A stretch of 45,785 nucleotides of DNA. Origin: Candidatus Falkowbacteria bacterium RIFOXYD12_FULL_34_57 (lineage in GTDB: Bacteria > Patescibacteriota > Patescibacteriia > Patescibacteriales > UBA12075). Numbering within the stretch: the stretch's first letter is position 1; every line of letters starts with the position of its first letter. The notes under the pieces were generated by a model. The model had not been told where the DNA came from and made no database searches. It saw nothing but the letters and a program-made list of their open reading frames with translations. The position numbers and the translations under genes are program-made. The DNA lies in assembly GCA_001780285.1 (NCBI GenBank), contig MFGN01000015.1, positions 1-45,785 of the forward strand, given 5' to 3'. Shown here piece by piece: positions 1 to 45,785 of the stretch.

Positions 1-1
1 A

Positions 2-93
2 TTCTGCCAAAACCATTGCAATATTTATATTTAAACCCCATTTGCATACTTATTGTCCTGCTTCGCAGTCCAATATGTATCTGAACTTATACA
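2..93. repeat. Left arm of a perfect 92-bp inverted repeat. Its reverse complement is identical to 45694-45785. The outer boundary runs off the window.
   Basis: Base-by-base reverse complement of 2-93 equals 45694-45785. The match ends on the inner side at 94 versus 45693 (mismatch). Confidence 0.9.
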
Positions 94-95
94 GA

Positions 96-127
96 CGGCA
101 GATCTTTTGTAGATCTGCCGTTTTTTT
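96..127 (+). terminator. Rho-independent terminator: 10-bp perfect stem cggcagatct/agatctgccg, loop tttgt, then T7.
   Basis: The hairpin plus T-run is read directly. In the minus orientation the T-tract is weaker. Confidence 0.6.
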
Positions 128-134
128 GAATTTT

Positions 135-1226
135 TTACTGATAGAGAAAAACCTCTATCTCAGCCGGGTGTGAACCGGTATATTCCCGAAATCCCAACAC
201 ACCTCCTTCCTGTAACGTTTTGCCCCACTCTGTAGTGAAAATATCTCCAGTTTTTCCGCTTCCGGTTATTTTAGCAACCTTACCGCTTTTCACTTTTACC
301 AAAACTCTCTCTCCTGGGGCAAAAGAATGTGTTGTAGATTTCAATTGCCCGGGATTCATGGTTATGTATTGAATAAGGACGGGTTTAAATTTATGCTGAC
401 CACCGCCGCCGTCAAAATTAAAGTACGGTAATCTCACCTTCCATCTCATCTTATCCCGAATCGCACTTTTCACGCTCTCAGGAGAATTAATGGTCAGATG
501 AGTAAGGATATTGCCGGTAGTATCACAGCGATATTCCTTGCCATCAGGCGGCTCATTAAAACTCAAGCGGTAAACGATTAAGTCATTATTTAGAGCTGCC
601 GACTCATACCAAACATCAGATACACCATAATGAAACAGCTTCGGCGACCGAAGTGATACCCCCCAGGAAATAGTTGTCAGAACAATAGCGCCGATAGTTA
701 TAAATGTAATAGCCTTTTTAGCGCCATAGATATCCGGATAATACTGCTGGGTTGGAAAATATAGGGCGCAGGTAACTATCGGAAATAAACCGGACAAAAG
801 CATTCTCAAAAATTCTACCGTGAATGTATTAAAATACATCCTTAAGATAAACGGCAGACACCAAAAACAGATATATCCCCATAAGCCATAGAGTCCCAGA
901 GCAAGCAATGCCCCCGAGAACTTCTGCAGACTAACCAGAGGATGATCCTTGGAAATCTCTACCTTTTTATCTCCGGCACTATTTTTCATTTTAATCAATG
1001 ACATGGATGATGTTGCATTCACAGCAAACCACCATCCTGCCCACACTACAAATCCGATAAATATCGGGATATTCAGCCATGGAAAAGATTTAAAATTCAT
1101 CCAACCGGTAATCCAATCCGGCCAAGGTATTTGCGGAAAAAATTTAACCGCCAAAGTAATGACAAAAAGCACGATTACCGCATTCCTGACCCACGCTCCG
1201 ATTCTTTGCATTATATTATTATTCAT
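135..1226 (-). CDS. Polytopic membrane protein of unknown function: N-terminal TM helices and a Gly/Lys-rich C-terminal soluble domain.
   Basis: 363-aa ORF with several hydrophobic segments and no recognised catalytic motif. It sits 4 bp from the upstream gene, so probably in an operon. Confidence 0.5.
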   Translation of the reverse strand: MNNNIMQRIGAWVRNAVIVLFVITLAVKFFPQIPWPDWITGWMNFKSFPWLNIPIFIGFVVWAGWWFAVNATSSMSLIKMKNSAGDKKVEISKDHPLVSLQKFSGALLALGLYGLWGYICFWCLPFILRMYFNTFTVEFLRMLLSGLFPIVTCALYFPTQQYYPDIYGAKKAITFITIGAIVLTTISWGVSLRSPKLFHYGVSDVWYESAALNNDLIVYRLSFNEPPDGKEYRCDTTGNILTHLTINSPESVKSAIRDKMRWKVRLPYFNFDGGGGQHKFKPVLIQYITMNPGQLKSTTHSFAPGERVLVKVKSGKVAKITGSGKTGDIFTTEWGKTLQEGGVLGFREYTGSHPAEIEVFLYQ

Positions 1227-1230
1227 ATTC

Positions 1231-2361
1231 TTATCCTTTATCTTTTAAATATTTTTTTGCAAAAGCATTGGCAAAAACAACTGCCGCCGACTTCCAGGTA
1301 CCGCCCTCAAAGCCCTCTTTTACTTTTTTGGCTTTGAGGCCCTCCATCTCCGCTTCCGCTTTACCAACAACCTTAATCGCTGCCGCCTTGCTCTCAACTG
1401 CTTCATCAATGTTAAAAATTTCAAACTGAGAAACTAGGGCGCCAACCCGGTGAAGATATTTATTAATATCTTCGCTGGCAGCTTTTTGAAATTCATCTTG
1501 TGAACTGTTAACTTTTAAAAATTTTTGTTTTCCGGTTAATGTCCTAAAAGCTGACATAGCAGACAGCGCCGCTTTCTTTTCTAGTGGTGGTAATTTTGAC
1601 CAATTTTCATCATTTGTAATTTTTGCTTCTTCAACGCTGATCGGATCAGGAACATTGTTAATCCTTTGAAACTTCATACCGTCAAATATTCGTATAGACA
1701 GTAACACTTCAGCATTAATCGGAGTACCGGTTTTGGTAAACATAGTCGGGCATTTTATGGTTATCAGCCTCTCTCTGGTATCTATTTTTTCCACCCAAAT
1801 AAAGGGCTTCAATACAAAATACCATCCGGGACCGATTTGTCCGCAGGGAATGCCGAATATATAAACCACCAATATGTACGGATAATCTACACTTATGGAC
1901 CCGGATATAATATGAGCAATGAAACCGGCTAAAAAAAGAAATCCCAGCCAATTATTACTCCACATATTAATCATCATCCATAGGGCCGCTAAAATACACG
2001 GAATACAAATCCAATTGAAATTAAACGCCATCTTCGGAGGTTCAATGGTATCCAAATCATCACATTCATAATCAGACAAAAAAGCTATTGCCCGATCGTT
2101 GTGATTTCTAAAAAATTTATTGACTACCCAGTATCCTGCCAGATAAATCAACAAACAAACAACGGGTAAATAGTTCATGTTCCAATATCCTTTCAAAAAA
2201 GTTTCATTCAACATTATCAACACACCCCAAACCATCAACAAAAAAGGAACTCCCACAACCGCCGCCAACACCCAAAACAAAGGTTTCTTTTTCATTTCAT
2301 CCCATGGCGCGGAAATAAAATCAGCAAGCCAATCCTTTAACCATACAAATAAAGCTTTCAT
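1231..2361 (-). CDS. Membrane protein with a C-terminal Ala/Glu/Lys-rich coiled region, possibly SPFH/band-7-like (weak).
   Basis: 376-aa ORF with N-terminal TM helices and a C-terminal segment ...EAVESKAAAIKVVGKAEAEMEGLKAKK... resembling band-7 family tails. Confidence 0.45.
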   Translation of the reverse strand: MKALFVWLKDWLADFISAPWDEMKKKPLFWVLAAVVGVPFLLMVWGVLIMLNETFLKGYWNMNYLPVVCLLIYLAGYWVVNKFFRNHNDRAIAFLSDYECDDLDTIEPPKMAFNFNWICIPCILAALWMMINMWSNNWLGFLFLAGFIAHIISGSISVDYPYILVVYIFGIPCGQIGPGWYFVLKPFIWVEKIDTRERLITIKCPTMFTKTGTPINAEVLLSIRIFDGMKFQRINNVPDPISVEEAKITNDENWSKLPPLEKKAALSAMSAFRTLTGKQKFLKVNSSQDEFQKAASEDINKYLHRVGALVSQFEIFNIDEAVESKAAAIKVVGKAEAEMEGLKAKKVKEGFEGGTWKSAAVVFANAFAKKYLKDKG

Positions 2362-2456
2362 GTTTTTTCTCCCTATATTTTTTATATTTATTTAGTTTTC
2401 AAAGTTCCAAATCCCCAATACTTTTATTAAAGATTACTAAAATTATAACATAAAAA

Positions 2457-2490
2457 TAACAAAAAGTCAATGGTAAACAAACCATTGACT
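2457..2490 (-). terminator. Terminator of the glgA-like gene: 9-bp stem agtcaatgg/ccattgact followed by a T-run on the minus strand.
   Basis: The hairpin lies directly downstream of the minus-strand stop at 2523. Confidence 0.5.
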
Positions 2491-2522
2491 AATATTAGCT
2501 ATTTTATATAAAAAATATCCTA

Positions 2523-3953
2523 TTACTTCTTCATCGCTTTTTTATACAATTTCACATATTCTTTTGCCGACTTTTTCCAAGAAAAATCCCTTTTCATGCC
2601 CGCAACCTGCATCTTGCGCCATTTTCCAGGATGATTACAAAAAATATCAATCGCTTCTTGCAAGCTATCAAACAACTCCTGCTTTGATATATCCTTAAAA
2701 ACAAAACCTACTTTACTGTCTACCGTATCAGCTAAACCTCCGGTAGCGCGCACCACCGGCACGCTGCCATAGCGCATGGCAATCATCTGCCCGAGACCGC
2801 AAGGCTCAAACCTGGAAGGCATGAGAAACATATCTGATCCGGCATAAATCTGCTGCGCCAACTCCAGATCAAACTTGATCTGCGCGCTGAATTTCCTGGG
2901 AAATTTTTTATTCAACCCCTTCAAATGTTCTTCATATTCATGTTTCCCTGTTCCCAAAAAAACGAATTGGCAGTCAAGATCACTCAATTTTTCCGTAATC
3001 AGCTCCAGCCCCTTCTGCCATACCAGGCGCGAAACAAGTCCAACTAACGGCCTATCCTTGTCTTGCGGCAATCCTAGTTTTTTTTGCAGAATCAATTTAT
3101 TTTTATATTTTTGTCCGAGAGAATTAATGGAATAATTCTTAAAAATAAATTTATCTTTAGCCGGATCAAAAAAATCAACATCAATTCCGTTTAATACACC
3201 ATAAAGATCTTTCTTTCTTTTTCTAACCTCCTTGTCCAAACCAGCGCCATAGGTGCTGGTCATAATCTCTTGAACATATTTTTCACTAACCGTATTCACG
3301 ATATCTGCGTTCAATATGCCCTGCATCATATAGTTAATATCTCCGTTTTTAGCATCCTCCGACAAGGTCTTTAATGAATTAACATGCAGGTTACCGGTGC
3401 TCAGAACTTCTATTTCCGACACCCCCTGATAATTTAGATTATGGATAGTAAAAACTGTTTTTATTCCCCGTAAAAATTCAAAATCAGTATTCTTTAAAAT
3501 ATCAGGAATCATGGCTGTGTGCGAATCCTGGCAATGTACTACATCCGGATTAAAACCAATAATCGGCAATATATAAAGAGAGGCGAAAGAAAAAAATAAA
3601 AATCTCTCGGAATTATCCCCGCGCGCATAAACAGTATTAAACTTAAAATATTCCGGCGCATCAATAAAATAAATCGGTACGCGCGTCCCGGGCAAAAAAG
3701 ATTCCCAAATATCCACCTTAATCAGACATCTGCCGGATGGAACCTCTAAATTCTCATAAATCTTTTTTAGTTTATATTTCTCCCTGTCTATAAGTCCGTA
3801 CAAAGGCATGATCAAGCGAATATCACAATTTAATTTTTTAAGCGCCGGCGGCAGGCTACCGGCCACATCGCCAAGGCCTCCCACCTTGGCAAAGGGGGCA
3901 ACTTCCGCTGACGGCATCCATATTTTAATTTTTTTAATTTTTATCCTTGACAT
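2523..3953 (-). CDS. glgA: Glycogen/starch synthase (GT5 family, GlgA-type).
   Basis: N-terminal SAEVAPFAKVGGLGDV matches the KxGGL ADP-glucose-binding signature of glycogen synthases. Length is ~476 aa. Confidence 0.8.
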   Translation of the reverse strand: MSRIKIKKIKIWMPSAEVAPFAKVGGLGDVAGSLPPALKKLNCDIRLIMPLYGLIDREKYKLKKIYENLEVPSGRCLIKVDIWESFLPGTRVPIYFIDAPEYFKFNTVYARGDNSERFLFFSFASLYILPIIGFNPDVVHCQDSHTAMIPDILKNTDFEFLRGIKTVFTIHNLNYQGVSEIEVLSTGNLHVNSLKTLSEDAKNGDINYMMQGILNADIVNTVSEKYVQEIMTSTYGAGLDKEVRKRKKDLYGVLNGIDVDFFDPAKDKFIFKNYSINSLGQKYKNKLILQKKLGLPQDKDRPLVGLVSRLVWQKGLELITEKLSDLDCQFVFLGTGKHEYEEHLKGLNKKFPRKFSAQIKFDLELAQQIYAGSDMFLMPSRFEPCGLGQMIAMRYGSVPVVRATGGLADTVDSKVGFVFKDISKQELFDSLQEAIDIFCNHPGKWRKMQVAGMKRDFSWKKSAKEYVKLYKKAMKK

Positions 3954-4013
3954 ATTATTATTTTTATATTAAAGTAATTTAATATTAATAAACTAAAATC
4001 AGGGGGGTATAGC

Positions 4014-4232
4014 TTGAGCAACACGCTAATAAAGATTCAAACAAGAACAAATAAAAAAACAGGAAAAACATTTAAACTAGGAAAAATTTTAGACCTAGAA
4101 ACCGAAGAAGTCTTATACACCGCCGAAGGGCCGACTCATGCCCATGTCAAAAGGGAATTAAGAAAATCAAATCTAATACCTACAAATGTTATAATCTCTA
4201 AAAAAGAAACGATATTTACCAAAAAAAACTAA
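4014..4232 (+). CDS. Small basic hypothetical protein (TTG start).
   Basis: 72-aa ORF preceded by the RBS aggggggt at 4001-4008. Confidence 0.35.
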   Translation: MSNTLIKIQTRTNKKTGKTFKLGKILDLETEEVLYTAEGPTHAHVKRELRKSNLIPTNVIISKKETIFTKKN

Positions 4233-4264
4233 AACAATACAAACACTATTTGCTAAAAATAGTG

Positions 4265-4825
4265 TTATTTTTTTTCTCCAATCCATTTTAAAATATCCAG
4301 CGGCAGAGAATCATCCGGCAACTCTCTGGTATTCACTATCAAATATGGCAGTTTACTCTTTTTCACTTCTTTTTTATATTCATTCTGCTGCCCCATGTAC
4401 CATTCAGGACTCTTCACAATATTCTTATAGTGGGGATATAAACTTAGTCTATCTTGTATTCTTTTTTCTATTAATTTTTTATCTTCCGGAAAAGTAACCA
4501 AAATATGCTTAAAATCCAAATCCTGAAGCTTCTTTTCCACTCCCTTATGAAAAATTTCCTGATTATTATGAAGCCGATGATAAATCTTGTCGGAAATGTT
4601 GAATTTTTCCACCATAATGTTATTATCCCGCAAGCTATGAAAAATATGCAAATATCCATCAATCACTCCGGCGCTGTTTCTGGTGCCGAAAACGCCATTA
4701 TCGGCATTAAACCAATGACAGCCATCCAAGACATAACTGGACTTATTATGTTTCGGCTCTAAATGATTATAAATCCGAGACATGAGCCAACTTTTTCCGG
4801 CCAGCTCAGCTCCTTCAAAAATCAA
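4265..4825 (-). CDS. P-loop NTPase, (d)NMP/thymidylate-kinase-like.
   Basis: N-terminal MIFEGAELAGKSW fits the Walker A GxxxxGKS signature and resembles the Tmk/dNK FEGxDGxGKST start. The rest diverges. Confidence 0.4.
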   Translation of the reverse strand: MIFEGAELAGKSWLMSRIYNHLEPKHNKSSYVLDGCHWFNADNGVFGTRNSAGVIDGYLHIFHSLRDNNIMVEKFNISDKIYHRLHNNQEIFHKGVEKKLQDLDFKHILVTFPEDKKLIEKRIQDRLSLYPHYKNIVKSPEWYMGQQNEYKKEVKKSKLPYLIVNTRELPDDSLPLDILKWIGEKK

Positions 4826-5046
4826 ATGATGCAGATATTTGGTTAAAAGTTAAAAGTCGAAAGTCGAAAGTTAACTTTTAAATTAAAAATTATATAAATG
4901 AAAAAAATACAAGGATAAAAGGATATAAGATACAAACAAATCAGAAGATACAAATTAGAAACTATTTGATTTTTTTAATTTTTAATTTAAAATTTGTTTG
5001 TTACTTGTGTCCTTATTAAAATATTCTTAAATCTTAAATCGTAAAT

Positions 5047-6240
5047 CTATATATCTACTTCTCCCTTTAAATAATGATAAGCAAGTAAAAATGTTCCGGC
5101 GTTCCAAGATTGCTTATCCATACCCATCGGCTTTCCGCTTTTACCATGAAACCATTCGTTAAAGCCCCAATCATTCACTTTGTTCACTTTTGCTAAATTA
5201 ACAAATTCTTCCTGCGCCAAGTCTTTTTTTCCCGCTTTAGCAAGGGCCATTACCCAAAAGGCGCCCACATAAGGCCAGATACCGCCGTTATGATAATGCC
5301 AAGGTTTATTTTCTTCCTCCATATAATCTTGCCACTCTTCATCTTTTTCTTTTATCGGTGGAAACAGAACCTGTACCGGAAATTTTTTATTTACGCCGTT
5401 ATTGCGCATATATCTGATAATTGCCTGGCTGCGCGCCTGATTAGCCACGCCGAACAAAATAGCGAGTAAGTTGCCATACACATCGCAATGACTACCGGCA
5501 TATTTGTGCCCGACATAATGAAGATAATACGGCATATTCTCCGTTTGTTCCTGAATAATTCGTAATTCTTTCAATCTATGAATCTCACGCAAAATATATT
5601 TTGACCTGTTTAGATCGGCGGTATGCGGCAAAAATAAATTATTAAGTCCGTCTAATACCAGCTCTCGTTTCCGGGAATAACCATAAAGAGACAAAACCAT
5701 TGACCATAAAACATTGGTATATAAAACTCGCCCGTTGTCCGGCATATTATCAGCCCAACCGCTAGCCTCTCCCTGCTCCAGCATCCCGCAATCATTTTGA
5801 TCCTGAAAACTCAGCCAACGCAAAGCCTTTTTTATCTTGATTTCATATTTTTCATAAAGAGTGCTGTCAAGAGAATATTTATTATAAAAATCTAAAGCAA
5901 TCAGCCACCAAAGAGTTGAATCTATACTCCCCAGATACCAAAAAATATTTTTTCCTATTGCGGGCTGGGTGGAAAAAGGAATTTGTCCTTTTGAAGTTTG
6001 ATGGGTTCCCAGTGTCTCCAGGCTGTCCTTGGCAATTCTTAAAAGTTTTTTATTTCGGCTTGCAATCATTCCCAGGGAGCAAATACAAGCATCGCGGCCA
6101 AAAATATAATCATAACGCTTATCTATTGCCCTCTTAGAATCCGCACATGCCTTGATGCCGTACTGATTAGAATTAGCAATTAATAGCTCAATAGATTTTT
6201 GATAACATTTTTTTATTAAATTTTGTTTAGTATCAAACAT
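5047..6240 (-). CDS. Six-hairpin (alpha/alpha)6 glycoside hydrolase, glycogen-debranching-enzyme-like or GH100-like.
   Basis: Motifs DCGMLEQGEASGWADNMP and WHYHNGGIWPY resemble the GDE_C/neutral-invertase catalytic regions. The glycogen-locus context supports the call. Confidence 0.5.
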   Translation of the reverse strand: MFDTKQNLIKKCYQKSIELLIANSNQYGIKACADSKRAIDKRYDYIFGRDACICSLGMIASRNKKLLRIAKDSLETLGTHQTSKGQIPFSTQPAIGKNIFWYLGSIDSTLWWLIALDFYNKYSLDSTLYEKYEIKIKKALRWLSFQDQNDCGMLEQGEASGWADNMPDNGRVLYTNVLWSMVLSLYGYSRKRELVLDGLNNLFLPHTADLNRSKYILREIHRLKELRIIQEQTENMPYYLHYVGHKYAGSHCDVYGNLLAILFGVANQARSQAIIRYMRNNGVNKKFPVQVLFPPIKEKDEEWQDYMEEENKPWHYHNGGIWPYVGAFWVMALAKAGKKDLAQEEFVNLAKVNKVNDWGFNEWFHGKSGKPMGMDKQSWNAGTFLLAYHYLKGEVDI

Positions 6241-6286
6241 TAAATATAAACTTTATAATATTAAAATGCTAGCATGTTAACATAAA

Positions 6287-7153
6287 TTATATTCCTATAA
6301 TTTTTTTAACTCCTATTAAATATTCTGAGTCAATTTTAAAATAATCCCATGATTTTTGAATAGGATACCTGCCGCCCTCAAATCGATGAAAATCCGATCC
6401 GCCGGTTTCTATCCAATTAAGTTCTCGAGCTAAAATCTGTATGTGCATTATTGCCCCCAGGGAATGATGGGGAGACAAAACTTCTACGCCGTCTATACCC
6501 ATTTTCTTTAATTCTATCCAAGCATCACGGTCTATGAATCCTTTTTTGGCTGGATGATTAAGTATTAAGACTCCTCCTATTTTTTTCTTTAATTTAACTA
6601 TTCGCTCAATGCTGATGTAGCTCTCTCTGAGTTTATTAAGTTTCTCATTATGAAAATATTCATGAATAACATCTCCCTCCCTTGGATGATGCATCTCTAA
6701 TTCTTTCTTAATTTTTTTTAAATTATGCGGAACAGCCATAATATCGTCAACAACATGGTTTATAGGAACATAGTGCGTGTACTGATCTAGAACTTTATTA
6801 ATTTTTATTTTAAACCCCAAATCAACCAGTTTTTCTAAAGACCACCTTATTCTTCTTCTTCTTCGTATTTGACTTTCACGAAGCATGTCATGCAGGCAAG
6901 GATTAAACTCATTAATGTTGTACCAAACCAAATTAATCCTTCGATTGCCAAATTTTGCATAAAGCTCTACACCAACAATTGGTTTGATGCCATATTTTTT
7001 ACACGCTATTTTAAACTCATTCACTCCGCCAACAGTATTGTGGTCGGTAATAGCAGCAACCCTTACTCCTTTTTTATTCATAAACTGAACAAGTTCGGTA
7101 GGAGTTAGATAACCATCGGAATATGTAGAGTGAAGCTGTAAATCAATTCTCAT
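6287..7153 (-). CDS. PHP-domain metal-dependent phosphoesterase.
   Basis: N-terminal IDLQLHSTYSDGYLTP...VAAITDHNTVGG is the canonical PHP (histidinol-phosphatase family) motif. Confidence 0.7.
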   Translation of the reverse strand: MRIDLQLHSTYSDGYLTPTELVQFMNKKGVRVAAITDHNTVGGVNEFKIACKKYGIKPIVGVELYAKFGNRRINLVWYNINEFNPCLHDMLRESQIRRRRRIRWSLEKLVDLGFKIKINKVLDQYTHYVPINHVVDDIMAVPHNLKKIKKELEMHHPREGDVIHEYFHNEKLNKLRESYISIERIVKLKKKIGGVLILNHPAKKGFIDRDAWIELKKMGIDGVEVLSPHHSLGAIMHIQILARELNWIETGGSDFHRFEGGRYPIQKSWDYFKIDSEYLIGVKKIIGI

Positions 7154-7158
7154 AAAAT

Positions 7159-8202
7159 TTAAATATTAAAATCATTAAATATTTTTTCAATAAGTGGTTT
7201 GGCTCTTTCCGGCTCTTCTATATCTTTTATTAAAAAATAAGTAATAGTGCGCATCATAGTCCAATAATAATAGTTGTTAATACGCTCCTTAACTGCATCA
7301 TCCATTTTTATATCAGGAACTAATTTAAAATACTTGTCTAAAAATATTTTTTTTATTTTCTCCGTAAACTCTGTGTCACCTATTTTTCGATTAGACATAT
7401 ACTCTAGTTGCTGCAGAAATGCTCCCAAATCGCGAGTAAAGTCGGATAAACAAAGATCTGTAAAATCAATAACGGCTATTTTTGTTTTACCCACCTTGAT
7501 AATATTTTCAGGGTGAGCATCTCCATGAACAAGCCAGCGTTTATCCGTAGAGTTTAAAAAATTATTTTCCTTTCCAATTAACCTATTATATATTTTCTCA
7601 TAAGCGTTAAAATATTCCGAGTGATCCCTTTTAATTCTGTGTAAAATATGTTTCACCCCGGGAAAAACTGTTTCTATTCTGCTGTTTTCTTTGTTAAAAT
7701 TTCTAGCCGAAGATATTGGTGTTTTATGAAGTTTTGCAAACCAAGCAGCGGCTTTTTGAGTCATGACTTCAACTGCCTCCCTGTCGCCTTCGCGAATATA
7801 GTAATATAAATTATTCCCCTCTACTCCTCGATAAAAAGTTCCTGAAAAATAATCAGAATAAAATAGTGGGTGTGGTATAGTTAAATATCCTCCGCCAAAA
7901 CCACTTTCCCATAAAAATTTCAAACTATCATATACATTTTTACGCGGTTCGTCGCTATGTGCCGAACAAAAAATAGGCAACTGTTTTATTTTTCCATCAT
8001 TTGTAATAAAATCGGTTTTAAATTCAACCACCACATGATAGGTGTTTTCCCAGATGTTTTTTTTATATGCATAGATATTTATTTTTTTTATACCCGCAAA
8101 ATCAGGATAAAGCGGCAATACCTCTTTTTCAAATAAATTTTTGACATAATTTTCATCAAAAAGTTGTAAAATCTTATTCATAATAATTAATTCAGGTAAC
8201 AA
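7159..8202 (-). CDS. APH-fold (aminoglycoside-phosphotransferase-like) kinase. It is a possible maltokinase-type sugar kinase given the context.
   Basis: Carries HGDAHPENII and IDFTDLCLSDFTRDLG (Brenner and DFG-like motifs of the APH/ePK-like fold). The sugar-kinase role is inference from neighbours. Confidence 0.5.
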   Translation of the reverse strand: MLPELIIMNKILQLFDENYVKNLFEKEVLPLYPDFAGIKKINIYAYKKNIWENTYHVVVEFKTDFITNDGKIKQLPIFCSAHSDEPRKNVYDSLKFLWESGFGGGYLTIPHPLFYSDYFSGTFYRGVEGNNLYYYIREGDREAVEVMTQKAAAWFAKLHKTPISSARNFNKENSRIETVFPGVKHILHRIKRDHSEYFNAYEKIYNRLIGKENNFLNSTDKRWLVHGDAHPENIIKVGKTKIAVIDFTDLCLSDFTRDLGAFLQQLEYMSNRKIGDTEFTEKIKKIFLDKYFKLVPDIKMDDAVKERINNYYYWTMMRTITYFLIKDIEEPERAKPLIEKIFNDFNI

Positions 8203-8279
8203 GTATCAAGAAACATGTAACATTTTTAAAAATAAAAAACTATTTAATGCTACCTGCTATCTGCTATGTATTGTTTATA

Positions 8280-9446
8280 TTATGTTTTTTTCCAATAATA
8301 AACCCAATGTTTTTGCCAAACCATTTTTTCTATTTCTACATATAATTTTTCAGCTTTAATTTTAGCATCTCTGGTATTTTCACCATCAAGCGTTCTAACT
8401 GCGCGTATTAATTCGTTTATACCCCTTTCAATCTCATCCGGACTCCAAGAAAGTGAACTAAAGGACCTGAAATCCCTGGCGCTTGCCCACCAAAAAGTAC
8501 AACTAGCCATTCCGCGAACCAGGTGCCAGCGCGCCCACCAGTAATTCAAATCTTTTTCATTTTCCTCAATGGTTTCATAAGCTAAACCTAATAATTTCCA
8601 AATTTTCTTATGGATGGTGTTTGTTTTTTCTTGCCACAGGTTAAATGGCTGCCCTTGGGAAAATTCTTTTTCGGTGGTTTCCCAGCTATGCGGCGCTGGA
8701 CTGATATCTAAAAACTCTTTTTGACTGTCTATAAACTCAGAAACGGTCATTGTTTTTAATTTTGAATTCTTTAATAATTTTTCAAATTCGGCAGTATGAT
8801 CAATGTATCTGAGTCCATAAAGCTCTCCATCGGTAGCGGAGATAATCTTTTCTTCTTCCCCCTTGATATTAATTAATTTGTTGATTGCATTGGGAACATA
8901 CTCTTTGGAAACAGCTCGGGAACGAAGCACTATTTTTATTCCGCTATTTCTATCTTTATAAACTTTTTCCGTATCCGCTTCCGCCAATTTTCCATTCCAA
9001 GCCATCTCATCCAGAATCAGCCACTCATATCCGGCTTTTTTTACAATTTTGGAAATATTATGACTATAAGCCATCTCCGGCAAGAAAAAACCACGCGGTT
9101 TAAAATTTTTTCCAAAATGCTTTTTTAACAATTCTTCATTTTCTTGAATTTGCCTATAAACCTCTTTCTTCGGAATTAGAGGAAGCAGCGGGTGATAACA
9201 AGCGGTTCCGGTTAAATCAATTTTTCCTTCTTCTATTAATTTTCCAATTCTGGAAATTAAATCCTGATACCCAAGTTCTTCCCAACGAATAAGCAAGCTG
9301 CCATTAATATTTACGGTAAATTTGATATCTGCATGCTCCTCCAGTGCCCTAATAATCCGCAAGTAGCTTTTTTCTGTTGCCTCTTTTATAATGCTAGCAT
9401 CAACATTAACCGGTTGATAAAAATGTAAAAAATTAATCCAAATCAT
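8280..9446 (-). CDS. GH57-family glycoside hydrolase (alpha-amylase/branching-enzyme family).
   Basis: N-terminal FLHFYQP and CYHPLLPL motifs are characteristic of GH57. Confidence 0.6.
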   Translation of the reverse strand: MIWINFLHFYQPVNVDASIIKEATEKSYLRIIRALEEHADIKFTVNINGSLLIRWEELGYQDLISRIGKLIEEGKIDLTGTACYHPLLPLIPKKEVYRQIQENEELLKKHFGKNFKPRGFFLPEMAYSHNISKIVKKAGYEWLILDEMAWNGKLAEADTEKVYKDRNSGIKIVLRSRAVSKEYVPNAINKLINIKGEEEKIISATDGELYGLRYIDHTAEFEKLLKNSKLKTMTVSEFIDSQKEFLDISPAPHSWETTEKEFSQGQPFNLWQEKTNTIHKKIWKLLGLAYETIEENEKDLNYWWARWHLVRGMASCTFWWASARDFRSFSSLSWSPDEIERGINELIRAVRTLDGENTRDAKIKAEKLYVEIEKMVWQKHWVYYWKKT

Positions 9447-9499
9447 ATTATTGTTAAATATTTAAATCCCAAACGAACACCTGAGACTAAAAGGCATAA

Positions 9500-11014
9500 T
9501 TATTTATTTTTTACTGATTCGTTTTCTTTGGTCTGCCTCGGGCGAAGGTCGGACACCCTTAAAGCTTTTTTGTAAAGCGTTACATATTTTTTAGCGGGAA
9601 TTTCCCAACTATTAGATTCCTGCATCGCACGCAGAATCATATTTTTCCACACATCTTTATAGTGAAAATTTTCCAGAGCGCGAACTATTGCCCGATACAT
9701 AGAAAATTTATTAAATTTTTCAAAAACAAATCCCGTACCATCACAAGTTGTCGGATCAAAATCAATAACTGTATCATGAAGCCCCCCAACCCTCCTAACA
9801 ATAGGAATACAGCCATAGCGCATAGCTTTTAATTGATTAATGCCGCATGGTTCATAATGAGATGGTAATAAAAAAAAGTCAGCTCCGGCATAAAGCAGTG
9901 TTTCGTATTGAGCATTGCCGGTAAACGGTATCCAAATAAATTTTTTGGGGTACTTTCTGGATATTCTTTTTAATTCTTTTATATAATTTTTATCTCCATC
10001 ACCAAGCATTATAAGCTGCATATCTAAATTCATTAACTCTTCAGCAATCTCCGAGACCAGAGCAAGCCCCTTTTGAAAAGTAATACGGGAGGTAGTACAA
10101 ACAAGTGGAATATCAGGATTAACCGGCAAACAAAACTTTTTCTGTACATACTCCTTGTTTAATTTTTTTCTATGAATTTTTTTACAATTATAGTTTCTAA
10201 AAAGTCCCGGATCATTGTTGGGGTTAAAAGATTTATAATCAATGCCGTTAACAATGCCAAAAAGACGATCCTTTCTGTTTCTTAAAATTTGATGCAGATC
10301 TTGTCCAAATTGACGGGTCATCAACTCATCCCTGTATTTCTCGCTGACCGCGCTGATTACATCAGCCGAGAGAATGGCTCTTTTTGCAAAATTTATATTT
10401 TCTAAATCCGGGTTTGAAAAATGCGGCAATCTTTTATGTCCGTAGTCTTTATTTTTAAGCGGAACCTCCCACCAATTTTTCCCTAATTGAAATATTAAAT
10501 TATGAATAGTAAAAATAGTTTTAGCTTTACTCAGGGTTTTAGAATATCGAAACTTGGTTTTCAAATAAAAGGGAATTAGTCCTGTCTGCCAATCATGACA
10601 ATGAACGATATCGGCATTAAATTTCAAAAGTGAAATTAATTTGAGCGCCGCCACATCAAAAATCATCCATCTTTTATTTTCACAACTGGAGCCATAAAGA
10701 GTTTTTCTTTTGGAAAAATATTTTGGACATTCCATAAAATACACAGAAAGTCCCTCCATCATATATCCCTGCCAATAATTCACCCTAACAACATCTTCAG
10801 AATTAATATACAAATCCACATTCTCATAAATAAGTTTTAAATCATATTTTTTCTTATCAATTATTTTTCCGTATAACGGAGTAATAGCTATAACATCGTG
10901 CCCCAATCTTTTAATAGCCTTGGGCAAGCTTCGAGCCACATCTGCCAAACCACCACTTTTTGAAAATGGATCAATCTCACTGACAATAGAAACGATTTTT
11001 AATACTTTAGACAT
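9500..11014 (-). CDS. Second glycogen-synthase-like glycosyltransferase (GT5, GlgA paralog).
   Basis: N-terminal SEIDPFSKSGGLADV (KxGGL motif) and a GT-B C-terminal region. 504 aa. Confidence 0.7.
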   Translation of the reverse strand: MSKVLKIVSIVSEIDPFSKSGGLADVARSLPKAIKRLGHDVIAITPLYGKIIDKKKYDLKLIYENVDLYINSEDVVRVNYWQGYMMEGLSVYFMECPKYFSKRKTLYGSSCENKRWMIFDVAALKLISLLKFNADIVHCHDWQTGLIPFYLKTKFRYSKTLSKAKTIFTIHNLIFQLGKNWWEVPLKNKDYGHKRLPHFSNPDLENINFAKRAILSADVISAVSEKYRDELMTRQFGQDLHQILRNRKDRLFGIVNGIDYKSFNPNNDPGLFRNYNCKKIHRKKLNKEYVQKKFCLPVNPDIPLVCTTSRITFQKGLALVSEIAEELMNLDMQLIMLGDGDKNYIKELKRISRKYPKKFIWIPFTGNAQYETLLYAGADFFLLPSHYEPCGINQLKAMRYGCIPIVRRVGGLHDTVIDFDPTTCDGTGFVFEKFNKFSMYRAIVRALENFHYKDVWKNMILRAMQESNSWEIPAKKYVTLYKKALRVSDLRPRQTKENESVKNK

Positions 11015-11068
11015 AAAAATTTATTCTTTCTATTTGTCACCCTGAACTTGATTCAAAATGACACAAAA

Positions 11069-11542
11069 TTATATTTTATTATTTATTGCGCAGATTGCAA
11101 CAGCCAAAGCGTCGGCCGCATCATCCGGTTTTGGTATTTTATTTAAATTTAAAATTAATTTTACCATTTTTTGTACTTGCAATTTACTGGCTTTGCCATA
11201 AGCCGATACCGCCTGTTTAACCTGCAGGGGCGTAAACTCAACAATCGGAATGTTATTTTGTCTGCATGTTAAAAGAACTACTCCGCGGGCCTGTCCTACA
11301 ATCAAAGCGGTTTTCGCATTATTACAAAAAAATAATTGTTCCACCCCCACTCTCTTCGGTTTATATTTTAATATTATTATTTTTAATCTTTTGTGGATTA
11401 TATCCAATCTGTCAGGCAAAGAAAGATTAGCTTTTGTTACAATAGAACCATAATCCAAACAAATCATTTTTCCTTTATTTTCCTTTATAACTCCGAATCC
11501 GGTATCAGCAATGCCCGGATCAATACCCAAAATAATACTCAT
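11069..11542 (-). CDS. ruvC: Holliday-junction resolvase RuvC.
   Basis: MSIILGIDPGIADTGFGVI is the RuvC N-terminal catalytic motif. 157 aa. Confidence 0.8.
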   Translation of the reverse strand: MSIILGIDPGIADTGFGVIKENKGKMICLDYGSIVTKANLSLPDRLDIIHKRLKIIILKYKPKRVGVEQLFFCNNAKTALIVGQARGVVLLTCRQNNIPIVEFTPLQVKQAVSAYGKASKLQVQKMVKLILNLNKIPKPDDAADALAVAICAINNKI

Positions 11543-11622
11543 ACAAATAACTTTATAAACAATGCTTTAATTCTCTAATTTTTAAAAATTATGATTTAAA
11601 ATTTATTTAAAAATTAAAAATT

Positions 11623-12339
11623 TTATCGAACATTTGTATAATAATCAGCCACATCCTCGCAATCATCAAGGGCTTCCATAAAATTTGCCAATCTTTCACC
11701 GGCTTCATCATCTAAATCCTGTTTTTCTTTGGCTGTATACTCCATTTCTGCAGACTCTATTTTAATATGCTTATCTTCTAACACTTTATTTATAGACTGC
11801 AGGTTGTCCAATCCAGTATAAATAACTATTTCCTCATCTCCAACCTCAATGTCATCGGCGCCCAGATCAATCATTTCTAATTCAAATTCATCCATATCCA
11901 TACTCCCCATAACAGCTTTCTCTATGCGGATCACGCCCTTTTGTTCAAAATTCCACATAACAGCCCCCAAAGAACCGCCTGCCTTGGTAAATAAATGGCG
12001 CACGCTGGCAGCGCTGCGGTTTCTGTTATCAGTCAAACATTTAACTATAAATTGTGAATTTTCTGGACCGATTCCCTCATAAATCAACTCTTCAATTTGC
12101 TCAGACTCAATCTCTCCTGTACCTTTTTTAATCGCCCTTTCAATATTATCTTTAGGCATATTAGCTTGTTTGGCCCTTTCTACCGCCATGCGCAAATTAA
12201 AATTAGTATCCAGATCTCCTCCTTTTTCCCGCGCGGCTATAGTGACTATTTTAGCTAATTTTGTAAAAATAGCTCCTCTTTTAGCATCTTGAGCCCCTTT
12301 CCTCCTTTTAGTTGTGGCCCATTTACTGTGTCCTGACAT
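11623..12339 (-). CDS. yebC: YebC/PmpR-family transcriptional regulator.
   Basis: MSGHSKWATTKRRKGAQDAKRG is the canonical YebC start. The ORF-track N-terminal extension to 12459 is probably spurious. Confidence 0.75.
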   Translation of the reverse strand: MSGHSKWATTKRRKGAQDAKRGAIFTKLAKIVTIAAREKGGDLDTNFNLRMAVERAKQANMPKDNIERAIKKGTGEIESEQIEELIYEGIGPENSQFIVKCLTDNRNRSAASVRHLFTKAGGSLGAVMWNFEQKGVIRIEKAVMGSMDMDEFELEMIDLGADDIEVGDEEIVIYTGLDNLQSINKVLEDKHIKIESAEMEYTAKEKQDLDDEAGERLANFMEALDDCEDVADYYTNVR

Positions 12340-12483
12340 AATATTATCACTTCGCGAGCCCCACTTGCGAATGGGACACATGCGAATAAAAATTATTTTT
12401 AAAAAAACAGGCTTAAAGCCTGATTGATTATGATATAATAATACCACAAAAATAAACAAAAATCAATAGAAATATTCAAGATA

Positions 12484-14070
12484 TTAATAAAAAATTCGTT
12501 TTGTCACTTTTTGGATATCATCCTCTGTTATTTTTCCTCTTTTAATTTCTAAAGCGCGAAGCTCATTAATTGCCTTGCTAATTTGAGGTCCTGGTTTATA
12601 ACCCATTTTTATTAAATCCTTACCGGAAATCTTTAACTTTTTTTGTGATTTAAATAATTTTTCAATACGATTAAATATTTTTTCGCCTATCTCTTGTCCC
12701 TTCTTATCCAATCTTCCGATATTTAACTTTATTAATCTCACCAAATTCTTTCCAAATTTTTCATCTTGAATGAATACTTTTTCTAATTCCACATCGTTAA
12801 TCTTGTTAATTTCTTTAAAAAACCAATCAGCGCGATATATCAAACGAACTAAATCTTTAGTTAATCCTTTAGAAAAATTAAACCTTCTGGATATTAACTG
12901 AATATCGCTAATATCCAATTTGCCTAAATCATAGAAAAGACCAGCGAGTTTTAGTTCAAAATCAGCATCTTGCGATAAGCTTGCAAATTTTTTCTGCAGC
13001 GCCCTTAAATCCTCCTGTCCCAAGTCCTCTATTTCCGGCAATAAAACTTTTAACATTCCTGTATCTTTCAATATTTCCAAAAATTTAATCGGATCAGCCC
13101 TTAGAGCCTTTTTTGCCTCATTTTCAATATCATTTCTGGAGGTGGCGGTTTGCGGTTTATTCTTATCCTCATCCCAGACAGTCTGAAGAAATATAGGCAT
13201 ATTCTGTCCTGCCTTAATTTTAAATAAATCTCTTATTTGTTGTTCATATACCAATGCTTCTTTTAATTGTTTTGAATCCGTAAATATGTCATACGCGCTT
13301 TTTTCGGAAGGTTTGGTTATATTCCGCATAGAATCCATAATATCTTCATCAATGTCAGCTCTCAATTCAACAGCAAGGCGCATAGCTCGGAAAGCTCGGG
13401 ATGTATCCTCTTTTTCAATTCTTTCTTTCGGATTTCCAATCATTATTACTTCTTTTTTTAAAAGATCTTCTAAACCGCCGAACTCATCAATCAACTCTCC
13501 GGTAGACATATCAATAGCCATGGCATTAAAGGTAAAATCTCTTCGCTCCAAATCCTCTTTAATATTCATATTAGCATCTATTACGGGCTGCATATCTCTC
13601 TTTATACCATGAATTCCTGATTTTCCGGATTGTGAATGATCATCCCGGCGCGGATAAGCAATATCAATATGTTCTCCGTCTTCTGTAAAATTTTCTGGCT
13701 TAAAATGAATAACTCCACGGGCTTTTTGTATTAATTCCTCTTGTTCTTCCTTGCTCTTTTTATCAATATCATCTTCATATCCCAAGTTAAAACGCAACTT
13801 GCCGTACCCAGAAACAGACTTGATTAAATCAGCGGAATCTACATGGTTTACTACTATATCAATGTCGTTAGGTTCTTTTCCTAAAATAATATCCCGCACA
13901 GCTCCGCCAACAAAATAAACCCCAGCTTCGGGGTTTGTTTTTTTGAGATCATGAATAAATCTAAATTCTTCTTTAGATTGGGTTTCTTTGTGAAATTTTT
14001 CCAGCCTTTTTTCAATTTCTCTATACAATTCTTCCCTGCTATTCCCTAAAGTCTGGCTTGGTTTCTCCAT
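12484..14070 (-). CDS. cca: CCA-adding tRNA nucleotidyltransferase / poly(A)-polymerase-family protein.
   Basis: YFVGGAVRDIILGKEPNDIDIVV is the polymerase-beta nucleotidyltransferase head motif of the CCA/PAP family. The start was chosen just downstream of the tRNA-Leu. Confidence 0.65.
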   Translation of the reverse strand: MEKPSQTLGNSREELYREIEKRLEKFHKETQSKEEFRFIHDLKKTNPEAGVYFVGGAVRDIILGKEPNDIDIVVNHVDSADLIKSVSGYGKLRFNLGYEDDIDKKSKEEQEELIQKARGVIHFKPENFTEDGEHIDIAYPRRDDHSQSGKSGIHGIKRDMQPVIDANMNIKEDLERRDFTFNAMAIDMSTGELIDEFGGLEDLLKKEVIMIGNPKERIEKEDTSRAFRAMRLAVELRADIDEDIMDSMRNITKPSEKSAYDIFTDSKQLKEALVYEQQIRDLFKIKAGQNMPIFLQTVWDEDKNKPQTATSRNDIENEAKKALRADPIKFLEILKDTGMLKVLLPEIEDLGQEDLRALQKKFASLSQDADFELKLAGLFYDLGKLDISDIQLISRRFNFSKGLTKDLVRLIYRADWFFKEINKINDVELEKVFIQDEKFGKNLVRLIKLNIGRLDKKGQEIGEKIFNRIEKLFKSQKKLKISGKDLIKMGYKPGPQISKAINELRALEIKRGKITEDDIQKVTKRIFY

Positions 14071-14079
14071 AGTCATAAA

Positions 14080-14164
14080 TGGTGCGGACGGAGAGACTCG
14101 AACTCTCATACCCGAAGGCACATGGGCCTAAACCATGCGTGTCTACCAATTTCACCACGTCCGC
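14080..14164 (-). tRNA. tRNA-Leu(TAG), type II with long variable arm, CCA encoded.
   Basis: Cloverleaf folded by eye: acceptor GCGGACG/CGTCCGC, anticodon loop TTTAGGC, T-arm GAGAG-TTCGAGT-CTCTC. Confidence 0.75.
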
Positions 14165-14323
14165 TATTTTTATTGCTTTTATTATGTATTTTTTATTAAC
14201 CTTTGTCAATAGAGAATAGGCTGGGTTTAAGAAACTAATTATTGCTAATTTGCTAAGAATAGTATATAATATAATTAAGACTTCTGTGACCCACAAGTCT
14301 ATTTAAATATTTTAATAAAATTT

Positions 14324-14689
14324 ATGTCTCAAAGTTTAGATAAAAAAACTATTGAAGAAATTAAAAAAAGTTTACTTGAACGCAAAGAGTCTATTATTAA
14401 AGAATTAAGCGAAATAAACAAAAACGATCATCAAGTTAAATTTCCCGACCTGGGAGATGCTCCGGATGAGAATGCTCAAGAAATAGAAGAATACTCCACC
14501 AGCTTAGCCACTGAAAAAGTTTTACAAACAACTCTCCGAGATATTGAAGGAGCGCTGGAACGAATAGAAAATAAAACTTACGGAAAATGTAAATACTGCA
14601 AAAAAGATATTGGAATAAAAAGAATGTTGGCGCGCCCGGCAGCCAGCGCTTGCGTAGAATGCAAAACCAAGTTACAGAATGCAGAATAA
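14324..14689 (+). CDS. DksA/TraR-family C4 zinc-finger protein.
   Basis: C-terminal CKYCKKDIGIKRMLARPAASACVECK four-Cys finger. 121 aa. Confidence 0.65.
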   Translation: MSQSLDKKTIEEIKKSLLERKESIIKELSEINKNDHQVKFPDLGDAPDENAQEIEEYSTSLATEKVLQTTLRDIEGALERIENKTYGKCKYCKKDIGIKRMLARPAASACVECKTKLQNAE

Positions 14690-15146
14690 TATTACAAAAA
14701 AAAATAGCACACAAAAAATAGCAATAATCATTTTTATTGCTATTTTTTGTGTATCGATTGACCGTTTTTTAAAAATTTTATCCTCAGTTTATTTAAAACC
14801 AACTTATATAATAGAAAACATTCTACAATTTAACTTTGCAAAAAACTACTTCATTGCTTTCTCAATTCCATTTACCGGCTTAATTTTAAACATTACTATT
14901 ACTTCTATTCTTCTTTTTCTAATTTACCATCTAGTTACCGTTTTAAAAGAAAATAAAATTATTTATAGCTCGTGCCTTATATTTATAATTTTGGGTACGA
15001 TGAGCAATTTATTCGATCGCCTCAAATATGGTTATGTTATAGATTATATCGATCTAAAATATTTTACTGTTTTTAATATTGCCGATTCAATGATAGTTTG
15101 TGCAGCTGCCTGTCTTATATTAATCATATTAAAAGAAAAAAAATAA
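14679..15146 (+). CDS. lspA: Lipoprotein signal peptidase (signal peptidase II).
   Basis: NLFDRL...VIDYID...FNIADSMI motifs in a 4-TM protein of 155 aa. Confidence 0.75.
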   Translation: MQNNITKKNSTQKIAIIIFIAIFCVSIDRFLKILSSVYLKPTYIIENILQFNFAKNYFIAFSIPFTGLILNITITSILLFLIYHLVTVLKENKIIYSSCLIFIILGTMSNLFDRLKYGYVIDYIDLKYFTVFNIADSMIVCAAACLILIILKEKK

Positions 15147-15182
15147 AATCACCCAGCCGCTGTCTTTTTAGCGGAAGACCCT

Positions 15183-15608
15183 CTAATACTTCACAACTCG
15201 CTCATTTTCGTTTAAATGTTCTATCTCAATAAATTTTGTTTTTTCGGGCAAGATTTTTTTTATTTTCTCCGGCCACTCAATAATTGTAATCGTATTTTTG
15301 TCTCCAAAATACTCCTGCGCCCCAATTGCCGCTAAATCATTTTCTCCTGTCAATCGATAAGCATCAATATGGCACAATCTTTTTATTGATTTAATTTTTA
15401 CCGGATAAACCTTCATAATTACAAAAGTGGGGCTGGAAATATTGTGAGTAATCCCAAGTCCGCGTGCCAACCCTTTAGTAAAAACAGTTTTACCTGCGCC
15501 CAAGTTGCCTAAAAGGCCGATAATTTCTCCGCCCCTTAAATTTTTTGCATATTTCTTGGAAAAATCAAATGTCTCTTTTTCGGATTTAGTAATTATTTTT
15601 TTATTCAT
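15183..15608 (-). CDS. tsaE: tRNA t6A37 threonylcarbamoyladenosine biosynthesis protein TsaE (YjeE ATPase).
   Basis: GLLGNLGAGKTVFTKGLARGLGI P-loop typical of TsaE. The hydrophobic N-terminal extension in the ORF track is likely spurious. Confidence 0.7.
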   Translation of the reverse strand: MNKKIITKSEKETFDFSKKYAKNLRGGEIIGLLGNLGAGKTVFTKGLARGLGITHNISSPTFVIMKVYPVKIKSIKRLCHIDAYRLTGENDLAAIGAQEYFGDKNTITIIEWPEKIKKILPEKTKFIEIEHLNENERVVKY

Positions 15609-15769
15609 AAATTTATTATAATAAAATAAAAAAAAATAAGCAAAAATCACCCACCATCCCAAACTAAAATCCGGAACTCCAATATTAATTTACTAAAATT
15701 AATTGACAAAAAAAATATAACATGATAAATATATAATATTAGTACCTTTTGAAAATAAAAAGGAGTTTT

Positions 15770-16012
15770 ATGAACGACGCAAAAAGAAAAGAACAAGCAA
15801 TTTTACTATTTGTAGAAGCCGTAAAATTAGCCAGAAAAGGCGATACCGAAAACGCTGCCAAGCAAGCAGAAGAAAGCATCAACATCTTAAAAACCGTCGA
15901 ACCCCTTGAAAATAATCAGTTATATATTGACGAAATCCCGATGCCTAAAATTATTAATGCCGAAGAAGTTATTATACGAATGACTCTTTACGATATAAAC
16001 ATAAAAATATGA
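15770..16012 (+). CDS. Small hypothetical protein.
   Basis: 80-aa ORF with RBS aaggag 7 nt upstream of ATG. A terminator hairpin follows at 16021-16045. Confidence 0.4.
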   Translation: MNDAKRKEQAILLFVEAVKLARKGDTENAAKQAEESINILKTVEPLENNQLYIDEIPMPKIINAEEVIIRMTLYDINIKI

Positions 16013-16043
16013 AATATAAAAGTTAGGAAAAATTCCTAACTTT

Positions 16044-16069
16044 TTTATGTGGGCGCGGTGGGACTCGAA
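16044..16069 (-). repeat. Partial direct duplicate (~26 bp) of the 3' end (T-loop to discriminator plus flank) of the tRNA-Leu(CAG) gene at 16230-16311.
   Basis: ttttatgtgggcgcggtgggactcgaa is present at both loci. The copy lacks the rest of the tRNA. Confidence 0.7.
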
Positions 16070-16229
16070 AGGGCAAGCCCGTCCCGATCATATTGTTTAT
16101 ATTTTATTTTTTATTCAAATTTTATTTTTTTAAAAATTTTACTATATCTAAACATTGCTCATCGTGGTTTCTCAACCCAAAAACACCCACATAAAAAGAA
16201 ACACTCAAAAATGAGTGTTTCTTTTTATG

Positions 16230-16311
16230 TGGGCGCGGTGGGACTCGAACCCACACAAGTTGCCTCACACGCACCTGAAGCGTGCGCGTCTACCAATTCC
16301 GCCACGCGCCC
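16230..16311 (-). tRNA. tRNA-Leu(CAG), type II.
   Basis: Acceptor GGGCGCG/CGCGCCC, anticodon loop TTCAGGT, T-arm GTGGG-TTCGAGT-CCCAC. Confidence 0.75.
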
Positions 16312-16335
16312 ATTATTGCCATCTCTAAATATTTT

Positions 16336-16357
16336 TGTGGACTTAAGGGGAGTCGAA
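16336..16357 (-). repeat. Partial direct duplicate (22 bp) of the 3' end of the tRNA-Ala(CGC) gene at 16524-16597.
   Basis: tgtggacttaaggggagtcgaa is shared with the intact tRNA. The copy is followed by the ggggcgaaagcccc hairpin. Confidence 0.7.
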
Positions 16358-16477
16358 GGGGCGAAAGCCCCACACCTTCAGCAAGTAACCTATTAAAATA
16401 TTATCTAGTTTTTTCTATACCCCAATATTCCTACTTTTGTTCACCTATAATCAAAAGGACTTCTCTGCCCTACAAAT

Positions 16478-16526
16478 CCACATATAATATTCTAACCTGT
16501 GCAGCAGGTTAGAATATTATATGTGG
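16478..16526. repeat. Perfect 22-bp-stem hairpin (loop tgcag) whose right arm overlaps the last 3 nt of the tRNA-Ala 3' end.
   Basis: ccacatataatattctaacctg and its exact reverse complement caggttagaatattatatgtgg. Confidence 0.85.
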
Positions 16527-16597
16527 ACTTAAGGGGAGTCGAACCCCTGACCTCTGCCATGCGAAGGCAGCGCTCTAGCCAACTGAGCTACAAGCCC
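16524..16597 (-). tRNA. tRNA-Ala(CGC).
   Basis: Acceptor GGGCTTG, D-arm GCTCAGTTGGCTAGAGC, anticodon stem-loop CTGCC-TTCGCAT-GGCAG, T-arm AGGGG-TTCGACT-CCCCT. Confidence 0.7.
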
Positions 16598-16728
16598 TTT
16601 AATTATAACGGATTTACTGCACAAAACCAATATACCATATTCAATAAATGAAAAACAATAACTGAATTATCTTTATAATGCTAATTAATTCTATAACATG
16701 GGGCACCAAAAGGTCAATATCTAAAAAA

Positions 16729-18537
16729 CTATTTATTATTTATTTGCAAATATCCATTTTCTATTTGCTTGAAAAAAAATTTATTAATTTCGGAATTATC
16801 AATTATTCTCTTTAACATTTCTTCTTTTTCCTTATCTAAAACCAGAGATATTCTGCTATTTTGCGACTTAAACGGTAATAACTCAAAATTAAAATCATTA
16901 TCCTGCCAAACAGCTTTTATCGCCAGGCCTTTCTGTGTTTCTTCATTAAAATACTGGTCAAAAATAAAATTACCCAAAGAATAAAAAATTGCTCTATTCT
17001 TATAAATCTCCACTCCTTGAACAACATGTGGATGATGGCCGATAATTAAATCCGCACCAGCATCAATAAGCTCATGAGCCAATTTTTGCTGGATACTGTT
17101 AAAACGCTGGTCATACTCATTTCCCCAATGAATATTTACCACTATTATATCACTCTTTTCTTTCAGTTCTTTTATTAGTCCCTCAAATTTATTTTCTAAC
17201 TTTTCTCCCAACAAACTTAAACCCACCATAGCAATCCCTTTATTGCCCAGCTGAATTATTGTACTGCTGCAGTCATCAATAATACCATTAATGCACCCCG
17301 AATAATAAAACCCTAATCTGTCTAAATTTTTTCTAGTTTCTATAATGCCACGCGCGCCCTGATCATCAAAATGATTGTTGGCTAGATTCAAAAAATTAAA
17401 ATTGTATTTTTTCAACCCGATGACCAAACTCGGATCAAAGGCAAAATCAAATTCTTTTATCGGCGGATAATAAGCGGCTTTATCGGTTACCGGCCCCTCC
17501 AGGTTTGCCGATATTAAATCATAACTATCAAAAAAATTACTTTCATTCAAATCATCAAACAGAAAAGAGAGATTATTATCTTTTATTTTGGTCAGCACAT
17601 ATCGATCCAACATCAGGTCGCCCAAAAATAGCATCTTGATTTTATCACTTTCTTGCGTAAAATATCCGGTAACATAACTGGTAGTACTATCCAATTCCGG
17701 CCTGTTAGTTAATAGAGCTGAATTAGAATTATGCAATAATTTAAATGCAGCATTCTGCAATTCACAAAATTTAAGAATCGTATAAATAGCAGGCGGAGAA
17801 TCTATATCCAAATCGTATATATTTTCAAAATCAAAACTTCTAATAGCCTGAATACTGTCCTGATCATTTTTTTGCGCGGTCAAGCTGTCTTTATAATGGG
17901 AAAAGTCCGCACTGGCAAGCATTAAAAAATTTTTATCTTTCACTGCTTCCATTAAAATTTTTACTAATTCATCCCCTTCCGCCTTATTGATATTTGATCT
18001 TAAAATCAAAGGAACCATTTTTGCTTTCGGAAAATATTTTTTGATAAAAGACACTTCACCGTAAATAGCGTGTTCGTTGCCAATCACATTTTCATTGATT
18101 TCAATATCCTCGTAATTCTTCAGGATATCCAAAATATTGCGATCATTTTTCAGTATTCCATAAGGCGTCTCCCAGTCATATTCAGAAGTAATAATCTTAG
18201 CATTTCCTTGATTATAATGATTCGGCCCTATTAAAATAATTGTATCATAATCCTGACCATCAAGATTATAAAAAAATTCACTAATTAGATCAGCCGCTAA
18301 CAAATGGTGCGGAATTATTCCCGCTACCACCCGCTTGCCGGACAGATCAAATTCTTTCTTGTTGAATTTCCCGGCTGTTTCAAAAAAATCTTTATTATTT
18401 GGGTTAGAAATATGGCGAATCTGCGTCATAACCACAAATCCTTGTTCCAAAGAATTTGATATAGGTAAAATAATTAAGCCTGCAATACACAGGCTTAATA
18501 TAAAGATAATCACAATGTATATTTTCAAGCTTTGCAT
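16729..18537 (-). CDS. Fusion protein: N-terminal MEMO1/AmmeMemoRadiSam-system-protein-B-like domain plus C-terminal CapA/PgsA-family metallophosphatase domain, behind a signal anchor.
   Basis: N-half motifs GIIPHHLLAADLI, LIGPNHY, NEHAIYGEVSF and LASADFSHY (MEMO1 family). C-half motifs FLGDLMLDRY, NLANNHFDDQG, VVNIHWGNEY and GHHPHVVQGVE (CapA family). Confidence 0.6.
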   Translation of the reverse strand: MQSLKIYIVIIFILSLCIAGLIILPISNSLEQGFVVMTQIRHISNPNNKDFFETAGKFNKKEFDLSGKRVVAGIIPHHLLAADLISEFFYNLDGQDYDTIILIGPNHYNQGNAKIITSEYDWETPYGILKNDRNILDILKNYEDIEINENVIGNEHAIYGEVSFIKKYFPKAKMVPLILRSNINKAEGDELVKILMEAVKDKNFLMLASADFSHYKDSLTAQKNDQDSIQAIRSFDFENIYDLDIDSPPAIYTILKFCELQNAAFKLLHNSNSALLTNRPELDSTTSYVTGYFTQESDKIKMLFLGDLMLDRYVLTKIKDNNLSFLFDDLNESNFFDSYDLISANLEGPVTDKAAYYPPIKEFDFAFDPSLVIGLKKYNFNFLNLANNHFDDQGARGIIETRKNLDRLGFYYSGCINGIIDDCSSTIIQLGNKGIAMVGLSLLGEKLENKFEGLIKELKEKSDIIVVNIHWGNEYDQRFNSIQQKLAHELIDAGADLIIGHHPHVVQGVEIYKNRAIFYSLGNFIFDQYFNEETQKGLAIKAVWQDNDFNFELLPFKSQNSRISLVLDKEKEEMLKRIIDNSEINKFFFKQIENGYLQINNK

Positions 18538-18538
18538 T

Positions 18539-21016
18539 TTATTTAATCAATTCCTGCGACCATTTGTCCGACACCGGCATCATATCTTTCTTTTCATAAA
18601 CCAGCGCTTGCCAATCCTCATCAGCCAAGCGTTCATCCAGTTTATCGGTAAATTCATAATGATTAAAGACTAATCCGCGGGTCAAGCGCGTTCCATTTAC
18701 ATCTTGAATAGCCACATAAATAATAAAAGGTTTGCCGGTCGCTTCATACAAAATCTCCTGATGCACAACATCGGTATGGATATCAGCAATTATTCCAGCA
18801 CGCTTTTCTTTCTGGGTCAGCTCTTGCCCATTGATCGGCTCCACTATTCTGGATAAAACAATATTAATGGTGCGCAATTTTTCAAAATCCTCATCGCTTA
18901 TCTTTTTATTCTCTAATTCCTTTTCTGTAATTTCTCTAAAAAATTTCGCCGAATCAATAAAAGACTCATATTTATATTTAAACTCTTGCGGAAAAATATC
19001 CCGTTTTTCAAGTCCATTTTTCGTGACCTCTGCCAAGGCAATAATCTTATTCCAAAAATCAATATCAGGCTCTACATAACCCTTCACCACCGGCGGAAGC
19101 TTATCAGGATTATCTCCGCCGCCGCCCAATTCCGCATAAGACTGCTTGGCGTAAAGCAGGGTATCATGTTTTAATTCTGTAAAAGAACCGAGCACTGTGC
19201 TTATATTTTTTTTCATCCAGCTGTCATTCTGCATAAAGACGGGATATCCCGCGCCGTATCCGGAAAGCAAAGATCGGAAACAATCCAGCCAGCTCCAATA
19301 AATATTCTGACTCCACGCATCTGCGGGGTAGCCGGCAAATTCCGCAATCAATTTTTTCGTTTTTTTGGCGATTATTTTTTCCGATTCTCTTCCCTGCTTT
19401 TCTATCCTCAAAGGATTATTAATCCATTCATCCAGATAATTTTTGACGGCTTTGTTTTCTGGCGCAATAATATGCAGGGGCATAAGCGCTGTCGGCATAG
19501 TCGGCAGCAATTGCCCTGTTTCCGGATCGGGAGCGCCCACTCCCTGGGTTAAATTATTGATAATATATGCATCCGGAGTAAATCTCTGCCCCATAAAACG
19601 AAACTGCTTGATATCCGCCAAAAGCTTGTCTCTTTGTCCGCCGTCATCATATACCGCCAATGCCTCCGAAACGATTCTTGGCGCCGGCAAATCAGATTTA
19701 GCTTTAGCGATGAATCGTTCCATGAAATCATTTTTGGTAAATTCTTCTTCAGACACATTGCTGTCTCCGGAAATTTCTTTCATGACTCCCGAATATTCAT
19801 AAGCGGTCAGATCATCCACTTCGCCCACAAAAAAATTTATCACTTCCGACATATCCGACCACATTTTTGATAATTTTTCGTCACCCACCCGCAGATTGTT
19901 TATCTGTCCGGTAATCAACAGTGCATCCCTGGTAAGATCTGGGCTGGAAAGAGTGAAGCCCATCCGGCCATACCACATCATAGCTACAAAATAACTTTTC
20001 AAAATATCATTTTTTGTATAATGCGATCGGGGCTTGAACTGGGAATAATCATTTATGAAATCCGGGCGGAGTGGAGAAAATATGGACGATTTTTCCATAC
20101 CCTTGGAAGCCTGTATCAGTTCCAATTCAGACTTGGCCAATTCATAAATATCTTCACCCAGATCCATGTCGGCGTACTTTTTTTCCGGCAATGAGAAAAT
20201 AAGCTTTTCTCCGCTAGCAGCTATTTTTTGGCGGTCCTGCGCATCCAAAAACTCCGCAAAATTTTCAAAATCTTCCGGCTTCAGATCCACATCAGCAGAA
20301 TTCGTACCTGCGTCTAAAACAACCAAAGGAACAAGGTAATAAGCCGATAATCTTTTATAAGAATCTTTTAATCTTGAATCAGTCGCAGTATTGTATTTAT
20401 TGATAGAATCTATAAATAAAACCTTGGTCATAGCAAACAGCATAGGTTGAAACCTTGTTTCTTCCATCCTTTGAAAACTGCGATCTATCAAAATATGATA
20501 CAAGTGAAGAGCCAGGTCGCTGGTAATAAAAATAGCATTGTTCGGCTGGCGATAATACTGATTGGAATTTCCATCGAAAATATTATAAGCATCGACGAAA
20601 TCATCCTTATTGCCCCAGCTGGATTGGTCATTGATGATATTGTTTTCCGCGAGGAAAAAACCATCGCCTTCCAGCGCCCTGATCTGCTCTTCTGAAAAAT
20701 CAATATTTTCTTCTTTGATAAAACTCTGCAAATTTTCAAGCTCATCAGCGCTGATTTCATAAAAAGGAACTGATGGCCTGACTTGATTTTCATCTTTTTT
20801 GATCTGCGCAAATGCCGGCCTGACTAAATCAAATTTCCACAAATTATATTCCTGTATTTCTACCCCATCTTTTTCTGTATCTTTTTGCTCCTGAGCCATG
20901 GTTAGAATGTTTTGCTTTTCTTTTTGCTGATTCCAATAAACAAAAGCTAAAAAAGCCAAAACCGCTATAAAAACAATAATCAAAATATTTAAAATTATCT
21001 TCTGATTTTTTTGCAT
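18539..21016 (-). CDS. Large (825 aa) N-terminally anchored secreted or surface protein of unknown function.
   Basis: Single N-terminal TM segment then a long hydrophilic domain. Only 1 bp from the downstream MEMO-CapA gene, so probably in an operon. Confidence 0.5.
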   Translation of the reverse strand: MQKNQKIILNILIIVFIAVLAFLAFVYWNQQKEKQNILTMAQEQKDTEKDGVEIQEYNLWKFDLVRPAFAQIKKDENQVRPSVPFYEISADELENLQSFIKEENIDFSEEQIRALEGDGFFLAENNIINDQSSWGNKDDFVDAYNIFDGNSNQYYRQPNNAIFITSDLALHLYHILIDRSFQRMEETRFQPMLFAMTKVLFIDSINKYNTATDSRLKDSYKRLSAYYLVPLVVLDAGTNSADVDLKPEDFENFAEFLDAQDRQKIAASGEKLIFSLPEKKYADMDLGEDIYELAKSELELIQASKGMEKSSIFSPLRPDFINDYSQFKPRSHYTKNDILKSYFVAMMWYGRMGFTLSSPDLTRDALLITGQINNLRVGDEKLSKMWSDMSEVINFFVGEVDDLTAYEYSGVMKEISGDSNVSEEEFTKNDFMERFIAKAKSDLPAPRIVSEALAVYDDGGQRDKLLADIKQFRFMGQRFTPDAYIINNLTQGVGAPDPETGQLLPTMPTALMPLHIIAPENKAVKNYLDEWINNPLRIEKQGRESEKIIAKKTKKLIAEFAGYPADAWSQNIYWSWLDCFRSLLSGYGAGYPVFMQNDSWMKKNISTVLGSFTELKHDTLLYAKQSYAELGGGGDNPDKLPPVVKGYVEPDIDFWNKIIALAEVTKNGLEKRDIFPQEFKYKYESFIDSAKFFREITEKELENKKISDEDFEKLRTINIVLSRIVEPINGQELTQKEKRAGIIADIHTDVVHQEILYEATGKPFIIYVAIQDVNGTRLTRGLVFNHYEFTDKLDERLADEDWQALVYEKKDMMPVSDKWSQELIK

Positions 21017-21387
21017 AAAATTATAAAATTAAAAATAATTATATTTTAATAATATCATATCTATTATAAAAATACATTATCAAAAAACTTATATAAAATA
21101 TAACTTAAAAATAATATTATCGTAACACGCTGTATATGGGTATCGGGTATTATTTTTAAAATTTTATTTTAAATATATACTTAATAAAAAAATAAACCGG
21201 TAACCATCATGCACCTCCGGTCGTTGCTCTCTCAAAACCAGTTCAATTCCCCCAAGTATCCAACTAAGTTAAACAAAAAACAACCCTTTTCAAGATTATT
21301 TTTCATTGGAGCACCAAGCCGGATAAAAGTCAGACCTGTTTTTATATGAATATTTTAATTAAAGAAATAGAAAAAATCTTATAACAT

Positions 21388-21417
21388 TTGACAAAAAACA
21401 AAATTTAATGCTAATAT
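21388..21417 (+). promoter_or_regulatory. Sigma70-like promoter: TTGACA, 18-bp spacer, TAATAT.
   Basis: Hexamers read directly ~40 bp upstream of the 21458 ATG. The RBS aaggaggg follows. Confidence 0.4.
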
Positions 21418-21457
21418 CAAATATATTTGAACATTAATAACCTATAAAGGAGGGAAA

Positions 21458-21748
21458 ATGCCAATTAATAAAAAAGATGCTCCTCAATTAACAAAAGAAT
21501 ACGAACAATGGGAAAAAGATATCGTTAAAGTAGCGCAAAAAGAAATTGAAAATTTTTTACAAAAAAATTCTGATAAAATGTACACTATTTTGGAAATTGA
21601 AAATGAGATTGTTATTCCCGCATCACTTGCGACAGGACCAAATGATAAACATAGGGCAGTTGTAGCTGTTTTATTTGTATTAAAAATGAGAGGAAAAATT
21701 GAAAAAGTTACTACTAAAAATGGGGAGTATAACGGATATATAGTATAA
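21458..21748 (+). CDS. Small hypothetical protein (96 aa).
   Basis: Strong RBS aaggaggg and a clean terminator downstream at 21846-21870. Confidence 0.5.
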   Translation: MPINKKDAPQLTKEYEQWEKDIVKVAQKEIENFLQKNSDKMYTILEIENEIVIPASLATGPNDKHRAVVAVLFVLKMRGKIEKVTTKNGEYNGYIV

Positions 21749-21845
21749 ATTTTCATTCAAGAATACCAATAATTAAATTTAATATTTTTCATGATGAAAT
21801 TTAGCTTAACAAAGATATATGTTTTGAATTAGGAAATTTCTTTCT

Positions 21846-21870
21846 AAAAAGCACCAAAAGGTGCTTTTTT
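21846..21870 (+). terminator. Rho-independent terminator gcacc-aaaa-ggtgc followed by T6.
   Basis: Hairpin plus T-run are read directly. Confidence 0.6.
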
Positions 21871-21880
21871 AATTTTTAAA

Positions 21881-21990
21881 ATCTTTAATCATTTACGGAC
21901 TCTCATCTTTTTACACCATTCCAACAAAAAACAACCCTTTTCAGGATTATTTTTCATTGGAGCGGGTAACGGGAATCGAACCCGTCTATC
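21881..21990 (-). repeat. ~110-bp direct repeat, copy 1: the 3' third of a tRNA-Gly plus ~80 bp of downstream flank containing a terminator-like hairpin. Copy 2 is at 27436-27545.
   Basis: Copy 1 (tcatttacggactctcatctttttacaccattccaac...tggagcgggtaacgggaatcgaacccgt) is near-identical to copy 2 at 27436-27545. Confidence 0.8.
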
Positions 21991-22031
21991 CACCTTGGCA
22001 AGGTGATGTAATAGCCACTATACCATACCCG
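21957..22031 (-). tRNA. tRNA-Gly(GCC). An alternative register would give CCA/Trp; that was rejected because it violates U33.
   Basis: 75 nt with acceptor GCGGGTA/TACCCGC. The anticodon stem TCACC/GGTGG with loop TTGCCAA gives GCC. The gene is paralogous to the tRNA-Gly(TCC) at 27512. Confidence 0.6.
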
Positions 22032-22195
22032 CAAAAATCATAACGAATGCTTAACAATTAATCAACTAAAAACTATTATATATTATAAAATTTTTTTTGG
22101 CAAGAAGTTGACAAAGTTATTAATTTTTGTTATACTTTATTGATACTTTTGGATATTTTAACAATTTAATTTTTAACCAATGGGAGAAATTAATC

Positions 22196-22540
22196 ATGCT
22201 TAAAGAAAACAAAAAAAGTATAGATAGAAACATAGACAGAATTGAATTTTTCCTCTTACATCCACACAGACCTTATGATTGGGGAATTAAAGGGCTTTTT
22301 AAAGAGCTGAGACAAAAAAATACACAACAAGATGATGGTCTTCAAAATGATGATCTTATTGATGAATTAGTCACAATAATACAAAAAATTATGACCCCGC
22401 AATTTGAAGATTTAATCGCACTACTGGGCCAAATTCAAAAAATTGACCCTGAAAAAATAGACGAAGAAAAAGAAAATGTAAGAAAAGTATTTCATGCTGC
22501 CTTGCGGCACCACATTATACAGATAATGAATAAGAAATAA
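22196..22540 (+). CDS. Hypothetical protein (114 aa from the RBS-supported ATG).
   Basis: RBS gggag 8 nt upstream of ATG. Terminator hairpin at 22545-22575. Confidence 0.45.
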   Translation: MLKENKKSIDRNIDRIEFFLLHPHRPYDWGIKGLFKELRQKNTQQDDGLQNDDLIDELVTIIQKIMTPQFEDLIALLGQIQKIDPEKIDEEKENVRKVFHAALRHHIIQIMNKK

Positions 22541-22637
22541 AAAAACAAGCCTGGTAAAAACTCAGGCTTTTTATATTTCATGGTTGAAAATAGTAAATAA
22601 TTATTGTAGAGTAAATATATTATTATAACAAAAAATT

Positions 22638-23108
22638 ATGCCGTCGCTTGCATACAACAAAAGAGCTAATTATGATTATGAAATATCCGACAAATATGAA
22701 GCCGGTCTGGTTTTATTTGGGCATGAGGTAAAATCTATAAGGGGGGGGAATATCAGCCTGAAGGGCGCTTTTATTACTATCAAAAATAGTAACGCGGGCA
22801 CTCCGGAATTGTATCTTATTAATGCCTATGTACCGCTCTATAAAAAAACTAGTAATATTGATAATTATGACCCAGAAAGATCCCGTAAAATACTTTTGCA
22901 TAAAAACCAAATCAAACGGTTAATCGGAAAAAAACAAGAACAAGGCTTGACAATGGTGCCGATTTCAGTGTACACTAAGCATAATTTGATAAAAATAGAA
23001 TTCGGAATCGGACGCGGAAAAAAGAAAATAGATAAACGAGAAACCATAAAAAAGAGAGATGTGGATCGCCAAATCAGAACTTTAACAAAACAAAAAATTA
23101 TCACCTAG
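22638..23108 (+). CDS. smpB: SsrA-binding protein SmpB.
   Basis: NKRANYDYEISDKYEAGLVLFGHEVKSIRGG and the basic C-terminal tail are typical of SmpB. A tmRNA lies immediately downstream. Confidence 0.8.
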   Translation: MPSLAYNKRANYDYEISDKYEAGLVLFGHEVKSIRGGNISLKGAFITIKNSNAGTPELYLINAYVPLYKKTSNIDNYDPERSRKILLHKNQIKRLIGKKQEQGLTMVPISVYTKHNLIKIEFGIGRGKKKIDKRETIKKRDVDRQIRTLTKQKIIT

Positions 23109-23147
23109 ACTTTCGACTTTATAAACTTTCAACTTTTAACTAAGGTT

Positions 23148-23536
23148 GGGGATGCAGGGAATCGATGATGATTTAATCTATAAACACTCAAAGCGTGCAA
23201 TCTAAATCGCCACGCAAATCCGTTTTAGAAAACATAAGTGCAAACAAAATTGCCAGCAAAGTGAAGACTGCTTTCAGCATGCCTATCTTTGCTCCTGTTG
23301 CCGCTTAATTGCCGCAACCATCCGTATCAGCGATGGTCTGATAGCTGAACCACGGGTGTCATATTATTAGACTAGATTTATATGTTGCGTTTACTTATAA
23401 ATTGAAGTTTAAAACGCTAGTTATTGCTGATTTTGTTTAGTCTTTACAGCAATAATAAAACAACAGATTAAACTAACTTTGTACAAGTGTTTAAAAGATA
23501 ATTGTCAGACGCGAGTTCAACTCTCGCCATCTCCAC
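23148..23536 (+). ncRNA. ssrA: tmRNA (ssrA), one-piece form.
   Basis: 5' GGGGATGCAGGGAATCGATG pairs with 3' CATCTCC(A). The 3' tRNA-like T-arm GCGAG-TTCAACT-CTCGC matches the E. coli tmRNA 3' end GGTTCAACTCCCGCCAGCTCCA. An internal tag-like reading frame ends ...FAPVAA-TAA. Confidence 0.65.
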
Positions 23537-23727
23537 AAATAAAACATAGTATTTTGAAAAAATACTGTGTTTTATTTGAGGTGGTGGTACTGGGATGAAT
23601 TTGCTATAACTAATAGATAAATAAAAATATAGAAAAAATTTATATTTTGTTTGATCTTGCAAATAATTTTTTGTTTTTATATAATGTATTTAAGACTTGA
23701 GTATAATAATTGTGCATTCAAGCCTGG

Positions 23728-23811
23728 GCCGCGGTGGCGGAATTGGTAGACGCGAGGGACTTAAAATCCCTTGGTAGTGATACCGTGAGAGTTCGATTCT
23801 CTCCCGTGGCA
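23728..23811 (+). tRNA. tRNA-Leu(TAA), type II.
   Basis: Acceptor GCCGCGG/CCGTGGC, anticodon loop CTTAAAA, T-arm GAGAG-TTCGATT-CTCTC. Confidence 0.75.
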
Positions 23812-23814
23812 CAA

Positions 23815-23851
23815 AAAATCACCTAATTTTATATAAAAGGGGTGATTTTTT
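23815..23851 (+). terminator. Terminator aaatcacc...ggtgattt followed by a T-run.
   Basis: Read directly downstream of tRNA-Leu(TAA). Confidence 0.55.
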
Positions 23852-23950
23852 ATTATAAAAAATTTTAATTATTTATTTTTTGAAATCTTACAAAAAAAAC
23901 AAAAAAATGATATAATGATATTGTTATAATTTAATTATAATCTAATAAAT

Positions 23951-24928
23951 ATGATTCAAAAATCCAACATTAAAAAAACATGGCCGGGATTATTACTGGC
24001 AATCATTATCGGTTCATTATCTTATCAACTTAAATCCGCCATAGGTTCACCGCTACTTGATCCCCTGCTAATCGCCTTAATTATTGGTATAATCATCAGG
24101 TCAATAATCGGAAACAACTCTAGACTTATTCCCGGATTCAATTTCGCATCTGCTATTTTTATTCCAATCGGCGTAGTCTTTTATGGGGCGATAAGTTTAG
24201 ACTTTATAAAATTCTCCAAAATAGATATAAAATACTCTATTCTACTCCTTGCTATTATTTTTGTATATTTTATGATTATCTTGCTTTTGGGAAAAATATT
24301 AAAACAAAAAAAACAAATAACCTACCTTACGGCGACTGGTTCGGCAATTTGCGGAGCATCTGCCATTACCATCACTTCTCGCGGCGTGAATGCCGATCCT
24401 GATGATATCTCTATTAGCCTATTATCTGTTTTTATTACTGCTATTTTTGGTTTGTTTATCCTTTTTCCGTTTTTAGCTAATTTTTTTAATATGACTGATC
24501 AGGTTTACGCCTTGTTTGCTGGTTCTATCTTACAATTTTCCGGATTTGTAAAAGCTGCGGCAGGAGGATTGGACCAAGAATTCCTAAATTTAGCAACATC
24601 TATAAAAACATTTAGATATCTTGGACTCCTAATTGCTCTTCCTCTTTTTGCCAGTTTAATCAGAAAAAAAATTTATTTTCCCTGGTTTTTGTGGGCATTT
24701 TTAGGTGCCGGCCTATTATTTTCCTTTGCTCCAGTCGTCGCTAAAATATTCACACCAAGCTTTGAAGTAATTCAAGTCCTTTTCTGGTCAATTGCCATGG
24801 CTGCCATCGGACTCAATGCTAACATACAGGCACTGTTAAGTGATAACGGAGTTAAGGCTCTACTAATGTCTTTTGTTGGTTTTTTTGCTGCTATTGTCAC
24901 ATTTTTATTAGGAATATCAATAATATAA
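23951..24928 (+). CDS. Polytopic membrane transporter-like protein (~9-10 TM).
   Basis: 325 aa, almost entirely hydrophobic helices. It is 1 bp from the downstream histidine kinase. Confidence 0.5.
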   Translation: MIQKSNIKKTWPGLLLAIIIGSLSYQLKSAIGSPLLDPLLIALIIGIIIRSIIGNNSRLIPGFNFASAIFIPIGVVFYGAISLDFIKFSKIDIKYSILLLAIIFVYFMIILLLGKILKQKKQITYLTATGSAICGASAITITSRGVNADPDDISISLLSVFITAIFGLFILFPFLANFFNMTDQVYALFAGSILQFSGFVKAAAGGLDQEFLNLATSIKTFRYLGLLIALPLFASLIRKKIYFPWFLWAFLGAGLLFSFAPVVAKIFTPSFEVIQVLFWSIAMAAIGLNANIQALLSDNGVKALLMSFVGFFAAIVTFLLGISII

Positions 24929-24929
24929 T

Positions 24930-26435
24930 ATGCACAAAATTAATGAGGAAAATCAAAAAACAAGCTTGGGGGCAAAAATATTTGTTTCATTCTTTTTAGT
25001 TATCCTATTACTTGGAATAGGAATTAGTACAATCATTCAAAACATTCTCACAAAAACACTAAAAACAGAGGGTGTAGAAACATATCTTGTAAACCGAATT
25101 GTTAATCAATTTACAATTACCAGTTTAGGATTTATTATGATTGCCATGGTCTTAACCTTTATAATTGCATTTATATTATCTAGAAGTATTTCCAAACCAC
25201 TTACAATCTTGACAAAAACAGCTCAAGATATCACCGCCGGAGATTTATCCAAAAGGGCTGTAGTAAAATCAAACGATGAAATTGGACAATTGGCGCAAAG
25301 CTTTAATACTTCAATTAATGCATTGGTAGATGCTAAAACAAAAGTTGAAACTATTTTACATAATATCGGCGACGCAGTTTTTGTAATTGATAATAAATAT
25401 CGAATCATAGTATTCAATAAAACATCCTGTGAATTATCGGGTTACACAACAAAAGAAGCAATAGGACAAAAATATGACAAAATATTAAAATTTATATACG
25501 AAGATTCCAAAAAAATTAACAATGTATTTATTAGAGAATGTATAGAAGGGGGAAAATTAACATCTATGGCTAATCATACCTTATTGGTTAGAAAAGACGG
25601 CATAGAAATACCGGTAGAAGATAGTGCTGCTCCGCTTAAAGATAGTGCCGGCAATATTATGGGTTGCGCTGTTGTTTTCCGTGATGTATCCCAGTCGCGC
25701 GAAGTAGATAAAATGAAGTCGGAATTTGTATCTCTCGCCTCTCATCAATTACGCACTCCGCTTACCGCTATCAAACTTTTTACCGAGATGCTTTCCAATA
25801 AAGACACTGAACGATTAAGCGAAGAACAAAAAGAATATATCAAAGCTGCGCATGAATCTACGGATCGCATGGCAAAACTTGTAAACGAGTTATTAAATAT
25901 TTCCAGACTTGAAACCGGAAAGCTTAAAATAGAACCAAACCCTGTTAACTTAATAACTTTCATACAAGACATAATTGAAGAAACTGATGCTTTAGCTAAA
26001 AAACATAAATGTAAAATACTATTTATTAAACCCGAAAAAAATTCTATTACAGCCCTCATTGACCCCACTCTCGTAAGACAAGTAATACATAATCTTTTAA
26101 TGAATGCTATAAGATATTCAACAGATAAAATTACAATCAACCTAGAAGAAAAGATTGATAATTATCAAATTAGTATTCAGGATAGAGGTATAGGCATTCC
26201 GAGGGAAATACAAGGAAGAATTTTTGAAAAATTCTTTAGAGCGGATAACGCTCAAAAAATAACATCCACCGGATCAGGTCTTGGGCTCTACTTGGCTAAA
26301 ATGATAACAAGGGCATTTGGTGGTAAAATCTGGTTCAAAAGCAAAAAAGGAGAGGGTTCCACATTTTTCGTATCCATACCAAAGGAAGGAATGAAAAAAG
26401 AAGAGGGCGGTAAAAGTTTAATAAAAATAAATTAA
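24930..26435 (+). CDS. Sensor histidine kinase with TM, HAMP, PAS, HisKA and HATPase_c domains.
   Basis: H-box ASHQLRTPLTAI, N-box NLLMNAIRYS and G-boxes DRGIGIP / GSGLGLYLAK. Confidence 0.8.
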   Translation: MHKINEENQKTSLGAKIFVSFFLVILLLGIGISTIIQNILTKTLKTEGVETYLVNRIVNQFTITSLGFIMIAMVLTFIIAFILSRSISKPLTILTKTAQDITAGDLSKRAVVKSNDEIGQLAQSFNTSINALVDAKTKVETILHNIGDAVFVIDNKYRIIVFNKTSCELSGYTTKEAIGQKYDKILKFIYEDSKKINNVFIRECIEGGKLTSMANHTLLVRKDGIEIPVEDSAAPLKDSAGNIMGCAVVFRDVSQSREVDKMKSEFVSLASHQLRTPLTAIKLFTEMLSNKDTERLSEEQKEYIKAAHESTDRMAKLVNELLNISRLETGKLKIEPNPVNLITFIQDIIEETDALAKKHKCKILFIKPEKNSITALIDPTLVRQVIHNLLMNAIRYSTDKITINLEEKIDNYQISIQDRGIGIPREIQGRIFEKFFRADNAQKITSTGSGLGLYLAKMITRAFGGKIWFKSKKGEGSTFFVSIPKEGMKKEEGGKSLIKIN

Positions 26436-26551
26436 TATAATACAAACTTCAAAAAAACAATCAAATTGGTTGTTTTTTTACTGAAAATAATTATCATTTT
26501 TCAAACTAACGTCATACTAAAAATATAATTACATAAACACCAAAAATAAAA

Positions 26552-27301
26552 ATGAAGACTAAAATAATAAAAGAATTTATATTTTTTATTTCCTTGCTGT
26601 TTTTAGGCGTACTAACTGCACCCCTCTTTGGTGGGGGGCTTAACTTTGGAGAAAAATGCGGAATTACCGAAACTATAAAAGGAAATTGTAATACCCGCTT
26701 TTTAATCAGTATTCCGTATATAATATTTATAATCGTACGGCTTATTAATATTTTTAATTTAAAAAAATCTTTTAAATTTCCCTGGCAACAGATATATTCT
26801 TTCTTGATGCGGGAAATATTTTATCTTGTTTCTTTTTTTATTTTAGGATATATAACCATGCCTTGGGCGGGAAGGATGTTGGGGCTTATTAACTATGAAA
26901 AAAGCACCTTAGGGGCTTTATTTAATTTTGAAATATTTGTTTATATTTTAATTTTAACTCCATATATTGTTTTTTTGATAACTCGTTTATTTTTATACAA
27001 CCTAAGAAAAAATTTTTTAAAACAAAATTTTAAACAAAAAAATACTCATCAATATAAAGATTCAAAAAGTATAGCTGATTTTGGGGATATTCTGTTTGTG
27101 GTAATTTTCTTATTTATAATTTCTTTTATTTTATATTTCTTTAACCCAAAACCAACATACAAAGAATTTTATGGAAAAAGCAGGGAGTGTGCTTGTGTGG
27201 GTTATAAAAAAACAATGGAACCAAACGAGACCTTCTGGGGAGAAGGAAACCAAGAATGGGGCGTGTGTTTTGGATTACTTTATGATTGCAAAAAACAATA
27301 A
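26552..27301 (+). CDS. Membrane protein of unknown function with a Cys-rich C-terminal tail.
   Basis: 249-aa ORF with several TM helices. The C-terminus is CACVGYKKT...WGVCFGLLYDCKKQ. Confidence 0.45.
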   Translation: MKTKIIKEFIFFISLLFLGVLTAPLFGGGLNFGEKCGITETIKGNCNTRFLISIPYIIFIIVRLINIFNLKKSFKFPWQQIYSFLMREIFYLVSFFILGYITMPWAGRMLGLINYEKSTLGALFNFEIFVYILILTPYIVFLITRLFLYNLRKNFLKQNFKQKNTHQYKDSKSIADFGDILFVVIFLFIISFILYFFNPKPTYKEFYGKSRECACVGYKKTMEPNETFWGEGNQEWGVCFGLLYDCKKQ

Positions 27302-27435
27302 AACATTTCTATTAAAATTTTTAATTTGGAGCGGGCAACAGGAATCAAAAAGGCGAAATCCTTATATCCTCAGTAAGCAACATACCCAAAATTGTTTCTG
27401 TTTTACTATGAATATTATATTTTAATCTTAAAAAC

Positions 27436-27545
27436 CTTTGGTCATTTACGGGTTCTCATCCTGTTACACCATTCCAATGAAAAAATAACCCTTTTCAGGG
27501 TTATTTTTTCATTGGAGCGGGTAACGGGAATCGAACCCGTATCTT
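27436..27545 (-). repeat. Copy 2 of the ~110-bp direct repeat (tRNA-Gly 3' third plus flank with the bidirectional terminator hairpin ataaccc-ttttca-gggttat).
   Basis: Aligned by eye to 21881-21990. The tRNA-derived part is identical. Confidence 0.8.
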
Positions 27546-27586
27546 CGGCTTGGAAGGCCAACATAAGAGCCATTATACTATACCCG
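27512..27586 (-). tRNA. tRNA-Gly(TCC), CCA encoded.
   Basis: 75 nt. Anticodon stem TTGGC/GCCGA with loop CTTCCAA. Confidence 0.75.
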
Positions 27587-27652
27587 CAATGTAGTAGAAA
27601 GTTTAAAGTAAAAGTATATAAAGCCAAGGATAATAATAACTTTACCACTAAG

Positions 27653-27726
27653 TCGGAGTGCAGGGATTCGAACCCTGGATCTCATGGTCCCAAACCATGC
27701 GCCCTAGCCAGCTAGGCCACACTCCG
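27653..27726 (-). tRNA. tRNA-Pro(TGG).
   Basis: Acceptor CGGAGTG/CACTCCG, anticodon loop TTTGGGA, T-arm CAGGG-TTCGAAT-CCCTG. Confidence 0.75.
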
Positions 27727-27830
27727 AAAACTGCCCAAGGCAGCAAACAACAAAATACAAGCACCAAATTTCAAACTGTTTGTTATTTGAATTTTGTTAT
27801 TTGTTGTTTTCGCACCAATAGTGCGTCCAG

Positions 27831-27902
27831 TGCCGCGGGTCAGGATTGAACTGACGACACAAGGATTTTCAGTCCTTTGCTCTACCACTGAGCTACCGCG
27901 GC
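27831..27902 (-). tRNA. tRNA-Phe(GAA).
   Basis: Acceptor GCCGCGG/CCGCGGC, anticodon loop CTGAAAA, T-arm GTCAG-TTCAATC-CTGAC. Confidence 0.75.
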
Positions 27903-27991
27903 ATACTTAGTCAAAAGCCCATAAAGTCTAAAGTCTGTAAAGTACATGACTTTTGACTTTATAGACTTTATGGACTTTTCACTATTTTTAG

Positions 27992-28064
27992 TTGCGGGGA
28001 TCGGATTTGAACCGATGACCTCCAGGTTATGGGCCTGGCGAGCTGCCAACTGCTCTACCCCGCT
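27992..28064 (-). tRNA. tRNA-Met(CAT), with a 1:72 A-A mismatch and C33. Initiator, elongator or Ile-lysidine identity is unresolved.
   Basis: Anticodon loop CCCATAA, T-arm ATCGG-TTCAAAT-CCGAT. Confidence 0.65.
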
Positions 28065-28162
28065 ACAATTACCATTCGGGTAATAAACAACAAATTACAA
28101 GCACTAAATATCAACCTGTTTGTAATTTATTTTTTATTATTTACTCGCCCATGGCGAGTCTT

Positions 28163-28236
<74 letters not shown>

Positions 28237-28269
28237 CAAAAATATGTAGCAAGCTAATTTTTTAAAAAC

Positions 28270-28392
28270 ACTAGGATTCGCCCCGTTATTCGACGGGACG
28301 CCATGTCGGATGACATGGCGAACCATGGATCTCTTTCTTGTTAAAGAAGCGCTTTAACCTCCGCCATCTGACGGATGAGCTAATTGCCTTAA
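28270..28392 (-). pseudogene. Degenerate tRNA-Ile-like remnant in the 16S-tRNA spacer: the 5' acceptor/D-stem and an anticodon-arm-like segment interrupted by ~17-nt and ~40-nt insertions, with no 3' acceptor strand.
   Basis: Shares GGCAATTAGCTC and GTTAAAGCGCTTCT-TTAACAAG-AAAGAGATC with the adjacent tRNA-Ile pattern. GGTTCG and CGAATCC are separated by hairpin-forming inserts. Confidence 0.4.
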
Positions 28393-28582
28393 AAAGCAAA
28401 AAATCCACAAAGTCCAAAGTTTATAAAGTGCTATACTTTTGCTTTTGACTTTATGGACTTTAAACTAGTTTATAGTATAACAAAAAAAGACTGAATCAAC
28501 AAGGACCAATCTTTTTTAGATATTAAAGAAAAAGGAACGGTCCCATAAACCGGTTGCGAAAATCGCAAAATGGTTTGGAACT

Positions 28583-28607
28583 AACAGGTGCCAATTAGCA
28601 GCCTTAA
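28583..28607 (-). other. 3' arm of the 16S rRNA processing stem, complementary to the leader segment at 30331-30357.
   Basis: aactaacaggtgccaattagcagcc pairs with ggttgctaattggcgcctgttagcgcc across the 16S gene. Confidence 0.6.
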
Positions 28608-28760
28608 CTTCTTGCGAAATTAAGGACTTTTTTATCCCGAACCAAGATGAATTCTTGTTTCGGCACTCCATCTTGTTTATATCTACACGATTAAACAAGT
28701 TTGATAGAAGCGCGACCAGAAATATCGAAATAGAATTCGAAAATTTCTATGTCTCCCTAG

Positions 28761-30238
<1,478 letters not shown>

Positions 30239-30330
30239 GAAAAGTTTTTTACAAGGTTTACTGTCCTTGTGATATATTTCTAAAAAGAGAAATATATCAA
30301 GTGGTATTTGAAGATTTAAGAAATCTCAAT

Positions 30331-30357
30331 TGGTTGCTAATTGGCGCCTGTTAGCGC
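30331..30357 (-). other. 5' leader arm of the 16S rRNA processing stem.
   Basis: Complementary to 28583-28607. Confidence 0.6.
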
Positions 30358-30517
30358 CAAAAATATATTAAACTTGAATATTCAAGCCCATTTTTTTAAG
30401 GTACTCTTTTTGAATAAACTAAAACAGACATTTACAATATTAATAAAAACTTAATCGTAAAATTGTCTGATTTTATAAACTTTTAAGTTAAATATTCTAT
30501 TTATTTAACGTAATTGT

Positions 30518-30546
30518 ATATTAAACGATTTTTAAAAAAGTGTCAA
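30518..30546 (-). promoter_or_regulatory. Candidate rRNA promoter on the minus strand: TTGACA, 17-bp spacer, TAATAT.
   Basis: The reverse complement of 30518-30546 reads TTGACActtttttaaaaatcgttTAATAT, about 280 nt upstream of the 16S 5' end. Confidence 0.45.
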
Positions 30547-30780
30547 GAGTTTTTTCAAGATTTCTAAAGACCAATTAGTTATTGATGTTTTTCATTTAAT
30601 ATAAGCAATTATATATATAGAATTTTTTATTACTTTTAAAGATTTATTTTAAGAAATTAACAAAATAAAAAATTTTATTTTAAAAAAATTTTTCTTGATA
30701 ACTTATGTTGACTGCCAATGATTATTATATTAAATTAAAAATAGATATAGGTGTTTTTATTTTTAAGGAGGAAACTAATT

Positions 30781-31401
30781 ATGCTGTTCTTTTACATTGT
30801 CACTGTTATATTTTTTTATTTTGCAGCAAACTATTACTATAATGATTGGAAATATGTATTATTTTCACACGAAATTTTTGGCGACGGAAAAAATAATCAA
30901 TTCTCTTGCGCGCCCCCCAAAAAAGAAACACTAAAAGAGGAAATAATAAAAAAAATTAGCGAAAAAAAAGAATTTCAAAATTGCTCCAAACAAGAAATAT
31001 TAGAAATGGCCACAACATTAATTAAAGAACTAGAAAATAAAAGAATTATAGCATATAGTGCTTTTAAAAAATTTATTTGTGCTATAATTTGCTACTCTAT
31101 TATCTTATTTGGAATAATATATGTAAAAGAGGCTGGAATCTTTTATATTTTTTCAGCACAAATTATGGCTGGTCTTTTTTTAATTTCTATTTATTTTAAA
31201 ATTAACCTTGAAAATGAATTAATTGAACTAAGGAAGGTATTAAAAATAGATCGTCTAGCATACGCAAACCACTCTGAAGTGATAACACACAAAATTCATT
31301 CTATTAATAAATTTGAGAAAAAATTAAGGATAGTTAATCCAGCCTATAAATTCTCTGGAATTCTTTTTTTAATTCTACTGGCAAAGATATTATTTTTCTA
31401 A
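30781..31401 (+). CDS. Membrane protein of unknown function.
   Basis: RBS aaggagg then ATG. There are hydrophobic helices at both ends. Confidence 0.45.
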   Translation: MLFFYIVTVIFFYFAANYYYNDWKYVLFSHEIFGDGKNNQFSCAPPKKETLKEEIIKKISEKKEFQNCSKQEILEMATTLIKELENKRIIAYSAFKKFICAIICYSIILFGIIYVKEAGIFYIFSAQIMAGLFLISIYFKINLENELIELRKVLKIDRLAYANHSEVITHKIHSINKFEKKLRIVNPAYKFSGILFLILLAKILFF

Positions 31402-31501
31402 AAAACATTGTTAAAAGTTGGGTATAAAACCCAACTTTTTTATTTGATGAAAACAGATTAAAAATGTTATAATATTACTATATTAATATTTAAATTTATA
31501 T

Positions 31502-32872
31502 ATGGCTTTAAGAAAAATGGACAATCCGGTCATTAATCTAAAAACATCAGAATCATCAAGAGAAAAAAGAGAAAAGATGCCTTTTTCATTATATAAAAAA
31601 CAAAAAAAAACAGAAAAAAGAAAGGCTATTTTTAGGGAAGTGCCTAAAAAAGAAAAAATTCTAGAATTTCCAGATGGCTTTCTGTGGGGCACATCCACTT
31701 CGGCCTATCAAATTGAGGGAAACATTAGAAATGATTGGAGTATTTGGGAAAAATCATACAAAAGAATTAATAATCTACAAAAAAACGGTAAAAATATAAA
31801 AGATTTTACCGCCGGTCAAGCTTGTGATTCATATAACAGATACTCCGAGGATTTTGATCTTGCCCTGGCGCTCAACAATAATATTGTTCGTTTCGGAATT
31901 GAGTGGTCGCGCATAGAGCCAAAAATAGGTACTTGGAGCGTCAAAGAAATACAACACTATCACAATGTTTTTAAGGCTGCAAAAGAAAGAGGTCTTAAAA
32001 CTGTAGTTACTCTCTGGCACTGGACTAATCCGATATGGCTATCAAGGATTAATGGTTGGACCAATCCAGAAACCGTCAAACATTTTTTAAATTATACAAA
32101 TCTAATAATCAAAGAATACGGCTCTTATATTGATTATTGGATTACACTTAATGAACCGATGATTCATACTTTTAATGGCTATGTTATAGGGAAATTTCCC
32201 CCGGGAGATAAAAATATTATAAAGGGGTACAAAGTATTAAATAATTTAGCTCAGGCCCACAACCAAGCTTATAAATTAATTCACAAACATTTTCCAAAGG
32301 CTCGTGTCGGTTTCACTAAATTACGAAATTATTTTGAGCCGGCAAATAGGTGGAATCCAGTTGAACAAATCATTTCAAGAACTATGAATTTTTTTTCCAA
32401 CGAATTATTTATTAATAAAACTAAAAAATATTTAGACTTTGTCGGTATTGATTATTATTTTCATGATCGAATAGTTTGGTATCCACCATTTATTAAAAAC
32501 AAAAATATAGAAGTAACGGATACAGGATGGGAGATTTATCCAGAGGGAATATACCATGTCTTGAAATCACTCCAAAAACTCAAAAAACCAATTATTATCA
32601 TGGAAAACGGAATAGCCGACCAAGAGGATAAATACAGGGAGGTATTTATAAAAGAACATCTTTATTATATTCATAAAGCCATACAGGAGGGCGTACCAGT
32701 CAAAGGTTATTTATACTGGTCGCTTTTGGACAATTTTGAATGGTCTCTTGGTTGGGAACCAAAATTCGGACTTTTCTCTGTTGATCGGGAAACATTCAAA
32801 AGGCGCCCCAGGCCCAGTGCATTTAAATACGCAGATATCTGCAAAAACAATAAGGTAAGTGTTGTAATTTAA
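31502..32872 (+). CDS. GH1-family beta-glucosidase / 6-phospho-beta-glucosidase-like enzyme with an unusual basic N-terminal extension.
   Basis: FLWGTSTSAYQIEGN (GH1 N-terminal signature), TLNEP (acid/base Glu) and IMENG (nucleophile Glu). Confidence 0.75.
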   Translation: MALRKMDNPVINLKTSESSREKREKMPFSLYKKQKKTEKRKAIFREVPKKEKILEFPDGFLWGTSTSAYQIEGNIRNDWSIWEKSYKRINNLQKNGKNIKDFTAGQACDSYNRYSEDFDLALALNNNIVRFGIEWSRIEPKIGTWSVKEIQHYHNVFKAAKERGLKTVVTLWHWTNPIWLSRINGWTNPETVKHFLNYTNLIIKEYGSYIDYWITLNEPMIHTFNGYVIGKFPPGDKNIIKGYKVLNNLAQAHNQAYKLIHKHFPKARVGFTKLRNYFEPANRWNPVEQIISRTMNFFSNELFINKTKKYLDFVGIDYYFHDRIVWYPPFIKNKNIEVTDTGWEIYPEGIYHVLKSLQKLKKPIIIMENGIADQEDKYREVFIKEHLYYIHKAIQEGVPVKGYLYWSLLDNFEWSLGWEPKFGLFSVDRETFKRRPRPSAFKYADICKNNKVSVVI

Positions 32873-32968
32873 ATCATCCCCTTATGTCCAATTTAATATC
32901 TTATAAATGTCGCGAAGCGATTCCTGGGTTTTTAGCTTTTAATTTTTCATTTAAGTTCACAAAGTGTT

Positions 32969-33934
32969 ATGTGGTTATTTATTACAATTAGCGCATACAT
33001 GATCAATGCTGGGGTATATGTAGCTGATAAATTTTTACTGTCTAAAAAAATCCATTCATCCATCACCTATGCTTTTTTTGTGGGAATATGGAGTATTTTT
33101 AATTTTTTTATTTTAATTATTGATCCCTGGGTACCAAACATGAAAGAATTTGCCATTGATCTTTTGGCCGGCATGCTATTTTTATTTACACTGATTTTTT
33201 GGTACAAAGCCCTGCACCAAAGCGAAGCAACTCGCGTAGTGCCGATTGTTGGAGCATTGGTTCCTATTTTTAGCTTTTTATTCTCTTTTATATTTTTAAA
33301 TGAGGGTTTAAGGGAAAGACATTTTTTGGCTTTCATTGTATTAATTAATGGCGGAGTTTTAGTCTCCATTAAACACACCCGTCTTTATATCTGGGAAGAG
33401 ACCAAAGATAGAATAAAAAATATTTTTGGAAATGCTTTTGGCGGCATTCACGCCGGATATAGACCATCAAAAAGATTGATATTTAATTCCACTATTTCGG
33501 CCATGTTTTTTGCGGCTTATTATGTTTTAATTAAATTTATTTATTTAGAACAACCATTTATCGGCGGATTCGTCTGGTCCAGGCTTGGAACCTTTATTGG
33601 AGTATTAATTATGTTATTAGTGCCGACATGGAGAGCTAATATCGTTAAACACCGCAAAGGCGTAAAAACTCCCGGCAGTTTTTCTTTTTTTATAATTATC
33701 CGACTTCTGGCTGCTCTGGCATTCATTATGATTAACTGGGCAATCAGTCTTGGCAATGTAGCCCTTACTAACTCTCTACAGGGAGTACAATATATATTCC
33801 TGTTAATACTTGTAATATTCCTCTCAACCAGATATCCCAATGTAATGCGCGAAGAGCTTGGGGGGGGAGTACTCGTACAAAAAATAATCGGCGCCACATT
33901 AATTACTACCGGACTTTATATGTTAATCACATAG
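32969..33934 (+). CDS. EamA/DMT-superfamily transporter (10 TM).
   Basis: Two five-helix hydrophobic halves. 321 aa. Confidence 0.55.
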   Translation: MWLFITISAYMINAGVYVADKFLLSKKIHSSITYAFFVGIWSIFNFFILIIDPWVPNMKEFAIDLLAGMLFLFTLIFWYKALHQSEATRVVPIVGALVPIFSFLFSFIFLNEGLRERHFLAFIVLINGGVLVSIKHTRLYIWEETKDRIKNIFGNAFGGIHAGYRPSKRLIFNSTISAMFFAAYYVLIKFIYLEQPFIGGFVWSRLGTFIGVLIMLLVPTWRANIVKHRKGVKTPGSFSFFIIIRLLAALAFIMINWAISLGNVALTNSLQGVQYIFLLILVIFLSTRYPNVMREELGGGVLVQKIIGATLITTGLYMLIT

Positions 33935-34033
33935 TGTTAAACATACTTAATATATTCGCAAAAAAAATACCACCAATAAAATGGTGGGATTTGTTTTTAA
34001 AACAATATTTCAATTATCTATATTTTAAAGTTT

Positions 34034-34933
34034 TTATTTCTCATCAAATAAACTGGTGCTTAAATATTTTTCTCCCCTATCTGGAAAAATAACAACAATT
34101 ATTCCTGACTTTATTTTTTTGGCGACTTCAATCGCGGCATACATAGCGGCTCCACTGCTCATTCCGACAAATATTCCTTCTTTTTTTATAATTTTCCTTG
34201 CTGTTTTATATGCATCTTCAGTCTTTACCATAATCGTCTTATCAATTTGTGTATAATCATATATCTCCGGAACTATTGCTTCTTTCATATTCTTTAACCC
34301 TTGAATATAATGTCCCTCCACGGGATGTGCGCTAATTACTTTTATTTTAGGATTATTTTCTTTTAGAGCCATTCCTACACCCATAATTGTTCCCGATGTC
34401 CCAAGAGCTGAAACAAAAAAATCAATCTTTCCATTTGTTTGTTTCCAAATTTCTTCACCGGTTGTTTTGTAGTGTGCAATTTTATTATATTTATTTGAAA
34501 ACTGATTTGGCATAAAATATTTTTTCGGATATTTCCTCACTAAATCTCTGGCTTTTTTAATTGCTCCGTCAGTGCCGAATTTTGCATCAGTTAAAATTAC
34601 TTTTGCACCAAATGCCTCAATCATTTTTCTTCTTTCCGTGGAGACCGCGCTACTCATAACTATTTCAACTTTATACCCCTTCACAACCCCCACCATTGCC
34701 AAACCAATCCCTGTGTTTCCGGATGTTGGCTCAATAATCGTTTTTCCCTTTTTTAATTTCCCTTCAGTTTCGGCCTGTTCAACCATTTTCAAAGCTATCC
34801 TGTCTTTAATGCTCCCAGTTGGATTACTTCCTTCAATTTTGGCATAAATAGTAACTTTTTTATTTGAATTTAACTTGTTTATTCTAACAAGAGGCGTATT
34901 CCCGATGGTTTGTAAAATATTTTCAAAAATCAT
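34034..34933 (-). CDS. cysK: Cysteine synthase / O-acetylserine sulfhydrylase (PLP-dependent, CysK/CysM family).
   Basis: KIEGSNPTGSIKDR PLP-lysine motif and a glycine-rich loop. 299 aa. Confidence 0.75.
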   Translation of the reverse strand: MIFENILQTIGNTPLVRINKLNSNKKVTIYAKIEGSNPTGSIKDRIALKMVEQAETEGKLKKGKTIIEPTSGNTGIGLAMVGVVKGYKVEIVMSSAVSTERRKMIEAFGAKVILTDAKFGTDGAIKKARDLVRKYPKKYFMPNQFSNKYNKIAHYKTTGEEIWKQTNGKIDFFVSALGTSGTIMGVGMALKENNPKIKVISAHPVEGHYIQGLKNMKEAIVPEIYDYTQIDKTIMVKTEDAYKTARKIIKKEGIFVGMSSGAAMYAAIEVAKKIKSGIIVVIFPDRGEKYLSTSLFDEK

Positions 34934-35052
34934 AAAAATTTATTCATTATTCTTATATATTAAAATTTTATTATTCCTTCAACAATATTAAAGCAGACAA
35001 CAAAGCATACATTAACCAAGTATATGACATAACCTTTAATAAATAATTTATA

Positions 35053-36306
35053 TCAATCTAAAATCATTGTGGCTAAACCAAGAAAAACCATAAATCCCAG
35101 CACATCTGTAGCGGTGGTAATAAAAACTGTGGCGGAGGTAGCAGGATCTTTCCCAAGTTTTTTCATAATTACCGGAACAAGCGTACCAAAAAATCCGGCA
35201 ACGAACAAATTAACAACCATTGCCACGCCAAGCACAAAGGCAACTTTAAAATTCTTGTTAAAAATCACCACAACTGATGCAACCAATATCCCATTAACTA
35301 GTCCGTTTATAATTCCGGTTGTTGCTTCTCTTCTAAGTGTCGGCCACACGGTTTTTAGGTCAATTTGATTCAGGGCTATTCCCCTGACAAGAACCGCCAA
35401 TGTTTGCGTGCCGGCATTACCGCCCATTCCAGCAACAATCGGCATATACATCGCCAGTAGCACATATTTTGATATCACTTCATTAAAAAGCCCAACTGTA
35501 GATGCGGCCAAAAAAGCAGTCCCAAGATTAATAATAAGCCATTTATAACGGTGCTTTACTTTTACCATCACTCCATCCGTAACACTTTCTTCGTCATGCA
35601 CACCGGCAAAATCATACAGGGCGGAAGTTTCTTCCTCTTTTAATGCCCTTAAAATATCATCGGCATATATCACGCCAATGATATTTTTTTTATTCCCCAT
35701 AACAACGATTTTATTATGAGGATGAGTACGGAATAAATCAACAACCTGGTCATGGGTGGCATTATATCTAATAACCTGGATTTTCCGTATATGTTTTTGA
35801 ACTCTGTCGGATAATTTCGCGAATCCTAGTTTGTGACCGGGTAGATACCCTTTAAGTTTTCCTTCATCAAGCGCAAGAATAACGGGCAGATGCCCTGTTC
35901 TTTTTTCATGCACCCTAAACTGTTTTATTGCATCGGATATTTTTTCATCAATTCCAACCTGAATATAATCAAGATTCATCAATCCTGCCGCGGAGCGAGG
36001 GTCGAATTGATTTAATATTTCAACTGATTTTTTTAACTCATTATTAAACTGCTGAATAATTTTATTTTGTCGATGTTTTGATAAAAGCTGAATTAAATCC
36101 GTTGCTTCATCAGGATCAAGCTGATTTAAAATATCAACCAATATTTCATCCGACAAAGAGGACATAAGATGATATTGAATGTGTTTGGATAAGTGAAGTA
36201 AAACCTGGGCTCTTTTCTCGTCCGGCATTTCCAAAAAAAGACTTCTTCGATTTTTCCCCGCAAAGCTTAATTTGTGAATAATTTGTTTGAATGAATTTTC
36301 TTTCAT
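35053..36306 (-). CDS. mgtE: Magnesium transporter MgtE (N-domain, CBS pair and TM domain).
   Basis: The domain order and the MGGNAGTQ motif of the MgtE pore domain. Confidence 0.75.
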   Translation of the reverse strand: MKENSFKQIIHKLSFAGKNRRSLFLEMPDEKRAQVLLHLSKHIQYHLMSSLSDEILVDILNQLDPDEATDLIQLLSKHRQNKIIQQFNNELKKSVEILNQFDPRSAAGLMNLDYIQVGIDEKISDAIKQFRVHEKRTGHLPVILALDEGKLKGYLPGHKLGFAKLSDRVQKHIRKIQVIRYNATHDQVVDLFRTHPHNKIVVMGNKKNIIGVIYADDILRALKEEETSALYDFAGVHDEESVTDGVMVKVKHRYKWLIINLGTAFLAASTVGLFNEVISKYVLLAMYMPIVAGMGGNAGTQTLAVLVRGIALNQIDLKTVWPTLRREATTGIINGLVNGILVASVVVIFNKNFKVAFVLGVAMVVNLFVAGFFGTLVPVIMKKLGKDPATSATVFITTATDVLGFMVFLGLATMILD

Positions 36307-36496
36307 AATATAATATAAAATTTTTACTCCCTATTAAATATCGTAAAACAAAATTACTAAATAATATATATTCTAATGGGAATTATGAGTGGAATATAAT
36401 GAAAATTTTAACTATTTCATAAACCTTAAATTATAAACTTGTTATGAATCAAAGCAATTATTTTCCCGGTCATAATCCTTTTTACTTTTTATAAAT

Positions 36497-36841
36497 TTAT
36501 TTTATTGCTTTGACCGCTCTTGTCACCAAAAATGGCTCATCATTTACTTTTATAGTAATAAATTCCATGAGAATTTCAATTTTTTTGCCAAACTTTGTTT
36601 TTATAGGAACAACGGCTTTTCCGCTTATTGAATTCATGATGACTTTGCTAAATTTCTCTGATTTTGAATCAGTGGTCATGAAATTAGAAATATGCTTGCC
36701 CATCATTTCCTCGGGAGAATACCCGCTTATCTTTGCGGATTCCTCAGAAATATAAATAAAAGACATATCAAAGAGGCTAATTATCGTATCAAAATTATGC
36801 ATTATATCTTCAGCCATTTTTATTATTTCTTTATTTATCAT
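36497..36841 (-). CDS. Stand-alone PAS-domain protein.
   Basis: 114 aa. ...FIYISEESAKISGYSPEEMMGKHISNF... resembles the PAS sensory fold. Confidence 0.4.
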   Translation of the reverse strand: MINKEIIKMAEDIMHNFDTIISLFDMSFIYISEESAKISGYSPEEMMGKHISNFMTTDSKSEKFSKVIMNSISGKAVVPIKTKFGKKIEILMEFITIKVNDEPFLVTRAVKAIK

Positions 36842-37002
36842 AGTAGTTTATATTAATGTATTAAATAAAAGAACTTGAAGCAATAAAACCTAAATATAAT
36901 CTTCGTTGATTTATTTTAAAAAACCAACTAAAATTATATTATAAAATCCTCAAAAGCTTATTCTTATTATATCACAAATTAACCCGATTTTTAAGTCATT
37001 AT

Positions 37003-38493
37003 ATGCTAATATTTATTTTCACTTTTTATTTATTGTTTCTATTTCTGGCTATCAAGCGAGTTGATTGGGCCTTAATGCTTCTTTTGGCGATGCTCCCCTC
37101 CTATTTAATCCGTTTTTCAGTTTTTGGTATTCCTGCTACCTTGCTGGAAATGATGATTCTTATTTGTTTTACGGTTTGGTTTGTGCAGAAAACTGAATTT
37201 AAAAATTTTCTTAGGGGAAAATATGGTTGGAGAGATTTTTTTATTAATAAGAAAAAAAGAGCTTCTTATCTTTTTGCTCCAGAAATCGCCTTGTGGCTAA
37301 TTGTCTCTTACATCGCCATGATTCCCTCGGGTTTTAGTAATGCTTCTTTTGGCATCTGGAAAGCTTATTTTTTTGAACCGCTACTTGTTTACATTCTAAT
37401 TATAAATATTTTCAAACCCGGACAAAAATCTTTTCAAAAGATTATTTTACCACTTGCTATCTCTACTTGCGCGCTTTCCTTAATAGCTATCTTTCAAAAA
37501 TTCACCGGGTTGTTCGTCGTAGAACATTTTCTGCCTCGCGTCACATCTGTCTTTTCATACCCCAATGCGCTAGGACTATTTCTTGCGCCGATAATTTTAA
37601 TTTTAATCGGATTTTTAATTCAAGAACTTACAAATTTTCCACCCAGAGCGGATCAGCCTCCGGCTGAAAAAAATAAAGGACAATCCTGCCAGCTTTGCCA
37701 AAAATATAATTTGATATTATTCTTAATTACTTCTGTTATTTTGTCGCTTTCTGCAATTTATTTTGCGAGTTCAGAAGGGGCTTTGGTTGGAGTGTTGGCC
37801 GGATTGATTGCTTTCGGAATACTAGCTAACAAAAAATCCCGCATAACCACGATTATTATTTTAATTATTTTAAGCGGTGCCACTTTCACCATCCCTAAAT
37901 TAAAAAGTTACGCTCTGCAAAAAGTTACCCTAAAAGATTTATCAGGCGAAATCCGCAAACAACAATGGCGGGAGACATGGACCATGCTCCATGACGGTAA
38001 CAAAATTTTGGGTTCTGGCTTGTCAAATTACCAAAATAAGATAGCGCCTTATCACCAAGAGGGAATATTTTTTAATTTTTCCAATGATCCAGATTTCCGC
38101 CGAAAAATAGTCATCTTTGATGACAAATACCGCGCCGAGCATTGGCAGCCAGTGGAGATCTACATGTATCCGCATAACATCCTTCTAAATTTCTGGACAG
38201 AAATTGGATTCTTAGGAATGCTTGTCTTCGTCTGGATTGTAGACAAATTCTTCATAATAGCTATTCAAAATTCAAAATTCAAAATTCAAAATTCAAACTA
38301 TTTTTTAAATTTAGGTTTAACGTGTTCCATGGTAACAATTATAGTCCACGGTCTTGTAGATGTTCCCTATTTTAAAAACGATCTCTCGGTTATATTTTGG
38401 GTAATTATCGCCCTGATAAGCTTAATTAAATTATCCAACTCCATTAAACCCGATAATCCAAACTACGAGCCAAAACCAAAAACCAAAAAATAA
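37003..38493 (+). CDS. O-antigen ligase / Wzy_C-family membrane protein (WaaL/PglL-like).
   Basis: Polytopic. The periplasmic-loop pattern R..W(x)n GSGLSNY ... YPHNILLNFWTEIGFLG matches the Wzy_C R...W / G.G.G / HN.yL...E.G..G signature. Confidence 0.55.
   Translation: MLIFIFTFYLLFLFLAIKRVDWALMLLLAMLPSYLIRFSVFGIPATLLEMMILICFTVWFVQKTEFKNFLRGKYGWRDFFINKKKRASYLFAPEIALWLIVSYIAMIPSGFSNASFGIWKAYFFEPLLVYILIINIFKPGQKSFQKIILPLAISTCALSLIAIFQKFTGLFVVEHFLPRVTSVFSYPNALGLFLAPIILILIGFLIQELTNFPPRADQPPAEKNKGQSCQLCQKYNLILFLITSVILSLSAIYFASSEGALVGVLAGLIAFGILANKKSRITTIIILIILSGATFTIPKLKSYALQKVTLKDLSGEIRKQQWRETWTMLHDGNKILGSGLSNYQNKIAPYHQEGIFFNFSNDPDFRRKIVIFDDKYRAEHWQPVEIYMYPHNILLNFWTEIGFLGMLVFVWIVDKFFIIAIQNSKFKIQNSNYFLNLGLTCSMVTIIVHGLVDVPYFKNDLSVIFWVIIALISLIKLSNSIKPDNPNYEPKPKTKK
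38263..38297 (+). repeat. Perfect heptanucleotide tandem repeat (attcaaa)x5 inside the O-antigen-ligase-family CDS, encoding IQNSKFKIQNSN.
   Basis: Counted directly. The 7-bp unit is not a multiple of 3. Confidence 0.9.
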
Positions 38494-38578
38494 TACCGCC
38501 CCCCCCTTTTTTTGTTGTTCCTGAACTTGATTTAGAACAACTCAAAGGAAACAAGAAAGGCCTAAAAGACTTTTTAAA

Positions 38579-38650
38579 GTCTCCACCCAAGGCGCTGTGT
38601 CCGCCTTGGGCGGAGACAGCGCCTTTCCATGCCCGCCTCGGACGGGGGCG
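38579..38650. other. GC-rich structured island in an AT-rich genome: a 16-bp hairpin gtctccacccaaggcg/cgccttgggcggagac plus an adjacent GC-rich stem. A candidate small structured RNA or recombination site.
   Basis: Local GC is well above the window average. The inverted repeat is read directly. A UUCG-tetraloop hairpin cccttcggg lies at 38714-38722. Confidence 0.35.
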
Positions 38651-38784
38651 TGATAAATAATGGAATATCTAATATTAAACACTTTTACCCTTTATAAATA
38701 GTAAAAAATAATCCCCCTTCGGGAGATCCCCCACAAGATGAAGCCATATAACAGATATGGGATTAGGGGGAAATTCCTATACGA

Positions 38785-38820
38785 TAAAAAAAGTTCACGC
38801 GTTATACGTGAACTTTTATT
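38785..38820. terminator. Bidirectional terminator agttcacg-cgttata-cgtgaact flanked by A7 and T-rich runs. It serves the minus-strand paralog operon.
   Basis: The hairpin and both flanking runs are read directly. Confidence 0.6.
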
Positions 38821-38824
38821 CTTA

Positions 38825-39316
38825 TTAAACGGAAATATCTTTAAAAAATGGTTTAAACCAGCCATAAACTTTGGACTCTTCCGGATATATAATCAGAGAA
38901 AGTGTCCTCTCCCATTCTTTGATGTCCTGTTCTATGCTATGACGGACAACATCCATTGCCGGACTACATTTAGGACAATTGGATAAGTGTTTATGAGATA
39001 AGCCATCCTGAAACCAGTGATACAGTTCCGTGTTCCCCATCTGTTGCGCTTTCTTCAAATCATTCAATTTTCCCTGTGCCAACTGCTCGCCCACCATTAT
39101 TTCTTGATATTTTTTAATATACCCACCTAAGGAGTTAGCTAATTTAAAAAAAATAATATAAATAACTATACCTGAAAACCCTATTACCAATCCAAGGAGT
39201 AAAAAAGTTTTTATTAAGCTACAAAAAACGAGAAAACTCGTAGTTAAAAGCAAAAGAGTTTTAGATGCTATTAAAATCCTTTCTTGAATTTTTTGTACAC
39301 TTTTCAATTTTTCCAC
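38825..39316 (-). CDS. Paralog 1 of a tandem 2-TM membrane protein family (163 aa).
   Basis: N-terminal 2 TM then ~100-aa soluble domain. Shared pattern ...NGW/HWF...KHKDL/HKHL...YPEE.KVY.WF with paralogs 2 and 3. Confidence 0.55.
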   Translation of the reverse strand: MEKLKSVQKIQERILIASKTLLLLTTSFLVFCSLIKTFLLLGLVIGFSGIVIYIIFFKLANSLGGYIKKYQEIMVGEQLAQGKLNDLKKAQQMGNTELYHWFQDGLSHKHLSNCPKCSPAMDVVRHSIEQDIKEWERTLSLIIYPEESKVYGWFKPFFKDISV

Positions 39317-39334
39317 AATTCCATCCTTTAAATT

Positions 39335-45785: not shown

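What the first reader, a model, noticed from the sequence alone, without database searches (positions are those of the whole stretch)
2..93. The window is bracketed by a perfect 92-bp inverted repeat that runs off both edges
The reverse complement of 2-93 is base-for-base identical to 45694-45785. The inner boundaries are sharp (mismatch at 94 versus 45693) and the outer boundaries coincide with the window ends, so the repeat is probably longer. Perfect identity over at least 92 bp implies recent duplication or ongoing gene conversion. Such arms could mediate inversion of the whole 45.6 kb segment, which includes the 16S gene. They could also be terminal inverted repeats of an inverted-duplicated mobile element (the right arm abuts the int/rep element). 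A third possibility is an assembly artefact. The left arm is followed directly by a strong plus-strand terminator (96-127), suggesting the arm is transcribed inward.
Basis: seen in the sequence. Interest (0 to 1): 0.7.

Follow-up and report, generated by a model that had tools for sequence, protein, structure and literature searches.

The report
Insertion-sequence copies capping a contig
The perfect inverted repeat at the two window ends is the first 92-93 bases of two oppositely oriented copies of an ordinary 1.1-kb insertion sequence, at which short-read assemblers break the contig; the only unusual thing is that this insertion sequence appears to land just upstream of gene promoters.

Summary
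In detail: window 2-93 is the exact reverse complement of 45694-45785, and position 1 also belongs to the repeat. The repeat is not a structure of the 45.6-kb segment. It is the left end (IRL) of a 1094-bp IS481-like insertion sequence (IS), with TGT...ACA termini, 26/25-bp imperfect inverted repeats, a 5-bp target duplication and one 347-aa DDE (rve) transposase gene. The transposase start codon lies inside both arms and reads out of the window. The window is a whole contig of a Candidatus Falkowbacteria MAG. Every independent assembly of this locus stops inside the IS, with arm lengths of 27 to 139 nt depending on the assembly. Identical IS copies occur at 8 or more other left flanks and 8 or more right flanks that have no int/rep genes. 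The int/rep terminal-repeat idea is therefore refuted, and so is inward transcription of the arm. Inversion of the segment by recombination between the two copies is possible but untested. This is ordinary and of low interest. One by-product: in 15 of 18 distinct insertion sites of this IS and its relatives, the right IS end sits 5 bp upstream of a -35-like hexamer and 28-29 bp upstream of a TATAAT box, always in one orientation. Such promoter-directed insertion is known so far for unrelated Mutator-like elements (TnGBS/ISLre2).

The parts
1..93 (-). Left arm: the first 93 nt of an IS481-like insertion sequence (IS positions 1-93 read on the minus strand). It holds IRL at 93-68, an AGGA ribosome-binding site and the transposase ATG at 47-45. 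The ORF runs off the window start.
   Evidence: It is 100% identical to IS positions 1-93 of the full copy in L013.
45694..45785 (+). Right arm: the first 92 nt of a second, oppositely oriented copy of the same IS. It holds IRL at 45694-45719 and the transposase ATG at 45740-45742. The ORF runs off the window end.
   Evidence: The arm extends to 138 nt in L005 and stays identical to the IS.
93..130 (+). A G+C-rich hairpin followed by a T run, directly next to the left IS end. This is flank DNA between the IS and the stop codon of the 363-aa gene, not part of the repeat. The IS abuts the base of the stem, and the expected 5-bp target duplication would be 94-98.
   Evidence: One search found a 13-pair stem at 93-123 followed by T7. 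That 94-98 is the target duplication is inferred from the 5-bp duplications seen at other copies and was not verified here.
135..1226 (-). Left flanking gene: a 363-aa hypothetical membrane protein with no Pfam match. Its 3' end faces the IS.
   Evidence: OGF25441.1 and three identical records from Candidatus Falkowbacteria MAGs.
44809..45615 (-). Right flanking gene: a 268-aa hypothetical protein of the small int/rep element. It reads away from the IS, and the IS lies 78 nt upstream of its ATG.
41710..44307 (-). Context only, not part of the repeat: a large serine recombinase (41710-43299) and a rolling-circle Rep (43459-44307) next to tRNA-Ser (41744-41833).

Best explanation
The 45.6-kb chromosomal segment of a Candidatus Falkowbacteria genome lies between two copies of one insertion sequence (IS) in inverted orientation. 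Each copy has its left end (IRL) facing the segment and its transposase gene reading away from it. The IS is 1094 bp long, with TGT...ACA termini, a 26-nt IRL, a 25-nt IRR and a 5-bp target duplication. It encodes a single 347-aa HTH + rve DDE transposase that is closest to the IS481 family. All copies seen are 100% identical and sit at many different sites, so the element spread recently by transposition. That explains the perfect identity of the arms. Short-read assemblers cannot bridge a 1.1-kb multicopy repeat, so the contig ends a k-mer's length into each copy. The 92-nt inverted repeat is that leftover. Shown: the identity and extent of the IS, its ends, its transposase, its multiple sites and the assembly dependence of arm length. 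Inferred: that the right-hand copy is full length (only 138 nt were seen), and that the copies are fixed in the population. By-product, statistically shown but with the mechanism inferred: this IS and its relatives insert in one orientation with IRR 5 bp upstream of the -35 hexamer of sigma-70-type promoters. The genes just outside both window ends should therefore be promoter-driven genes reading away from the window.
For: Searches show the perfect 92-nt inverted repeat. Searches show the same segment in NCBI, ENA, JGI and Logan assemblies, always ending inside the arm. Arm length was 27-28 nt in Logan, 55-58 nt in two others, 92-99 nt in the window, NCBI and JGI, and 138-139 nt in MEGAHIT k141. 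JGI contig L013 runs from the left flanking gene through the arm into a complete 347-aa ORF and out at a right inverted repeat; the 1094-bp unit has 0 mismatches in 10 loci; 8 distinct IRL-side and 8 distinct IRR-side flanks were found, with 5-bp duplications TCAAG (on one 45.8-kb contig), ATTTT and TGAGT. Pfam rve (E = 3.7e-14) plus HTH domains; the best NCBIfam match is the IS481 transposase model (E = 2.6e-50) over nearly its full length; the catalytic residues are D189, D247 and E282 with spacings of 58 and 35; the QTDNG and E motifs align to a retroviral integrase core; another contig of the same assembly (k141_108820) begins with the IS right end. Promoter targeting: searches found a -10-like hexamer at flank position 29 or 30 in 15 of 18 distinct sites (P about 5e-17). 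TTG sits at position 6 in 9 of the 17 flanks scored; the 18th flank (L051) has TATTTA there. The IRL-side flanks show no such peak. Same-contig 5-bp duplications occur in L014, L028, L048 and L050.
Against: The far (IRR) sides of the two copies that flank this window were not recovered. No IRR-side flank starting with CCGTC or GCAAA was found, so their target duplications and full length are unverified. The one contig that crosses the left copy (L013) exits into a flank whose duplication partner is a different left flank (L023), so it is either a chimeric assembly path or a real IS-mediated rearrangement. The NCBIfam IS481 score (171.5 bits) is below the curated cutoff (224 bits). For promoter targeting, 3 of 18 sites lack the -10 box at that position, two downstream genes are on the opposite strand, and post-insertion selection could contribute to the pattern.
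Confidence: 0.93

Rival explanations
1. The arms are recombination substrates of a functional invertible segment. Homologous recombination between the two inverted IS copies flips the 45.6-kb segment, which carries the 16S rRNA, tmRNA and tRNA genes, and both orientations coexist.
For: Two identical 1.1-kb repeats in inverted orientation are a sufficient substrate for RecA-dependent inversion (established knowledge). L013 joins the left flank to an IRR flank whose duplication partner is elsewhere, which could be a trace of IS-mediated rearrangement.
Against: No data here show two orientations, because every contig stops in the IS. L013 is a 1.5-kb metagenome contig through a repeat and is more simply a chimeric path. 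The arms are generic ends of an IS with many copies and show nothing dedicated to this segment.
Confidence: 0.1
2. The two IS copies and the enclosed 45.6 kb form a composite transposon that moves as a unit.
For: The formal architecture fits: the IS copies are in inverted orientation and their outer ends would be IRR on both sides.
Against: The enclosed DNA is core chromosome, including the 16S rRNA, tmRNA, 11 tRNAs and glycogen-metabolism genes. It was seen only in this one context across all assemblies, and no outer target duplication could be examined.
Confidence: 0.02
3. The arms are the terminal inverted repeats of a larger mobile element related to the int/rep genes at the right end, with a second int/rep copy beyond the left edge.
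For: The right arm lies 78 nt from the last gene of the int/rep element.
Against: Beyond the left arm lies the transposase gene, not int/rep. The same 1094-bp unit is bounded by its own inverted repeats and target duplications at 8 or more other sites without int/rep. The Rep protein occurs on one contig per MAG.
Confidence: 0.01
4. It is an assembly artefact in the strict sense: one or both arms are chimeric additions that do not exist next to this DNA.
For: The arms sit exactly at contig ends and their length depends on the assembler.
Against: Both junctions (C|TGTATAAG and A|TGTATAAG) are reproduced base for base in many samples and with IDBA-type, JGI, MEGAHIT and Logan assemblies. L013 crosses the left junction into the full IS.
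Confidence: 0.03

Closest known systems
IS481 family insertion sequences (for example IS481 of Bordetella pertussis and ISLxc2 of Leifsonia xyli, which is 1105 bp with a 332-aa transposase)
   Same: About 1.1 kb long, with a single transposase ORF and no frameshift. The transposase is an rve-type DDE enzyme with an N-terminal HTH. Termini are TGT...ACA, the terminal inverted repeats are short and imperfect, and the target duplication is short. The family range is 2-15 bp, mostly 6 bp (PMC10045372; PMC2516522). The best NCBIfam hit is the IS481 model.
   Different: The score is below NCBI's curated IS481 cutoff (171.5 versus 224 bits). The target duplication is 5 bp rather than the usual 6 bp. 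The host is a Patescibacteria/CPR lineage. The apparent promoter-directed, oriented insertion was not found reported for IS481-type elements in the library searched.
TnGBS conjugative elements and the ISLre2 / ISKra4 insertion sequences (prokaryotic Mutator-like DDE transposases)
   Same: They insert upstream of sigma-70/sigma-A promoters at a fixed distance, in a conserved orientation with IRR next to the promoter, and they have asymmetric inverted repeats (PMC3942029).
   Different: Their transposase is unrelated (Mutator-like, not rve/IS481-like). Their distance is 15-17 bp upstream of the -35 rather than 5 bp, and their hosts are different.
IS1202-group elements that target XerCD (dif-like) sites
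   Same: They are relatives of IS481 in transposase phylogeny (PMC10045372) and show site-directed rather than random insertion (bioRxiv 10.1101/2022.12.17.520857).
   Different: The target is a recombinase-binding site rather than a promoter, and the target duplications are longer.
Contig breaks at multicopy insertion sequences in short-read assemblies
   Same: Contigs end a k-mer's length into a repeat, and the same end sequence appears on several contigs. This rests on my own knowledge of de Bruijn graph assembly.
   Different: Nothing differs. This is what the 92-nt arms are.

Membership tests
IS481 family insertion sequence | DDE transposase of the rve (retroviral-integrase-like) type with a D, D, 35, E catalytic triad | tested here: met
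   Pfam rve E = 3.7e-14 and rve_3 E = 1.7e-8. D189, D247 and E282 have spacings of 58 and 35 and are invariant in 12 homologues. The QTDNG...E region aligns to an integrase core, 4pa1.
IS481 family insertion sequence | The transposase matches the IS481 family profile at family level | tested here: inconclusive
   NCBIfam NF033577 is the best hit, at E = 2.6e-50 over model positions 2-283 of 284, but 171.5 bits is below the curated cutoff of 224. The next best is IS3 at 103.8 bits.
IS481 family insertion sequence | A single transposase ORF without programmed frameshift, which distinguishes it from IS3 | tested here: met
   One uninterrupted 347-aa ORF fills the element, at L013:401-1444.
IS481 family insertion sequence | Length of about 1-1.3 kb, with terminal inverted repeats that start TGT and end ACA | tested here: met
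   The element is 1094 bp. IRL is TGTATAAGTTCAGATACATATTGGAC and IRR is TGTATTAGTTCACCACATATTGGAC. Relatives start TGA or TGT and end ACA.
IS481 family insertion sequence | A short target-site duplication (2-15 bp in the family) | tested here: met
   5-bp duplications occur on single long contigs: L014 TCAAG, L028 GACAA, L048 TAATC, L050 TTATA. There are also cross-contig pairs: ATTTT and TGAGT, and ATCTA and TCTCC (read by eye from the flanks, not computed). Not verified for the two copies that flank the window.
IS481 family insertion sequence | Multiple copies at different genomic sites (mobility) | tested here: met
   100% identical copies lie next to 8 distinct left flanks and 8 distinct right flanks.
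Promoter-targeting Mutator-like elements (TnGBS / ISLre2 / ISKra4) | A Mutator-like (p-MULT) DDE transposase | tested here: not met
   The transposase is rve/IS481-like. It is therefore not a member, although it behaves similarly.
Promoter-targeting Mutator-like elements (TnGBS / ISLre2 / ISKra4) | [quoted passage not shown] | tested here: met
   15 of 18 sites have the -10 box at +29 or +30. TTG is at +6 in 9 of the 17 flanks scored. IRR always faces the promoter. The distance is 5 bp, not 15-17 bp.
Composite transposon | Two IS copies bracket the cargo, a common target duplication lies outside the pair, and the unit is found in more than one context | not testable with these tools
   The outer flanks of the two copies were not recovered. 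The segment was seen in only one context.

The most novel reading that the evidence does not exclude
This IS481-like family of Patescibacteria chooses its targets by recognising sigma-70-type promoters, or RNA polymerase holoenzyme bound to them. It inserts in one orientation exactly 5 bp upstream of the -35 hexamer. It would be an rve-type transposase that evolved, independently of the Mutator-like TnGBS/ISLre2 elements, a safe-harbour strategy suited to tiny, gene-dense genomes.
Probability: 0.7. Interest if true: 0.5.

Novelty: new member of a known kind. Interest (0 to 1): 0.2.

Why it matters
For the finding as given, very little. It explains why this MAG contig ends where it does, and it warns that terminal inverted repeats on contigs are usually collapsed insertion sequences. 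It also says that the order and orientation of this 45.6-kb block, which carries the 16S rRNA gene, relative to its neighbours cannot be read from short-read assemblies. The by-product is more interesting. A recently active IS with many identical copies in an ultrasmall CPR genome inserts next to promoters and not into genes. If confirmed, this would be a second, independent origin of promoter-directed transposition in bacteria. It would also give a simple computational handle for locating promoters in uncultured Patescibacteria.

Tried and rejected
- An exact-pattern scan of GTDB genome contigs with 44 nt of the arm found nothing. The species representative evidently lacks these contig ends.
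- The protein-based scan of genome contigs gave one distant relative, at 55% identity, in an Atribacterota MAG. It was not used further.
- Two scans of viral contigs, one with the IRR pattern and one with a transposase alignment, found nothing.
- P0124 was listed in the same 90% cluster as the transposase but is an unrelated 278-aa protein. It is linked only through chimeric protein-level assemblies, P0128 and P0129. Its contigs were nevertheless useful, because they begin with the IS right end.
- I looked for IRR-side flanks starting with CCGTC or GCAAA, the expected partners of the two window junctions. None was present among the 8 flanks recovered.
- I looked for a copy of the tRNA-Ser 3' end that would bound the int/rep element inside the window. 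None was found.
- A sequence search of the PDB gave only weak integrase-core hits.
- The inward promoter-like match in the arm (4-31) is at chance level, 1 found against 0.9 expected, and was dismissed.
- I considered a group II intron, an IS200/IS605 end and an rRNA fragment for the arm before the ORF was recovered. The Rfam scan of the window reported no RNA family overlapping either arm, and the transposase identification rules these out.

Full report
**1. The observation**

Window 2-93 is the exact reverse complement of 45694-45785, at 92 of 92 positions. No other inverted repeat in the window comes close; the next best is 51 nt at 73%. The inner boundary is sharp. Position 1 also belongs to the repeat, because it matches the continuation of the arm seen in longer assemblies.

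**2. The outer boundary is a contig end**

Exact-protein look-ups of the two flanking genes show that the same 45.6-kb segment has been assembled many times.
- It is in NCBI as MFGI01000032.1 (45,790 bp, GCA_001778205.1).
- It is in four near-identical Candidatus Falkowbacteria RIFOXY* MAGs.
- It is also in ENA MEGAHIT assemblies (k141_68503, 45,877 bp), in JGI Rifle metagenomes and in Logan contigs.

In every case the contig stops inside the arm. Arm length depends on the assembly:
- 27-28 nt in Logan.
- 55-58 nt in two other assemblies.
- 92-99 nt in the window, NCBI and JGI.
- 138-139 nt in MEGAHIT k141.

The arms remain identical to each other over 138 nt. The repeat is therefore real and longer than 92 nt, and its visible length is set by the assembler.

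**3. What the repeat is**

An exact scan of JGI metagenome contigs with the outer part of the 139-nt arm found one contig, L013 (1481 bp). It runs from the 3' end of the left flanking gene and its hairpin, through the arm, into a complete 347-aa ORF, and out the other side.

The ORF has these features:
- Pfam HTH domains plus rve and rve_3.
- Its best NCBIfam match is the IS481 transposase model, at E = 2.6e-50 over nearly the full model. The score of 171.5 bits is below the curated cutoff of 224 bits. IS3 is second.
- The catalytic residues are D189, D247 and E282, with spacings of 58 and 35. They are invariant among homologues and align to a retroviral integrase core.

The identical protein (P0001) is on many contigs. 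Comparing ten loci defines a 1094-bp unit with 0 mismatches between copies. Its ends are IRL TGTATAAGTTCAGATACATATTGGAC and IRR TGTATTAGTTCACCACATATTGGAC.

The unit abuts 8 distinct left flanks and 8 distinct right flanks. Its 5-bp target duplications are TCAAG (both sides on one 45.8-kb contig between uvrA and mscS), ATTTT and TGAGT. A second contig of the same assembly that holds the window segment begins with the IS right end.

These features fit the IS481 family as described in PMC10045372 (TGT...ACA termini, target duplications of 2-15 bp, a single DDE ORF) and PMC2516522 (ISLxc2, 1105 bp). The profile score is sub-threshold, so I call it IS481-like.

**4. Anatomy in the window**

Both arms are the IRL end.
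- Left arm, minus strand: IRL at 93-68 and the transposase ATG at 47-45.
- Right arm, plus strand: IRL at 45694-45719 and the ATG at 45740-45742.

Both transposase genes read out of the window. The hairpin plus T run at 93-130 is flank DNA next to the stop of the 363-aa gene (135-1226, minus strand), and the IS abuts the base of its stem. The only inward promoter-like match in the arm is at chance level. The idea that the arm is transcribed inward has no support.

**5. Rivals**

- **int/rep terminal repeats.** This is refuted. The transposase gene, not int/rep, lies beyond the left arm. The IS has its own ends and target duplications at many unrelated sites. Rep occurs once per MAG.
- **Strict misassembly.** This is unlikely, because both junctions recur base for base across samples and assemblers.
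- **Composite transposon.** This is formally possible but implausible, since the segment is core chromosome with the 16S rRNA, tmRNA and 11 tRNAs.
- **Inversion by homologous recombination between the inverted copies.** This is possible in principle but cannot be tested here. L013 joins the left flank to an IRR flank whose duplication partner (TGAGT) is another left flank (L023). That indicates either a chimeric path through the repeat or a real rearrangement.
- **Unrecovered outer flanks.** The outer flanks of the two copies, expected to start with CCGTC and GCAAA, were not recovered.

**6. By-product: promoter-directed insertion**

All 8 IRR-side flanks of this IS carry a -10-like hexamer at flank positions 29-34: TATAAT six times, plus TATATT and TATGAT. 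Most also carry a TTG-type hexamer at positions 6-11, directly after the 5-bp duplication.

I fetched relatives with 67-78% identical transposases (P0078, P0032, P0011, P0030, P0017, P0071, P0098, P0076). Their ends are nearly the same, and on long contigs their 5-bp duplications match: GACAA, TAATC and TTATA.

Results over 18 distinct sites:
- A -10-like hexamer starts at +29 (13 sites) or +30 (2 sites).
- The background rate is 2.7% per position, giving a binomial P of about 5e-17.
- The IRL-side flanks show no such peak.
- The flank consensus is NNNNN-TTGatt-N17-TATAAT, with a TG just upstream of the -10 box in many sites.
- The next gene is co-oriented with the transposase and starts 56-180 nt downstream in most loci. 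Examples are rpsB, clpB, gap, mscS and a pilin gene. The exceptions are L016, L048 and L051.
- The host uses canonical promoters. One lies upstream of tRNA-Ser in the window: TTGACC-N17-TATAAT at 41696-41724.

Random insertion followed by selection would not give a single distance and a single orientation, so targeting is the better reading. Whether the transposase reads the DNA or contacts the RNA polymerase holoenzyme is inference only.

There is a precedent. TnGBS, ISLre2 and ISKra4 elements insert 15-17 bp upstream of the -35 with IRR next to the promoter, but they use Mutator-like transposases (PMC3942029). I found no report of this behaviour for rve/IS481-type elements in the library searched. 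Relatives of IS481 in the IS1202 group do target XerCD sites (bioRxiv 10.1101/2022.12.17.520857).

**7. Verdict**

The finding is a correct observation of an ordinary thing: two inverted copies of a multicopy IS481-like insertion sequence that cap a short-read contig. As given, its interest is low. The IS is a new member of a known family. Its apparent promoter-directed insertion would be a new variant of a known behaviour and deserves a separate, larger test.

Noticed in passing
L014:11049-11082, L016, L017, L019, L020, L021, L023 and L024 (IRR-side flanks), plus relatives L027-L051: The IS and its relatives sit with their right end 5 bp upstream of a -35-like hexamer and 28-29 bp upstream of a TATAAT box in 15 of 18 distinct sites, always in the same orientation. 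This looks like promoter-directed insertion by an rve/IS481-like transposase.
   Followed up: yes
window 41710-43299 (minus strand) and 41744-41833 (plus strand): The 529-aa large serine recombinase ORF runs antisense through the whole tRNA-Ser(CGA) gene, so its last ~40 codons are tRNA-derived. The NCBI record called no gene here. Together with a PF23343 rolling-circle Rep (43459-44307), a 50-aa ORF and a 268-aa ORF, it looks like a small integrated replicon whose far end is cut off by the right IS copy. No second att-like copy of the tRNA end lies inside the window.
   Followed up: partly
window 16042-16069 vs 16222-16249, and 16330-16357 vs 16516-16543: The 3' ends of tRNA-Leu(CAG) and tRNA-Ala(CGC), with a few downstream bases, are each repeated about 180 nt downstream of the gene. 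The Leu pair is 28 of 28 identical; for the Ala pair one search reports only 68% identity of each copy to the Leu reference copy. These could be leftover attachment sites or partial tRNA duplications.
   Followed up: no
window 21867-22034 vs 27420-27589, and 21272-21312 vs 21923-21963: The regions around tRNA-Gly(GCC) and tRNA-Gly(UCC), including about 60 nt outside the genes, are 77-80% alike. A 41-nt terminator-like stretch is repeated at 98% identity 651 nt away.
   Followed up: no
window 27513-30244: The 16S rRNA gene (28761-30244, minus strand, full length, no insertion) is followed by tRNA-Ile, Met, Phe, Pro and Gly. No 23S or 5S gene lies anywhere in the 45.8 kb, so the rRNA genes appear to be unlinked.
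   Followed up: no
proteins P0124, P0128 and P0129; L024:1-1050: A 278-aa cysteine-rich hypothetical protein is filed in the same 90% cluster as the transposase. The only link is chimeric protein-level assemblies that fuse the transposase to this downstream neighbour. This is a database artefact caused by the IS junction.
   Followed up: yes
L037:282-2650: In one relative the transposase ORF has lost its stop codon inside IRR and reads 14 codons into the flank. A second rve transposase gene lies back to back with it, and no target duplication is visible.
   Followed up: no
L013 (Ga0208961_1017675): The only contig that crosses the left IS copy exits into a flank (TGAGTTGC...) whose 5-bp duplication partner is the left flank of L023, not the window flank. 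It is either a chimeric assembly path or an IS-mediated rearrangement in that sample.
   Followed up: partly

Follow-up and report, generated by a model that had tools for sequence, protein, structure and literature searches.

The perfect heptanucleotide tract (ATTCAAA)x5 in a WaaL-like membrane protein gene of Candidatus Falkowbacteria bacterium RIFOXYD12_FULL_34_57, an uncultured organism from groundwater, is best read, with moderate confidence, as a tolerated by-product of heptamer-biased slippage and not as a selected on/off switch. Related genomes carry an excess of 7-nt tandem repeats in the same few loops of the orthologous protein, the repeat units at one site change from species to species, tracts of similar length occur in genes that have to stay on, and no allele of another length was found in the datasets that we searched. 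The whole stretch of DNA that was analysed, 45,785 nucleotides long, is called the window here, and all coordinates refer to it.

Results

The features on which the analysis rests are the following.

37003..38493, + strand: host gene; its product is a polytopic membrane protein of 496 aa that belongs to the Wzy_C / O-antigen-ligase family and has a WaaL-like fold (open reading frame, Pfam, AF2 model)
38263..38297, + strand: perfect heptanucleotide microsatellite (ATTCAAA)x5 (sequence, TRF, simulation, AF2 model)
38298..38493, + strand: 64 C-terminal codons and the stop, which lose the frame when the array changes by one or two units (simulated alleles, AF2 helices)
38347..38385, + strand: encodes HGLVDVPYFKNDL (residues 449-461), the block in which conservation across the family is highest (homologue alignment)
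38472..38489, + strand: second short heptamer tract of the same gene, (AAAACCA)x2.6 (TRF period 7, 100 % matches; translation)

The tract and its host gene

Positions 38263-38297 hold five copies of ATTCAAA (35 nt, 0 mismatches), and the period-7 register ends at 38263 and at 38297 with no extension on either side. TRF describes the tract with period 7, 5.0 copies, 100 % matches and a score of 70, the highest among the 86 rows obtained for the window, and it is the sole perfect tract in these 45.8 kb with at least three copies of a unit of 4-9 nt and a length above 13 nt. When the window was simulated 2000 times with a third-order Markov model, period-7 tracts of at least 21 nt appeared in 16 of 2000 simulations, the longest measured 24 nt, and none reached 28 nt, which bears out the claim of the first-pass annotation that a perfect five-copy heptamer is highly unexpected by chance. 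The tract lies 85 % along the gene and is read in frame as IQNSKFKIQNSN, residues 421-432 of the 496-aa ORF; in the AF2 model it codes for the end of helix 393-424 and the short loop 425-432, with helix 433-452 next. The (AAAACCA)x2.6 tract further downstream encodes the lysine/proline-rich C-terminal tail KPKPKTKK.

The product of the ORF is 100 % identical to OGF26892.1 and other entries from Candidatus Falkowbacteria RIFOXYB2_FULL_34_18, and the nearest relative outside its own clone is only ~54 % identical. GenBank places the start later, at 37075, which gives a protein of 472 aa. Pfam Wzy_C (PF04932) matches residues 244-410 (E 1.6e-14, 54.4 bits against a cut-off of 31.7) and is present in 120 of 120 homologues. 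The AF2 model of the protein (pLDDT 83.1, pTM 0.85) has about 13 helices, and its best fold match in the PDB is WaaL (7TPG_B, E 5e-6, TM 0.56/0.67), followed by FtsW at E >0.03. The protein thus shares with the WaaL/Wzy_C family a Pfam match above the gathering score, a polytopic architecture and a large loop preceding the last three helices; it differs in that the family's sequence profile retrieves no solved structure. Bacteria of the Candidate Phyla Radiation (CPR) are generally described as having no outer membrane and no LPS, and because of this the substrate would more likely be a protein-linked or cell-wall-linked glycan, as would suit O-oligosaccharyltransferases of the PglL/PilO type or polymerases, than O-antigen.

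Alleles with other copy numbers were simulated, and they stop at 452 aa with three copies, 432 with four, 459 with six and 439 with seven, the frame being kept with two and with eight. The region thrown out of frame, 38298..38493, encodes the last two predicted TM helices (433-452 and 459-480) and the block H449-L461, which is missing from every out-of-frame allele. In 22 homologues of 48-55 % identity the invariant residues of this block are H449, G450, V452, D453, V454, P455, Y456, F457, K458, N459, D460 and L461. The Pfam score above cut-off and the WaaL fold match agree with the family that the first-pass annotation had assigned to the gene, and the simulated alleles agree with its prediction that a change of one unit would frameshift the C-terminus with the last TM helices, here 64 residues. 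The ATTCAAA tract is therefore a mechanically frameshift-prone site that could switch the gene off by slipping, and truncation ahead of the invariant C-terminal motif would probably inactivate the enzyme.

Period-7 repeats recur in the same loops of related genes

In a comparative set of 590 kb from 80 related species, in which perfect tracts of at least 2.5 copies were counted, period-7 tracts numbered 73 where 1.6 were expected, an excess of about 45-fold. The figures for the other periods were 27 observed against 7.6 expected for period 6, 11 against 10.7 for period 5 and 2 against 0.3 for period 8. Wzy_C genes hold 44 of these 73 tracts, other ORFs 12 and non-ORF DNA 17, and the density per 100 kb amounts to 38.5 in Wzy_C genes against 3.1 in other ORFs (about 12-fold) and 19.8 in non-ORF DNA (about 2-fold). 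Arrays of at least four copies number 15 in the 114 kb of Wzy_C genes, none in 390 kb of other ORFs and one in 86 kb of non-ORF DNA, and in several homologues such arrays also lie immediately ahead of the start codon.

At least one heptamer tract is found in 26 of the 80 genes, and all 40 of the in-gene tracts fall in four loops, at query residues 62-76, 136-141, 207-233 and 418-427. Helix parity in the model and the lysine-rich C-terminal tail suggest that all four loops would be cytoplasmic. The loop that bears the tract in the window has one in 13 of the 80 genes, made from ten different units, including ATTCAAA x4.4 in one homologue (L008), and many homologues have no repeat there. The peptides encoded at this loop are unrelated (IQNSKFK, ITNYKLQ, IGNWKLE, IRNQKSE, ITNYELR and ISDFGFR types), and units that change at a fixed site point to turnover of DNA and not to a conserved peptide. 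Array lengths run from 2.6 to 6.1 units and are mostly about 4.5. Arrays of different units may abut one another, as in L074, where (TTACAAA)6.1 is followed by (AAAATCC)2.7; L025 and L005 have two arrays each, and mixed arrays were also seen in the metagenome matches L202 and L147. The same loops are also occupied by GC-rich palindromic mini-inserts.

Heptamer tracts are enriched 12-fold in Wzy_C genes over other ORFs, yet they are also found in housekeeping genes. The neighbouring RsuA-like pseudouridine synthase has heptamer tracts in one loop in five species, and in low-GC metagenome contigs the ATTCAAA unit itself stands in frame in at least three copies in the genes for MetRS (4.7 copies), LeuRS (3.6), TrmD (5.0) and PGK (4.6), as well as MiaA, MnmA and a MiaB-like enzyme. 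Genes of the MetRS, LeuRS, TrmD and PGK type must stay on, so tracts of such length have to be stable enough to be tolerated, which shows that those in essential genes are tolerated insertions rather than dedicated switches.

Search for length variants and off alleles

All of the at least 11 contigs that contain the gene carry five copies, and all belong to one clone. The products predicted for 2, 3, 4, 6, 7 and 8 copies, from both start codons, were absent among 15 billion proteins in an exact look-up. A search for relatives that used only the N-terminal 415 aa gave 120 cluster representatives, of which none ends at the tract loop, a count to be read knowing that the representatives were selected by score and that clustering tends to retain the longest member and so hides truncated alleles. 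All 80 genomic homologues are intact, these being the best-scoring of at least 571, a selection biased against off alleles. By eye, no allelic series with shared flanks and differing copy number was found among 122 metagenome (ATTCAAA)3 tracts. A metagenome collection was also scanned for both flanks separated by a gap of variable length, a pattern checked on the window itself; the scan gave 0 matches, the five-copy allele included, and is uninformative, the collection being without this contig.

The check for length variants covered the cluster members of ten homologues. P0158, the sole allele that ends in the tract loop, was considered as a unit slip and rejected, as it carries a 58-nt deletion abutting the tract. 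P0152/P0153 and P0162 were likewise rejected as heptamer slips; their frameshifts lie at or beside 'HEK' codons, where poly-A may have been the cause. Close relatives differ by in-frame steps of 7 aa (21 nt), for example NYKLQIT and NWKLEIG, and one strain shows replacement of the whole loop. Between homologues at least 65 % identical, indels of 7 aa accounted for 24 unique events, those of 6 aa for 20 and those of 8 aa for 8; we do not use this weak peak at 7 aa as evidence, raw pair counts being inflated by redundancy.

With five copies throughout one clone, no variant product, none of 120 representatives truncated and 80 of 80 loci intact, the actual switching put forward by the first-pass annotation found no support in these data. 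The same annotation had named two observations that would speak against a switch, namely a fixed copy number and a repeat coding for a conserved peptide in homologues. Copy number is indeed invariant in the data available; the homologues keep the periodicity of the DNA with changing units, and not the peptide.

Discussion

Heptanucleotide units are the commonest class of long simple sequence repeats (SSRs) in most bacterial genomes and have been put down to polymerase slippage (PMC4679880, PMC4692102). In the explanation that we prefer, replication slippage would make a heptamer array in a short, weakly constrained loop of a WaaL-fold glycan ligase or polymerase, as one instance of a lineage-wide habit by which 7-nt tandem repeats may form far more often than those of any other period. 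Since 7 and 3 are coprime, each reading frame of a heptamer repeat yields one and the same cyclic heptapeptide without a stop, and for this reason an array can persist inside a gene at any place that tolerates additional residues, provided that its length keeps the frame. Purifying selection would then remove alleles that are off by one or two units and retain the in-frame lengths, and off variants, if any, would probably be rare and transient, as expected of a low switching rate. Several points weigh against this explanation. A density higher than that of non-coding DNA does not obviously follow from tolerance alone, a surface-glycan enzyme is a classic kind of phase-variable target, and several homologues have arrays ahead of the start codon. 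The copies of the gene all come from one clonal population, so that minority off alleles may exist, and the choice of loci and proteins by score would hide truncated alleles.

The alternative that survives best is that the tract was selected as a slipped-strand on/off switch, which would leave part of the population without the WaaL-like enzyme, and hence without its surface glycan, as a bet-hedge against phage or host recognition, with the same strategy across the CPR family. We regard it as unlikely, though deserving of serious attention. The unit length is frameshifting, and a change of one unit costs the protein its invariant C-terminal block. Phasome surveys with PhasomeIt have used a minimum of at least five units for tetranucleotide, pentanucleotide and longer repeats, tracts which may mutate at <1e-5 (PMC6321876), and the tract with its five units stands exactly at this minimum. 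The 12-fold enrichment over other ORFs, with 15 of the 16 long arrays of the 590 kb in the Wzy_C family, and the arrays upstream of some start codons also suit a switch, as does the finding that genes whose proteins share only about 50 % identity contain perfect arrays of 4-6 units, which argues for recent or ongoing expansion.

There are precedents as well, in the heptanucleotide repeat of Neisseria meningitidis pglE, a gene of phase-variable glycosylation (PMC7157529), and in the in-ORF (AATTTTG)14 of hmw1A in Haemophilus influenzae strain PittAA (PMC2651432). With these contingency loci the tract has in common a perfect in-ORF repeat, a 7-nt unit not divisible by 3, a frameshift upon a change of one unit and a surface-glycan enzyme as its host. 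It differs from pglE and hmw1A in that neither tract-length polymorphism nor off alleles were found, the only allele truncated at the loop being a 58-nt deletion, and in having five units where arrays of H. influenzae reach 14-38 (PMC2651432); those of the comparative set are short as well. Tuned phase-variable SSRs concentrate at the 5' end of genes (PMC3315296), whereas here the tract is found in the 3' part, in an uncultured CPR host, and ATTCAAA of like length (4.6-5.0 copies) is present in essential genes. The claim of the first-pass annotation that such repeats are the classic architecture of contingency loci finds no support for this tract. The broader proposal, that selection maintains the loop arrays of the WaaL-like enzyme as mutable switches in Falkowbacteria and in related CPR lineages, appears to us more doubtful still. 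If it were true, selection would account for a density of long arrays about 10-fold higher in the Wzy_C gene than even in non-coding DNA, and the CPR would have its first phase-variation system, with episymbionts that stochastically shed surface glycan; no report was found in the literature on CPR/Patescibacteria with heptanucleotide repeats or phase variation.

It is very improbable that the encoded heptapeptide (IQNSKFK)n is itself under selection, as it might be if a basic loop on the cytoplasmic side fixed the topology or bound a partner. The predicted cytoplasmic side of the four hotspot loops and the lysine-rich character of some encoded repeats would fit such a function, but units at one loop encode unrelated peptides, many homologues are free of repeats, and only the 7-nt period of the DNA is common to them; a peptide motif was rejected on these grounds. 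About as improbable, in our opinion, is a cis-acting DNA or RNA element, which might serve as antisense promoter, as an array bound by proteins or as a signal that pauses translation behind a TM helix. A promoter-like TTGAAT-17 nt-TATTAT (9/12 matches) does lie on the minus strand at 38282..38254, and binding of heptamers by OB-fold or cold-shock-like proteins has been raised for TAACTGA repeats (PMC4679880). Against this, units at the same site are wholly different between species, no Rfam family was found at the tract, and the antisense promoter was rejected with a count of promoter-like sequences within chance (12 found against 7.7 +/- 2.6 in the region). An assembly or sequencing artefact, conceivable in that short reads can mis-assemble tandem repeats, is effectively refuted by a tract that is well under read length, leaves the ORF open, is matched by similar tracts in 26 of 80 independent genomes and is identical in the GenBank MAG contig, the MEGAHIT k141 re-assembly in ENA (L001, 100.000 % identity to the window over 7.5 kb, tract included) and the JGI assembly (L002, 100.000 % over 4.75 kb, tract included).

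Other classes of repeats bear comparison as well. The tracts share with the STRRs of cyanobacteria, the GGGAATC-type repeats of Xanthomonas and Nostoc and the TAACTGA repeats of Beggiatoaceae an excess of period 7, arrays of 2-6 units, abutting arrays of different units and turnover of both length and sequence between relatives. The cause proposed for those heptanucleotide SSRs is slippage favoured at 7 nt (PMC4692102, PMC4679880). Those long SSRs are mainly intergenic, units in multiples of 3 being expected in coding DNA (PMC4679880), whereas here the arrays stand in frame in coding DNA and return in the same loops from one orthologous protein to the next. They are rich in AT, have an AATT-type core and do not form G-quadruplexes. 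As with the Rickettsia palindromic elements, short repeat DNA is accommodated in frame in surface loops of unrelated proteins, housekeeping enzymes included, without destroying them. The Rickettsia elements, dispersed palindromes, are about 100-150 bp long; in the genes studied here, locally generated 7-nt tandem repeats predominate.

If the tract does switch, uncultured CPR bacteria would gain a contingency locus for a surface glycan, with a bearing on phage evasion and on change of host. If it is a by-product of slippage, as we favour, the finding is still useful, as Falkowbacteria-like genomes have a period-specific, about 45-fold excess of 7-nt repeats that stand in frame at recurrent loops, a caution against inferring phase variation in such genomes from the repeat pattern by itself. 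A slippage by-product would also account for unusual low-complexity peptides of these proteomes, such as IQNSKFK, ITNYKLQ and ISNFQFP, and would mark the heptamer-bearing loops as mutational hotspots.

Results

A perfect heptanucleotide repeat, whose period-7 register stops exactly at both ends, lies in the 3' part of a gene of the Wzy_C family:

37003-38493, + strand: Wzy_C-family open reading frame, 496 aa, Pfam Wzy_C above threshold
38263-38297, + strand: perfect (ATTCAAA)x5 tract

The tract had the top TRF score in the window (70, among 86 rows) and was its only perfect tract longer than 13 nt with a unit of 4-9 nt and at least 3 copies; the longest period-7 tract in 2000 third-order Markov simulations was 24 nt. 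The perfect five-copy heptamer reported by the first-pass annotation is therefore real, and an assembly artefact is excluded because two further assemblies, an ENA MEGAHIT re-assembly and a JGI assembly, matched the window at 100.000% identity over the whole gene. The presence of genes for a 16S rRNA, a tmRNA and 11 tRNAs shows that the window is chromosomal.

The tract forms codons 421-432, translated IQNSKFKIQNSN. A hypothetical protein deposited for Candidatus Falkowbacteria bacterium RIFOXYB2_FULL_34_18 under four MAG accessions has the same sequence (100% identity). In its AlphaFold2 model (~13 helices, pLDDT 83, pTM 0.85) the tract codes for the end of helix 393-424 and for loop 425-432 (loop 3). 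The closest solved structure to the model was the O-antigen ligase WaaL (7TPG, E 5e-6), which, together with the Pfam match, upholds the earlier assignment to the O-antigen ligase family; searching solved structures with the family sequence profile gave no match. If helices are counted backwards from the C-terminal tail, which is lysine-rich, their parity would place loop 3 and the other variable loops in the cytoplasm.

Simulated alleles agreed with the mechanical premise of the first-pass annotation, that a change of one unit frameshifts the C-terminal end: 4, 6, 3 and 7 units gave proteins of 432, 459, 452 and 439 aa, and 2 or 8 units kept the frame. Every out-of-frame allele lost residues 433-496 and, with them, two helices and the H449-L461 block (HGLVDVPYFKNDL), which is invariant at 12 of 13 positions in 22 homologues (~50% identity); for this reason such alleles are likely to be loss-of-function.

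The exact 5-copy product was found on at least 11 contigs, all of one clone, and the next relative is only ~54% identical, so that the copy-number comparison covers a single clone. Ten predicted variant products sought among ~15 billion proteins were all absent, and none of 120 representatives, retrieved by the N-terminal 415 aa alone, ended at loop 3; the single truncated relative carries a 58-nt deletion. Close relatives differ by in-frame 21-nt steps, by mini-insertions or by replacement of the loop. Two different homologue clusters (proteins P0152 and P0153; P0162) contain alleles whose frameshift lies at or beside the same "HEK" codons, preceding them in one case and following them in the other, in the large loop before the last three helices. 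This site is not a heptamer; we suspect an A-run there, and the frameshifts may be real variants or sequencing errors.

In 80 species-level homologous loci (590 kb, 114 kb of it Wzy_C genes) the gene was intact in every case. Variable-loop peptides in aligned homologues, such as IQNSKFKIQN, ITNYKLQITN, ISNFQFPISN, IGNWKLEIGN and IRNPKSEIRN, are each a translated heptanucleotide repeat; as 7 and 3 have no common factor, all frames of such a repeat yield one and the same cyclic heptapeptide. Within the 114 kb of genes, perfect tracts with 2.5 copies or more numbered 40 for period 7 and 0, 3, 5, 1 and 0 for periods 3, 5, 6, 8 and 9. Over all 590 kb, 73 period-7 tracts were observed against 1.6 expected from Markov simulations, the other periods being near expectation except period 6 (3.5-fold excess). 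All 40 in-gene tracts fell in four loops, with at least one tract in 26 of the 80 genes. Related genomes do carry a repeat at the equivalent loop, a check proposed in the first-pass annotation, in 13 genes and with ten different units; a Parcubacteria MAG homologue only 49% identical has (ATTCAAA)4.4 there. Since the sites are fixed, the units change and the arrays are perfect, these sequences indicate ongoing turnover at the DNA level and not a conserved peptide. Tract density per 100 kb was 38.5 in the Wzy_C family, 3.1 in other ORFs and 19.8 in non-ORF DNA, and arrays of at least 4 copies numbered 15, 0 and 1, respectively.

Some homologous loci also carry arrays outside the gene:

L010, 3966-3987: array upstream of the Wzy_C start
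L020, 3902-3931 and 5514-5537: array just upstream of the Wzy_C start, and recurrence of its unit beyond the 3' end of the gene
L022, 2827-2846: array upstream of the Wzy_C start
L061, 1096-1113: array upstream of the Wzy_C start

The arrays just 5' of the start codon are (CGCATAA)4.3, (CTCATAA)3.1, (CATAACC)2.9 and (CAAATAA)2.6, and in L020 the upstream unit is seen again immediately 3' of the gene. Such arrays might alter the spacing within a promoter or 5'-UTR; none lies at 36842-37002 of the window. Heptamer arrays also occur outside hydrophilic loops, since (ATTTTAT)5.7 at 2093-2132 of locus L074 codes for part of the N-terminal transmembrane helix (FIFYILYFIFYIF).

Housekeeping genes carry similar tracts. 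The neighbouring pseudouridine synthase holds them in one loop in five species, and a metagenome scan for (ATTCAAA)3 returned at least 120 contigs (GC 22-68%), where low-GC contigs had the unit in frame in MetRS (4.7 copies), LeuRS (3.6), TrmD (5.0) and phosphoglycerate kinase (4.6), as well as in MiaA, MnmA, a MiaB-like enzyme and a GT2. Frequent frameshifts would not be affordable in essential genes, so that a tract this long is presumably fairly stable and thus would make a poor switch. Among the matches listed (>120 contigs), (ATTCAAA)n was mostly 22-34 nt long (median 27, commonest 24 nt), with a second cluster at 30-34 nt (~4.3-4.9 copies), and often adjoined other heptamer arrays, as in contigs L202, (GAGTTAT)n-(AATTCAA)7.3-(GGCAAAA)n, and L147, (TTGCTGG)n-(TCAAAAT)8.3. 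Contigs L085-L204 include GC-rich ones, in which (ATTCAAA)n forms an AT-rich island.

Other features accompany the gene:

37638-37667: GC-rich double palindrome TCCACCCAGAGCGGATCAGCCTCCGGCTGA, in frame in another variable loop of the Wzy_C gene, coding for FPPRADQPPAEK
38499-38513: C8 run followed directly by a T7 run, 5 nt after the Wzy_C stop codon
38579-38625: nested GC-rich palindrome, ~90 nt 3' of the stop codon
38825-40364, - strand: small membrane proteins, three paralogues in tandem (163, 162 and 172 aa), downstream of the Wzy_C gene

Near-identical copies of the in-frame palindrome, TTTCCGCCnnAGGCGGATC[AC]GCCTnnGGC[GT]GA, occur in four other Candidate Phyla Radiation (CPR) loci, L017, L047 (three sites), L052 and L053, and the peptide FPPKADQPLAEG is present in loop 3 of homologue P0092; the palindrome looks like a small REP/MITE-like element inserting in frame. 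The nested palindrome consists of two overlapping inverted repeats, both 94% complementary and 16-17 nt long; its core, TCCGCC-N4-GGCGGA, is related to the in-frame element, and it could be a terminator or a further copy of the mini-element. Two strains, represented by loci L205 and L206 (proteins P0120 and P0126), differ in loop 3 by a 21-nt GC-rich insert, TCACCGCCTGAGCGGGACGGG, within a (GTTATNN)4 array, their flanks being near-identical (one substitution in ~150 aligned nt upstream); a third strain (P0127) has the entire loop replaced. This arrangement resembles one reported for cyanobacteria, in which very small mobile repeats lie within heptamer arrays. A C homopolymer as long as C8 is unusual for a ~33% GC genome. 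The last two small membrane proteins share the C-terminal motif VYNFFEKLFTKLHLI, to which the end of the first, VYGWFKPFFKDISV, is related; none of the three had a match in Pfam.

Discussion

Heptanucleotide units are the most abundant class of long SSR in most bacterial genomes, and it has been suggested that slippage is favoured at ~7 nt because the polymerase holds a DNA segment of about that length, the units in coding regions being normally multiples of three (PMC4679880; PMC4692102). The tracts described here are like those published in their period-7 excess, short arrays, mixed adjacent units and rapid turnover, but differ from them in that translation runs through the arrays in frame and at loops that recur. 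We found no literature linking CPR bacteria with heptanucleotide repeats or phase variation.

That the tract is a contingency locus selected as an adaptive switch, as the first-pass annotation had proposed, now seems unlikely. Heptanucleotide phase variation of glycosylation genes has precedents in pglE (PMC7157529) and H. influenzae (PMC2651432), five units reach the usual cut-off (PMC6321876), and the arrays just 5' of some start codons would suit such a role. The reading retains some probability because the enrichment of long arrays in the Wzy_C family, above even non-ORF DNA, remains unexplained. However, all contigs of the clone have five copies, no off allele was found, and close relatives differ by in-frame steps, mini-insertions or a replaced loop; the 3' position of the tract contrasts with the bias of tuned phase-variable SSRs towards the 5' end (PMC3315296), and the same kind of tract sits in housekeeping genes. 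Slippage could disable the protein, but the comparative data weaken the claim that it is used to do so.

We consider it most likely that slippage produced the tract and that the gene tolerates it. Heptamer-biased slippage would generate the repeat in an unconstrained loop of the Wzy_C protein, and purifying selection would keep it in frame.
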